A DNA stretch of 64,000 bases. Origin: Convolutriloba macropyga (lineage: Eukaryota). This document shows positions 1 to 64,000 of this stretch, in pieces. A model generated the notes under the pieces. That model had not been told where the DNA came from, did not search any database, and worked only from the letters and a program-made list of their open reading frames with translations. The stretch is taken from NCBI RefSeq assembly GCF_964194025.1, contig NC_134474.1:29450001-29514000 (forward strand). The letters run 5' to 3'. A program made the translations under genes and the position numbers. Every line of letters starts with the position of its first letter. Position 1 is the stretch's first letter.

Positions 1-619
1 AGTGTAGAAAATGCAATCAATATGCTACAACATGTATAAGTGGGGGTGGAAATGAATCTGGGGTGCAATAATAGAAAAGAGCCGCGATGTCGACCTGCAA
101 TATACTTCCATGCATTATTTGAAAATGTTTTTGAGAATTTTTTCTTGCACATTTTTCTTGTGAATATCTGACATTATTTCACTTATCATTTAATATTTAT
201 CATTGTTAACGCATCAAATGATCGCAATTTTTGCCCTCACGCTTGCACTCCCAACTATGTAGCAAAATTTGATCAACGGTTACCTCAAAAAAGAAACGGA
301 TGAAATTGTTTTTTAATTAATATGCTTTTTCTATACTGATAATTTGTCATTTTCAGAATCTTTTCCGCTAGCGCCCCCCCCCCCAGTAAATTAGGCACCC
401 CCATTTGAATATGTTTTGACATGATGTATGCATTTGAGTTATTACATGTGAATACGCGTGAATGGGCATTTAAAAAATATTAACAGAGCGGTGGTGTGAA
501 ATTAATACGTGCATAATAATAACAACGAACTGCATATAATGTAAACACCCAACAAAAACTTTTTCTTATTGCATTTTTTGGAATTACGTACTTTATGGAA
601 TTATTTCAAATAGATAAAC

Positions 620-1275
620 CCCGGGCCGAGGTCTTTGGGTAACATTTTGTTAGAAATGCGACGAATGCTGTGAATTTTTGTATGAAATGCGGTGATTGCG
701 CTGAATGCGGTGAAAAAAAATAATTCACCGCATTTCACCGCATTTCTTACAATAATTCACTGCAAAATTCACCGCATTTCTTACAAAAATTCACCGCATC
801 GACTTTTGTGGCAAATTAATGTAAGAAATGCGGTGAAAGCGGTGAATGCGGTGAAAAAAAATAATTCACCACATTTCACCGCATTTCTTACAATAATTCA
901 CTGCAAAATTCACCGCATTTCTTACAAAAATTCACCGCATCGACTTTTGTGGCAAATTAATGTAAGAAATGCGGTGAAAGTGGTGAATACGATGAAAAAA
1001 AAATAATTCCTACAAAAAAAATTCATTTCATACAAAAATTCACCGCGAATTTCACCGCATTTGCTTTTCAAAGTTTACTCAATTTGATCTGAATTCACAA
1101 GAAATATCGAAACAAAACGTGAGAGCTGGCGGAGTGGAATAAGTAGTTGAAGGCGTGCACAAGATGCGGATGATTCACCGCGATTCACCGCAAAAAGATG
1201 TAAGAAATACGCGGTGAAAATTATTTTTTTCCACCGCATTTCTTACGAAAATTCACCGCCAAACCTCGACCCGGG
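620..1275. mobile_element. Non-autonomous DNA transposon (MITE) with CCC...GGG termini and 2-bp TSD, CACTA/EnSpm(CMC)-like
   Basis: Left end CCCGGGCCGAGGTCTTTGG versus reverse complement of right end CCCGGGTCGAGGTTTGG; AC flanks both ends. About 20 TTCACCGC/GCGGTGAA motifs occur inside in both orientations. Confidence 0.75.
702..1005. repeat. 141-bp tandem repeat (~2.1 copies) inside the MITE
   Basis: TGAATGCGG at 702 and 843. This explains the 47-aa repeat in the spurious ORF 692..1006. Confidence 0.9.
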
Positions 1276-2899
1276 ACCGCTTGTTGTCCGTCCGTGTACA
1301 ACACAGCCGTTTTTATTTACTTGTCAAAAAGCTGAACACAAAAGAAAGACTTACTTGATCGAAGAATTGGTTTTGAATATGGCGGCGTCGGCGGATATGT
1401 GGCTTGCAGAGCTCCATTAACAGCTTAGAATAATGACCAATTAACACAATAAAAAACTGAAATTCTGAAGTTTTACACTCCAAGTCTACCTATCTATCAG
1501 ATGAAGTGAACAGCGTTTATCACTGTTTATTATATTCTAATAAGAGTGAAGGTGCATCACAAGACAATAAAATAAGCGAGGCAAAACGCTAAAAGTTATC
1601 TACATTATACTGGAAAAGTTTGAGTACTAACTTAGCAATTAAAAGAACTGAATAAGTTCCAAGTAATGTGACATTACTGTTTATTAGTTTCAGTCTACGG
1701 AGAACAGTCATTTTTTTTAATTTTTAGGAAAACTTGTTACCAGAGAGAGCACAGATGCAAAACTTAATTGCATTTTTGCAAGACTGTCCAGCCAAGACAA
1801 GCCGCCGTTGATGACGCAGTTTGTCTGTGTTCTCTATTTTTCAGTCAACAAGTCTGTTAGATCGTCTCCATATTTTTGGCGAAAGTACAAACTACGCGCG
1901 CATTTCTGATTATATAGTGGTTACGATGCCAGAGTTTAATTGAATTTATGGACTGTCGCAATGTAAGAGCTAAAAAATTACAGCTTATTTGCCTGTTCAC
2001 AATCTTACATGGCATATAATCAGATTTTAATTTAATTCGAGTGTCATTTTTCAATTTTTCATTTTTTTCACAAGTTCTGGTTGGTTTGGTCACTCAGAAA
2101 ACCAAAAAAAAGGAATTATTTAAAATCTCCACCATTGTCCCTTTGTTTTTTATTTGCTGTAGTCAGTATTAAAAGTGAGCAATAATCAGTTTGCTGAGCT
2201 TGATCATACGAAAATATCTGTATTTATTATGAGAAGAGTGTAAAATTTGGAAAACTTTTTGGAAAATTTACGTAAGAGAAAACAAAGCGACGATTAAAAT
2301 AGTTGTGCTGCTCACAATTTAATGTCAGTTGAACCTTAATGGAAGACTTATCCCATGTTTGCTATTATCCCATAACAATGTCTACTTTATGCGACCAAAG
2401 TAAAACGACTGTCGACATCTACTTAAGTAGATATCTAACTACTACAATCATATGTTTTCCCGCTAGACTATTAATTTCAAAAATTAGTTAAATGCAACTA
2501 AATGCAACTAACAGATCATACAGACTGAAAACAATGAGACGCATCGGAAACAATGATGAAATTAGAAAAGCGCTCACAATCTCGACAAAATAGGAAAACC
2601 AAATAATTAAAATTGAAGAAAAAAAGATAACCAAATGGGATAACAGATCGTAGAGAAGTGTATTGACAGTAAAGATTATTCAGAGAATTCTCAAAATACC
2701 TACTGTTCTCAGAGTATCAATAAACAATTAATCTTTGCTAAACACAATTTTTTTGCTAAATGAACATGAGTCGGAAATTTCACGACCTGACCTGTTTTAC
2801 CTATTATGAAAAATTGATATATCATCGAAGGCATCACCATTTTCCATATTAATCATTGTGGCTTATCCATTTAAAAAACCGCTTTAAGCTGAAACTACT

Positions 2900-4520
2900 A
2901 TACAAATTATTAAAAATGCCTTATGAAAAGGCTCATGATAGCAGCCATTAAGAAGAGTAAGAAAGCAGACCAACAATAAAGTCGAATAAAAACAACAACC
3001 AATAACTAGGACCAGAACTTTTATAAAAAAAAAAGTTAAAAACAAAGTCAAAACTGCATCAGATAAAATTTAAACCCAAGAAATTGATTTGAGTTTCACT
3101 AGAAAAAATTAGCATGTTTTTCTTTGGCGTTCGTTTGCATGTACAATTGATCCTTTTACAATTGTGCTTGACGTTGATATTACTCTGGTCTGTAGTTGAC
3201 ATAAAAAACAAAGTCTAAGGTCATAAAAGTGAAATCGTCGAATTAAAATTCGATAAACTTTTTGATTGAGGAAATGCAAAATTACACCGAAGCTGGTCTT
3301 GTTATTTCTGCTGGTCTTTCATCAAAACAAAAAATTGTTTTAAATGGTATCAGAATAGTAAATTTGACAAAACATTATTTGCCAAAAAAACAAAATCAAA
3401 TCAAAAATACTTGATAAATTGTGGTACTTATACAGTTATGTTAGAGAAATTTTTTTGTTACCAAATGAAAGCAGGTGATAGTTTCTGTAAGAACTTCATA
3501 TACAGTTAATTGGGGCTTTCATTATTCAGACGTAGTCATTAGACTACAAAAAGACATGAAAAGCTTGCAAAACTCAGGAAATTATTAATAATTCACGGAA
3601 ACTCTCTGTGTTAGCGAAAAAAAGCCATGAGTTTCACTCATACAACTTAATATCTATCCAATGGGCCTCATTGAACTAAAATCAGACCTCTCATTGATAA
3701 AACCTCTGAACTAAACCTGATTTGTCCGCATTTGTAATAAAAAAGGAATTGGTAATATAAAATTGCATCGCTTTTCATGGCGAAAGTCAAAAATGAGACC
3801 AAAACTGGCCGTTATGTCGCTGCCCGAGTATTGAAACAATCATTTCTTTAATATTATTGCTTTATAGACTTTTTGGCAAAAAAAACTCACTTCATCAAAA
3901 ATAAATGAAGCAATTTTGATAAATGGCAATTTAAATGAGCGAAAAGCGATGAAAAGGTTGGTTAGAGAAAAGTTCTCTATAGAACCGGAGAAAAAATCGC
4001 CTTTTAAGAGTTGTCCGAGGGTGCGCCTAAATTTTTTTTACTTCTATACCATCGGTCAATTTGTACAATTTCCGTTAAATAAGTATTTTAGTACCATTTT
4101 TCATGATAAAATGGAAAACTGAATTTTAAAAAAAATTAACAAAAATTATAGCATATACTGATGCTTTAAAAAATTCAGCAACTTCCTTTTATTATTAAAG
4201 GTAAGACCAATAAGGCTATTGTTAAAATTTTTATCGTTTTTTAGCAAAATTCTTCAAATTTCAGCAAAATTAACGAAAAAAGTGAAAAGAACAACAGATT
4301 TGAGACTAAAGTTTACAAAACATTAAGCCAAGTATCTCCCCGGAAAACTCAAAATTAAAAAAAAAGTTTTCAATTTTGAAATTTTGCAATTGACAGCCAA
4401 TTTAATGATACCACTCATAACACTATTCAATGAATATATTAAGCGTCGAAAATTGGCTGAACAAAGAAAACCCCGTACAGCGTATAGTTCCTCCCCCCAC
4501 TTTAGCAGGCCCCTACACCT
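2900..4520 (-). mobile_element. Old, diverged copy (D) of the Helentron-type non-autonomous family
   Basis: 4330-4510 resembles 20950-21130 and 30530-30710; 2990-3110 resembles 17920-18060. Boundaries are approximate. Confidence 0.45.
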
Positions 4521-4829
4521 AAACACATTCTATTTTAAAACATAATAAAGAAGATGAAAAATAGAACATTTGGTTATTTTTTCTGAGTTTACATATCTGG
4601 AATCCCAAAAAAAACTATGGAACCAACTGGTTTGACAAATGTATTTCAGAAAATTTGTTTTTGCAACAAGTCAATTAAATTTATAACCAAATGCTTAGAA
4701 ATACTTGGAACAAACAATAATTAAAATCACTTAAGCATAATTTTGAAGATCAATCAATTTTGTTAAGGAATCACACTATAAAATATTCTGATAGTTTTCT
4801 TCACAAAAATAAAAATAACTTTAAAATGC

Positions 4830-5830
4830 TCCTACGTTGCTAATCAAAAAATTATTTCATGTTGTGATAGCAAGAACTCATTGAACGTTTTTCTAAAAAC
4901 TTCTGTTTTCATTGTGGTAACTCATTCTCTTTTTGTGCGCATTGACGAACAATCAAATTCACTCCAAATCTAGTTTTGACATTCTGTATAATTTTGAACA
5001 GTTTTGTTCGAGTGTTCTGATGAAGACTCAGATACCCGTAAAAACTTTTATATTTTTCTGGTCTGGAAATGTTTGACTGCTTTAGCAGATCTCTCGCTTT
5101 GTCATACTTTTTGCGTAGATAGCACACATTTATACCCCAATTAATCTGTCGATTAAGGCGTTTCAGGAATTTTGCAGATAAAATTTGAAAAACATTGCCA
5201 AAAACTATAAGTTTAAAAACGCAGGTGATTTCAAAAGAAGAATGCGCGCGTTCAGGGGAATTTATCATGTCTTATTAGGTAGATTGATTTTATAGCATGA
5301 GCCATCTCTCTTAAGGTTTTATTCGGCTGCTATTCGAAATTAAGGTTCCCGTGACGTTCAATACCATGGCATCTGCAACCATTTTTTTGTGTTGTGAGAA
5401 CTTATATTTTGTAAAACCTAGATCCGAAATCAGAATTATTGCGCGAAAAAAATTTTAATTTGGTTTTATTTGTATTGAAAGATCTACATTTTTTTCCTTC
5501 ATCTTTTCTTCCTTCATCTACATTTTTTCCTTCATCTCTGCATTTTTTTCTGTTTTCTGCAAAATTTCCTTGATTTTTCTGTTTAAGCTACTTTCATTTC
5601 GACAACAGAAACAGAAAATTCTTTGTCATCTGCGAATGAATTACTTTCTTCGCTGTGTTTAAATTAGATGAAAATTTGTTCACGTAAAAAAATATGTGGT
5701 CCTAAAATATTTCCCTGTGGCACACCGTGATTTACAATCTCACAATCAGAAAACATACCACTAAGTTTTACTTTGTGCTTGAGGTTGGAGAGAAATGAAA
5801 ACAGCAATTCTTCCGCTTCCTGGGTAAAGC
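4830..5830 (-). mobile_element. Degenerate CR1/L2-group LINE ORF2 fragment (RT core and C-terminus)
   Basis: Minus strand translates as VNHGVPQGNILGP (~5695-5735), FADD (~5625-5640) and LNRQINWGINVCY. The last matches the copy at 27.1-27.7 kb. Confidence 0.8.
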
Positions 5831-8800
5831 TATGCATTTCAATTTTTTTTTTAAAAAATCCACCTTCAGAGCAATCTGAAAAACCAAGTAATTTTTGGAA
5901 AGAAGCGATGTCGACAAATAAAATTGATAAATTTAGAGGTTTACAAAGAAAATTGATGCATTAATTAACAATTCTTCCAACGCTTGGCCCTAATTTGCCA
6001 TTCACTACTTCTAAAAAAAATAGTTTAAAAAAGGAAAATACACTATAGCAAAAGTAAAGTACAGAGACTTTTCCTATTTGAAAGTTTTGTACAATTTTTG
6101 GGCACGCATCTACTGCCAAGGCAGCAAAACTTTTCTTAAAATATCTTATTGTGTAAAACCAATGTTAAAAAAGACTAATAATCTGTTAGAAATAATTGGA
6201 TTCTGGCTGAACACTATGTTATCTTACTGATCATAATCTACTTCTTAATATGCTTTAACTACGAACTCATTAAAGACAAGTTTGCTGGAAAATTTTATAT
6301 CACAATAATTTAGTTTAAAAAATGACAAATTCAATCTTTAATCGGCAAATACCTAGCGCTATTTTTTTATATATCTTATTAGATAGCAAATATTCATCTG
6401 ATTGCATACTAATGTAGATTGAGATCATTTCATTGAAGGAAATCATCTCTTTTTAAAAAGTTTTCCGTTCTTAAAAATGCAATGTTTGATCGGTAAATAA
6501 CTTTTTAAAATCATATCATTTAATTAAAACGAATTTACGTAAATAATTATGTGTAAAGGAATAAAAGAAAGTGAAATCGAATGGCGCAAACAATTGTAGA
6601 ATTGCTTGCTTATTCCAAAACTCATATCGAAACAAAAATTTTGCTTTCAAACATTGTTATTCATGTCTCATATCAAGCATATAACCATAGTATACGTCAC
6701 CTGAGAAAAAAATCTGAACAGGATAAAAACAGGTCAGTTACAACCAAAAAGAGGAAACTCAACTATAAACCAAAGAAAAATTTTGCAACAATTTTTGACC
6801 AATGCTCGGTAAGGGTGGTCAAACTGGACTAGAGGTCTTAATTCAACATACTTAATTTCTGTGGGACATAAACTTAACTAGCCGCTATTTGTCCGGGGTA
6901 TAAGTAAACCAAAAAAAAAGTAACTTCATCCCATTCGGGACTACCTTAGATTCAAATGTATTTAACACAAATGAAATTAAAATAGGGTCAGTGGTCACAA
7001 AATTGATTTCTTTTTATGAGAAATAAGTAGAAATTACAATTATCGCCAATTGGGGAAAATTTGATTTTCCCTTAATAAAAAAGTGGGAAAAGAGTCGCGC
7101 TAAAATCGATTATTTTGATAACTTTGTTCACGCGTGCATTATCTTTATAAGTATCAGCTGTAAGTATTCTTTGATGACGAAAAATATTAAAGAAATTTCC
7201 AAAAATGAGTCGCTATTGCTCTTTCCATTCCGAATGAAAATGGATTAAAAGTGCGAGTGAAAACATTTTAAGACAATTGATAATGATGGAAAATCGATGA
7301 AAAGTCTGGAGATAAAGTGAATAATCGGTTAAGCGTGAAGGAGAGTGTTCTGAGCACGCGTCTCGGGATAAAAGCGTGAATTACTTCTCTTCTGGGAGTT
7401 GATCTCAAAATTGGCGGCTGATCTACACAGCCGAAAACTCCATAAGCCGAAGAATGGTGTAATAAAAAGGAGCATTACCTGTTGAAAATAAATCATGTGA
7501 AAAACTAAATGTAAAAAAATTAGTTTTTTTTAACTTTCTTGGTTTACATAAACTAGAAAAACGTGTTTATTTTAAACCAACTCCTATTATTATCCAGTAT
7601 AAAGTAGTTAACAAGGGGGATGTGGCGGGGTAGGATTGAAGTAGGCCTGCGCTCAAATTAGATTTTCGACATTTTGGCTTAAAAAACAACTTTTGCATTT
7701 TTCGGCTAATTGAAAATTTTTTGTCCAAATTTCTGCTTGGTTAGTCAATTCACCAGATTTGTTCAATAAACGATAGCATCTATTTTTGGTTAAATAATTG
7801 TATAACTGTCACACTTTCTAATCAATCAGGAGGATCTGATCAACAGGCATAAAACCCACCTGGTTTTTTCCCAAAATTTTCGGCTGCTTTCGCATTTGGC
7901 TTAAATAGCGATGCAATATAAATTCCTAGATATTTGAATAATCCAGCTTTCAAAGCAGTAGGAGGCAATTTTTGTGGGTCACTAATGGATGCAACACCTC
8001 AAAACATTGGGCGAAGGTCAGATTGAAAAGAAGGGGGGTTTTAATTGACCTGTCAACATAACAGCGACATTCAATTTGAAGGGCGAAAAAAGTAGACGTG
8101 TTTGATTAAATCAAAACTGACACCTTGTTGCCTTGAGTTTACTTCGAAGAACTTTGCAAGATGAGATTTGATTTCATTGAAAAATTTGCTCTAATTTTAA
8201 CGGGAGAGTAGATCGAAAAACTGAAGTAAATTCAACAGTTTAAGGTCTGAGAACTTATAGATATTTAACCATCTGGCTATAATCGTGTCAATCTATATGT
8301 TTGTATTCCAAAAGAGAAACTTCTATATCTAAACTTCGATGGTGATCATTCTGGCTAACTATATGTTCTTATCTATACAAGCAAGAATTTATGTAAAGTT
8401 CTTTATCTTGGTTACCTGAATGTCGGTGATTGACCTGTAAGCATCACGGATGCAAAACCTCAAAATCTATTCACACCTGTTATGCCATATTGCTCATGTT
8501 CGCCATGTTTGCTCACGTTGGGCGAGCAAGCACACTGCCAACTCTTTCCTTTTCCGCTCCTATAGTAATTCTCACTTTCTGTTCAACGCTGAGCATATTC
8601 ACATAACACAAAACTGCAAATTGAATAAATTGAAAACCGAGAGAGTTAGAAAACGGATGCGAAATAATAACAAAGTTAAAATAACAGCTATGTTTAAAAA
8701 AGTTGAGACAACTTATCAAAAAAGCAGCACTGCTTGTGAAAGCCGCAATCACAGCAAGAAAGTGGAGACGTTAAGTTTCCAGAATCGAAGTAGGAGAAAA

Positions 8801-8904
8801 ATTCCAAGATTCGGACACGGAATGAAACTCAATCACAAAACTAATCTGAAACTATAATTTTTTGTAGTTTCCACAATTAGAATCGCTGTATGCAAAATCG
8901 AAGA

Positions 8905-9198
8905 TTCCGCTCATTTACGGCCCAAATGCATAAGAAATTAAAGAAATGAGTGGATTTAGCGGAATTATTACCAACTGAGCGGAACGAGTGGAACTTTTAG
9001 GAAATGAGTGGAAAGAGCGGATCGCTGCGAAAATTTACTCAAGACTGACTCATTTTTTCGGATTGAGTGGATTGAGCAAAAGGGGACATAAATTGATAAA
9101 TTCAGCTCATTTTTCTTGCCATTCTGGCCACTGCGCTTAATTTTGACGTTAATTTCGACTCTTTCCGCTCTCTTTTTTTAAAAAAATTTTAACCTGGG
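8905..9198. mobile_element. Partial CCC-ended MITE (right end only)
   Basis: Cluster of GAGCGG/GAGTGG/CCGCTC motifs ending in AACCTGGG, like the CCCAGG TIR at 48253. No left TIR found. Confidence 0.35.
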
Positions 9199-10403
9199 AT
9201 TTTAAAAAGCTGCAAACGTGATCAATCAGCTGTGACTCAAATGTGTATAAGATAAATCTGCTAACGAACTGAACAATCTAAGTGATAATATATAAAATTA
9301 AAAGTTCTAAAACATAATGATTAGTTTAAATGTTCACTGTTTTGATAAACTGTTGAACTGTCACAGTCGTCGATTTTAATCAATCAAAATCTCAATGATT
9401 AATTGTAAATAGTAGTAATAAAAACTGCAAAACGTAATAAAAAACAAAAGTATGAACAAAGCAGTTCCATCATTACAGTTATAAATGTTCCACGAACACC
9501 TAAATACAAATACTATATTTGGTAATACAACCAGACCAGTCTGGGTTCTTTTGAATTTAAATTTATGCTTATTTGTTCAATCTAGGGTGATAACAAAGAT
9601 GGAATATTAAACGCTGTTTGAATACTAATAAATTGCTAATAAAAAGAACCGTTTTTGTTAAATTTGCAAGAGTTCTTTTGTTGGAAATAATACTATCTTT
9701 GTAATATTTCAGTTAACCAATGATGCAGTGCAGCTTTTGGTGAAAAAAAAACGTATCTAGATGTTGTAAACCACAAACCAGGCACCAAATATTGCTCAAC
9801 CTATTACTCTCAGAAAGAGGAACAGCAACTTAGTTCTACTATTTAAAAGAAATGTGAGAATCTTGCTAAAAGACCAGCCTTTTCTGTAGAGTTCAAATCA
9901 GATCTTTTTTTCACACAGAATTTTGATAGTTGTAACATGATAAAGCTCGTAAAAATCAGAAGTTACCGGCAAAACCTATTTCAATGACGCAACATCCAAT
10001 TTTCACCGTCTAATTTTCAACATCTAATTTTTTGAGGTAAAAATTATCTGACGGAACATTAAATTCTCAATTTTGGAGAAAATTTTTTGGAGATACAATA
10101 ATATTTATAGCACATTGCTGTCAAGTTTTTGGGGAAATACCTGATTACGAAATTTATTTATCACTAATAAACTACTTGACTACCTATTTTCAATTCGGAT
10201 AGTAGTAACGATCACTATGGATAGTAGTTACAAAACATTATAAAAATTGAGAAAATCTTGTAACTAACTTGTGCCAAACAATTTAGCTAGACTCCTCCTA
10301 AAGAAAATCCCCATTAGCACAAACAACTGATTCGACGCAATTTGCTACTAACAAATTTGGCTCACGCAAATAATGCACTTATATAACTCTTATATTGTTA
10401 TCA

Positions 10404-13400
10404 TTATTCCGACCCACCTTGGTGGGGGAGGACCTACTCAAACGGGTTTTTTCAGTCAATTTTGGCCGATAGATATATTCATCGTAGAGAGTTGTGATTG
10501 TTATTACTAAAAAGCCCGTCGAGTTTAGTTTAGAGAACAAAAAAAGATTTTTTCCATTTCAATTTTTTCCACGGAGTTATCGAGCTTTAAATTTTGTGAA
10601 CATTTGACTAATTTGTTGCTTTTGCACACATTTTCCGCTTTTTGTCAATTTTGAATAAAAAATATTAAAATTATTACCAAATTGTTAGTGGTTTCAATTT
10701 TAAACAGGGAAAAAAGTTGCGGAACAATTAGATGCAAAATTGTTGCTAATAATTTGGCTAATTATTTCAAAACAACTTTTCCATCAAAAATGCTGTTCTA
10801 TTGCAAATTTTGTTTGAATTAGCCGGTTGTGCAGTCCTAAAAACTGCTGACACAACTATCAAAAAGATTCAGTTTTGTTTTTGCTTGCTATGAGAGTGTT
10901 CTAGAGTTAATAATTTGCCATTATTTCATTTGAACTAGATAATTGTCAAATATTCATCAAAGATTTTTGTTATATTGAATTCATTTTCCTCAAATTATGT
11001 ATTTCACTAAAAATTGGAAGAAATACCTATTTTCGAAAAACAAAAGCAATAAAAAGGCAATAATTGGTCCTAATATCCTGATTCAATATGGCTATTTACC
11101 AGAAAACTATGACACCGGAATGATTTAATTTTATTGCTCAATTACCAATAGATCTTTTCGACCCAAAAATGAGGCCCAATGAATATATATCGAATTTTCG
11201 TTTTGTTGATTTGTTGTAAATTTTCAGTCTTAAGACTTTGTATTAACAATGAAATTTCCAATGAGCGTCTTGCGGGGATAAAAATTAAAACTTTAAGTTC
11301 AATTTTTTGCAAAACAAATAAAGGATTTTTGAGATTTTGCAACATTTTACTCAAATTTCTGTGAAAGTTCAGCTCAGATCCACCAGCAAGATTGCATCAT
11401 TTTATAAGGAATTAAAATTTAGCCTTGAATGCGTTTTACTTTTTCGGAAAACGTCTTTTGGCTTTGAGACTAAAAAGTTTCATTACTTTTTTTGTACGTT
11501 TTGGCATATTTCCACTTTTTGTACATTAAAGTCAATGGTTTTGTCACATTTTTTTTTACTTTAGTGACAGAGAACATATCACAACAACAGCTTTGAAGAA
11601 ATCGCATTTGACCATACCTAGTGTTTTTAGTGAATGTAAAGTTCGACACCGTTTTCTCTCAAAATTTAATTGAATTTTTTTTTAATTTTGCCTATATTTG
11701 TCATTTTTTTTGTAGAGTTGTGTGATATATTCTGTATAATGACGTCTCTCAAATTGCATCTGGAGGTAAAAATAAACCAATTTATTAGTTTAATTCCATA
11801 GCTAATGGATTTCATGGCCTTGAATTTACATGTTTTAAAAAAAGATCACTTTTTTCTGGTTTCTTATTGGTCCTTCTTATTTTTTCAACCAATAGCTTAG
11901 AGGAATTGGTGGTGGTTGGCATCTTTTGTTATAAACTGAATTTCAAAAATTTTTGTGTAGCGTCTTCATTCTCAAAACAATGGTTTTTTGGGATGGTTAT
12001 TTGAGGAACAACTAAAACGGGTTTTTCTGTTCTGTCAATTGTGGCCGATAGATATATTCATTGTGCAGCGTTGCAATTGGCATCATTAAAAACAATAAAA
12101 AACCCGTCAAGAATAGTTTAGAGAATTGAACACTTCTGATGTCGATTTTTCCACGTAGTTATCGAGCTTTAATTTTTGCAAACATTTGACAGATTTGCAG
12201 TTTTTGCACAAATTTTACGCTTTTCCTGGCAATTCTTTTTATCAATTTGGACTTAAAAAGGTTAAAATTTTTAACGAAAGTGGCGATGGTTTCAATTTTA
12301 AAGCGGAAAAAATTTGTAGGGAAATTAGATCCAAAACTGTTGCTAAAAATTTGGCTAATTTCAAAACAAGTTTTTGATCAACATTGCTCTTCTATGGCAG
12401 ATTTCGTTAAAATTAACCCGAACTGCAGTTCTGAACAGTGCTGACATTACCACTTCAACCCCGCCCCCCCCCCCCCAATGGGCTCAGTCTACTTTTGCTT
12501 GCAAGGAGAGTGTTCTCGAGTTAACCAATTGCCTGTTTTCTTTTTTTTCAATTAAAATCGATAATTGTCAAAAAAAAATAAAAAAATTTTGATATATTGA
12601 AATCATTTTCCTCAAACAATTTTATTTACTAAAATCTGGAACAACCATTTGTTTTCAAGGGACAACAGCAATCGTAAAACAAATTTGGTCCTTTTTTGGT
12701 CAGGTCAATTTGGTTAATTACGGGAATCACATGACATCGGAATCATTTCATTTTTTTGATCAATTAGCAACAGATCTTTTGGACACAAAAATGAGGGCCA
12801 AGGAATATATATCAACCATTGTTTTTTATGGTTTGTTGTTATTTGTTAGTCTTGAGACTTTGTCTCATCAATAGCATGTCCAATACGCGTCATAGGGAGT
12901 TAAATTTAATATAGTGTGTTTTCTTAATTGAATGTATTGTTTTTTACAAGTTTTAGCTTAGTTCCACCAGCGAAGTCACATGATTTTCTAGTGAAATACA
13001 ATTTGGCGTTAACTGCGCTTTACATGTTCGGAAAAGGTCATTGGGTTTTAAGACTAAGACTTTTGTTAATTTTTAAAACTTTTCGCATATGTTTATTTTT
13101 TCATTTAACTCAATGATCTTGTGAAATTTCCCTAGTGATAGAGAACATATCACAGCAACAGCTTTGGAAAAAAAACGCATTCGAACATATCTATTTTTTT
13201 AGTGAATGTTGTATTCGACACCGTTTTCTCTCAAATTTTAATTGAGAGAAACCTCATATGTTCTTTTTTTATACATTTGACTCAATGTTCTTGTCGCATT
13301 TCTATTTTAATGACAAAGCAGATATCACAACAATAGTTTTGGAAAAAAACATCTCTGAAAAAATCTAGTGTTTTTAGTGAATGTTATGTTCAAAACAATT

Positions 13401-14618
13401 TTTTCTCAAAATTTAACTGATTTTTTTTAGTTTTGCCTATATTTGTCCTTCTGTTTGTATTCGTGTGATTTCTTCAGTATAATGACATCTCTCAAGCTTC
13501 ATTTGGAGATTAAAAAATATAGCCAATTTAGGGTTTGATTTCATAGCTAATGGAGTTCAAGGCTTTGAAATTATATGTTTTACAAAAGAGCAGTTTTTGA
13601 ACTTTCCGCTTTCTTATTGGTACTTCTTTTTCTTTTAACTAATAGCTTAGATTCATCGGTGGTAGGTTGCATCTTTTGTTGTTGAATTGAATTTCAAAGT
13701 TTTTTGATTGAGCGGTTTCATGCGTAAAACAATGGTTCATTGGCTTCGATTCTACGAGCTTTCATAAAATTTTTGTGATTCAGGTTTTTTGCCACTGTTT
13801 GAGTTTAATTTTAGGTGTCTTATCACATTAGAAAACTAAATGCTAGTACCACTGGCGTTTCATGCAGAACCGATTGTATTTATGTAACTTCAGTTGAAGT
13901 AATACCTTCGAGTTTTAATGGCTTGCACACTGATTTCAAATTTCTATTGATTTTTTTGTTGTTTTCAGTTATTATTGTTTTTTCATTAGTCTTTAGTCGT
14001 TAGTTCATAGTTCATTAATCTCAATAGTCATTAGACATAGTCTGGATAAATATAAGTCCAGTGGCCTCTTCTGGACTTTTATCAGGACCTATTTAATAAT
14101 TGCAGTTGATTGCTAATGGTTTCCAGGACTTTAATTTTTTTGTTTTTTCAAAATACAAATGAACGTATTTTTTTTAAATTTTTCCTTTCTTGTTCTTTTT
14201 TTTGTCTAGTTGCCACGTAATCTCATTAAAGGCAGGTCTCAAATATTGTTTTGAGCATATTAAGTTGATTTTTTAATTTAGTTTTTATGCGATGCTATTT
14301 TGACATTGTGAAGTGTTGTTTTTTAAAGTATACATTGAGTTTCTGTCGTAATTAATGCTTTTTATTATTCAATTTTTTGTTTGTGTTGTCTTGTAGTCTT
14401 GTTAATTGCATAATTCATCGGCACTCTGAAACGGCATTGTTTAATTCATTTAATGATTTGAGTTTAAAGCACTTTTTTATTCATACGCCCTTTATTTTAG
14501 AGATAAATGTAAATTTTTGAAAATTCTCTCATCCTGCTCTGACAGACAAATAAATAAAAAAGTGGATGAGCGGGGTCGGAAAATTATGTGCAAACACACA
14601 TTACCGAGCCTCCGTGTT
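10404..14618 (+). mobile_element. Helentron/Helitron2-type non-autonomous element (HINE/DINE-1-like), copy A, with two ~1.6-kb internal tandem units
   Basis: 5' TTATTCCGACCC is followed by hairpin CCCACC-tt-GGTGGG. The subterminal inverted copy GGGTCGGAA (14573-14581) is followed by a small palindrome and a ...CCGTGTT end. No TSD. Internal units start at ~10440 and ~12015. Confidence 0.7.
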
Positions 14619-14889
14619 ACTATTATTATCACAATTATTATTTTTTTTCTATTATAAAATCAGGTCCAAATTGCCTTACGGATTTGGGTAATTATAAGGA
14701 CGGTTTGCCAAATTAGAGATGCATTTGGGTATGCATAACAGATAAAATGTGCATAATGTCAAGGATTATTGCCAAAAGCAAGGGCAGCAACAATCTTATG
14801 ATTATGTTGATGGATCGTTGATTAATTTTGAGGCTAGTGTCATTTGCCATTAAATGATATTTTCCGAATGAAACTGCCTTTCGATAGTG

Positions 14890-16500
14890 ATTGAAAATTG
14901 TGGTAAAACCAAGTTGTTACTGCAAGATGGCAAAATTCAGCGCAACATGGACACTTCAATTGGAAGAACTACATGCCATTCCGCACTCAGCATGATCAGA
15001 CTAATTACTGAAAAGACAGAAAAATGGCTATCAACAGTAAATTCAAGACTCCCAATTACACCAACGAACAAAACAGAAATTAGAAACACCGTCATTAAAA
15101 TAAAATTGAAAATGACGAGCCACTGCATCCAACGAAAAGTAAAATAAAGCGTCATAATAACCGTCACTGTCTATACAAATCATCTGTACACTGAAACACA
15201 AATAGTAGACCACCTTGTCAAATCTGTCGAACTTAACTCAAATGCCGCTCGTTATGCAATAACCATCATCTCACTAGGCACGTTAGTGAGATTAGTAAGG
15301 GAAGTGTCTAGTATCAAGATAGATAAATGAAATTAGTTGAAACAGTGAGATAGTTTGCTCATCAGAATCAAACGGTCTTCCGTAAATTTTGGACGCTTCG
15401 TCCGTAAAGTACTTAAAGTACTGATTGTGCGATCTATCCCGTAAAACAACAGTAAACAATTAACAGTAAACAACAATCAACAAAAAACTATAACAAATCA
15501 ACATTCAAAACAAAAACAATGAAGACTGACTCCTGACTCTGGTTTACAATAGGTACGCTTGAAAGCTTGTTGATCTCGTTTCTGGTCGTTCACCTCTTCC
15601 AGGACTCTTTTTCGGGACGTTTCTGACCTCATTTTGTCAAACATATCAAGTGGCTCTGAGTCCAATTGAACATATGATTGGAATCGTATGATTCCATGAT
15701 CCCCCCGCCTTTCCACATCTGTGAGGGCGAACATAACCGGAACATTACTATCAAACAAACCTTTTGCCAGTTGCAAATCCATATAAACTTCATTTGACAT
15801 TGTCGCCACAAACAAATTAAAAAAACAAAAATTTTCATATTACACGTTTGAAATACACAACTTTATGAAGACCATGGAGTTTACTATTCTGTTAAAACAA
15901 CTCATACTGGCACCATCACTCCTGCCTTAATTGGATGAAATTTAATTCAAACTGAAATAACATTNNNNNNNNNNNNNNNNNNNNNNNNNNNNNNNNNNNN
16001 NNNNNNNNNNNNNNNNNNNNNNNNNNNNNNNNNNNNNNNNNNNNNNNNNNNNNNNNNNNNNNNNNNNNNNNNNNNNNNNNNNNNNNNNNNNNNNNNNNNN
16101 NNNNNNNNNNNNNNNNNNNNNNNNNNNNNNNNNNNNNNNNNNNNNNNNNNNNNNNNNNNNNNNNNNNNNNNNNNNNNNNNNNNNNNNNNNNNNNNNNNNN
16201 NNNNNNNNNNNNNNNNNNNNNNNNAGCGTTCAGAAAATCCATGACACAAAAAGATCTAGAGAAGAGATTTACGACCAGTGAAGATCAATCATTTTAAGAA
16301 CTTAAGACTATGTAATAAACTCAAACAAAGATATTCCATATCTACCACTAGTTCAAAGAATCTTAAATATCTAATATCTGATGTAATTCGTAGATATTTT
16401 AGAACCAGAATTAGATTAGGAATTGTTCCAACATTGCCTATTTTATATAGGGGATTCTTATAATCCCCTATCATAATGAAAAGAGACGCCTCTTTTTAGA
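14890..16500 (-). pseudogene. Decayed gene-dense remnant of unknown origin (possibly virus-, Polinton- or Helentron-derived)
   Basis: Several adjacent protein-like minus-strand frames broken by stops, including 15498..15815 ending in HCFCFEC, which appears to resume as LRDRSHNQYFKYF after a low-complexity insertion. The region spans the assembly gap. Confidence 0.3.
15965..16224. other. Assembly gap (260 N)
   Basis: Run of N. Confidence 1.
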
Positions 16501-16624
16501 AGCTCTCTTCTTGACTTAAAACTTGTTTCTATATAGCCAGAAGATGGAAAAGACCCGTACGCATGCATATCCTTCCTCCCCCAACCCCCAAATATGTAGG
16601 AATAGACCAAAATTTTTCTGTCGG

Positions 16625-17430
16625 TAATTTGCATTTAAATTGCTGATTTTAATTTTCCCGATAATAAAAACAACTATCAGAATCTACACTACGTTTCTGT
16701 GTTCGCTGATAAATTAATTTTGCCATTAAACTAATATCGCAATTGTATAACAAAAATGTTGTTAAATTGACAAAAGCAAAAATATCCGTGAATATTAGTC
16801 ACACTTTCAAATAAAGAAGTTTTTTAATTTGATTGTTTTGCCTTGACTTGATTTCTCATTCATCATTCCTGTTTAAATCTACCCGAACTGCTTCACAGCC
16901 CGATCAGCAATAAGGAAACATGGTGACCCTATTGAAAAAGCAAAATACCAAATCATTAGGGCTATTTTGTTCAGACCAACTTTGCTCACTTTTGAAGGGA
17001 GACTTAAAACTGTTACCATTTCAGACTCAATGCTAATTATGGCGAAAAGACGATCCCTAATTTACAACATGTGAAGAAGAGACATGTTGAGGTGTTGAAG
17101 TACCTTGTTGTCTATGCATAGGAGTGCAGGACAAAATACCCAATGCCAAAGCACCCAATGTGCTAAAAATACCCAAAACATAGCAAACATTTCAATTTCC
17201 TGTTTAATTTATCAGGCAGACTATTTGGAATATTCATGCCTAAAAGATATAATCTGTAATGTAAAAAAGTATATTTACCAAGTTTTAAATGTAGGAGTAG
17301 TTCATTAGACCACGCTTCGCGTGCTATAGCCATGCCTCAGCGGCACATGGGATTTTATGAAGCTATCACAACAGAGCTTGAGGTCAAATTTTCCGCTAAA
17401 GTATGGTACAGCAGGAATTTAAAACCGACA
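16625..17430 (+). repeat. Dispersed repeat, copy 1 (unclassified, ~0.8 kb)
   Basis: Collinear similarity to 22835-23665, with shared TACGTTTCTGTGTTCG and AATACCCAATGCCAAAGCACCCAATGTGCTAAAA. Confidence 0.8.
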
Positions 17431-17670
17431 GCGTGCTTGTATCAGATTTTTATCAGAAGTTAACAAAAATTTCTGGAACGTTTTTCGACGATTGAATTAG
17501 TCACAAAGTTTCTATATTCCACTTTTTTCAGAGAAAACAATCCCTAAATAAACTCCTATTTAAGTATGTGATCTGATATGGAATTTGACTAACGGAAGGG
17601 AACTTTTTTAAATCAAGTAGAAAATTAATTCAATGCAGAATGAGTAATTAAGATGGTAATTTTAGAGCAG

Positions 17671-20600
17671 AACAAGGCGGCTCGGTAATGTGCGATCGCA
17701 CTTAAATTTCTGACCCCTCTCATCCACAATTTTGGCATAATTGTCTACCAAATGAGGAACAGATAGAAAAATAAAAAATTCAAGTATTTTTCAAAAAAAA
17801 ACTGGTGTATGAACTAAAAGATAGCCTCCAAAGCAAATAACTCAGTGGAAATAAAAAATGATGCATTAAATTGATGAGATATGCCGATATTAAGAGAGCG
17901 AGCGAAGACGAACGGCAAAATCAAACAACAACAACCAGCATTAATTACATTAAAAAATTTATGTCCGTTTTAAAAAACAAAACTTAATAGCAAAGTCAAA
18001 ATAGCGTCAGATAAAACTGAATATAAACAAAATAACTTGTAATTCACAAGAAAACATGGTTATTCACCAGTTTATAATAAAGCATGGTAACAATTCGACA
18101 AAAAAAGAAAAGAAACTTTAAAGTTAGAAAAATCGCTGAATTTTTAAAAAAAAAAGAACAATTAATTTCAAAGTAATGAAAACCATTAGGAATCAACTAA
18201 AATATCCCTAGGTTTATAATTACCAAAGCTTCTGTAGAAGGGAATTAAGAACTCTTCGTATTCCATTTTTTATGCAGTTACAAAAAGAACAACAAATAGA
18301 CAACAAACTAAAAATCAATTAAAACTTGCCAGAAAATGCTTTGGAAGCCGTAAAGCCAAACTTTGTACCCCAAAATATGTTCGATTGCACACCTTCTTCG
18401 AACACCGATACTGTATTATCTGGCCCCTCATTAATGAAAATAAGCAAAATTAGACAAAAAAAGAAAAAAATGCAAAATTATGTAATACTTGTTTTCTTTC
18501 GAAAAAAAGTTTATTTCAAAAGACTTGAAAGCCATTAATTACAAAATGAAAAAGTTGAATAGGTTTGTCCATTCTTCCAAAGGAAGCCCTTGAGACCTGC
18601 AATTATCCAGAATACGTCTTACGTCTACAAAAAGAAAATCAAATATGGCAAAAATCAAAAATTCATTTACTTTATGAAAAACCGGTGTGGAAGCCAGTAA
18701 AGTCATAACGAATTCTCTTAAAATATTAGATTTTGTGACACCAATCCCTTTTGACAATTTCCCTTGAAATGTATTATGTGAACTCTCATTAATGAAACTA
18801 GGTAACAATTAGACCAAAAAGAAAAAAGCAAGATTATGTAAAACTTGTTTTTATCAAAATAAATTTATTTCCAAAGACATGAAAGCCATTAATTACAAAA
18901 TGAAAATTTGAATAGGTTCGTCCATTCTTCCAAAAGAAGCCCTTGAAACCTGCAATAAACACAAACATGTCTTACGTCTACAAAAAGAATGTCAATTATG
19001 ACAAAAATCAAATTTAATGTATTAATAATGACAAAATTAATTATGTCAAAATTAATTTACTTTTTTTTTGTGGAAAAACCAGTGTCGAAGCCAGTAAATT
19101 CACAACGAATTCTTTAAAAACATTAGATTTTGTGACACCAATCCCTTTTGACACCTTCCCTTGACACAAAATGTCATCTTAAACCTTTAATTAACGAGAC
19201 CAGGTAACAAACAATTAATAAAAGGAACAAAATTGCGAAGTTGAAATGTTTCTTTTCTTCATTTTGGAAAACAACTGTTTTCAAAGTCATGAAATCCATT
19301 ATCTATCTTCTAATATCAGAACGTCGTCTCATATACTTTTCCAGGAAAACAAAATCAAACCGGGTCATTGTACAGGAAATCAAAAACGACTAAAAAGACA
19401 ACGTAAAAACGACATTTAAAGACAAAATTAAAAAACTCAATTAAATTCTTCGAGAACGTATTGTCGAAGCGGTAAAGAACCGCAATATATTTCCTTGAGG
19501 ATTTAAATATTATCAATTGTGCCTTATTTTGAACGAGAAAAATGTGATTCATGAACCGACAATAACGTGATAATTTGACAAAATTAGAAAACATGAAAAA
19601 TGTGCAAATACCTAAAATTAAAAAAGAGTTTGTGAAATATATTAGAATCAAAGCCAGAACATCATAACTTAAGGCGATAACCGCAATAAAGACTAAATTT
19701 GAGTTCAGCAGAAAGAAGGAACACTCTTTGATTGCTGACACTAAGCTACAAGTTGACCAAAGTAAGAGAAAATGGAGGCAAAGTTCAATAACCTATTATT
19801 TATAAAATTAAGTAATTTTAAAAGTCAAAAGGACCATAAGCTTTCTAGTATAAAACTAGATGCATTAATCTGGAGCTGCATAGGAAGCCAATTGGACCTC
19901 TCACTACTGCGTTTTGTTTCGAATTGTTCTCTTCTTTAATTAATACAAAAAAGATCGACTGATTACAATTCGAATTATTTATTTTTGGATTGTAGCAGTC
20001 CAAGATTTGTCCAAAACTATCCCTGCTAATGTTGTTCGTTCATTAGGACCTTTTATTTTTTTCAAATGTTTTAGATATAACTAATTTGTCAGTTAAAAAA
20101 TCTAAAATAAATGCTCCGTTTTTGATAATCAACGACTAAAGTTAGCAAAGCAAAAACGGCTCAATTTTTATTACAGAGCACTCTCAACGGAATTTGAGGA
20201 ATAAAAAACCCCCTTTCAAATATTTTAGAAGTCAAAACGACCATAAATTTTCAAGCAATCAACTAGATAAACGAATTTCAAGCTAATTAGAAAGCCAATA
20301 GGACCTATCACTAGTGAGCTTTGATTTGAAATGCTCTGTTATTTAATTAATATAAAAAATATAAATCGAATTTTTTTTTAATATAAAACCGACTGACGAA
20401 AATCGGAGTTATTTTTGGATTGTAACGGTCCAACATTGGTACAGAACTAGTCCTGCTAGTGTTGATTGTCCATTAGAATATTTATTATTTGGAATGTCAT
20501 TCATATAGATATTTTGTTTGTTAAAAAATCAAATATAAATGCTACGTATTTAATAATCATCGAATACAGTTAGCAAAAACTGCAAATTTTTATTTACAGA

Positions 20601-21143
20601 GCTTTCTCAACGGAAGTTGAAGTGGAATTAGCCCCCATTTCAGTCTACAAAGATTGTGTTAGGGATGTTTGGGTGTGCACTTCCTGCAAATTTAATCAGA
20701 GTGGACTAAAGAAACTTTTTCGTGCTGTTTTTGATGAAAAAGTCTGAATTTTGTGAAATTTTTACCCAGAATTTGTGACAAAAAAAATTCAATGAAAATA
20801 GCGGGCAATGTATTTTGTCTTTAAACGTAAAATCGACAACATTTTCATGAAAAATTTTATTAAATTTTATCAAAATTGGCGAAATTTTAGTCAAAAATTC
20901 CGAAAAAAGGTGAATGAAATCAACGGACATCACTCTATTCTCTCGAAAGTTTAAACCTCGATATCTCCCTGTCAAAAACAAAAATCAAAAAAATCTTTTT
21001 AATTTCATATTCTACGCTGGACAAGCTTTCTAATGATACCAGTCTCAACTCTCTACGATGAATATATCGATCAGCCAAAATTGACTGAAAAAAAAACCAG
21101 TTGAGTATATAGTTTCCCCCCCCCTCAAGAGGGGCCGGAACAA
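17671..21143 (-). mobile_element. Helentron-type non-autonomous element, copy B (inverted relative to A)
   Basis: Minus strand: 5' TTGTTCCGGCCCC ... GGGGTCAGAA, palindrome GTGCGATCGCAC, then 3' CCGCCTTGTT. Internal duplications at ~18420/18790 and ~19800/20230. Confidence 0.7.
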
Positions 21144-21517
21144 TTATTTGATTAGCGAGAAAAAGTGTACAGTTTAGGTGGTTTTAGGTGGTAATATAAT
21201 GGGTAGAAAATGACCATTTTGAGTGGTTTTTAGAGTAGTTTTTAAAAATTGCTATCCAGTCACCTTTCTTTCCATTGTTGATAGCGGTGAGTGAATAGCA
21301 CTTTTTAGCACTACTATTTCTCGCACAATTTCAGCGCATTTTTTGCAAAATGTCTGTAATTACCAGTAGATGTTAAAAAAGAGATGGTTAAACCATCAGA
21401 GATCGAGTTTATGAATTGCTCAAGAGATGTGTAAGAACTGATCTGAAAGTAATGAACAAACCTTGAATTTTTCTAAAAATCATATATAACTTGAGCGCTT
21501 TTTTGCGCTATGAAAGG

Positions 21518-21623
21518 ATTTTTAGCTGAAATTTTTGGATATTCACTTCAAAGTCCATTTTTAGCTGAAATTTTTGGATATTCACTTCAAAGTCCATTTT
21601 TAGCTGAAATTTTTGGATATTCA
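21518..21623. repeat. 39-bp minisatellite, ~2.7 copies
   Basis: TAGCTGAA at 21523, 21562 and 21601. Confidence 0.95.
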
Positions 21624-22834
21624 GCAAAATCCAACGCATTTCTCATAATTTTTATAAAGTATTTCGAACGGGGATGAAAAGATATCAAATAAAAGCATTA
21701 CCATTTGGGTGCCGGGAATTGCCACTCAATTTAACAACCAAACCAAGAGCAGTTTCAGGTTACTGAACGTATGATCAAGTACTGCAGGAAATTGAAAAAG
21801 TCGCCAGTAAACACCTGAACAAATATATATTATGATATATGTACTGAATAACAGATAAATTCCAGTCAAGTGACACCAGATGCGGAGTATTGTTAGTCTG
21901 TTTGTTCTATCAAATAATAATCACGTTTTTGTTCTGAGACGGGGGAGTTTTTATACAAACTTCATATCATGAATGGCATATATTTCAATTTTAATCAATA
22001 AATATATGCATATTGTAAAGTTTATCTACAAAAAACGGGAAAATTTGGAGCTCCGGAGAAAAATTGTAACAAAAGTGATGAAAAGCGGACACAAATTTCA
22101 AGTGTTCTCGTGAACAAAAAATACAATTAGATGTACAATGACCAACTTGATTAACTACCAAAATTCATTAAACTCAAGCATCGCGTCCAATAAAAGCGCC
22201 CTTGTTATGGTAACAAAAAAGTAAGCATTGTGGTAACAAAAATTAAAATAAACTTCTTGAAAATCGCATCCGGGATCAACGGTAAATTCAATTACCATGA
22301 CCGTTGGGGTAATTCACTGAGCCCTTTTTGAAGAGAGAAAGTTTATCCATAAAGAACAAACACAAAGCTACAGACAGGAATAAAGGAAGCGGCCTGAATT
22401 CAATACATTTAATACGCGGGACCCAGCCTTAAATTTTGAGGGTGAAAATCGATAGTAGCCTGTGAGGGTTACAAAAACAAACAGGGAAGTTATAGTAGTG
22501 GTAGGGTTAGTTATATTTACTCATGTGATGCATCAAAGGGTGCCATTCAGAAATACTTGACGCAAAATCTCAGACCCAAACAAAAGTTCGCCTAATTGAC
22601 TCATACATGTAACAAGATTGGGATTGTAGTTTTTGAACAATTGTATGACAGGGCTGTTCTTAATTTAATGAAAAATAGATTGTTTGCCAATATTTGGCAA
22701 TTTTTGGTTGACAGGTAAAGTATTCTTTGATTTCACGTCAAACCCGCAAGTTCAAACACATTGCCATGTGGTTATAAACATACATATTGCCTAAATAAAT
22801 GTATCAAATTATGAAGGAATAAACAAACAATTTT

Positions 22835-23665
22835 CTATTTGTAATTTGCTCTTAAATTGCTGATTTCCATCTTCCCGATAATAAAAGAAATTTTCACAAT
22901 CTACATTACGTTTCTGTGTTCGTTGATAAATTAATTTTGCACTTAAATTAATATCGCAATTGTTAAAAAAAGCTGTTGTTAAAATAACAAAAGCAAAAAT
23001 GTTCGTCAATACTTGTCATAATTTCAAAAAAGGAAGTTTATAAATTGATTGTTTTGCCTAGATTTCTCATTCATCAGTTTTGTGTGTTTTCGGGAAAAAC
23101 TTTCTGTGTTTACGGGCTTTAAAACTACCCGAACTGTTTCACAGCGCGATCAACAATTAGGAAATACGGTGACCTTGATGAAAAATCAAAATACCATCTT
23201 ATTGGGGCTATATTCTTATAGGTTTGCCCACCCTAATAGGGTAGCACAAAACTGTATAACCATTTTAGGGACACAACTAAATAAGGCGAAACGATAAACC
23301 CTAACTTACAACATGTGGAGAAAATTGAGGCCTTGAAGTACATTGTTCTGTATGCATAGGGGTACTGGACAATTAATACCCAATGCCAAAGCACCCAATG
23401 TGCTAAAATACCTAAAACCTGCAAAATATTTTATTTCACTGTTTAATTTATCAGGCAGACTATTTGCAAAATTAATGCGTAAGGGACACATTATGTGTCA
23501 ACGAATTATATTTACCAAGTTTTAAATGTAGGTGTAGTTTATTTGGCCACGCCTTGCGAGCTATGACAATGCCTCAGCAGCCCACGGGAATTGATATAAA
23601 ACTATCAGAACAGAACTTGAGATCAAATTATCCGCAAAAGTATGATAAAGCAGGGTTGTAATACC
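22835..23665 (+). repeat. Dispersed repeat, copy 2
   Basis: Direct diverged copy of 16625-17430. Confidence 0.8.
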
Positions 23666-24477
23666 GATTAATTGTAGCAGATATTATTCACAAAGGATTT
23701 TTAAAAAGAAAATAGGACACTATGTCACATTGGGCGATTCGGCATTGCCTAATTGTCAAGCAAACGTATGCAAAAACTAATAACGATTTTTAACAGGAAC
23801 AAATCGCAGTAAAACCAAAGTAAACTGCGCCATTGAGCCAATATTGTGCATAGCAGTTCACTCAACTCCAAATGATATTTAGGTTAAACAAATTGTCACT
23901 TGATCAAATTAGACCATCTAGAAGTCTTACGTTAATTCTCTAAGGAATGGTTCTGCAATACGGGCTCACATCAATGTCAACCAGCTTCGTGTTATGTGTG
24001 CGTGCGTGTGTGCGCGTGTGAGTGCATATGAAAGTTTTTATGCAGTCTTATGGTACGGGTGTTTGTATGATTGCCAATTTCTGAAATTGCAGAGAAAACT
24101 AATAAAAATCAAACTTGTGCAGCAAGAGATGATATGGAAAAAAACTCGTTCCAACAAGTCAAACAACACTAACAAAATTGAAAACAAAAAACTATCTGGA
24201 AACAAATCAGCACAGAGGAATAAGATTGTTTCAATTAAAAAAGTACAAAAGCTACTTTTTGTCTATTAAAGATTGTATTCAACTGTCTATTCCACCTCAA
24301 AGTTATAAGGCTCAAGTTTTTCATTGTTTTCTTTGTCTTATAAAACTTTTCTATGTATCAAACATTTTGGACAGAATTATTGTGAGGAGAATTTTAGATT
24401 AGAAACTCCTAGTTATGGCAGTTTCAATATATCTATGGCCAAACTTGAAAGCTACAAAAGATTTCGCAAATTTTCAA

Positions 24478-24481
<4 letters not shown>

Positions 24482-24549
<68 letters not shown>
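24482..24549. repeat. (TA)n microsatellite
   Basis: Pure TA run. Confidence 1.
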
Positions 24550-24551
<2 letters not shown>

Positions 24552-26889
24552 CCTAAAAAATTCGAGAAATCTTTGGTAGCTTTCACGTTTGGCCGTGGAC
24601 GTATAAAATTTGCCATAACTAAGGGCTTCGATCCTAATTGAGTAAAATTCTCTTCACACTTATTCTAGCCAACAAGTTTGAATACATAGTCATGTTTTTT
24701 AAGACAGAAAGAAAACAATTGAAAGTTTGAACCTTATAACTTTGAGATGGAATCGACAGTTGAAAATAATGTTTATTGGCATGACCTTTGATCTAGATCT
24801 CCGAATGGAAGCAAATGTATTTTATCGCCTCCAAAACATGTTGAATTAAATGAAATATTTTTTGTTCTTGTTTCTTAAAACATTAATGATATGAACTACA
24901 ATGAACTATAAAACAACTTAAAAATAAGAAGCCTAAACCTAAAGTCAATAAAAAACTAAAGCAAATTAACCTAATCCCGGAACAATTCAAGATTCCTGTG
25001 TCCAAAAACATTTATCTTTGAGGTTTACTTCAACCCCACAAATCAACTTGGGATAAACTCACCGGATAGAAGAATTATTTTTCAGTTTTTCTTCGCTTTT
25101 TAAGACCGAACCAAAACTCGGTATAAACACCTTTTTTAGTAATTCAGTTGGAGATTAATCGAACAAAAAAGAAAAGAATGATAAGCTGTTTCCACCCTTC
25201 TTTGTCACTTGAGGGCAAAAAGAGACTGATAACCAAAAATATCCCCTCCATTAGTGACACTACGGGCCAATTTAATGGAAATATTGACGGAATTTTCGTG
25301 AGAACTGTTCTTTTGGGTGTGTTTTGCTCCACTAAATGTTATCTTGTTCCAAACACTGAAAAACCATCAACTCATAAAACACAGCGAAGCACCTATTCAA
25401 GATTTTTATCACTCCGAGAAGAACACTTAAAACACGTTTTGATTTTTTTTTCAATGAATTGAATTTGAGAAACGAAAACGTTTTATTATTTTATAAAAAG
25501 TCATTAAATTCTTATGAAGCATAATTTTGCAGAAGATTATGATGTCTGAGGCGGGATAAGAAACAATTGCCAATGATTTGGGCGGTATCTTGACTAAAAA
25601 ATAGTTACTGATTCAGAAATATTATAAACATTAAACTCATATTTTTCTAATGAAACGAAAAATTAACTTACAGTCAAATAAAGCCTTGCAATAAGAGTGC
25701 CGTCAATGCGTGCTGAATTATCAAAAAAGGAATAACCATACAAATACTTTCACGAATCAAACGATTGTTGAATTAATATTTAAGCTTTTTTGTGTTTGCC
25801 AGTTGGCACAAAAGACGTCCTGAACAGACTTTTGAGATGCCAAAAGGGGAGAATAATTGAAAAGTACTGTCACTCACCTGTTCATATGGAAAAGTCTAGT
25901 CTCAATACTTTGTTCACTGCACACTTGAGGAGGCTTTGCTTTTTATCTAAGTGGTACAGCAAGAGTATCTTCAGTTTTGGAGAGGATAAAAGGTGACAAA
26001 AAGGATCTCGTTAATTAGAGATGCTTGACATTGAGTAAAAAGAGTTTTGGCACCAAATTCCTGCTGGCTAAGAGGAACTAAAGGTTTTACAGGGTACAGT
26101 TCGCTCCTCGATATGTTGCGAAACGAAGAAAGGAATGATAACAAGCACGCGAATATCGGAGATAAAGGGCAAAATTACTATGATGTGGAAGAAAATCAGG
26201 ATACACTTTTCAATTTCTTGCAAGTTAAAACCCCTTTAGCTCTGGTTGTTAACAAAAGTTGACAACAAAAACTCCTCATTCACCTCCCCCCTCGGGTATT
26301 TCTAACAACTTGACCTGCTCTAAAAAGGTAGTATGATGTTAGAAAGCTTAAAAATGTGCCCTATCTACTTCTAACATAAAACAAAAATTACAATAAGAAC
26401 AGTTTGGCAGTTTAAAAAGTAGTATATATAACTTTCCTCAGGGGAAGTCGATAAGCCGCATGAAATTGACAGCAAACAACTGTAATTTACTTTTGCCGAC
26501 AGGCTAACATGTGTTTTTAAAAATAATTCAATAATCCATTCCAAGCTCATCGAAGAAGCCCTAAAAGATCTAATATCTGTTGCGCAAAGCGTCAAATAAA
26601 ACTGTTTAGTTAAAGGCTAAGTTTTTTTTTAGGAAAAGCACTATGGTCAAGGTACCAAAAAAGTAAGTACAGCATGATCTGTACTCGTTAAACATATATT
26701 GGGCAATGCTTCACTTATGTGGAAAAGATTTTCTTCTCGTTTTCTTTGCTTAAAGAGCAAAAATTGGTTAAACAACTTAGTTCTTCTATTGCTTCTCATA
26801 TTTTTTCTATTGTTTCTCAAATAACATGTTATTTCTCAAAAAATGCCGGATATTTGTGGATCAAAATATAGCTCCAACTCAAATTGCGA

Positions 26890-27680
26890 TTAAAAAGAAG
26901 AGCACACATATGCTCAGGCCATTCTTTTTTTGACAAGCGGTTGTTTTTTTCCAAACATGTAAATTAATAATATAACCGAAAGGTTAAAGTTTACATGCCT
27001 TCAGAATAATCACGAATATATATTGAAATAATCAAAATTATACATCAAACTTCTGGTTATTAATTGATGTTACCCATTAAGCTGTTCGTTCTACTATATA
27101 AAAAAAGACACGAATGATCCTAACTGTTTATCTATTGGAAAATATTCATGCTGACGTTGCAAAAACTCTGTTAAATTTTTTTTGAAAAAAATTTTGTTCT
27201 CCGTCGCTCTTACGTTAGAGGGTAACTTATTCCATTTTTGTATGCTCTTCAAAATCAAAGATCTTTTACTCTGCTTATTATACTTTTGAGTTCTTTTTAT
27301 CAGCTGTTTTGTCCGTTCGTTCTGTTTTAACTGTAGGCGGTGCACATTTTTTAAATGTTTCTGATACTATCCTCTGATTCAAGTCTGTGTGGAGTTTCAA
27401 TATACTAAACTTTGAAATAATTATTTCAGCTGGTAGGACATGCGATTTGCGAAGTATATCACGACAATGATCGAAATTACGACGCATATAACACACTTTT
27501 ATGCCCCAGTTAATCTGTCGATTTATACGCTGTATATTTTTTGCTAACGATGTTTGTAAATAAACTCCACTGAATGACAAATGAGAGAGGAATAAAGATT
27601 TGAAAACTTGCAACCTTACTTCCAAAGGTATATGGTTTCTTACTAGATATAGTGAGCGAATGGCGGCAGCCATTTTTTTA
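26890..27680 (-). mobile_element. 5'-truncated CR1/L2-group LINE (ORF2 C-terminus and 3' UTR)
   Basis: ORFs 27278..27673 and 27094..27345 (IPLEVRLQVFKSLFLSHL, RQINWGIKVCY, KWNKLPSNVR) match post-RT LINE regions. One frameshift. Same family as 4830-5830. Confidence 0.8.
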
Positions 27681-28875
27681 TTGAGGAGACCAGAGTCAAT
27701 GTCTTGTATTATTTGCGGAAATGGAACGAGATCTCGAAGAATACACGATGATTGAATTCGAACAAGCGATCACTGGTTTTTGGGGAACACAAATCAAAAA
27801 ACAATAGCAATTTCTTCTTAAAAAAAGAGCGCGAAGATCTAAAATGATCATAATAAATCTAGATATGAGCAAAAATCAATCATTATTAGCATTTGGGAGA
27901 AACTTTTGTGAAAGAGACGAAATTAGAAACCTACATAAAAAATAGAGGCAGTCCAATGAACGCTACAAAACTTTGAAGCATCCTGGCGCATTGCCAGAAC
28001 GGAAAATTGAGCTCAAAGAGTGCTGACTTTATTTTAGATAGCGTTTTCCAAAATGTTCTTTTTTGATACCAAAAGTTATCTTGCTCAATTTGGTCGCAGA
28101 ATGTTATTTACTTTTGCACACAAACAGACGTTATTTTTTTAAAAATCCAATAATTTATTCCAAGCTCGCCAAAAAACATCCCTTAAAACATCTGATAACT
28201 GTTGCGCAAAGCGTCAAATAAATCTATTTAGTACTTTTCTTTTTAGGGCGAGAGTCCGCTGTCACACTGCTGCCTTTTTAAAGATTGGACAACCTCATAT
28301 CTTTGTTTCAAAAATTCTTTCTAGGGTTTCGAATTACCGCTTTGTTTAATACTTTATTGCTTTTTTCTCAAAAAAAATTATTTTAAGAAAGGAAATGAGT
28401 TTTAAAGAATTTTGTTTTTTTTTATATCTCAGAGCCTGGGAATACAGATAAATTTTGTTCTTTTATATGAGTTTGCCCGAAAATTTATGCATCAATAAAA
28501 AAGATGCTCTCAAAAACGCAAAGAATAAACGGAAAAATAACAATCAGTCATTCGTAAAGCCAAAGAAAAACAAAAATATCATTTAGGAACATTGAAAAGT
28601 TCCCTCTGTTATATATTTTGAAATCGAAAAATTCACAAAGTCCACAAGTATCAACAACAACATGGCCTAACAACAATAAAATTTGATTTCCGAAAAATTA
28701 ACTCGCCACCTAAAACTCGAAAGATACCGTTAAAGAAGTTGAAAAGAAGAAAAAAATTGTTTTCCAATTGAGAAAGTTCTTCGTTTTAACATTCGAATAT
28801 TAAAACATAGAAGTTGAAAATTTACGGAATTTTATTGTAGTATATTTTGGCAATCGAACTTTTCAAGCTGCAAAA

Positions 28876-28897
28876 CTCTCTCTCTCTCTCTCTCTCT
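28876..28897. repeat. (CT)n microsatellite
   Basis: CT run. Confidence 0.9.
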
Positions 28898-29279
28898 TTA
28901 AACGGAAGGTTAACGAGGTTTCAAAAATTTTAGAAAAAACAGCTCAAAAAGAAAAATTCATTTCAGCTATATTCAGAAAATAAGGAATTACTTTTGATGA
29001 GAATCACTTTTGGCGTTGCGTGCATCTAAAGTAATCTAAAACAAAACTAGTTGATAAAATTTGTTCATACGGTTAGCCAAATTTCAAACGTTGCAATTCC
29101 AGAATACAACACTACTCTACAAAAAATTTCAAAAACTGACTTTTTAATACGCCAAAAAATTCGGAGAATAAACTGTATTCAAACTACTGAAAGCTCGCCA
29201 ATTAGTTGAAAATTGGTTGTTTTTCAGGTAAGATAACTCAGCTGCAACAACCTCAACTTTTAACAACGTTTGAGGTCAT

Positions 29280-30719
29280 TATTTTCAAAGTCATAAAAGC
29301 CATCAGCTATCTACTATTATCAGAATAGTGGCGCATCAAGCCAATGAAACGGGGTCATTATACAGGAAACATCATACGACTAAAAGACTTAGATACGAGT
29401 AAAAACGACGGTTAAAGACAAAATTAAAAAATTCAATTCAATTCTTCGAGAAAATATTGTCGAAGCCGTCAAAACTAGAGTCTATATCCGCTAAGATTTT
29501 ATTATTAGCGGTTGTGTCTAATTTTGAACGCCAATAATCTGATATATGAACTGTCAATAGCGTGATAAGGTGACAAAACTAGAAAACGTCAAAAATGCGC
29601 AAATACCTGAAAAAAAAATGTGAAATCTAGTAGTATCAAAACCAGAAAACCATAACTAAAGGTGTTGAACCGCAATAACGACTAAATTTGAATTAAGTAG
29701 AAAGAGGAAACATTCTTTCATTGCTGACAATAAGCTAAAAGTTGACCAAATTAAGAGAAAAATTGAGGCAAACTTCAATAAGCCATTATTTATTTAAAAT
29801 CAAATAATTTTAAAAGTCAAAACGACCAAAAGCTTTCAAGTAATAAACTAGATACAATAATTTTGGGCCAATTAGGAAGCAGATTGAACCTATCACTAGT
29901 GAGCTTTGATTTGAAATGTTCTGTTAATTAATTAATATATAAATAAAGATCAAATTTTTTTATAAGAAAGACCGACTGATTACAATCCGAATTTTTTTTT
30001 GAACTATAACAGTCCAGGATTGTCCTAAAACTAGCTCTGCTAAAGCTGTTCGTCCATTAAGAACACTTAATTCTTCGAATGTTATACATATAAATATATT
30101 GTTAGTTAAAAATCAAAAATAAATGCTGTGTTTTTGATAATCAACGAGTAAAGTTAGCAAAAAACGGCAAAACTTTAATTACAGAGCTCTCGCAGCGGAG
30201 TTTGAAGTAGAAATAGCCCCCTTTTGAGTCTACAAAGATTGTGTTAATGGTGTTTGGGTGAGTACTTTCTGCAAATTTAATCAAAGTGGACCAAAGAACT
30301 AATTTTGTGCTGCTTTTGATAAAGAAGTCTGAATTTTGAAACATTTAGCCAGAATTTTTGACAAATAAAAATTAAAAAATTGCCAACAATATTTTTGTCG
30401 CTAAAAATAAGAACAACACTTCCTTTAAAAAATTAACAAATTTCAGCAAAATTAGCAAAATTTTAGTCAAAAACTCCGGAAAATGTGAAAAAAATCAACG
30501 GAATTCACTCTATTTTCTCAACAGTTTGAACCTCGATAACTCCTTGTAAAAAACGAAATTCAAAATCTTTTTAATTCCATATTCTACGCTGGACACTCTT
30601 TCTAATGATACCAATCTCAACTCTCCACGATGAATATATCGATCGGCCAAAATTGTCTGAACAAAAAAAAACCCATTTGAGTATATAGTTCCTCCCGACC
30701 TCAAGAGGGGTCGGAACAA
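29280..30719 (-). mobile_element. Helentron-type non-autonomous element, copy C (5' part)
   Basis: Collinear with 19270-21143 but with one copy of the internal duplication. 5' end on minus is TTGTTCCGACC-cctcttga-GGTCGG (hairpin). Confidence 0.7.
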
Positions 30720-31599
30720 AGATATTGCCTTACAATACAGAAGTGTTTTAGAGATTTCAAGAACAAAAAGCCCCCCAAGACACTGTAGAATTCTATTCAG
30801 AATCCAGTCAGGTTGAAACCATGGAGAAACAGTTGATAACTGGAAGCAACCCAACATTTAAGTGCCGCCACATGCTACACACAGAAATCCGTAACCGCAG
30901 GAGACTACACGACAGATTAAAGAATACTTGCTCGACTCCGTCCAGAAGCAAACTGCTAGAAGACTGCCCGCAAAATTTAACCGTGAAATCTAACAAATTT
31001 TTGGAATTGCTCAAACCCAGTTCTATTTCAAACAGATCGCCAATCTTCTTTCCAAACCTCAAATTCTCTTGCTGAAAGCTCTCTGAAAAAGAAGAGCGTT
31101 TAAAACAACACATTCATTCAAGTTTTGAAGTGTTTTTGTGTTCGGCATTAACACTCCTCCTCAGGTGGCAAGTGCCTCGATAAGAGGTGATGCCGCTGTT
31201 AAAAAGTATAATTTCTAAAATTCAGACTGATTTCTTCAGAAAATCCAATCTCAGTTCATATGGAGGTCATTCAAGCTATTTAATTGCTTTCATGCATAAA
31301 AGAACCACTTGTAAGTAAAGGTTCTCTATGAACGGATCTTCCTAGAGAAACGCCAATTAAAAAGCTGATACAAATTTTCCTTTTCCAACGCATAATAAAT
31401 ACGCATTTAAAATACTCCTTAGATTTAAAATAATCCTAAAACAATCCAACGAAGTAATTTTTCAAGTGCCGTGTGTAGAGCAGACTCAAATGTACCCCAA
31501 TGACACCTATTTTTCCTAACGCAGTGAAACAGAACAAAATAAGGATTAATTCATCTTGTATGTACAAGAACTATCGCACAATTCTGGATCCACCAGTCA

Positions 31600-31903
31600 C
31601 TATTGAGAAGCAGTCGCTAATCTATCATTTGCCACATTCAAGTCAATCAAGTTCTGATTCTGTCTGCTCAATTTCAGTTTCCTCAACTTCGCATACTGCT
31701 TTCTGAGACTGTCAATTTTGTTCTGGAGGGTGGCCACGTACACTATCTCTTCAACCGACTTCTGGTAGTAGTACTTGGCACTCTTGATACTGGAGGGAGT
31801 GGTGAGGGATATGGAGACACTTTGGGAGTTACTTCCTGGGATTAGAGAGTTTCCATTATTGCCATTTGAGGAAGACTTGTCCCATTCACACACTAGCTCA
31901 AGG
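31600..31903 (-). CDS. CCDC115: CCDC115/Vma22 V-ATPase assembly factor, coding exon 3 (terminal)
   Basis: Acceptor GTTTCAG, phase 2 compatible with exon 2. PSSIKSAKYYYQKSVEEIVYVATLQNKID resembles the CCDC115 C-terminal helix (P.SLR.AQ..F...L......SLQNRID). Confidence 0.75.
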
Positions 31904-32300
31904 CTGAAACAGCAGAACAGTACTGTACTGACAGCTGAGGAACATTTTCAAGAACTCTACAGCTCAACATCGTGTTTTAAAAGTAGTTGCATTTTGTTCT
32001 TTCTATTATGTAAAATTTTGGAATTTTTCAAGATATCAAAGTTAAAACGCATATTAGAAATCCATTTTCCACGTGCATCTGAAAATGGGAACACATCGCA
32101 GGTTTTCCGCAAACTTCCAGCCAAATGATTAGGACAATTTAAGAAGTCTTTCTCCAGCAGCTAAATTTGAAAAAAAAGATAAGTCTTGATCTACAGCGAA
32201 GTACTGGCCCAAAAACGTCAAGTAGATTATACTTCTGAATAATACAAGCCTTGATGAGATGATTCCTGCTTGAATGAAGACCAGCATTAGAGTCACTTAC

Positions 32301-32431
32301 TGTCCGATGTCTTGAGAGTCAGATTTGTCTTCAATGTCACTGCAGTTGTCTCCGTCTACTGATCCTCCTCCTCCACTTGCTACTCTTTCAACGCTGTCCA
32401 CACTTACGGGCGAGTCGCCACTGATCGATAC
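32301..32431 (-). CDS. CCDC115: CCDC115 coding exon 2 (acidic/Gly-Ser linker)
   Basis: AG acceptor at 32433-32432 and GTAAGT donor at 32300. The 131 nt are open in frame (VSISGDSPV...DSQDIG) and the phases join exons 1 and 3 into a ~235-aa protein. Confidence 0.7.
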
Positions 32432-32721
32432 CTAATCACATCAGATATTCACATTTAATTCTCACTTCATAGCCGCAAGATTTTTTTCATAAATATTTTG
32501 GCTCCGACAATGTGCATCTCGAAGACTTTAAGTAACAACTGCAACCTTAAGAGCACGTTTGAACAGCAACGTTTTGATTGCAGGATGCTCATTTATTACT
32601 TTTAGCATGATTAAAAATTGAGAAAAAAAACTGTTCAAGGAGACATCAAAGGCACGTGATGATTCACTATGCAAAAAAAATAACCAGTTATTGTTTATTT
32701 TTAAGACAAAAAAGTATCTAC

Positions 32722-32994
32722 TTGAGAGAAATGCGAGGAAACTGAAGAAATATCAGGTAGCACAGTGACAGATGGTGTCAATGATGGGCTAAATTGGAGC
32801 ATGGACAAAGCCAGAGCTGCGGAATGTGAGGTTGAGGAATTCGACAACTGAGTCCTGGCCAAGTGGATTGAACTTTCAGCCAAGAGGTCATCCAGAACAG
32901 TTCTCCTATTCATCAGTTCTTCGCACACTTCCAAGAACTCAATAGCGATGCTGTCCAAAATTTCATCTAAACTACTCATGACTCCCGATTGCAT
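32722..32994 (-). CDS. CCDC115: CCDC115/Vma22 coding exon 1
   Basis: LDEILDSIAIEFLEVCEELMNRRTVLDDLLAESSIHLARTQ...LQF aligns by eye to the CCDC115 N-terminus (LDSLVLQLL..LEEL..KR..L......WLSLAKARY...LQY). Phase-0 GT donor at 32721. Confidence 0.8.
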
Positions 32995-34204
32995 CCAGGG
33001 TCTGAAAGGTCACATAAGTTATTTCAATGGGCTACTTTAAAATTTCGAACCCACTGTTGTAGGCACCACCAACATGAACCATAGATAATGTTAAAAAGAG
33101 CAGCTGGTTCGCATTATTGACTATAATTATGAAAGTTGACAAAATTCGAGTTTTAACAAGACTGCCAAGTTTCTGAGTAAGTTATCCTGTGTTAAGGAAG
33201 TAGGCAGCAACAGTACTATCAATGAATGAAGCCTTAGAAACTTTAGTAGCTTGAATATAGATTTTCACTACGGATATTATTATTTAATAAAAGTTGCTGC
33301 TTGTAAACCTCGAAAGTTGTAAATAAATTCTCGATTAAGAGTCATAATCCATACACTAAGAAAACTCGAATAGCCGAAACGCTTGATTGCTGGCCTGAAA
33401 ATCTCGGCTTTTGATAAGATTGTTTAGCGGCCGTACTACACATTGTGAGAACGTTTACGCTTTTAACCTACCTACTTAACAAACATCTGCTGCAATCATT
33501 GAAATCTTCAGCGACTACTTGAATTACCAGAATTGAAACCAATGTCATCGAAATGCTAACACTTACCACTAAAATCGTCAAACGATGCCATTAAAAGACG
33601 AGCATGCAGCTAAAGTAAAAGACTTAGAAAGCCACCAAAATTGAGAGAGGCAAAAAACAGTAGACGAGCTTCAGAAAACAAGATCAAATTCGGCGACAAA
33701 ATTTGTTGACAAAAATGCAAAAAAAAGTAAAACTTAATTTTACGCTGTCCATTTGTTGCAAAACTCTTCATTCGCCATTAGAAAAAGGAGTAGCATCACC
33801 TAATAGACATTCTCAAAATAATAGAACTCATAACGACTATCTCAAAAAGCTGACAGATTGTGAGAAAATGCCTGCGATTTCAGCATGGAACTGATGTCTC
33901 AAAAGGCCAACAAAAATAAGACCAAATGTTAGTCTTTTTATCATCCTGTCATGTTCAAAGAAAATGGCACAGAATTGGTCTCATTTATGAATTGTTTCTA
34001 AAAGCGTTCCATAAATAACCTACAAATGGAGTAAAAATTTCTTTAGTTAACCTTAAACTTATTAATTTAAACTTAATAAACAGCATTTTTCAAGTGAACT
34101 GGATTTCGTAAGGCGTGGAAGGCCCTCATGGGAGGGATTTTAGAAACCTTATTAATGAGATATCGTACTTTGAAAACTTCAATTGCTGAACCCAAAATCT
34201 AAGA

Positions 34205-34380
34205 TTAGAAAAGCCATAGGTTCCTTCCATCAGGAGTCTGCAACCTTATCATTTCTCGTTCTTCTGTGGTTAGATAAGCCATAGGCTCCTTCCCTCAGGA
34301 GACCGCGGCCTTTTCATTTCTCGTTTTTCTGTGGTTAGATACGCCATAGTCTCCTTCCCTCAGGAGACCGCGGCCTTATC
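34205..34380. repeat. 65-bp tandem repeat, ~2.7 copies
   Basis: GCCATAG recurs at ~34213, 34278 and 34343. Confidence 0.9.
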
Positions 34381-34399
34381 TAATCCAGAATATAATTCA

Positions 34400-36380
34400 A
34401 AGAGTACCAGATTACCAGAATTGAATTCAAAGAGTACTAGGCACAGATACGAGCATCACTTGAAAGAATCGCATAGACGTCCACTGCAATGTCACTGATA
34501 TCAAACGGCTAGGTAAATATTATGAAGGCAGGCATCGAACCCTAGTGGTATAGATAGCGAAGATGCAAAGAGACTTATTCGGCTGTCCCTATGACAACTG
34601 AAAGACAGGCAAGCCAGTATTTATTAGCAGAGCTTACTCAAGAAGAGCAAACAAGAGAAGAAATGCTAAAAATAAGGCTAAACAATCAAGGTACAAGTGC
34701 TATAATTCTGAGGATAAGGAACATTTTTCTCTAGAAACAGATAGACAAGACGTGAGACGACCTAAAGTCAAAGTAATATGAAAATGAGAGTCATAAGAGA
34801 CTGACTATTAAAATAAAACAATATTAAAATTCTAACTTTCAATGTAAGAAGCCTAGCAGACCTCAAACGCAGGACGATCTTTGTAAATTGTCTGTCAATA
34901 GAAATCATAGATATTTTGTGCCTTACTCAAACATGGTACCAGACGACATACCCAATGAGTGTCCATTACTTGAAGACTTAGCCATCCATCGAAATGGTCG
35001 AAAAACTGATACACACAGAACAAAGCAAGGAAGAATTCTCATTGCAGTTAGAGACACGAAAGAGTTGAACTTATGAACACAAATGAATATAATGTCAAAA
35101 TACTACCAAAAACAATAATCCTAACATGGTGTTGTCACAACTTGCCAAAAACGACCTCATATAGGTGGCCTTACTTTGAAATGTCTTTGCTTCAATCAGC
35201 TTACTTTGTATGTCTAAGGCTTTAGAAAAGTTATTTATTGCAAATTACGAAATTGTTAATCCATCTCGCGAAAATTCTCAGCATGAATTTATGAGACTCA
35301 GATTTGAGGCAACAAAGCTACTGATTCTCAAAATTCTAAACAATGAACTTGATGAAAAAATCAATTAATTTAGCTCCCCTTAGATTTTAAAAGCCGTCGT
35401 CGTACCACGGGATAAATTAATCGCAAAACTTGAAAAGCTGCAGATTGGTGATAACTTCCTGAGAATAATAGCAAGCTATATCCTTCAAATAAAACAATAT
35501 GTTAAATATAAGTCAGTCCGAAATTGTCCCAGTTACAAGTGGTGACCAGCAAGGATCAGTATTAGGTCTAGAAATGCTCATAACTATAAGTTAGTAACAA
35601 TACAGCCAACAGATATGGAATCAGATCTTGAAGCCATAGAAAGCTGGTGTGAAGAAAGTGAAACGAAACAATGAAGAAAAATGCTACATTTTACCAGGAA
35701 AACAACATTAGAACCTCAACCATCAATTTGATCTGAATTCAAAATTCCTCGAGAGCAAACATGAATAAAAAGAACTGGCGCGACAATGTCTACCAAAGTC
35801 TCCTGAAATCAAATAGCCGAAAGCGTTGTCAAAAAGCTTCAAAAGCGTTCTAATTTAAAAATAACGTTTCTGTTTTAGCTAATATTAGAACAAAATTTAA
35901 TATCTAAGTGAGATATTTCATAACAGTTATAAGCTATGCCTCAATGGTTTGGTTTGTAAATAAAACTGAATGCAAAGAAATAGAACTTATCCAAAAGAAA
36001 GCCACAACATGGGTTTTAAGTAGCTGAGAAGTGAATTACAAGAGGCTATAAGAACAAGCCATTGCCATTGTCGTACTACTTCGCAATCCAAAACCTACTA
36101 ACGCTTATAACCATATGGCAGGGAAATTACAACAACGACCTGCCAATTAAGTTGAATGAAAATGCAATGAATACACGACAAAATGAGGCCATATCAATCA
36201 AAAACTCTCGCACAAAAAACCGATGAGAATTTTTGAGTCGGATCCAGAAAACTACTAAATATTATCGAGAAATACTCACATATTGAACTAAAGGAAAACG
36301 ATAAAGTTCTCAACAGTTTACTGGAATTACTTCGCAAATTGCAAATCTGACGTCAACTCCTGTTCCTGGACGTTGCTCTC
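34400..36380 (+). mobile_element. Heavily decayed CR1-group LINE (ORF1, endonuclease, RT)
   Basis: ORF1 motif IKRLGKYYEGRHRTLVV (~34495); APE start ILTFNVRSL (~34830); RT LDFK...DKLIAKL (~35380) and VTSGDQQGSVLG (~35530). Many stops and deletions. A coiled-coil ORF1-like piece at ~33480-33700 may belong to it. Confidence 0.75.
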
Positions 36381-37009
36381 CACTCTACCCTTCAATGACG
36401 GGTATTCCCCCTTGTGTGAATGACACAAGCCTAAGCTCCGAAATTTATTCAAACCAATTGAACAAAGATTTCACTCAAATAATAATAGTCGTCACACTAA
36501 CAACTCACAAATATGCACGAATGAATGAACAGACGCACATTTGAATTGAGAATGACGTCACAAATATCTTGATAAAATACTAAAACGGCACGTAAAGTCC
36601 TGCATAAGGATGCAACGGGTTTTCATTGTCAGCTAGGTCTGAGATTTCCGAGGAATTCGCTTGCAACCACTCACTTTTGCCGCTATTACTACTTCGGTGT
36701 GAATAAGATGACTTCTTCGATTTGACTTTTTACTGAATTCAGCAATCGAGAAAGGGGTGACGAATTCAAAAAAACCTCAATTCAATTGAAATGCTTCAAA
36801 TTGTGCCAAGAGATTCCGTTCGGCCGCTATTCAAACGCTATCAAAACAAGTAGAACGCACTGTTCCGCACTCAAATTGGGCAGCTAAACCAAAGATGACA
36901 AAAAATGAACTGAGAATAAACATAAACCGACTAATGTCGGAAGAGTTGCTTTGGAACGACAGGCGCAGCCATCTAATTCAGAAGCTGTAGCCTAGATAAA
37001 TTTTTCTTT

Positions 37010-37101
37010 ATGGGTAGGGAGAACAGTTGACCACGCCGGAATTCGATTCACGGACCTCCCGATCCCTCACCAGAAGCACTGCCCACTCAGCTATCAGTCC
37101 C
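37010..37101 (-). mobile_element. tRNA-derived SINE head / tRNA pseudogene
   Basis: Minus strand GGGACTGATAGCTGAGTGG (A box) ... GAATCGAATTCC (degenerate B box) with tRNA-like spacing. The acceptor stem does not pair. Confidence 0.6.
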
Positions 37102-37869
37102 TTCTTATTCCTATGCGGCAATCGTTTTTATTTTAGCAACAAGCTTTACTTCGGAGTGAGAACGATAGAGATCACTCAAAAATGAAGAACGAAAGCGTGA
37201 AGAAGTCACTTGAGAGGTCAAAGAATGTTCTAGAACAAAAGCGTAAAAACGGTCAAATGAAAAATTTGCATAAAAAGACCAACACTTACAATAATTGCTA
37301 TGAACTTCGCAGATATTTTAAAAAAAAAATCAATTGTAAGTCACAACTGTAAAGACACTTAAAAATATTTTTTTCTATTGCAAAAGAAATAAAATGGGAG
37401 ATACTAGTTTTCTTACCAATTTGAGGCATGGTCGAACAATTGCTTTATCTACTTACTAATCATTCCAATTGCAGTTTTGAACATGTTCTCAACAGTTACA
37501 GCAACAGTAGAGATCTCAGAACAATATAATTAAAACACAAGTAAAACAGCAGGCAGATTGCCAGAAAATAGCCGCACTAGCTTCGTAAATCTGCAGTCTC
37601 AAAAAAAAACAGAAAAAAAGACAGACCAAAAAAAATCGTCTTTTCATTGAAGGCTGATATGTTATGTTTTGATTAAAAATCTGTATAAGTTTTTACTGCC
37701 TCTATTAGCTGCTCTCCAACGACCTTCATTTAGAGTGACACATACCCATTTGACCTTATCTCTTTGAATTAAAGTAAATAAAAGTCAATTTCAAAGTGAG
37801 GAAGTCAATTTTGTGAGTGAGGTAAGTCAAATGTGATCAAAAATTTAATCAAGCAAATGAACAAAAAAA

Positions 37870-38050
37870 CTCGCTCCACCAAGAGCGAAAAATGACGTCA
37901 CGCGAGCTTTTCAGTTGAAATTGCATGAACGAATGAACAAAAAGCAGATTTGAAGTGGTTGTGACGTCATATGGTCGTAACAAAAACCGGGACGCGACGA
38001 AATAAAAAACATAGCCGGAAGAATTCCGGAAGCGACTCGCAGCGTCAAAA
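37870..38050. promoter_or_regulatory. CpG-rich housekeeping-type promoter candidate
   Basis: TGACGTCA (CRE) at 37893 and 37962, CCGGAAG (ETS) at 38015 and 38026, and a local CpG cluster in AT-rich DNA. Confidence 0.5.
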
Positions 38051-38519
38051 ATTCACTAACAAAACCGTAATTGCAGCGTAAGCCACTACCTTTTGTTTTA
38101 AACCATTAACTACTTCTCCAGGTCTGCTCTAAAAATTGATGAAACTTAAACCCCTGTCAACAAGAGAAACAAAATGCAGCAAAATTTTATATTATTGAAA
38201 ACGTTTGGTAACGTTTAAAAATCCAAAATAATTAATGTGGTCAAAAACCTGATAGTCTGATAAGCTGACAAAGTTATCAATAGCCCTCAAATAATTCACG
38301 ATTCTAATCTGAAAAAGATCGCGAAAGCAAAGGGCAGATAATAATCTTAGAAACTAAGTTAAATCTTTTCAGAAAAGAAAGCTCAAATTTAAGAAACGGA
38401 AAACACCTATAATTACACTTCCAATCACTGCGATTAGGACAAAAAACAATAAACACTTGTTCCTTGTTGTATATATGATAGACTAAATTCATACTAAATC
38501 AAAAATAAAATTGATCATA

Positions 38520-39490
38520 GAAAAGACATAAGCAGCAGAAGAATATTCAAAGGCAAAAAATCGTTGAAATTAATACCAAGGCCTGAAGAAAGCTGCCGTA
38601 AAAAGTCATAAGTGGAAATTTTGGAAAAAGCTCGCTATCAAACTCTCAGTACTGCCTTATGTTGAGTGAAATCAATTGCAAACCAAAGAAATGACGAAAA
38701 TCTAAGAAAAAGCTGAAATCATTCATTTTTTACAACTGAAAAAATCAATATACCGAAAATAAATGTAGGTTCCAGGACAAAACTAGAATGATGCTAACTA
38801 GAATGTGAAGAATATGGGCACAATGTAAGGAGCACCGTAACCAATCAATTTAAAAAATTCAAGAAAAACATACATTTCATTGTTCAGCATTCGACATAGA
38901 AAAGATAACTAGTCATCCGATACAAAGATCTATCCTCCTGAAGAGAACAAAAAAATAGGAAAAAGCAGAATTCATAGATACGAAACACTGAAATATTTTA
39001 CAAAAAAACATGGTCAAAGAACTTTTAAGTTAAGACTGCATTTATGAAAAAGTTTTAACTGCCTTGTCAAATTTAACGCCAAGAAATGATTGAATTTTTA
39101 TTGAAACGAAATTAAAGTCCCTCATGTTGCACAAAACTATTTCTAGCAATTACAACCAAAATACAAACAAAAAACTGACGAAAATCGGAAAAAACTACCA
39201 AAATCGGACTAGCATATGTACAATTTTATGAAACAAAATTACATCGGGGTAGAAAGAGGCGTTTAGTATATGAATTATCAAAAAGAAGTTGCCATATTAA
39301 CTGATTTTTGAAAAAAAAAAGACGGTTAAAAGATCCGAAAATGAAGAAATTAATGAAAAAAGCCAAAAGTTAACTAAAAGATCAAGAATTATGTGCCAAT
39401 TTTCAACTTGAAACGCATTTTCAGGCTATGCAAAACACTGCGGCATCAATTTCCGAGGTTGACATTTCAATATAGTATCGAATAAAATTT
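38520..39490 (+). mobile_element. Possible very old LINE 3' remnant
   Basis: A-rich strand bias, weak resemblance to the C-terminus of the 34.4-36.4 kb LINE, and AATAAA at the end. No clear RT motif. Confidence 0.25.
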
Positions 39491-40009
39491 ATTTCTACAA
39501 GAAACCAAATTAAAAGCAAAAAAATTGGGCAACTTAGACGAAAAAACGGTTATCTATATGTGCAATTCAGTCAAAAACTACTTTTCAAAGTCAAAAAGTC
39601 ATTCACTAAACGCAGCGCATGATCAAAAAACTTCTCTCGCTTAGCGAAAATCTGTTCACCAAGACAGGTTTTCTCACTTTCGCTTTTAGCTGAAAATGCC
39701 GCGTGAACAATTCTACTTCCTGTAAAAAAAAAACAAGAGAAAACCAATACTCCTCTTGGAGTCGTAAAAAAAACCAAGAGAAGGCCAATAATAGCCCCAG
39801 CTATCGTTGTGCGGCTATTAATAAATGTTGCCCTGATTATTTGGATTTAACTTATTATACTGAAGTAAATGTAAAACAGCAATCGTTTTAAGGACCTTTT
39901 ATTAAAAAATAAATCAGCTGTGCGCAAAACTACACTACAATTAAGAACAAATACCTGTGACAAATATCACAAAATAGTCCAAAATGATTTTTTGTAGCTC
40001 AATATAGCC

Positions 40010-40225
40010 TCAACTGGGAGACTCTTCAGCTTTAATCTTTGCAGCTTCGGCCCTGAGAGTGGTAACAACTGATGCGAGAGCTTCCGGATTCATTCCCATT
40101 TCTAACAGCTGTGTACAAATAATAAGTGTCTCTTTGTCCAGGCCAGTGTTGAGTAATCTAGACATCTCCATGAGAATATCAATGGCCTCTTTGGCTGCTG
40201 CTGAGGTTCCGAACTCACTCGTCAT
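40010..40225 (-). CDS. MZT1: Mitotic spindle organizing protein 1 (MOZART1), gamma-tubulin ring complex subunit
   Basis: 71 aa with the MOZART1 signature DILMEMSRLLNTGLDKETLIICTQLLEMGMNPEALASVV. Intronless. AATAAA on minus at 39898-39903. Confidence 0.95.
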   Translation of the reverse strand: MTSEFGTSAAAKEAIDILMEMSRLLNTGLDKETLIICTQLLEMGMNPEALASVVTTLRAEAAKIKAEESPS

Positions 40226-42089
40226 TACATGCAGCCCTTAAAAAGTATTAATAAACCACTCAAATTTCCCTGGAATTAAAAGAGTCAGATAATGCTAACA
40301 CCAGGTGAGGGTCATACAATAACACCTGACATTATCATAGAAGACATGCGATGCCCAGTAATCACTAAAGGTCATGGTCACATATGAATTGTAATACTTC
40401 CCGGTGTCGTACGAAAACCATACATGATTTCTTGAATTTTTTTCCGTTTGTGCCCTCCCAGCTTAGTTGGTGCATATTACTTGCACCCCCCCCCAACAGC
40501 ACGTACTATATCTTTCAATAATGATTTCCTATATTATGGCACGTGTTCTGTAACTGGGCGGTGAAAAGCGTGCTGGGCACAAATGTACAGATCCGACTTC
40601 TTAATAGGACAAATCATATAATTTGTATGATGCTTGTATGACTCTAAAGATCTGTCAACTCGGGAAGTAATTGTTAGAGAACGAATTTCGCATGTATGAA
40701 TTGATGGCTGTCCATAGTATATGAAATGAGGCGAACACGAGTTATAACCAGGCTCTTCACTAATGCATGAGGCATTAAAAGTTAACGGTCACTATTCCAA
40801 ATCGAAAAAAAGTGGCTTAAAAACAGTGTCGGTGATATTACAATAAATCAGAGCAAAAAATTTAGAAGCAAGATCACAGAGTATTAAGTTTATTAAAGAG
40901 ATAAAGACAAAGTATCAGGTCGGAATAGAAGTTGAAAAATGGGCTCTTTAGCGTTCAGCAGAATTAGTTTTGTTTCACCGAAGCCATTAGGAGCCAAAAT
41001 CTTGCCCAGATCAAAATTGTCATAGCAGACATTCGAATGGTTCGCGCAGACCAGTTTTTGAAATAAGAAGTGCTCTAACAGTTGTCATACTACGTATTAC
41101 AAACGATAAACAAATCAATAATAGTGACATTGCTTTCGGCAAAAAGAGATAAAGTCACAAAATTAAAAAAGAGAAAACAAATTAGCAACAATTTTTGAGC
41201 TACATGTTAAAGAGCGAACTCTAAACGCTCGTAACGCGAAGGGTGAAACGGGATCATAAAAATGAAGTTATAATATCTCATATCTTATTTACACAGCTGC
41301 TCCTATTTGAAGCCTCTCATCAGTTTTCTACTGCTTCATTGAAACGTAGATTTTGCTGAAAAAGGTGTTGCTAAATTTGTTAGCAAAGAGCGAAAAATGA
41401 CAAAAACTATCCTGCACCCTACACCCCATCTTCTGCTTCCCGCAAATTCCCGAAAGACAAGAAATCTGGCACCGAAAAAACTAAAATTCTCTGTTTTAAA
41501 AAAGTTTGTTTTGACAACCAGTTTCTTAAATTACAAGCTAAAAAATAAAAACAGAGAGCAGTAAGATTAATTCTGTATTAAATTAAGTTTTTGGCAATGA
41601 TGCCAATTTTGAGTAAAACTGTGAAGATATACTATTTTTTGTCTGATTATTATTCCTGAGAAAAGAAACAATTTAACTTTTGCGATTAAAATTTCTCAAG
41701 ATCGGACAAAGCAAAATGTAATCCCTTGGTGCTTTATTTTGCCAAACTGGGTCAAATTTTCCTTACATCTAATACTGGATGCATTGATTTAACTAGGAGT
41801 TAGTAGTAAACCACAACCTACACAGAGTCCTTCGCAGTAGAACTATTTTGTCTAAAGACACTCCCAGGCTTATCAAAGCAACCATTTGTATACCATATTG
41901 CGTTTAGTACTTGAAAGCTGCCTAAAAATCACTTAAAACAGACTCATGGCATTTATTTCTATGATTAGTATCCTTCACGTATTTAAAACCCCAATCAGCT
42001 AAGAAATTTCACTATTTTAACAAAATGGCGTTCCAAAGACATATTGGGTTAGAGCTCAACTTCCGCAATTTCAACAAACCGTTAGAATT

Positions 42090-42994
42090 CAATGCAACCT
42101 TCAATGTGCTATAAATGAAGGTTGCATTGGATACAACAGACCAGTGTTCGAATTAAGGAATCAACAGACCAGTGTTCGAAGGTGACAACAGACCAGTGTT
42201 CGAATTAAGGAATCAATCTAGTTTAGAGCAATTTCTCAAAGATCTTTGCAGCAGCAACGATTTGGAAAATTCGCTTGTAATTACCAATTTCATTTAATGG
42301 GTTTTACCAATAAGAAGAGAAAACCTGAGCTTTGTACGACAATCTAGGATGCTATTATCAGAAAATAACGTCGAAACAAGCTACAAAGAACAGTTGCAAC
42401 AATTCAACTACATGTTTCAACTGGGAACTTAAGACAGGAGAAAGAATCTCAAGCACCATTTGGCAGGTATTCAGTATTCAGGTATACTTGCACTTAGTTC
42501 TGCTCCAAGGTTAAAAAATCAGTTCGTGTAGAAATTAAATGGCGGTTCGCGGGGCTTAGCCTCTAAATTCCAACAAGTTTTGAAAAAAATTCCTAAGTAT
42601 TGTTTTTCTTTAATTTAGCCCACTAGGCCACCTTAATTCTCTTAAAGACCTTCTGCCCTAACTAACGTATAAAGAAAAACGGGCACAATCTTATACTTAG
42701 AAAAAGTTAACTTACACCAGCTAACTTCTAGTACTTATGCCTACTGAGAAAATTATATCAAAAACAAGCCGAAATCTAACTACGAACTCTCTGTCTTACC
42801 AACAGAAAGGAGAGCCTCCAATTACAAAACTAAATTGAACAGAAACTCTGAAAATCTACAAAAATCAAGCGGTATATATACTCCGCAGAAGTAAATAATA
42901 CAGATATAATCAAGTCCCATTCCTTTTGATAAACTAATCTTATGCAAAAAAATTCCCAAAAAATCACATGGTTGAGTAAAGTTTATCCCCAATT
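42090..42994 (+). repeat. Local duplication of 43460-44364 (flank plus part of the LTR), period 1370 bp
   Basis: Near-identical collinear sequence, including the GTTCG|TGTAGAAAT insertion junction (42527 vs 43897). Confidence 0.9.
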
Positions 42995-43896
42995 TAATAG
43001 CATTTAATTAACCGACATGATAGGGTAGAATTTGACTGCAAATCTAAACTTCCACCAAAAATCAAATTGCAATTTGATGGCTCAGCAGTTAAATTTTTGT
43101 ATTCCATTCATCAATTCTATCTGAGTCAATTTGGAACTAACTGAGAGCCGATATTTTTCCAGGAAGGAAACGTCATCGGCAAAAAATTATTTAGGGAACC
43201 TGCCTCAACTGATGGCAAATAATTGATATATCCTATAAACAGTAGCGCACCAACACCACATGAAGGTGTTAACATAGTACTTTCGCAATTAGCAATTCAT
43301 ACATACTTTTGTTTGTTGATTTTGTAGAAAAAAATCGTACGCATTTGACATCGACCTCTCACGCCATATCGTTTCAGATCAGTTAAATACAACAAATCAA
43401 GCAGAAACAGGAGTTGACTCTCGTTTTCAGTCTAGAAAACCGCTTGTTTCCGTGGTATCCAATGCAACCTTCAATGTGCTATAAATGAAAGTTGCATTGA
43501 ATACAACAGACCAGTGTTCGAATTAAGGAATCAACAGAGCAGTGTTCGAAGGTGACAACAGACCAGTGTTCGAAATAAGGAATCAATCTAGTTTAGAGCA
43601 ATTTCTCAAAGATATTTGCAGCAGCAGCGATTTGGAAAATTTGCTTGTAATTACCAATTTCATTTAATGGGTTTTGTCAATAAGAAGAGAAAACCTGAGC
43701 TTTGTACGACAATCTAGGATGCTATTATCAGAAAAAAACGTCGAAACAAGCTACAAAGAACAGTTGCAACAATTCAACTACATATTTCAACTGCGAACTT
43801 AAGACAGGAGAAAATCTCAAACACCATTTGGCAGGTATTCAGTCGTATCAAGTATATTTGCACTTAGCTCTGCTCCAAGGTTAAAAAATCAGTTCG

Positions 43897-46800
43897 TGTA
43901 GAAATTAAATGGTGGTTCGGGGGGCTTAGCCTCTAAATTCCAACAAGTTTTGAAAAAAATTCCTAAGTATTGTTTTTCTTTAATTAGCCCTCTAGGCCAC
44001 CTTAATTCTCTTAAAGACCTTCTGCCCTAACTAACGTAAAAAGAAAAACGGGCACAATCTTATACTTAGAAAAAGTTAACTTACACCAGCTAACTTCTAG
44101 TACTTATGCCTACTGAGAAAATTATATCAAAAACAAGCCGAAATCTAACTACGAACTCTCTGTCTTACCAACAGAAAGGAGAGCCTTCAGTTACAAAAAT
44201 AAATTGAACAGAAGCTCCGAAAATCTACAAAAATCAAGCGGTATATATACTCCGCAGAAGTAAATAATACAGATATAATCAAGACTGATTCCTTTTGATT
44301 AACTAATCTTATGCAAAAAATTCCCAAAAAAATCACATGGTTGAGTAAAGTTTATCCCCAATTTGGTAAGTAACCTCTAATTTGAGCTGAGAAATCTTAA
44401 GATTCATTCAAGGTTCTGAATCCGTTCAGTTTAGACAAGGTCAGAACAATCATTACTAATCAAAATCAATATTTGTTCAATAAACCGCTTATATAGTTCT
44501 AACTTACTTAGCCAATGATCTTTCATTATAATTTAATTCAAAACTTGAGAAATAACCCACGGTTAGTACTTTGTTATCATTATTTAAGTTTTCTTTTCAG
44601 TCGTCAATCTCTGCAGAATTCTTTTATTTCGCACAACCTCGGCTGTATTGTCCTTCCTGACCACATCGGTTGCAGATCATCCCAGCTCTTCACTGGGACT
44701 GCTGGTCACCGATTATCACTTCCTGTCTCCTGATCAGATGCTCTATTGCCCACCGCGTCTTTTGCTGCCCAGAAAGCAAATCAAGAAGATGGAACTGAAA
44801 TTCTGGGTACAAGTGTACTTCCTCCATCTCGGTTTGCGTTGCCATTTCTCTGGTCGCCCGCACAACCACTGTTGCTGTACTCCAACGATCATCATTGTCG
44901 TCGTTGGTTGCGGGGATGATCAACCTCAATTCTAATGCCTTGCCCACAGTAACAGCAAGACCCCATATGCCTCGCCTCAACTCTTTGGTGATCTCCCCAT
45001 CGAGCAGTCCTGTTAAAATCCAGTCAGCCAACCTCTCCAGCTCTGCCTCTGGGGCCAAGGGGTTGTCACGTACACAAGTCTGATACGCTCTGTCGGCCCA
45101 CTTCATGAGCGTTTCTCCCTGATGCTGCCTGATGTTGTGCATAGAGATTGACAAGAGTTTGAGGATGTTTGTCTATAACACTTAAGGGGTTTAACAGCTT
45201 GTCCAACAGAAGACTTTGTCCAAAAGTACGGAGCACAGAAAGTCTTGAATCTTCTTAAATTTAAAACAACTATTGATAGCTATCTCCCCACAAAAGTGTC
45301 TCTGTATCAAATTTTCTGCTGTCTTTTTTTTAAAGACAAATGTGTAATATTTGTGAAATTTTATTTGAAACAATGTCATCCCAAAAAACGACGATTGTAT
45401 AACAAGCAGATGATTTTAGAAAAAATTAAGTCGATATAAACTATTCCACAGAAAACGTTAATTAAAAAAGCGGTCAAAGATTCGCCCTTTGAATAACCGT
45501 GCCCGAACATCTATCGTTTTTCGGGGCAGTTAACCAAATATATCAATCGACGACTGATATAAACAGGGAATCTAGGCTTCTGCTATGATAAAACATTCTA
45601 TCATTCAACTGTTTAATAAGTAGAAAGAGAAGGATTAACGACTTAACGCTTAGTTAAAAGAAATCTTAAACAGTAAAAGATCCCATCTCTGTCGCCAATA
45701 TAGAATTTAAAATTCAGCTAAGGTGGTTAGGAGGCCTTAGCCTCAAAATTCAAACAAGTTTTGAAAATAATTCTTAGTACTGTTTTTCTATAACTATAAA
45801 GTTTCTATATAAAGTTTTCTATAAAGTTAACTTACACCAGCTAACTTCTAGTACTTATGCCTACTGAGAAAAATATATCAAGAACAAGCCGAAAACTAAC
45901 TACGAACTTTTGCGAAAAAGTCCCAAAAAATCTCAACGCAATATGGTAAGTAACCTCTAATTTGAGCTGAGAAATCTTAGTTTTATTGAAGGTTCTAAAT
46001 CCGTTCAGTTTAGACAAAGCCAGAACTATCATTATTAATGAAAATCAATATTTGTTCAAAAAACCTCTTATACAGTTCTAACTTACTTAGCCATTATTCT
46101 TTCATTATAATTTAATTCGAAACTTCTGAGACATAACCCAAGGTTAGTACTTTGTTATTATTTAAGCTTTCAATTTTCTTAAGATATCTTAAGATAGAAA
46201 TTCCATTTCTACACCACCCACTCGGACTTGACTATTCTCCTGAATAGTTATTAGTAAAAACTAAAAGAATTACATTAACAAAGTGAAAGCACATTATAAT
46301 TACAAGTAGAAGTGTTATGAAGTTCTAGCGAGACCTTTGTCTCATTATCATGGCATATTGCATACAAAAGTTCAGTAAGTTTCCTCGAGTTTCTCACTCG
46401 TCGATCTGTGCAAAATTCTTTTATTTCGCACAATCTCGACTGTAGTGTCCTTCTGACCACATCGGTTGCAGATCACCCGAGATCTTGACTGGGACTGCTG
46501 GGTACCGATTATAACTTCCTGTCCCCTGATCAGATGCTCTATTGCCCAACGCATCTTTTGCTGCCCAGAAATCAGCAAATCCGGAAGATGGTAGTTAAAA
46601 TTCTTGGTTCAAGGGTACTTCAACTAGGGTGGTATATCCTTAGCCGGTATATCCCTCTGTGGTCACCAATGTAAATTTAAAATTCAGCTAAGGTGGTTCG
46701 GGGGCCTCGGCCTCTAAATTCCAACAAATTTTGAAAATAATTCCTCAGTATTGTTTTTCTCTAAGTTAGCCCTCTAGGTGATTTTAATTCTCTTAAAGAC

Positions 46801-47412
46801 CTTCTGCCCTAACTAACTTATAAAGAAAAACGGGCAAAATCTTATACTTAGAAAAAGTTAACTTACACCAGCTAACTTCTAGTACTTATGCCTACTGAGA
46901 AAATTATATCAAAAACAAGACGAAATCTAACTGTGAACTCTCTGTCTTACCAACAGAAAGGAGACTTCAATTACAAAATTAAATTGAAAGGAAGCTCTGA
47001 AAAACTAGAAAAATCAAGCGGTATATATACTCCGCAAAAGTAAATAATAGAGATATGATCAAGTCCGATTTCTATTTATAAACTAATCTTACGCGAAAAA
47101 GTCCAAAAAATCACATGGTTGAATTAAGTTTATCCCCAATTTGTTAAGTAACCTCTAATTTGAGGTGATAAATCTTAAGTTTCATTAAAGGTTCTAAATC
47201 CGTTCAGTTCAGACAAAGTCAGAACTATCATTACTAATCAAAATCAGTATTTGTTTAATAAACCGCTTATACAGTTCTAACTTACTTAGCCATTTTTCTT
47301 TCATTTTTATTTAATTTGAAACTTCTGAGAAATAAGGTTAGTACTTTGATATAATTTCTTAAGTTTTCTTAAATTTCTTAAGATATCTGAAGATACAAAT
47401 TCGATTTCTACA
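43897..47412 (-). mobile_element. Non-autonomous, gag-only LTR retroelement with three LTRs in tandem (Gypsy-like)
   Basis: TGTAGAAAT...ATTTCTACA termini and 5-bp TSD GTTCG (43892-43896, 47413-47417). LTRs at 46670-47412, 45699-46213 and 43897-~44595. PBS TTGGTGACCACAGAGGGAT and TTGGCGACAG follow LTR1 and LTR2. PPT GAGTGGGTGG precedes LTR2. Confidence 0.85.
44624..45154 (-). pseudogene. gag: Retrotransposon gag remnant with zinc knuckle
   Basis: RQHQGETLMKWADR matches the gag QxxxEsvxxfxxR motif. After a TGA (TCA in the sister copy at ~46490) the same frame reads ICNRCGQEGQYSRGC. The sister copy encodes CNRCGQK/HYSRDC with a frameshift. Confidence 0.8.
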
Positions 47413-48252
47413 GTTCGTAACATCACCTGTTTTGCTATTAAAGTCTTCTGTTCTGCTGTTCATTCAAACAAGAATTCTGTCAGTATTCTCCTATTCTATA
47501 GAATTACTTGTATTTAAATTAAATCTCCAGTAGAATCTGAAGGCTTTTACTTTGAAGGCAGTTGACTGGCTTCGTTTAAAGCAAAAATCAGTAAAATTGA
47601 CATTTTCAGGACATCTGATAGGTTTGATATGCAAGACATTTTCACTGTGACCGCATTAAACACATGATTAGGTACTCACTGATTTCTTTCCTTTTGGCAA
47701 AAGGTCTCTAATGATGCAAACTTATCAAAACGATAAAAGCCTGGTTATTAAAAAAAACTCATCTGACGATAATAGACCAAAACTAATGACCTTCAGTTTA
47801 TGCTGTATTAGATTAAGAAACTTCAATTTCGTTTCCAGTTAATTGAAAACTTTGAAATTTCTCTAGTAAAAATTGTTCTCAGGTCTCCAGCAAATGCACA
47901 GAACATTTATCAGTTTGGCACATATAATGATCAGCGGGTCAAAAACGACTGAATTATTTGCTGTTGTTTTACACCAGTTGTATTAGTACAGGTAGATGTC
48001 AGATTAGCTATCGTTGCAGACAACGGATACATCAGGGATCAGCCAAGGCGACTGTATCTTCAAACTCAAACTTGAGGTAACAAGTAAATCGCATTTGAAA
48101 TTGCCCGCCAATGCATCGAACGTAAATTGAATATTGTCAGAAGATTTTCTGTAGACGACAGTATTAAAAACGGTACCTCGTTGGAACTCCTTAAATTGAC
48201 ACTAATGAGTGCGAATAAAGAAGTTCTAATGAGGCACCGGTGTTAATGAATA

Positions 48253-48359
48253 CCCAGGCTGGTTTGGTTTGCCAGAGATAGGTTCTTCAAGCTAATGCTC
48301 AACGAGTTTTCCGATTACCTTGAGTTGAACCTATCTCTGGCAAACCAAACCAGCCTGGG
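48253..48359. mobile_element. 107-bp hairpin MITE with 33-bp perfect TIR, CCC termini, TA flanks
   Basis: CCCAGGCTGGTTTGGTTTGCCAGAGATAGGTTC ... GAACCTATCTCTGGCAAACCAAACCAGCCTGGG. Confidence 0.85.
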
Positions 48360-49413
48360 TAATCATCAACAACTAGCCCAGTCTCCGTAACCTTAACTAA
48401 CTTAGGTTTCTTTCCAAGTTGCTCTACACATTTAAGATTGCTATGGAATCTCACATCAGAAGTTTACAATATTGTTAGTCTCTCAGAAGGGTGTGATGTT
48501 GAGATTAATAACAGTATAAGGTGAACCCTAGAAATGATCATTCTAAAGAACCGATCAAAATTGTCTACGTTTCAATTGATTCTTCAACAGAAAGTATCTG
48601 GATTTTCAAGCTGCACATATAACAGCTGCAAATTATTATTATCACGAAAAGATTTTTTTATTTAAAGGAATCACAGATAAAACAATCACGTTTTCTTGAA
48701 AGCTCATTAGCGTTTAGGAACCAACCTTAGTAGGCACTCACTCTACTACACAGCGAACAATGCAGTAATGCTATTCTTTATAAGTTGCGCCTTTGTTTTC
48801 CCTTTACTCTGTACTATCAACAAATTTGGAGCCAGAAAATATTTCTCAATAATTTTTTAGGCGTTAAAAGCAATGCTGTTCGTTTCAAAGACTGACCGAT
48901 TTTTTTAATCTAAGATTCGTTTAATTTTATCAAAAAGAAAATTCATGATACAGCGGATAACTTCTATTAAACTTTTTCTAGTCTGTAAACTTTCTATGAC
49001 AAAAATTTTACAAATAATAGGAGAAATAAAGTGTTCCTTTTTATTAAAACTTCCAAAATGCAGCAGTGTTTGCAGTCAAAGCATCCGCTTGATTAAATTC
49101 AACGGTCGATGAGCATTTTGGAACGATCGCAAAATTTTGCTCCTGGAAGGTCAAAATTGGTAATTAAAAAGTCGAAGTAGCATTTGGCTCCTTCACCCAT
49201 TACATGAGATCGGAACGTTAAAAATGCCTTGAAAATATTAGCCTACGCTTCGCAGCTCTAAATTCGGCAGAAGAACTAAATTCGGAGAACAAATACATTT
49301 GCACGCCATTCTCGCCATTAAATGCTCATAAATAAACTTTCGATTAAACATTTAACATTCTAGAACTCAAACGCTATCTTCTCCCGTACAAAAATCATTC
49401 TAAATACTGAAAT

Positions 49414-51087
49414 TCAGGAATCATTTATCACAAAATTGGGAAATTTGTGCCCATTATGATATGCTAAACTATACAAACTTTTCAAAAGGTCAACATTTTC
49501 AACAGCAAATTTTGAAACAGAATTCGAAGTGGACAAAATGTGATCCAGTATCCGTGTACATTCCATCTGCATGCTCAAATTAATCTGACTGCTTAGTCTA
49601 TCAAACACTTTGCCAATCTTCTCAACGTACGTCTGATCCAACCGTTGTACAAGTTGCGATGCCAAATCTGAATAAGTTTCATCACGCTGAATATACTGCA
49701 AAAAAGCAATTTCGCGAGAAGCGTCATCTATGTTCATGAACTGTGAAGAATCGGTTTCAGGGTAAGTTGCAAAACTATTCAGTTTCTGTTCTAAATATAT
49801 AAGCCTGGATGACAGTATAGACCGGGTTTCAGAAGTACCTCTGGTGCCACTGTTGATCAATTCAAGGATTTCTAATTCTATTTTCTGAACATCTGCTTCA
49901 ATTGGTAATATTTCACTTAGATCGACATTGGTTTCACTTAGAGAGTTGAAGTATTCTGTCAACTCTCTGCATGATTTGTCGACTTCTTTAGATGATAAAG
50001 AACTAACATTTTTGGAACATCGCAAATACTTGGCGTTCAGTTTGAGCAGTTCGCCAGGAATCGATTCTGCACGTAACAGTTGTCTCTGTTTATCCCGTCT
50101 TGAACATGTTGGAGGCCAGTCGAATGCTGGTCTATTCTGTATCTGCCTGATTGATTGATGTTCAGTTCTCGCTTTTGATTCGTTTTGATGTATAGAACCA
50201 ATGCTGGCGACGTCAGCCTCGTCACCTTTCCAGTTGGCTACTGTTTTACTATTATGTTCGACTTCCTTCGTATCATGTTTACTATTTAGTACAGTTTCGA
50301 CATCCTCACTTCCAGTAGAGCTTGAAACCTGCTCAATACTTTGATAAATTGCAACATTTGAAGCATCTTCTTGCATTCCAGTGTTAGAAACGTACGCCAT
50401 TCGTTTCCGATACGGGTCAGAATCAAAACTGTGTGCTTTTGATGCATCAGTATTTACTTTTTGTCCACATGGTATCTTATCAACGTTTTTGGTCAGACTG
50501 CTTGTTGAACGTCGCGAAGACATCTGATAAGTTGACCTACCACTTGATGGCTTGAAACTCGCCCTATAAGTAGTTTGATAGCCTCGGCTTTTTGGCAGTG
50601 GTGGAGGTTTGTATGCTCTTCCTCTCTCCCGTGCTGAAAGGGGAGCACTGCATCTTTGATTGCCTCCCGTAACACGAAGTCGCCCTCGTGACTTGCCACG
50701 TTCAACCTCTAACCTCTTTCTCTCTTCTTCTGCAATCGTAGTTTCATTGACAAGTAGGGTCAAATCCTCGCTTTCTGAATCGTTCAAGTAATCAAGATCG
50801 TTATCGAAGTCCAGCCTGCAATGCTTGATTCTGAGCTCAGAAGACTTTTTAATGACGTCATCTAAGTAGGACTCAAGGTCAGCAGTAGACGCGGACTGTG
50901 AATCGTTATCATCTTTTACATCTTTTGTGCTGCCACTCAGATCTATTGACAGAGCCGTCGCAGTCTCCTCTTCCTTTCGAGTTAACTCTTGTTCTAATTT
51001 GACCCACAAAAGACGATATCTGCGCTCCAAATTTTCCACTTCATCGTTTAAATCATTCAGCGCTCTGCTCAGATCATCGTCATTCAT
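49414..51087 (-). CDS. TEDC2: 557-aa intronless protein, probable divergent tubulin epsilon and delta complex subunit 2 (TEDC2/C16orf59-like)
   Basis: Long clean ORF, so coding is near-certain. The identity is by-eye only: N-terminal LSRALNDLNDEVENLE..YRLL, second helix DLESYLDDVIKKSSELR, disordered middle, and C-terminal LLKSLYSLAYHNGHKFPNFVIND match the TEDC2 motif order. AATAAA on minus at 49040-49045. Confidence 0.6.
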   Translation of the reverse strand: MNDDDLSRALNDLNDEVENLERRYRLLWVKLEQELTRKEEETATALSIDLSGSTKDVKDDNDSQSASTADLESYLDDVIKKSSELRIKHCRLDFDNDLDYLNDSESEDLTLLVNETTIAEEERKRLEVERGKSRGRLRVTGGNQRCSAPLSARERGRAYKPPPLPKSRGYQTTYRASFKPSSGRSTYQMSSRRSTSSLTKNVDKIPCGQKVNTDASKAHSFDSDPYRKRMAYVSNTGMQEDASNVAIYQSIEQVSSSTGSEDVETVLNSKHDTKEVEHNSKTVANWKGDEADVASIGSIHQNESKARTEHQSIRQIQNRPAFDWPPTCSRRDKQRQLLRAESIPGELLKLNAKYLRCSKNVSSLSSKEVDKSCRELTEYFNSLSETNVDLSEILPIEADVQKIELEILELINSGTRGTSETRSILSSRLIYLEQKLNSFATYPETDSSQFMNIDDASREIAFLQYIQRDETYSDLASQLVQRLDQTYVEKIGKVFDRLSSQINLSMQMECTRILDHILSTSNSVSKFAVENVDLLKSLYSLAYHNGHKFPNFVINDS

Positions 51088-51249
51088 GTAACCTTAAATA
51101 TTGATGAGTAACTGTAGAAAAAAAAACTGATTGAAAGAATTTAGGATAATTGTTCTTTAGATGTGACAGCTTTACTTATTGAGTGATAACAAAATATTGC
51201 ACGAATTTGAAAAATATGATGGAAACGGAAACTAAACAAGTTCAAGTTG
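51088..51249 (-). promoter_or_regulatory. Intercistronic-like spacer: poly(A)-signal variant plus strong 3' splice acceptor
   Basis: Minus strand: AATAAGTAAA (51180-51171), then T9-CTACAG acceptor (AG 51113-51112) 24 nt before the ATG, and a second TTTAAG 5 nt before the ATG. Confidence 0.55.
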
Positions 51250-54200
51250 TCAATGCAGTTTATAAACCAAACAATCAGATGCAATATTTGCAAATACTCT
51301 TCTGCAGTTATTCAAGATTTCTAATAAGGGTTCATTTACGTCACTGTCAACGCCTTTCAAACCACTGCACGAAATAGCTTCAATTGAAAAACTGAATTGA
51401 GATTTTTCAGCTCCTAAAGCTGACCAACATATCTCTGCAATTCGGAACAAAATGGATGAGACATCTTTGCACAGAGGGGGGAAAGCTTTGGCTATTCTTC
51501 CCATAGCTGGAATTAGATATTGGCAATAATTCTTCATTTGGTTTTTGGGTAACAGTTCGATCATCGTAGTCATAACGGATAAAGCTAATTGAGCTACCGA
51601 GAAGGCTTTTGGAATTGTGTACAACACCACCAGGTGTGAAATTAAATCAATTGCAAATATTTGTTGGTCTCTATGGGGCTGTTGAAGGAGCTCAGGCAAG
51701 AAGTCAAAGCAGCAATGCATAGATGGAATTCCTTGTGTTGTAGCCGACAACAGTCTATGCTCGTAGCCCTGAAAGTGAACCAACTTTATGATGTTGGAAT
51801 CTTCTAGAAACATCTGATGAACGTGGCTGCACACAATGCCCTGAACTTCTCTCAATTTAAGTCGCTCACAACTACTTTTAGAAGCCTCCTTGTTATCAAA
51901 CTCTTCCATTTCACAAGTCGCTAGACAGATTTCTAACATCATTTGAATAGCAGTCGACTCTTGTGTGGATATTAAAGCAGCCCGCAAGTCTTCCTTTTCC
52001 AGATCTTTAATCGCACTCGGAGAATTGGAGTTTCCAGAGCAGAACGAAATTTGATGCGACAAATAAACCCGACTTGAAACCAAAAAGGCCGAGAGAACTC
52101 GAAGTATAATAGTCAACAACGTTGGACATCGGAACACTCGTTCATCACATTTCAATACGATCAGAGGGTCATTCGTCAAATCTGATATTGTGTATTTTGC
52201 TGGAATATTTGAGTTTGATATCAGCACGTTGACTGTTTTCACCCACAGACGTCTGGGTAAACACGCATTGATGCAATTCCAGACATCGAACACTAAGTTG
52301 TGAATTCTTTGAGCTATGTTTGGTTTCAAAAGGCCAGGTAGAATAGACACAAAGGCGTCGAGCATATTAACCGAATCATTTTCAGTCATTTTTATCATTG
52401 CAAGCAAACTTCGAATACACTCTTGTGAGTATTTTACAGGATCTTCGAAAAGAAACAGCAACTTTGGAGCTGTTGGTAATGGAGTATTTTCTTCGTCGTA
52501 AAGCGTCATTGACGAACTAGCGTTACGGGCTAGTTTACTACTTCCATCACTGTTGTCGAAAAACCACTTAAGTGATACAGAGCTATTAAGTTGAAATAGC
52601 TGAGGGTAGTGGTTATAAGCTAGTTTTAACAACTTGGGATATAAATTAGACATTTGAGTTTGAAATTTTTCAGCTCTCCGGATAATGTATCGAATAGGAA
52701 CCAATTCCATAAGTCGTTCCGAGTATTGTAGATCGGTTAGTTTTCTCAGCTTACTCGTTGGATTGTTAGAAAATGTACCAAAACGATTAGTGTGCGTATT
52801 AAATAAATTTTGTTTAGCTGCGATAAGTAACGCCTCTTTATACGCTAAGGTATAATAGAGAATCAGAGTTTGAGATGCAAAAACTTGATCACACTTTAGT
52901 GAGTCAAAGGGTTGAACAAATAACTTCGATATGTCTTTTTCCGAAAAAGGTACTTCTCGAAAATCATCTGGTGAAATTGGGTTCATAATCGCATTTATGA
53001 AGTTGTCCGTCAGTTCAAGCATTAACTTATGGAGAGGAAACTTACAGTTCAGAATCTGTGAGAAAACCCACTGTGATATAGACACATGACTTCTTTCAAA
53101 AGTATTTTTCGACATGAGATTGCAGAAGCAATCGATTGGTAAATATGATATTTCGTTTTCGTTCGAACTGCTCAAAGCATTTGTAAATTGCATTTTGGAA
53201 CAGATCACTGCCATTTCCGCTTCTGAGAACACTAATTGAGCAAAAAATATGCGAATTCTGTTAAAGTTTTCTGTTCTTAGATTGATCGCAATTCCGTAAA
53301 CAGAGCTGACCAGACTTTCGAGTTCCGAATCTTTGTTATGTAGAAAATACACACCAATATTCAACAACGTTTCTACATGAGGTGCTGGCTCCTGGCCTTC
53401 TGATGACGAGTGACAATGCAATACCCACTTGATCCAGTCAAGAAATCGTTTCTCGTTTTCATGGTCCAATATGTATTGCGGTATCAATACAAGAGATGCA
53501 AGAACTACTTTACAGTAATTGTGAAATGACTCCAACTTCGTTACTTCAATGTTGAACTTTAGTGTCATCAGGTCAATAAGCGGCTTTTCATTCTCCAATC
53601 TCCATTGGGTCAACAATCGCAAGCCGGTGAAAACTTTGATCAGAGTTGTTGATCTAACTAAAGATGGGACAACATTCTGCGTCCTCAAAAAATGCTTCCG
53701 AACATCTACCAACGATGTGGAAATCAATAGTATACCTTTTGCCAGTTTGCTTCTCCAGAACTGTTTCAAAAACGGTTTCAACCATTTTTTCACATCATTT
53801 TTGCTGTCACTGAACAACAACTCACACAAAAAATTTTCCAAAAACTCGCTGTTCTCTGTCTCCTCACACTTGTGGCTAATCATATCAAACAGTAAGGGAG
53901 GGTTTAGTTGATATTGAATCAAATGATTTATCAAAAAGTTAGCCGAAGATTTCTCGATTGTACTGAGTCTCAAAATAAAAGCATTTCTCTCATTTTCAAT
54001 GTGAGGAGGTAGCGAAACCTGTAGCGCAGCTAGCAAACAGCTGCGATACGCAAAAGGTATATTTAGCAGTAACGTTTTAACAAACAACCAAGGAGATTTC
54101 GTGATCATGATAATCTGAACGAACTCCGCAATGCTGACAAAACTCGATAGTGAAGACTTCGTAAGTATCACAAAGAGGCAATTTATAACCAATTCTCTAA

Positions 54201-54669
54201 GAGACTCAACGTGAAACAAATGAAATCTGTATCCTGCCGGCAGAGAAGATCGCTCGTTACAGATTAGTCGTTTAAGCATTAAGAGCTGTGTGACCAGAAA
54301 AACAATTTGCTCGACTACTTGGCCATTCTGCTCGAAAACGGCCAAACTTGTCGCAGAAGCGTCACTTCGTAGCTTTTCTATAACCTCATCAATTGGCAAT
54401 TTTGATATCTCGAAACTCATCTGTCCGATTTGATTCAACATATCGGCTTTTGGCTTAAATCGAACATACTTTAAAACTTCGTTGATAACACCACATATTT
54501 GAGGGTTTCTCTTTATCTTTTTGGTGAGGATTGGATTGTGACTGGTTCCGAAAGCTGCTGACACGAGAAAAGGTATTACTACCGTAAGATCATCGTCAGA
54601 TAGCTCCTCCACTAACTTTGCTTTTGATACTATAGATGTCAACCGATCAAGAGTCCAACTTTCATCCAT
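51250..54669 (-). CDS. INTS2: Integrator complex subunit 2 (intronless, ~1139 aa from MDESW)
   Basis: Conserved C-terminal block LREVQGIVCSHVHQMF..IKLVHFQGY..GIPSMHCCFDFLPELLQQP..QIFAIDL, plus PRRLWVKTVN, DPLIVLKCDERVFRCP and QESTAIQ. First ATG at 54669; the ORF track starts at a TTG at 54726 inside the acceptor region. Confidence 0.95.
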   Translation of the reverse strand: MDESWTLDRLTSIVSKAKLVEELSDDDLTVVIPFLVSAAFGTSHNPILTKKIKRNPQICGVINEVLKYVRFKPKADMLNQIGQMSFEISKLPIDEVIEKLRSDASATSLAVFEQNGQVVEQIVFLVTQLLMLKRLICNERSSLPAGYRFHLFHVESLRELVINCLFVILTKSSLSSFVSIAEFVQIIMITKSPWLFVKTLLLNIPFAYRSCLLAALQVSLPPHIENERNAFILRLSTIEKSSANFLINHLIQYQLNPPLLFDMISHKCEETENSEFLENFLCELLFSDSKNDVKKWLKPFLKQFWRSKLAKGILLISTSLVDVRKHFLRTQNVVPSLVRSTTLIKVFTGLRLLTQWRLENEKPLIDLMTLKFNIEVTKLESFHNYCKVVLASLVLIPQYILDHENEKRFLDWIKWVLHCHSSSEGQEPAPHVETLLNIGVYFLHNKDSELESLVSSVYGIAINLRTENFNRIRIFFAQLVFSEAEMAVICSKMQFTNALSSSNENEISYLPIDCFCNLMSKNTFERSHVSISQWVFSQILNCKFPLHKLMLELTDNFINAIMNPISPDDFREVPFSEKDISKLFVQPFDSLKCDQVFASQTLILYYTLAYKEALLIAAKQNLFNTHTNRFGTFSNNPTSKLRKLTDLQYSERLMELVPIRYIIRRAEKFQTQMSNLYPKLLKLAYNHYPQLFQLNSSVSLKWFFDNSDGSSKLARNASSSMTLYDEENTPLPTAPKLLFLFEDPVKYSQECIRSLLAMIKMTENDSVNMLDAFVSILPGLLKPNIAQRIHNLVFDVWNCINACLPRRLWVKTVNVLISNSNIPAKYTISDLTNDPLIVLKCDERVFRCPTLLTIILRVLSAFLVSSRVYLSHQISFCSGNSNSPSAIKDLEKEDLRAALISTQESTAIQMMLEICLATCEMEEFDNKEASKSSCERLKLREVQGIVCSHVHQMFLEDSNIIKLVHFQGYEHRLLSATTQGIPSMHCCFDFLPELLQQPHRDQQIFAIDLISHLVVLYTIPKAFSVAQLALSVMTTMIELLPKNQMKNYCQYLIPAMGRIAKAFPPLCKDVSSILFRIAEICWSALGAEKSQFSFSIEAISCSGLKGVDSDVNEPLLEILNNCRRVFANIASDCLVYKLH

Positions 54670-54966
54670 TTTATTATCTGCAACAAAACTACCGGATGTT
54701 GTAATAGCATTCTTGTTGAGATACAAAAAAATAATACATTCAAGGTGCGGGTGAAACGTTTGCTAGTTTTCAAACCGAGGCAAATTTATGTACAAAACAA
54801 TACATTACTGTATTGTAGAAGAAAGTTCTGTTGCCCTAAAAAGAGCAAATTTACCCAAAATGACTAGTTTACCCAAAAAAGTAGCTCATTCATTCGGCTA
54901 AACGTTTTATGTACGTTCAGATCATGTCTCGAAGCATCGTGTAATGTACTGAATAAGCTGCATATC

Positions 54967-54998
54967 AAACAACCAATCAGAAATGAGATTGGTTGTTT
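54967..54998. promoter_or_regulatory. Palindromic double CCAAT box upstream of INTS2
   Basis: AAACAACCAATC-8nt-GATTGGTTGTTT is a perfect 12-bp inverted repeat ~300 bp upstream of the ATG. Confidence 0.4.
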
Positions 54999-56370
54999 CT
55001 TCGCCTTGTGACACAGGAGATCGTGAACTTAAATCCCCGTTCACATTGCTCATGAACTTAACAGTAGCAGCATTGAAAAGAGATAACGAAAAGAGATAAC
55101 GTCTTCAAAAAGTAAGTTCGATGACACAACTTTTAGTTCAAAAACAAAATTATTCCATTTACATCACCATTAAACAGCAGCTGCAAAAACGAACAACCTT
55201 CTTCAAAATGCTCGAAAAATAAACCAAGGCCACAGAACAAATCAAGAATTATAAACTCGAAAATAAACAAGATAAAGCTCCTTACAACTCAAAGAGATCT
55301 ACCACTGCACACTAAAGAGACCAAACAACATGGAAATTTAACAAACACAAAGCCACATTTGTTGATAAAAACCGGCAGTAAATCAAAAAAAATTGTGACC
55401 TTGATAGAAAGACAAACACTGCGTTATGGCAAACCACTTTGATTTTAAAAAGCTGGAAAAAATTTCCTGCCCTTAAGAACGTCAATAGTACGGAAGACAA
55501 CAACCAAAAGGCTGAAACTTATAATAATATTGAATGTAGAAAATTCTAACGACAAACAGGACTTTTCCTAGAGTCTCGCGGCTATCAATTGCGATGACAT
55601 CCAAACACAGAGAAGAACATTTCACTGAAAATCATAGTTGGTCTTCACAATTTCGAAGAAAGCAAAGGAGCCGAATAAAGGACTTACAAAACACAGAAAG
55701 ACTCAAAGAACTCTACGCAACTGGTCAAAACATTTGGATGAATAACAATTGCCATAAAGTATAATCATTAGACTGTCGATAAAGCAACACATGTGGAAAC
55801 TGGAAGCTATTTTGGTTCGCTAAAAGAAAACTTTTTCAACGCCCTCTGCAAACAAAACTCTTTGCTATTAAATGAAGAAAATAGAGCGCACGGAAAGTGC
55901 AATTCAAAAACCCAGGTAAAAGACTCGATAAATGAAAGTCACGCTGTCAAATCAAGAATTTACTCAACTTGTCAAAAGGTTTGTGTACAAACGCTTAAAT
56001 TTCAGGATAAGTCACGTCCGAATTATAAGAACTGTTGCGAGAAAAATAACGATAACATTTGCAATGGGTCAGCAACTTGAACTGTAAATCAATTTCAAAG
56101 CACAAACCAAAAACGTTAAGATGAAATACACTAAATTGCTCTCCCATATTTACTCAAACAATGAACTTCACCAAACGTGAGCAATTGCATGGACCATGAA
56201 ACAACACTTCTTGACAATTTATTCGCAGTATGCTTACAGCCAATTACATCTAAACAAGCCTAACGGAGATCATTCCGATTTCATTTTGGCTGTATGACAG
56301 TCATTTAGAGGTGCGTAGCACCATCGGACATGCCAGAGCAAATCCAACAGCAATAATCAAATTTTAATTA

Positions 56371-56826
56371 CCCGGGCTGAAATTTCAACCTTAATACATC
56401 CTTAATTAGCGGGGATTAGGGTGTAATGCTTATTTAAATCCTAATTATCGGGGAAAAGATTGTAAGAGTATAAATTTAAAAAAAAAACATTATTGTATTT
56501 ACACTCTTTTCTTCATTCTTTTTACAATCTTTGCAAAGAGTAATTTAGGGAGTACTGATAAAAAATTACTCTTACATAATTACCATTATAACGGAAATTG
56601 AAACTAATAATAATAGCATCAGTTGGCACAAGGTGAAAGTAACATGTTCCAGAGAGGAAAGATGGGGGATCAATCCTCAGTACCCCAATTTAGTTTTTAA
56701 ACTTAAACTCTTAAAATAACATTCTCCGACCGTCATTTAAACGGAGCAATAGGGGTGTAATTTTTTTTATTAATACACTCTTCACACTCTTTTCCCCGTT
56801 ATTTTTGGGGAAATCCTCGGTCCGGG
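56371..56826. mobile_element. CCC-ended MITE with TA 2-bp TSD (CACTA/EnSpm-like)
   Basis: CCCGGGCTGAAATTT versus reverse-complemented right end CCCGGACCGAGGATTT; TA on both sides. Internal (T)ACACTCTT/AAGAGT motifs in both orientations. Confidence 0.65.
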
Positions 56827-56893
56827 TAGCTTTATTAGTATGAAAGCGGGCCTGAGTTTTAAATGAATTTTATAAAAAGATCCTCGATGACAG

Positions 56894-57620
56894 TGTTGGA
56901 GCTGAGCTCGCTAAGCTTGCGTAGGCGGGAAAATAGAAACAAAACACTTTCTGTTGTCCTAGTCATTTAATAGTTATAGTTCTAGTTCTAGTTACAGTTT
57001 GCAACGTGAGAAAAAAGAGAAAAATGGGGAAATAACAAAAAACAACACACAGAACTCAACGTAGCAGCCGCAGAAAACGGCTGAAAGTATAACTCAGCAA
57101 AATATTGCAAAACAAATTGTCTTGAGCAGTAATCAACGTGTTACTGTGTCTTGAACTAGAAATATTCCTGAGCAGTAAATTGTTACTGTGTCTTGCATCA
57201 ACGAATTAATGGTGCAGAAATTCAACTGTTACAACCCCAACTTCTGGTATTCTCAACTTGTGAGTACAAAAAGCAAAAGACAACTTAAGTTTAAATTTAA
57301 ATATTTTTGCACAAACAGGTCTTAGACATATATCTTTGTCTTCGATTTGTTTTTTCTATCTGATTGAACATGTATACATAAAGTGATCCCGCATAGTGCG
57401 ATCTGTAGCAATCCAGTTCAAATGGATAGTTGAAAAAACTAAGATCAGCGAATAGTTACGAACTAAAATAGTTAATGCAACGGTAAGTACAGCAGAACGG
57501 ATATACAGTTACAAAAGCAAACTGCATAAACGAAGTATTCGGACAGATTTTGTGACCACTCAGAACGAACTGGGCGGTGTAAAACTTTCTTTGTGAAACT
57601 CAAGGAGAGCAGCCGTTACA
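56894..57620 (+). repeat. 5' LTR of the BEL/Pao element (727 bp, TG...CA)
   Basis: Matches 63506-64000. Ends GTTACA immediately before the PBS TTTGGTCCGCGGACCCGGA (tRNA-Tyr-like). Confidence 0.9.
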
Positions 57621-58134
57621 TTTGGTCCGCGGACCCGGACAGTGGAATAAACTGCTGTCCAACCCAACAGTCGAAGTGACAAAGTCATCAACGAACAAGA
57701 ACGAAACCCAACGAGCAATTCAACAACGCCAAGCCAATTAGGCAAAGCAAATAGGAACGTTGAAAAGCAAAACTCAATTAAAACAAACAAACAAAGGAGC
57801 TGCAGAGATTCAAGCTGCAGTCCCGAAGTACACAAGAAGTGACTCCGTCACAGAGTCAAAGGGTTTTGGATCGACAGATCAACAACTTGCGAAACAACTG
57901 GTTTCAGAAACAAAAAGAAGGCTCTGAGCTCATCAAGGGTCGAGATCGACCAAGCAAGCTCAAGAATCTTTATCAGCAGATACTGCAATTGGACGACAAC
58001 GTTCAAAAACTCGTGAATAAGAAAACTGAGACTCTCCGATACCCAGATATTTTTTTTAAAACGCCAAGTCGAGACAGAAAAATACTTTCGATATTTGAAC
58101 GCAGAGTGTTTACTGTATATCCACGAGAAACAAA

Positions 58135-61100
58135 CATGACGGATCAACAGAATCAAACTGTTCAATTGACAAGCGATGCAGAACCAACTGCCGCTAAGAA
58201 TTCGCAGTCTGTTGTAGGAGTTTCTCAACAAACTGTTGAAAATGGACACCCAAACAAGGACAAGGATTGAAAGGCCTCCTCTGATAAACAAGGTAAAAAG
58301 GCAGAAAAACTTGCGGCTTTAGAGAAAGACTTTGCAGCAAAAATGAAGAAAATTGAAATCAAATTGAAAAGGAAAGCGCTTGAAATCGAGATGCAACTTT
58401 TTGAAGAAGGTGCACTGAAACTGGAATACGAGAAAGAAGCTCTTGACCAAGAGCATCAGATTCTGATGAAAGTGCAGCCCCTAGTATTCGAAGTAGATCA
58501 CAATTCAATTGGAAAACCCCGAAGAACAAAGATGTTTCCGGTTGGCTCGATAACTCGGATAAATTCTCCAACTTGCACGATTATAGTTTTGAGCGTGCAA
58601 AAACCAGGATCGACAACAATTATCCCAGGGTAAGCTTCAATCGCGAAGATGTACTTAAGTCACGGTTACCAAGTGGAGAGCGTGCCAGCGGAGCCTGGGA
58701 ACAAGACAGATTTAAGCGCAATAAACCAAGCAGTAGTAGTCAGATACCTAAGTTGAAGTTGAGTTCTTTCGACGGAAACCCCCTAGAGTGGCCGGAGTGG
58801 TCGAATATGTTCAAAGCAACAGTTCACCATCGCGATATACCCGACTCAGAGAAAATGAGCCATTTTGTTGACAAGTAAAGCAAAGTCAGCGATATCAGGA
58901 ATGGGCTATTCGGGAGAGTTCTACGCTCAAGCGTGGGAACTCCTGGGACGGAAGTTTGGGCGACCTTACCTAATTGTCGACGCTCAGCTTAACATATTGC
59001 GCAAACAACAACCAATTCGAATGCACGACTCAACGGCTATAATTAATTACTCAATAACAATCAGCAACCTAGTTAGTGTACTGAAGCAATACAATTATGA
59101 GGGCGATCTGCGTTCAAGTTCAACACTGCAAGTGGCAATTGAAAAACTGCCCCCAAACTTCAAAGAAAAGTGGTTCTTCTTCGTTGACGAGTGTCAAGGA
59201 GATAGACCCGATCTCACTCTCCTTGAAAAATGGCTAGCATGAATGGCTTTTGTCCATGAAGGAATGCCATCAACCAAGAGCGAACGAAAGGAAGAAGATC
59301 AACCAAACGCTAACAAGGAAAAACGATTCTCAAAATGTTCAAATATTAGTGCGAGTTCGAATGCGAACGAGACGAAGCAAATGCAAAACAACTGCCCACA
59401 GCGGATGGCACTCATAAAATATGGAACTGTCCAATATTTAAGAGTATGAATGTCACCGATCGCTATGCGTCAGTGAGAAAAGAACGCTTATGTTATGGAA
59501 GTCTGGGGAAAGCGCATGCAATCAAAGATTGTAAAGTCCACCCGTGCGATATAAATGGATGTACCAAAAGGCACAACAGACTGCTACACTCAGAAAATTA
59601 AATAGACGAGGGTAGTCACGCAGTTAATGTAAGCGCAGCAACAATCAACCAGAGTAACCAAGTTACTAGTTTTCTTCAAATAGTTCCGGTATCGGTTCAG
59701 AGCGGTGGTAACAGGTTGACTACCTACGCTTTACTCGATAGTGGGTCAACAGTATCATTCATCGATCAAAGTGTCAAGGATCAACTACAAGCCAAAGGCA
59801 CGGACGTTACCTTGAGCATAGCTGGCATACATGGGACGCAAGATTTGAGCACAGAAAAGGTTCCTATCACAGTAAAGGGACTACATTCAAAGGGGCATTG
59901 AATTGAAGAGTTTTCACACCCATCACTCTCGTTGGGAAACACGACATATGATTACAAGGAACTGAAGAACAACTTCAGACACCTGAATGTTCTCACTAAC
60001 AGAACATTCAACCTGATGGAAGTAGGCGTCATACTTGGACAAGATGCCTACGAAATTCAACGTCCATTGGACTATATGATTGGAACACGAATTGAGCCTT
60101 TCGCCGTCTTAACAGAATTAGGATGGGTAGTCAGTGGTCCCATGACAGGCAAGAAAAGTCAAAATGTTAGTCATTTCGCCTCCACAGAAGATGTGAAAGT
60201 GGCCGAAATTATACAATCTTGGTGGGACATAGAAACTTATGCTTCCAAAATAAATGTTGTAATACAATCAGAGAAAGAGCAGCAAGCTCAGAAGTTTTTA
60301 GAGAGCACAAGAAGTTTACGGGCGAGCGGTACGAAGTGGGCATGCTCTGGAGTGAATCAGAACCCAATCTTCCAAACAACTACGGCTCGGCCCTTGGTCA
60401 GCTCCACTCAGTGGAACGAAGATTCCAACGAGACCCAAAGTTAAAAGAATTGTATCAACAGTCAATTGATACAGATGTTGAAAAGGGATTTGTGACGATC
60501 CTTGATAAATCGGAAGTCAACGGCACTTTCGGAAAGTAATGGTATTTGCCACACCATCCAGTACTAAACCCCAACAAACCAGGTAAAGTTGCAGCAAAAT
60601 ACAAGGATGTATGCCTAAATGACAAGCTATTAGCCGGACCCGATCTACTACACGGATTGATTGGAACAAAATTCAGATTTCGAGAAGGACCAATAGCCTC
60701 AACCGCAGATATTGAATCAATGTTTCTGCAAGTGAAAGTTCCTGAACGGGATAAAAACTGCTTGAGATTCCTGTGGCGACCAACAGTGAACGAACCTGCG
60801 CAAATTTACGAGTATCAACGTCATGTTTCGGAGCAAAGAGTTCGCCAACACGTGCCAACTACGCTCTGAAGCGAGTAGCCATCGATAACGAGGACGAGTT
60901 CCCAATTGCAGCAAAAACAATCCAAAACAACTTCTACATGGATGATTTCATCAAGTCAGTCGAAACACCTGAGGAAGCAATCAAGGTTTTCAAACAACTA
61001 CAACCTCTTCTCTCAAAACATGGATTTGAAATGAAGAAGTGGATCACCAACAGCGACGTGATAACCAACGCAATCCCAGAGGATTTAAGATCAATCAGCA

Positions 61101-63536
61101 ACGCAAAGCAGGTCGAAATAGAACCCAGCAAGGAAAGTTCATCCGTGCTTGCACTTCAGTGGACGATTATCGATGATAGTCTACAGGTTTGTAGAGGTGC
61201 AAGCAAAGAAGTTGAGACCCCAATCACCCAAAGGAAGATCTCTTCTCTAGTTTCTTCAGTGTTTGATCCTCTTGCACTGTTTGCACCATTCAGTGTTCAT
61301 ATGAGACGACTCTTGAAGACCATCTGGACAAAAATTGGACAACATTGGGACAAGTCAGTGGAACCTAACGAAGAAGAGGAGTTTCTGAAATGGAAAGACC
61401 AGCTTCCAGAAGTAGCAGAAACCAGCATTCATAGAAGATACTTCAGCACAGCCAAGGAAAAATGGGAACTTCATGTGTTTGCCGACGCATCTGAAGACAC
61501 AATGTGCACAGAGGCATACCTACGTTCAAAGCCCAAAGAATACTCAGCAGACTTAGCATTTGTAATTGGAAAGTGCATAGTTGAACCGATGCGACACCTT
61601 TCCATACCACGCTTGGAACTACAAGCAGCAGTGATGGTGGTGAGACTTAAAGAACAGATAGTGAAGGAACACGAATCGAAGGTTCTTAGTTGTAAATTTT
61701 GGACAGACTCCACTACTGTTCTGCAATGGATTCATAGCTCCCACCGTAAGCAACAGGTGTTTGTTGCAAACAGAGTGGCCGAGATTTTGGATACAACTAA
61801 TGTTTCACAGTGGAATCATGTGAGTGGTATTAATAATCCAGCTGACATCGGGACACGAGCGATCAATGTTGACGAACTTAAGAGAAGTGAATGGCTCACT
61901 GGGCCGGCCTGGTTGAAGCAACGAGAAAACGAATGGCCTTAACAAGTGAATTTAACATTTGCTTCGGACGAACAGAACGACCAAATGGCCTTCTCAGCAA
62001 AGGTTGAAGAGAAGAAGCTGATGATTCAGTGGGAACGATTCAGCAATTTCTATCGACTTGTAAATACAATGGCATACGTACAGCGCGTAATTAGAAAACA
62101 CAAACCGGCAACAAAACACTAAGTGTTGAAGAAAGAGAGGGTGCACAAGCAAGCATCTTCAGGCTACTGCAGAAAGAACAGTTTGCTGAAGAGATGAAAT
62201 CTCTCAAGGCTGAAAAGGAAATTCTAAAAAACATTAAAATCCTCGAGTTTTCACCGTTCATTGACCAGCAAGGACTTATTCGTGCTCAAGGCAGAAAAGG
62301 TAAAAGTCAATTGAACTTCGAAACCAAGCATCCAATACTGTTACATTGGAAGCACCATGTAGTTGAATTATTCTTGCGCATGAACATAAGAATAGTCATC
62401 ACGAAGGTACTGAACATGTCAGAAACAAAGTTCAGCAGAAATTCTGGATGCTAGGCAAACGAAATGCTTTGAGATCGATCAAAAACAAATGCATTAGATG
62501 TCGAAAGGGAAGAGCCCAAATAAAGGCATCAGTAATGGCAGATCTACCTGAGGAGCAACTAGTCGCATCAACAGTGCTCGCGAATGTGGGCGTAGACTAT
62601 TTCGGACCATTCACAGTAAAGATTGGTCGAAGAAACGAGAAGCGTTGGTGCTTTCTGTTCACATGCCTTACTGTACTCGCGGTACATATAGAGATTGTAC
62701 CAAAACTAGACACTGATTGTTGTCTGAACGCAATTAAGCGATTCGTTGCTCGAAGAGGCAAACCGGTCAAAATTATAAGCGATATCGGGACAAACTTCGT
62801 TGGATCTGAAAAAGAACTGGCATAGTATATAGTAGCATGGAACAAGAGGCAAATTGAAGAACATCTGATTCAACAAGGTGTCAGATGGAAGTTCAACCCA
62901 ACTGCAGCACCACACTTTGAAGGAGTGTGGGAGAGACTGGCTAGGAGTTGCAAGAAGGCAATGTATGCAGTGCTGTGCAATCCATCAGTCACGGAAGATG
63001 TTCTGTCAACCACGATGTGTCTTGTTGAACAGACGCTGAATGCTAGACCGCTGACACAGGTCAATTCTGATGCTACCAATTTAGAAGCTATTACTCCAAA
63101 CCACCTCCTACTTGGCAACAAGAACCTTTGTTTACCGTATCTATCAGGTGCAGAGCAATTTGTTGATCATAGAAAGCTCTTCCGACAAACGCAAGCTTAC
63201 GCAGACCTCATCTGGGACAGATTCCGCAAAGAGTACTTGCCAACGTTGAATCGTCGAAAAAAATGACAGACCACAACGGACAGAAGTCTTCAGCAGGGTG
63301 ATCTTGTGTGGTTAGTGGAAGACAGTGACAAACGTGGATATTACGATCTGGGTCGAATAACCGAAACCTTTGAAGGTTCCGACGGAGTGATTCGATCAGC
63401 GACAATCAGAACGAAAGATGGATACTACAAGAGACCAGTAGTGAAGCTCGCTCCAGTGCTATCAATGGACGAAGATGTTTTCACGAAGGAAAACAGGGCC
63501 GGCGGTGTTGGAACTGAGCTCGCTAAGCTTGCGTAG
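58135..63536 (+). pseudogene. BEL/Pao gag-pol polyprotein broken by many stops and frameshifts
   Basis: DUF1759-type IPKLKLSSFDGNPLEWPEW; Cys/His knuckles ~59400-59590; protease YALLDSGS; RT PHHPV, DIESMF, YMDD; RNase H LHVFADAS; integrase CIRC, VDYFGP, SDIGTNF, WERL; C-terminal RPVVKLAPV. The ORF ends inside the 3' LTR. Confidence 0.93.
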
Positions 63537-64000
63537 GCGGGAAAATAGAAACAAAACACTTTCTGTTGTCCTAGTCATTTAATAGTTAAAGTTATAGTTC
63601 TAGTTACATTTTGTCATGTGAGAAAAAAGAGAAAAAAGGGGAAACAACAAAAAGCAACACACAGAACTCAACGTAGCAGCCGTAGAAAACGGCTGAAAGT
63701 ATAACTCAGCAAAATATTGCAAAACAAATTAAATTGTCTTGAGCAGTAAATAACGTGTTACTGTGTCTTGAACTAGAAATATTCCTGAGCAGTAAATTGT
63801 TACTGTGTCTTGTATTCAAAATATTATTCTTGAGCAGTAAATTCTGTTACTGTGTCTGGCATCAACGAATTATTGGAGCTGAAATTCAACTGTTACAACC
63901 CCAACTTCTGGTATTTTCAACTTGTGAGTACAAACAGCAAAAGCCAACTTAAGTTTAAATATTTTTGCACAAACAGGTCTTAGACATATATCTTTGTCTT
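63506..64000 (+). repeat. 3' LTR of the BEL/Pao element (partial in window)
   Basis: Direct repeat of 56894 onward, with scattered substitutions and one extra internal tandem unit. Confidence 0.92.

Follow-up and report, generated by a model that had tools for sequence, protein, structure and literature searches.

A conserved INTS2–ORF2 gene pair in an acoel genome as a candidate spliced-leader-resolved dicistron

The gene for subunit 2 of the Integrator complex (INTS2) is followed in this acoel genome, after only 162 bp, by a second long open reading frame (ORF2), which raises the question of how ORF2 is expressed. Sequence-only reading of the window (the whole 64-kb stretch analysed) had suggested either a polycistronic pre-mRNA resolved by spliced-leader (SL) trans-splicing or two alternative terminal exons joined to a shared leader. 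The basic layout was confirmed: the two ORFs are intronless, lie on the minus strand (Table 1) and have no further ORF of at least 150 aa within 4 kb of them. The TE-rich surroundings described in that reading are also real, with high-copy repeats at 56366–56829, 56894–58200 and about 43900–47413. The locus was compared among four acoel genomes, namely those of species A (the window), B (ENA ERZ25878734, loci L001/L019), C (L002) and D (L018).

Table 1. Features of the INTS2–ORF2 locus and of the wider gene cluster (window coordinates).
Feature	Coordinates	Strand	Description	Basis
gene4, first exon	32701..32994	-	Conserved gene; fourth cluster gene	81.5% identity over 92 aa to L019:12506-12781
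MOZART1 (MZT1)	40010..40225	-	71 aa, single exon; third cluster gene	Pfam PF12554, E 1e-21
AATAAA, canonical	49040..49045	-	About 370 nt past the ORF2 stop	Sequence reading
ORF2	49414..51087	-	557 aa, intronless; acoel-restricted family	Profile search, alignment
INTS2 stop to ORF2 ATG spacer	51088..51249	-	162 bp, 28% GC, no ATG	
T9-CTACAG 3' splice acceptor	51112..51127	-	Proposed SL trans-splice site	Sequence reading
AATAAGTAAA	51171..51180	-	Overlapping poly(A)-signal variants AATAAG/AGTAAA, 70 nt past the INTS2 stop	
INTS2 (Integrator complex subunit 2) CDS	51250..54669	-	1139 aa, intronless	Pfam PF14750
INTS2 3' splice acceptor	54677..54692	-	gtagttttgttgcag/ATAATAAA-ATG	Sequence reading
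Single-copy region upstream of INTS2	54727..56360	-	No other copy in the genome except two matches of about 70 nt	

The identity of INTS2 is secure, since the product matches Pfam PF14750 with an E value of 2.4e-174 (residues 131–1103 on profile positions 100–1048 of 1050), and named INTS2 orthologs are 27–35% identical to it. The open frame 51250..54726 begins at a TTG (1158 aa), and the real start is the ATG at 54669. The gene has a single match in the genome and is thus single copy, and DNA reads reveal 17 synonymous versus 6 non-synonymous SNPs in it. The four sequencing runs covering 50000–55999 are all DNA, with even depth over the genes and their flanks, with SNPs and without joints or SL loose ends. 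A splice acceptor precedes the gene (AG at 54679–54678), such that the exon would start at 54677, 8 nt ahead of the ATG; likewise, the ortholog from species B is preceded by gtaaagtttttcag, 10 nt upstream of its ATG. The single-copy region upstream of INTS2 is the only nearby room for a promoter, an outron or a leader exon, and it does contain the two candidate donors that had been pointed out there, GTAAGG (55285–55280) and GTAAGT (55687–55682).

ORF2 is also single copy in the genome. In its deduced product, a coiled coil occupies the N-terminal part, the middle is disordered and contains the motif AYKPPPLPK...QTTY, and the C-terminal domain is helical and ends in KFPNFVINDS. Among 1.84 billion proteins, an exhaustive HMMER profile search retrieved a family of only five representatives, all of acoel type. 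The earlier label of ORF2 as TEDC2-like found no support in this search, in a Pfam scan of the five proteins that admitted E values of up to 10 and returned no family named after TEDC2, or in a sequence search of the PDB, which returned no match. A word-index search likewise gave no family assignment for ORF2, the best score among ESM Atlas features was 0.80, below a useful level, and the TEDC1 model PF14970 had no significant match in the genome. What is left of the label is a weak lead from Foldseek: using one of the two AlphaFold models of ORF2, both of low confidence (pLDDT 42 and 50), mouse and bovine TEDC2 ranked third and fourth among 550,129 Swiss-Prot models. The query was the model with pLDDT 49.7, and the alignment runs end to end, but with E values of 0.014–0.015, probabilities of 0.33–0.38 and TM scores of 0.10–0.14. 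We regard ORF2 as a fast-evolving, acoel-only gene unrelated to INTS2. The canonical AATAAA downstream of its stop (49045–49040) is likely the 3' end signal of its mRNA.

The spacer between both genes has the order of elements that had been described for it, with the poly(A)-signal variant AATAAGTAAA followed, about 58 nt further on, by the T9-CTACAG acceptor close to the ATG. The T9 tract spans 51126–51118 and the AG ends at 51112; the putative exon would thus start at 51111, 24 nt ahead of the ORF2 ATG (51087). When acceptors were defined strictly (at least 12 pyrimidines out of 15, at least nine T, and no upstream AG), they occurred at 0.55 per kb on the minus strand; that at 51111 is the only one in 49000–56500, and the chance of one landing within 25–30 nt of the ORF2 ATG is about 0.015. 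The statement that the spacer lacks an obvious splice donor does not hold strictly, as a weak donor-like GTAAAG (51175–51170) overlaps the poly(A)-like signal and lies 64 nt before the acceptor at 51111.

INTS2 and ORF2 are collinear and co-oriented in all four acoel genomes, with identities for ORF2 among them of only 29–40%. The spacer is short in three of the genomes (162 bp in the window, 241 bp in species D and 614 bp in species C) and reaches 11.3 kb in species B, where it consists of satellite and SINE-like repeats. The pattern of identity pairs A with B and C with D, from which the short spacer is likely ancestral. An acceptor is found 4–24 nt upstream of the ORF2 ATG in the four species, and at 4–6 nt in species B, C and D. 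An alignment of the spacers from species A, C and D revealed no conserved block besides the acceptor and the ATG context, and neither a promoter nor a Ur-like element could be defined in it. Species B shows AGTAATAAAGC, with a canonical AATAAA, 12 nt past the INTS2 stop, while species C and D have no hexamer of the AATAAA type near this stop, indicating that conservation of the layout does not extend to the poly(A) signal. Conserved gene order alone may reflect slow rearrangement of these genomes.

The conserved order extends beyond this pair. In tblastx comparisons of the window with the related loci, most matches were noise from sum statistics, and the only real additional ones corresponded to MOZART1 (MZT1) and to a conserved gene, gene4, whose first exon had no match in Pfam. 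Both are co-oriented with the pair, and the order ORF2, MZT1, gene4 is the same in species A and B. Spacing differs between the two, with 451 bp from ORF2 to MZT1 and 230 bp from MZT1 to gene4 in species B versus 9.2 and 7 kb, respectively, in the genome of the window, where the 9.2-kb spacer carries high-copy repeats. Gene4 has a TTTCAG acceptor 7 nt ahead of its ATG, and ORF2, MZT1 and gene4 from species B are each preceded by an acceptor. Overall, YYNCAG occurs within 25 nt of the ATG in nine of ten gene starts from the cluster (background 8–10%, P about 2e-9) and TTTCAG in five of ten (background about 2%, P about 4e-7), with the proviso that these starts include orthologs and are not fully independent observations. 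ATG-proximal acceptors are known to characterize SL trans-splice sites in nematodes.

Is there an SL that could be used at these sites? A 32-nt SL has been published for the acoel S. roscoffensis, in which 30.2% of the genes are SL trans-spliced (PMC9911081). This sequence, whose 3' end reads ...CTTATTAAATAGA, was found with up to two mismatches in 2234 places of the genome containing the window, versus none for the reversed control, and the copies are followed by diverse sequences. The organism performs SL trans-splicing. No copy of the SL lies within the 64-kb window, and the genome contains no SL-tagged retrocopy of INTS2 or ORF2. The proposal of an SL-resolved operon is partly supported, by the layout, by the use of an SL and by the presence of the pair, with an ATG-proximal acceptor, in three other acoels; SL trans-splicing itself is not new, having already been published for S. 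roscoffensis. Our literature search found no paper describing operons in acoels; the word operon is absent from PMC9911081, which reports no polycistronic units and does not discuss the INTS2–ORF2 locus.

We give about an even chance to the reading that INTS2 and ORF2 form an SL-resolved dicistron, which may be what is left of a four-gene ancestral operon with repeat-inflated spacers. Transcription would start in the 1.6 kb of single-copy DNA ahead of INTS2, the 32-nt SL would be trans-spliced to position 54677, 8 nt ahead of the INTS2 ATG, and the INTS2 mRNA would be cleaved and polyadenylated shortly past AATAAGTAAA (51180–51171). The downstream RNA would then receive the same SL at T9-CTACAG (51111), resulting in an ORF2 mRNA that would be capped, have 24 nt of native 5' UTR and end after the AATAAA at 49045–49040. 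We infer the use of the SL at 54677 and 51111, as well as the co-transcription of INTS2 and ORF2, from the genomic sequence. The pair is probably the part that stayed compact in an older collinear arrangement, INTS2 > ORF2 > MOZART1 > gene4, in which repeat insertions lengthened the other spacers in different lineages. The stronger proposal, that these four genes constitute an ancestral SL operon of these acoels that is still one transcription unit despite repeats of 7–11 kb, appears unlikely to us.

The space available upstream of each gene, 162 bp for ORF2 versus 1.6 kb of unique DNA for INTS2, also favours the dicistron. An alternative is two independent units, with an ORF2 promoter in the 3' coding part of INTS2 or in the spacer and an outron trans-spliced at 51111, without any operon. 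Non-coding room for such a promoter is limited to those 162 bp (241 bp in species D), no promoter-like block is conserved between the spacers of the different species, and order and orientation are maintained in the four genomes. [quoted passage not shown] Additionally, ORF2 of species B keeps its acceptor at 11.3 kb from INTS2, suggesting expression without tight linkage; such linkage is thus dispensable, and a separate promoter may exist for ORF2 or may easily be gained. On balance we consider independent units unlikely. A shared upstream leader exon, cis-spliced from the donor at 55285 or 55687 to either 54677 or 51111 to produce two unrelated proteins from alternative terminal exons, is improbable: both donor-like sites do exist in the single-copy region and acceptors precede both ORFs, but chance alone would give about one donor-like hexamer of such quality per kb, and the abundant SL machinery acts on exactly this type of unpaired acceptor. 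Moreover, similar acceptors head MZT1 and gene4, 9–18 kb further on, and ORF2 from species B, 11 kb away from INTS2, which a shared leader would hardly explain.

The donor-like GTAAAG in the spacer allows for yet another explanation, a 64-nt cis intron (GTAAAG at 51175 to AG at 51112) that would be removed either from a bicistronic INTS2–ORF2 mRNA or from an ORF2 transcript starting late in INTS2. This site and the putative poly(A) signal overlap, no AATAAA-type signal lies near the INTS2 stop in species C or D, and donor-like sites recur 69–113 nt past this stop, with a consensus GTGAGT in species D (69 nt) and GTAAGG in species C (113 nt). Nevertheless, from 0.3 to 0.8 such sites are expected per spacer by chance, and we rejected them as evidence of a conserved cis intron for lack of significance. 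The GTAAAG site is a weak donor, lacking G at +5, and species B contains a canonical AATAAA right past the INTS2 stop. With eukaryotic scanning, translation of a second cistron past an ORF of 1139 codons is implausible, which counts against a bicistronic mRNA, and we hold a cis intron to be quite improbable in either form. Finally, T-runs are common in a genome with 28–37% GC, and unrelated genes might be adjacent by chance, with a fortuitous acceptor-like motif between them. This last option seems very improbable, given that the pair is kept in four genomes with such low ORF2 identity, that acceptors are enriched at P values of about 1e-7 to 1e-9 and that no second strict acceptor exists within 7.5 kb.

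SL trans-splicing and operons arose repeatedly in animals, including nematodes, flatworms, tunicates, chaetognaths and others. Trans-splicing is known from acoels, and a verified operon from Xenacoelomorpha would add an independent lineage in which to study SL-enabled polycistronic transcription. If the four-gene operon were true, it would be the first documented in Xenacoelomorpha and would imply that metazoan operons tolerate intercistronic regions of the size of TEs. The comparison of four genomes provides a test case, because the same cluster is compact at different junctions in different species, and allows testing whether operons are broken by inserted repeats or whether transcription runs through them. 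For annotation, the locus is a warning that gene models of this genome need splitting wherever SL acceptors and poly(A) sites occur. INTS2–ORF2 is one locus, and its present value is that of a well-defined and directly testable candidate.

Among known systems, the closest SL is that of S. roscoffensis, which is the same 32-nt sequence and for which trans-spliced genes were separated by their SL and poly(A) peaks (PMC9911081). The operons of Macrostomum lignano resemble the INTS2–ORF2 cluster in that a single SL serves about 30% of the genes, the genes are co-oriented and repeats inflate the distances between them, which peak near 100 bp after subtraction of repeats (PMC8629364). Most of them comprise two genes, with a modal distance of about 100 bp, and their inflation by repeats resembles that of the repeat-filled spacers of 7–11 kb in the cluster described here. 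However, they rest on the mapping of SL and poly(A) reads, whereas the layout of INTS2–ORF2 was read from DNA, and M. lignano is a platyhelminth, so that its SL system is unlikely to be homologous to that of acoels (Xenacoelomorpha). SL2-type operons of C. elegans resemble this locus in the succession of a poly(A) signal and, within about 100 nt, a U-rich tract and an acceptor, with the ATG downstream, as well as the clustering of functionally unrelated, housekeeping-type genes. They differ in having a dedicated SL2 for the downstream genes, as opposed to the single SL published for S. roscoffensis, and only about 58 nt separate signal and acceptor at this locus, where both genes are intronless. 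In Ciona and Oikopleura, a single class of SL resolves polycistrons with short intercistronic regions, as we propose for INTS2–ORF2, although these often have almost no intercistronic sequence and no separate poly(A)-signal region, in contrast to the 162 bp with a signal-like element found here.

The two genes lie on the minus strand as uninterrupted, co-oriented ORFs 162 bp apart, and the sequence-only reading of this layout, including its poly(A)-signal variant and T9-CTACAG acceptor, was accurate when we re-read the sequence; its statement that there is no obvious splice donor needs correction, given a weak donor-like GTAAAG in the spacer. From the INTS2 stop codon, the spacer contains 69 nt, the poly(A)-like element AATAAGTAAA, about 58 nt, the acceptor and 24 nt to the ATG (51087) of the 557-aa downstream gene, ORF2. 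An ORF scan found no further ORFs of at least 150 aa within 4 kb of the pair. Under a strict acceptor definition (12 or more pyrimidines among 15 positions, 9 or more of them T, and no AG farther upstream), which retrieves 0.55 sites per kb on the minus strand, the spacer acceptor is the only site within 49000–56500. Upstream of INTS2 there are 1.63 kb of single-copy DNA (54727–56360) with high-copy repeats at the borders; those at 56366–56829 and 56894–58200 yielded >1400 and >4000 first-look candidates, respectively. For ORF2, the upstream space is limited to the 162-bp spacer. At position 55741, contigs from two DNA runs (X3 and X4; another individual or sample) diverge from the reference with 25–28 unmatched letters, suggesting that the putative promoter region carries an insertion/deletion polymorphism ~1.07 kb ahead of the INTS2 ATG. 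Farther upstream of the cluster, a 389-aa ORF (60773–61942, plus strand) is assigned to an LTR retrotransposon fragment; the public gene call in a sister assembly (L015) gives PF05380 (Pao retrotransposon peptidase).

Features of the gene cluster and its junctions (A, the window's own genome; B–D, related acoel genomes)
Feature	Position or length	Strand	Basis or remark
INTS2, uninterrupted ORF	51250..54726	-	ORF scan
ORF2, uninterrupted ORF	49414..51087	-	ORF scan
Poly(A)-like element AATAAGTAAA	51180-51171	-	read in sequence
Acceptor T9-CTACAG	AG at 51113-51112	-	read in sequence; 24 nt before ORF2 ATG
gttttgttgcag ahead of INTS2	8 nt before INTS2 ATG	-	read in sequence
Weak donor-like GTAAAG	51175-51170	-	within poly(A)-like element, 64 nt upstream of acceptor
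MZT1 (MOZART1)	40010-40225	-	Pfam PF12554, E 1e-21; next co-oriented gene after ORF2
MZT1, species B	L019:12051-12275		451 bp from ORF2
gene4, first exon (at least 92 aa)	32701-32994	-	conserved between A and B
gene4, species B	L019:12506-12880		
INTS2-ORF2 junction	A 162 bp; B 11.3 kb; C 614 bp; D 241 bp		
ORF2-MZT1 junction	A 9.2 kb; B 451 bp		high-copy repeats in A
MZT1-gene4 junction	A 7 kb; B 230 bp		

The upstream ORF matches Pfam PF14750 over nearly the whole model length (E 2.4e-174) and is identified as Integrator complex subunit 2, as had been proposed; its product in the public collection (P0002) has 1139 aa, starting at the ATG at 54669. Its closest relatives are two proteins in ENA assemblies (66% and 58% identity), followed by spiralian and arthropod INTS2 at 27–35%. 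The gene is intronless in A and B, its 5′ half is in at least four exons in D (L018:4458–9753) and there is at least one intron in C (L002:8582–12466), a difference suggesting that introns were either lost in the A/B lineage or gained in C/D.

Four species carry an intact ORF2 reading frame of full length, which marks ORF2 as a real gene. Neither a Pfam scan nor a PDB search found a relative, and an exhaustive HMMER profile search over 1.84 billion representatives retrieved four besides itself. The family alignment (A2) comprises an N-terminal coiled coil, a conserved block LESYLDxVIKKSxxLRIKxCKLD and a motif SARERxKAYKPPPLPK...QTTY; after a long disordered stretch that is not conserved come a WPP motif and a helical C-terminal domain whose last residues are KFPNFVINDS. 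The AlphaFold models were poor (pLDDT 42 and 50); when the better one was compared with Swiss-Prot models using Foldseek, TEDC2 of mouse and cattle took ranks 3 and 4 in end-to-end alignments, with non-significant scores (E 0.014–0.015, probability 0.33–0.38, TM 0.10–0.14). Because of these scores, the TEDC2-like label given from sequence inspection is a weak lead and no finding; were it correct, the neighboring MZT1, a gamma-tubulin ring complex component, would make two adjoining tubulin-related genes. Between samples, ORF2 showed 3 synonymous vs. 11 non-synonymous SNPs in its N-terminal and middle part (50000–51087), consistent with a fast-evolving, largely disordered protein, and the disordered region looks nearly unconstrained within species; the SNPs in INTS2 were 17 synonymous vs. 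6 non-synonymous.

We compared the window's own genome, treated as Symsagittifera roscoffensis (species A), with assemblies ERZ25878734 (B; L001 and L019, one contig), ERZ25074608 (C; L002) and ERZ26859043 (D; L018). The C-terminal part of INTS2 is 72% identical between A and B, 79% between C and D and ~60% across pairs, and the genomes are therefore grouped as (A,B) and (C,D). An ORF2 ortholog is next after INTS2, on the same strand, in 4/4 genomes, and the short spacer occurs on both sides of the split, so it is likely the ancestral state. MZT1 was not found in C and D within the 8–10 kb of DNA examined per locus, nor was gene4 in the DNA examined. The first exon of gene4 is 81.5% identical between A and B over 92 aa and did not match any Pfam model; its N-terminus may resemble CCDC115/Vma22-type proteins. 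The long INTS2-ORF2 spacer of B contains SINE-type, tRNA-like repeats with a GGTTCGAATC box (L019:517–593 and 2569–2645) and a satellite array with a period of ~170 nt (L019:3712–5608), and the ORF2-MZT1 spacer of A contains several side-by-side copies (~43900–47413) of a ~670–760 bp repeat, 87–90% identical to >1900 first-look candidates genome-wide. Together the genes make up a single collinear, co-oriented cluster; individual junctions that are compact in one lineage are inflated by repeats in another.

The spacers of A, C, and D share no alignable sequence beyond the acceptor and the ATG context. The acceptor precedes the ORF2 ATG by 24 nt in A, 6 nt in B and 4 nt in both C and D, that of INTS2 by 8 nt in A and 10 nt in B, and that of gene4 by 7 and 19 nt. 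Acceptor motifs are clearly enriched within 25 nt of the ATG, with YYNCAG at 9/10 gene starts (background 8–10%, binomial P ~2e-9) and TTTCAG at 5/10 (background ~2%, P ~4e-7), despite these P values being optimistic because the motif was chosen after data inspection and orthologous sites are partly dependent. Acceptors so near the start codon typically mark spliced leader (SL) trans-splice sites in nematodes.

The 32-mer SL published for S. roscoffensis (PMC9911081) has 2234 matches with up to two mismatches in the 1.18-Gb genome of A, and its reversed control has none. Twelve sampled exact copies (L003–L014) are directly followed by unrelated sequences, and several share the continuation GATGAGCCAGCGAGGCATG. 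In this species 10,433 genes (30.2%) are reported to be SL trans-spliced, and the word "operon" is absent from the genome paper (PMC9911081). In a full-text literature search, no paper was retrieved that treats operons or polycistronic mRNAs in Symsagittifera, acoels or Xenacoelomorpha; SL trans-splicing is therefore already known in this species, and operons, as far as we found, are undescribed.

The most economical reading of the pair is an SL-resolved dicistron, to which we give about an even chance. A dicistronic pre-mRNA would be transcribed from the region upstream of INTS2, the INTS2 mRNA would be released by polyadenylation after AATAAGTAAA, and the ORF2 mRNA would receive the SL by trans-splicing. 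That the ORF2 mRNA starts through splicing at 51111, the first exon base after the acceptor, is very probable, and that the partner is the SL seems fairly likely. The weak link is co-transcription, because ORF2 of species B sits far from INTS2 yet keeps its acceptor, no AATAAA-type hexamer occurs close to the INTS2 stop in the spacers of C and D, and spacers hold donor-like sites, though at about chance frequency.

We ordered the rival explanations beginning with an internal promoter and a short outron for ORF2, which would dispense with co-transcription and would have as ORF2's own upstream space in A only the 162-bp spacer; we consider it rather unlikely. The shared upstream leader exon, proposed as a second possibility by the sequence-only reading, would use the acceptor ahead of each gene, in a species with an SL already available, and appears improbable. 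Slightly more doubtful still is a 64-nt cis intron inside the spacer, whose donor would be the weak GTAAAG embedded in the poly(A)-like element. Chance adjacency comes last and, with the same order and strand in every genome compared, is very improbable.

If the dicistron reading is true, this would be an SL-resolved operon in a phylum with published SL trans-splicing but, as far as found, no published operons, and to specialists operons in an animal that uses an SL would seem plausible and hardly surprising. The four-genome comparison adds a cluster that is conserved and whose spacers have been inflated by repeats in a lineage-specific way. The flatworm Macrostomum lignano is reported to have operons with the same pattern of repeat-inflated junctions, in which the intergenic distances of SL genes show a peak near 100 bp only once repeats are subtracted (PMC8629364).
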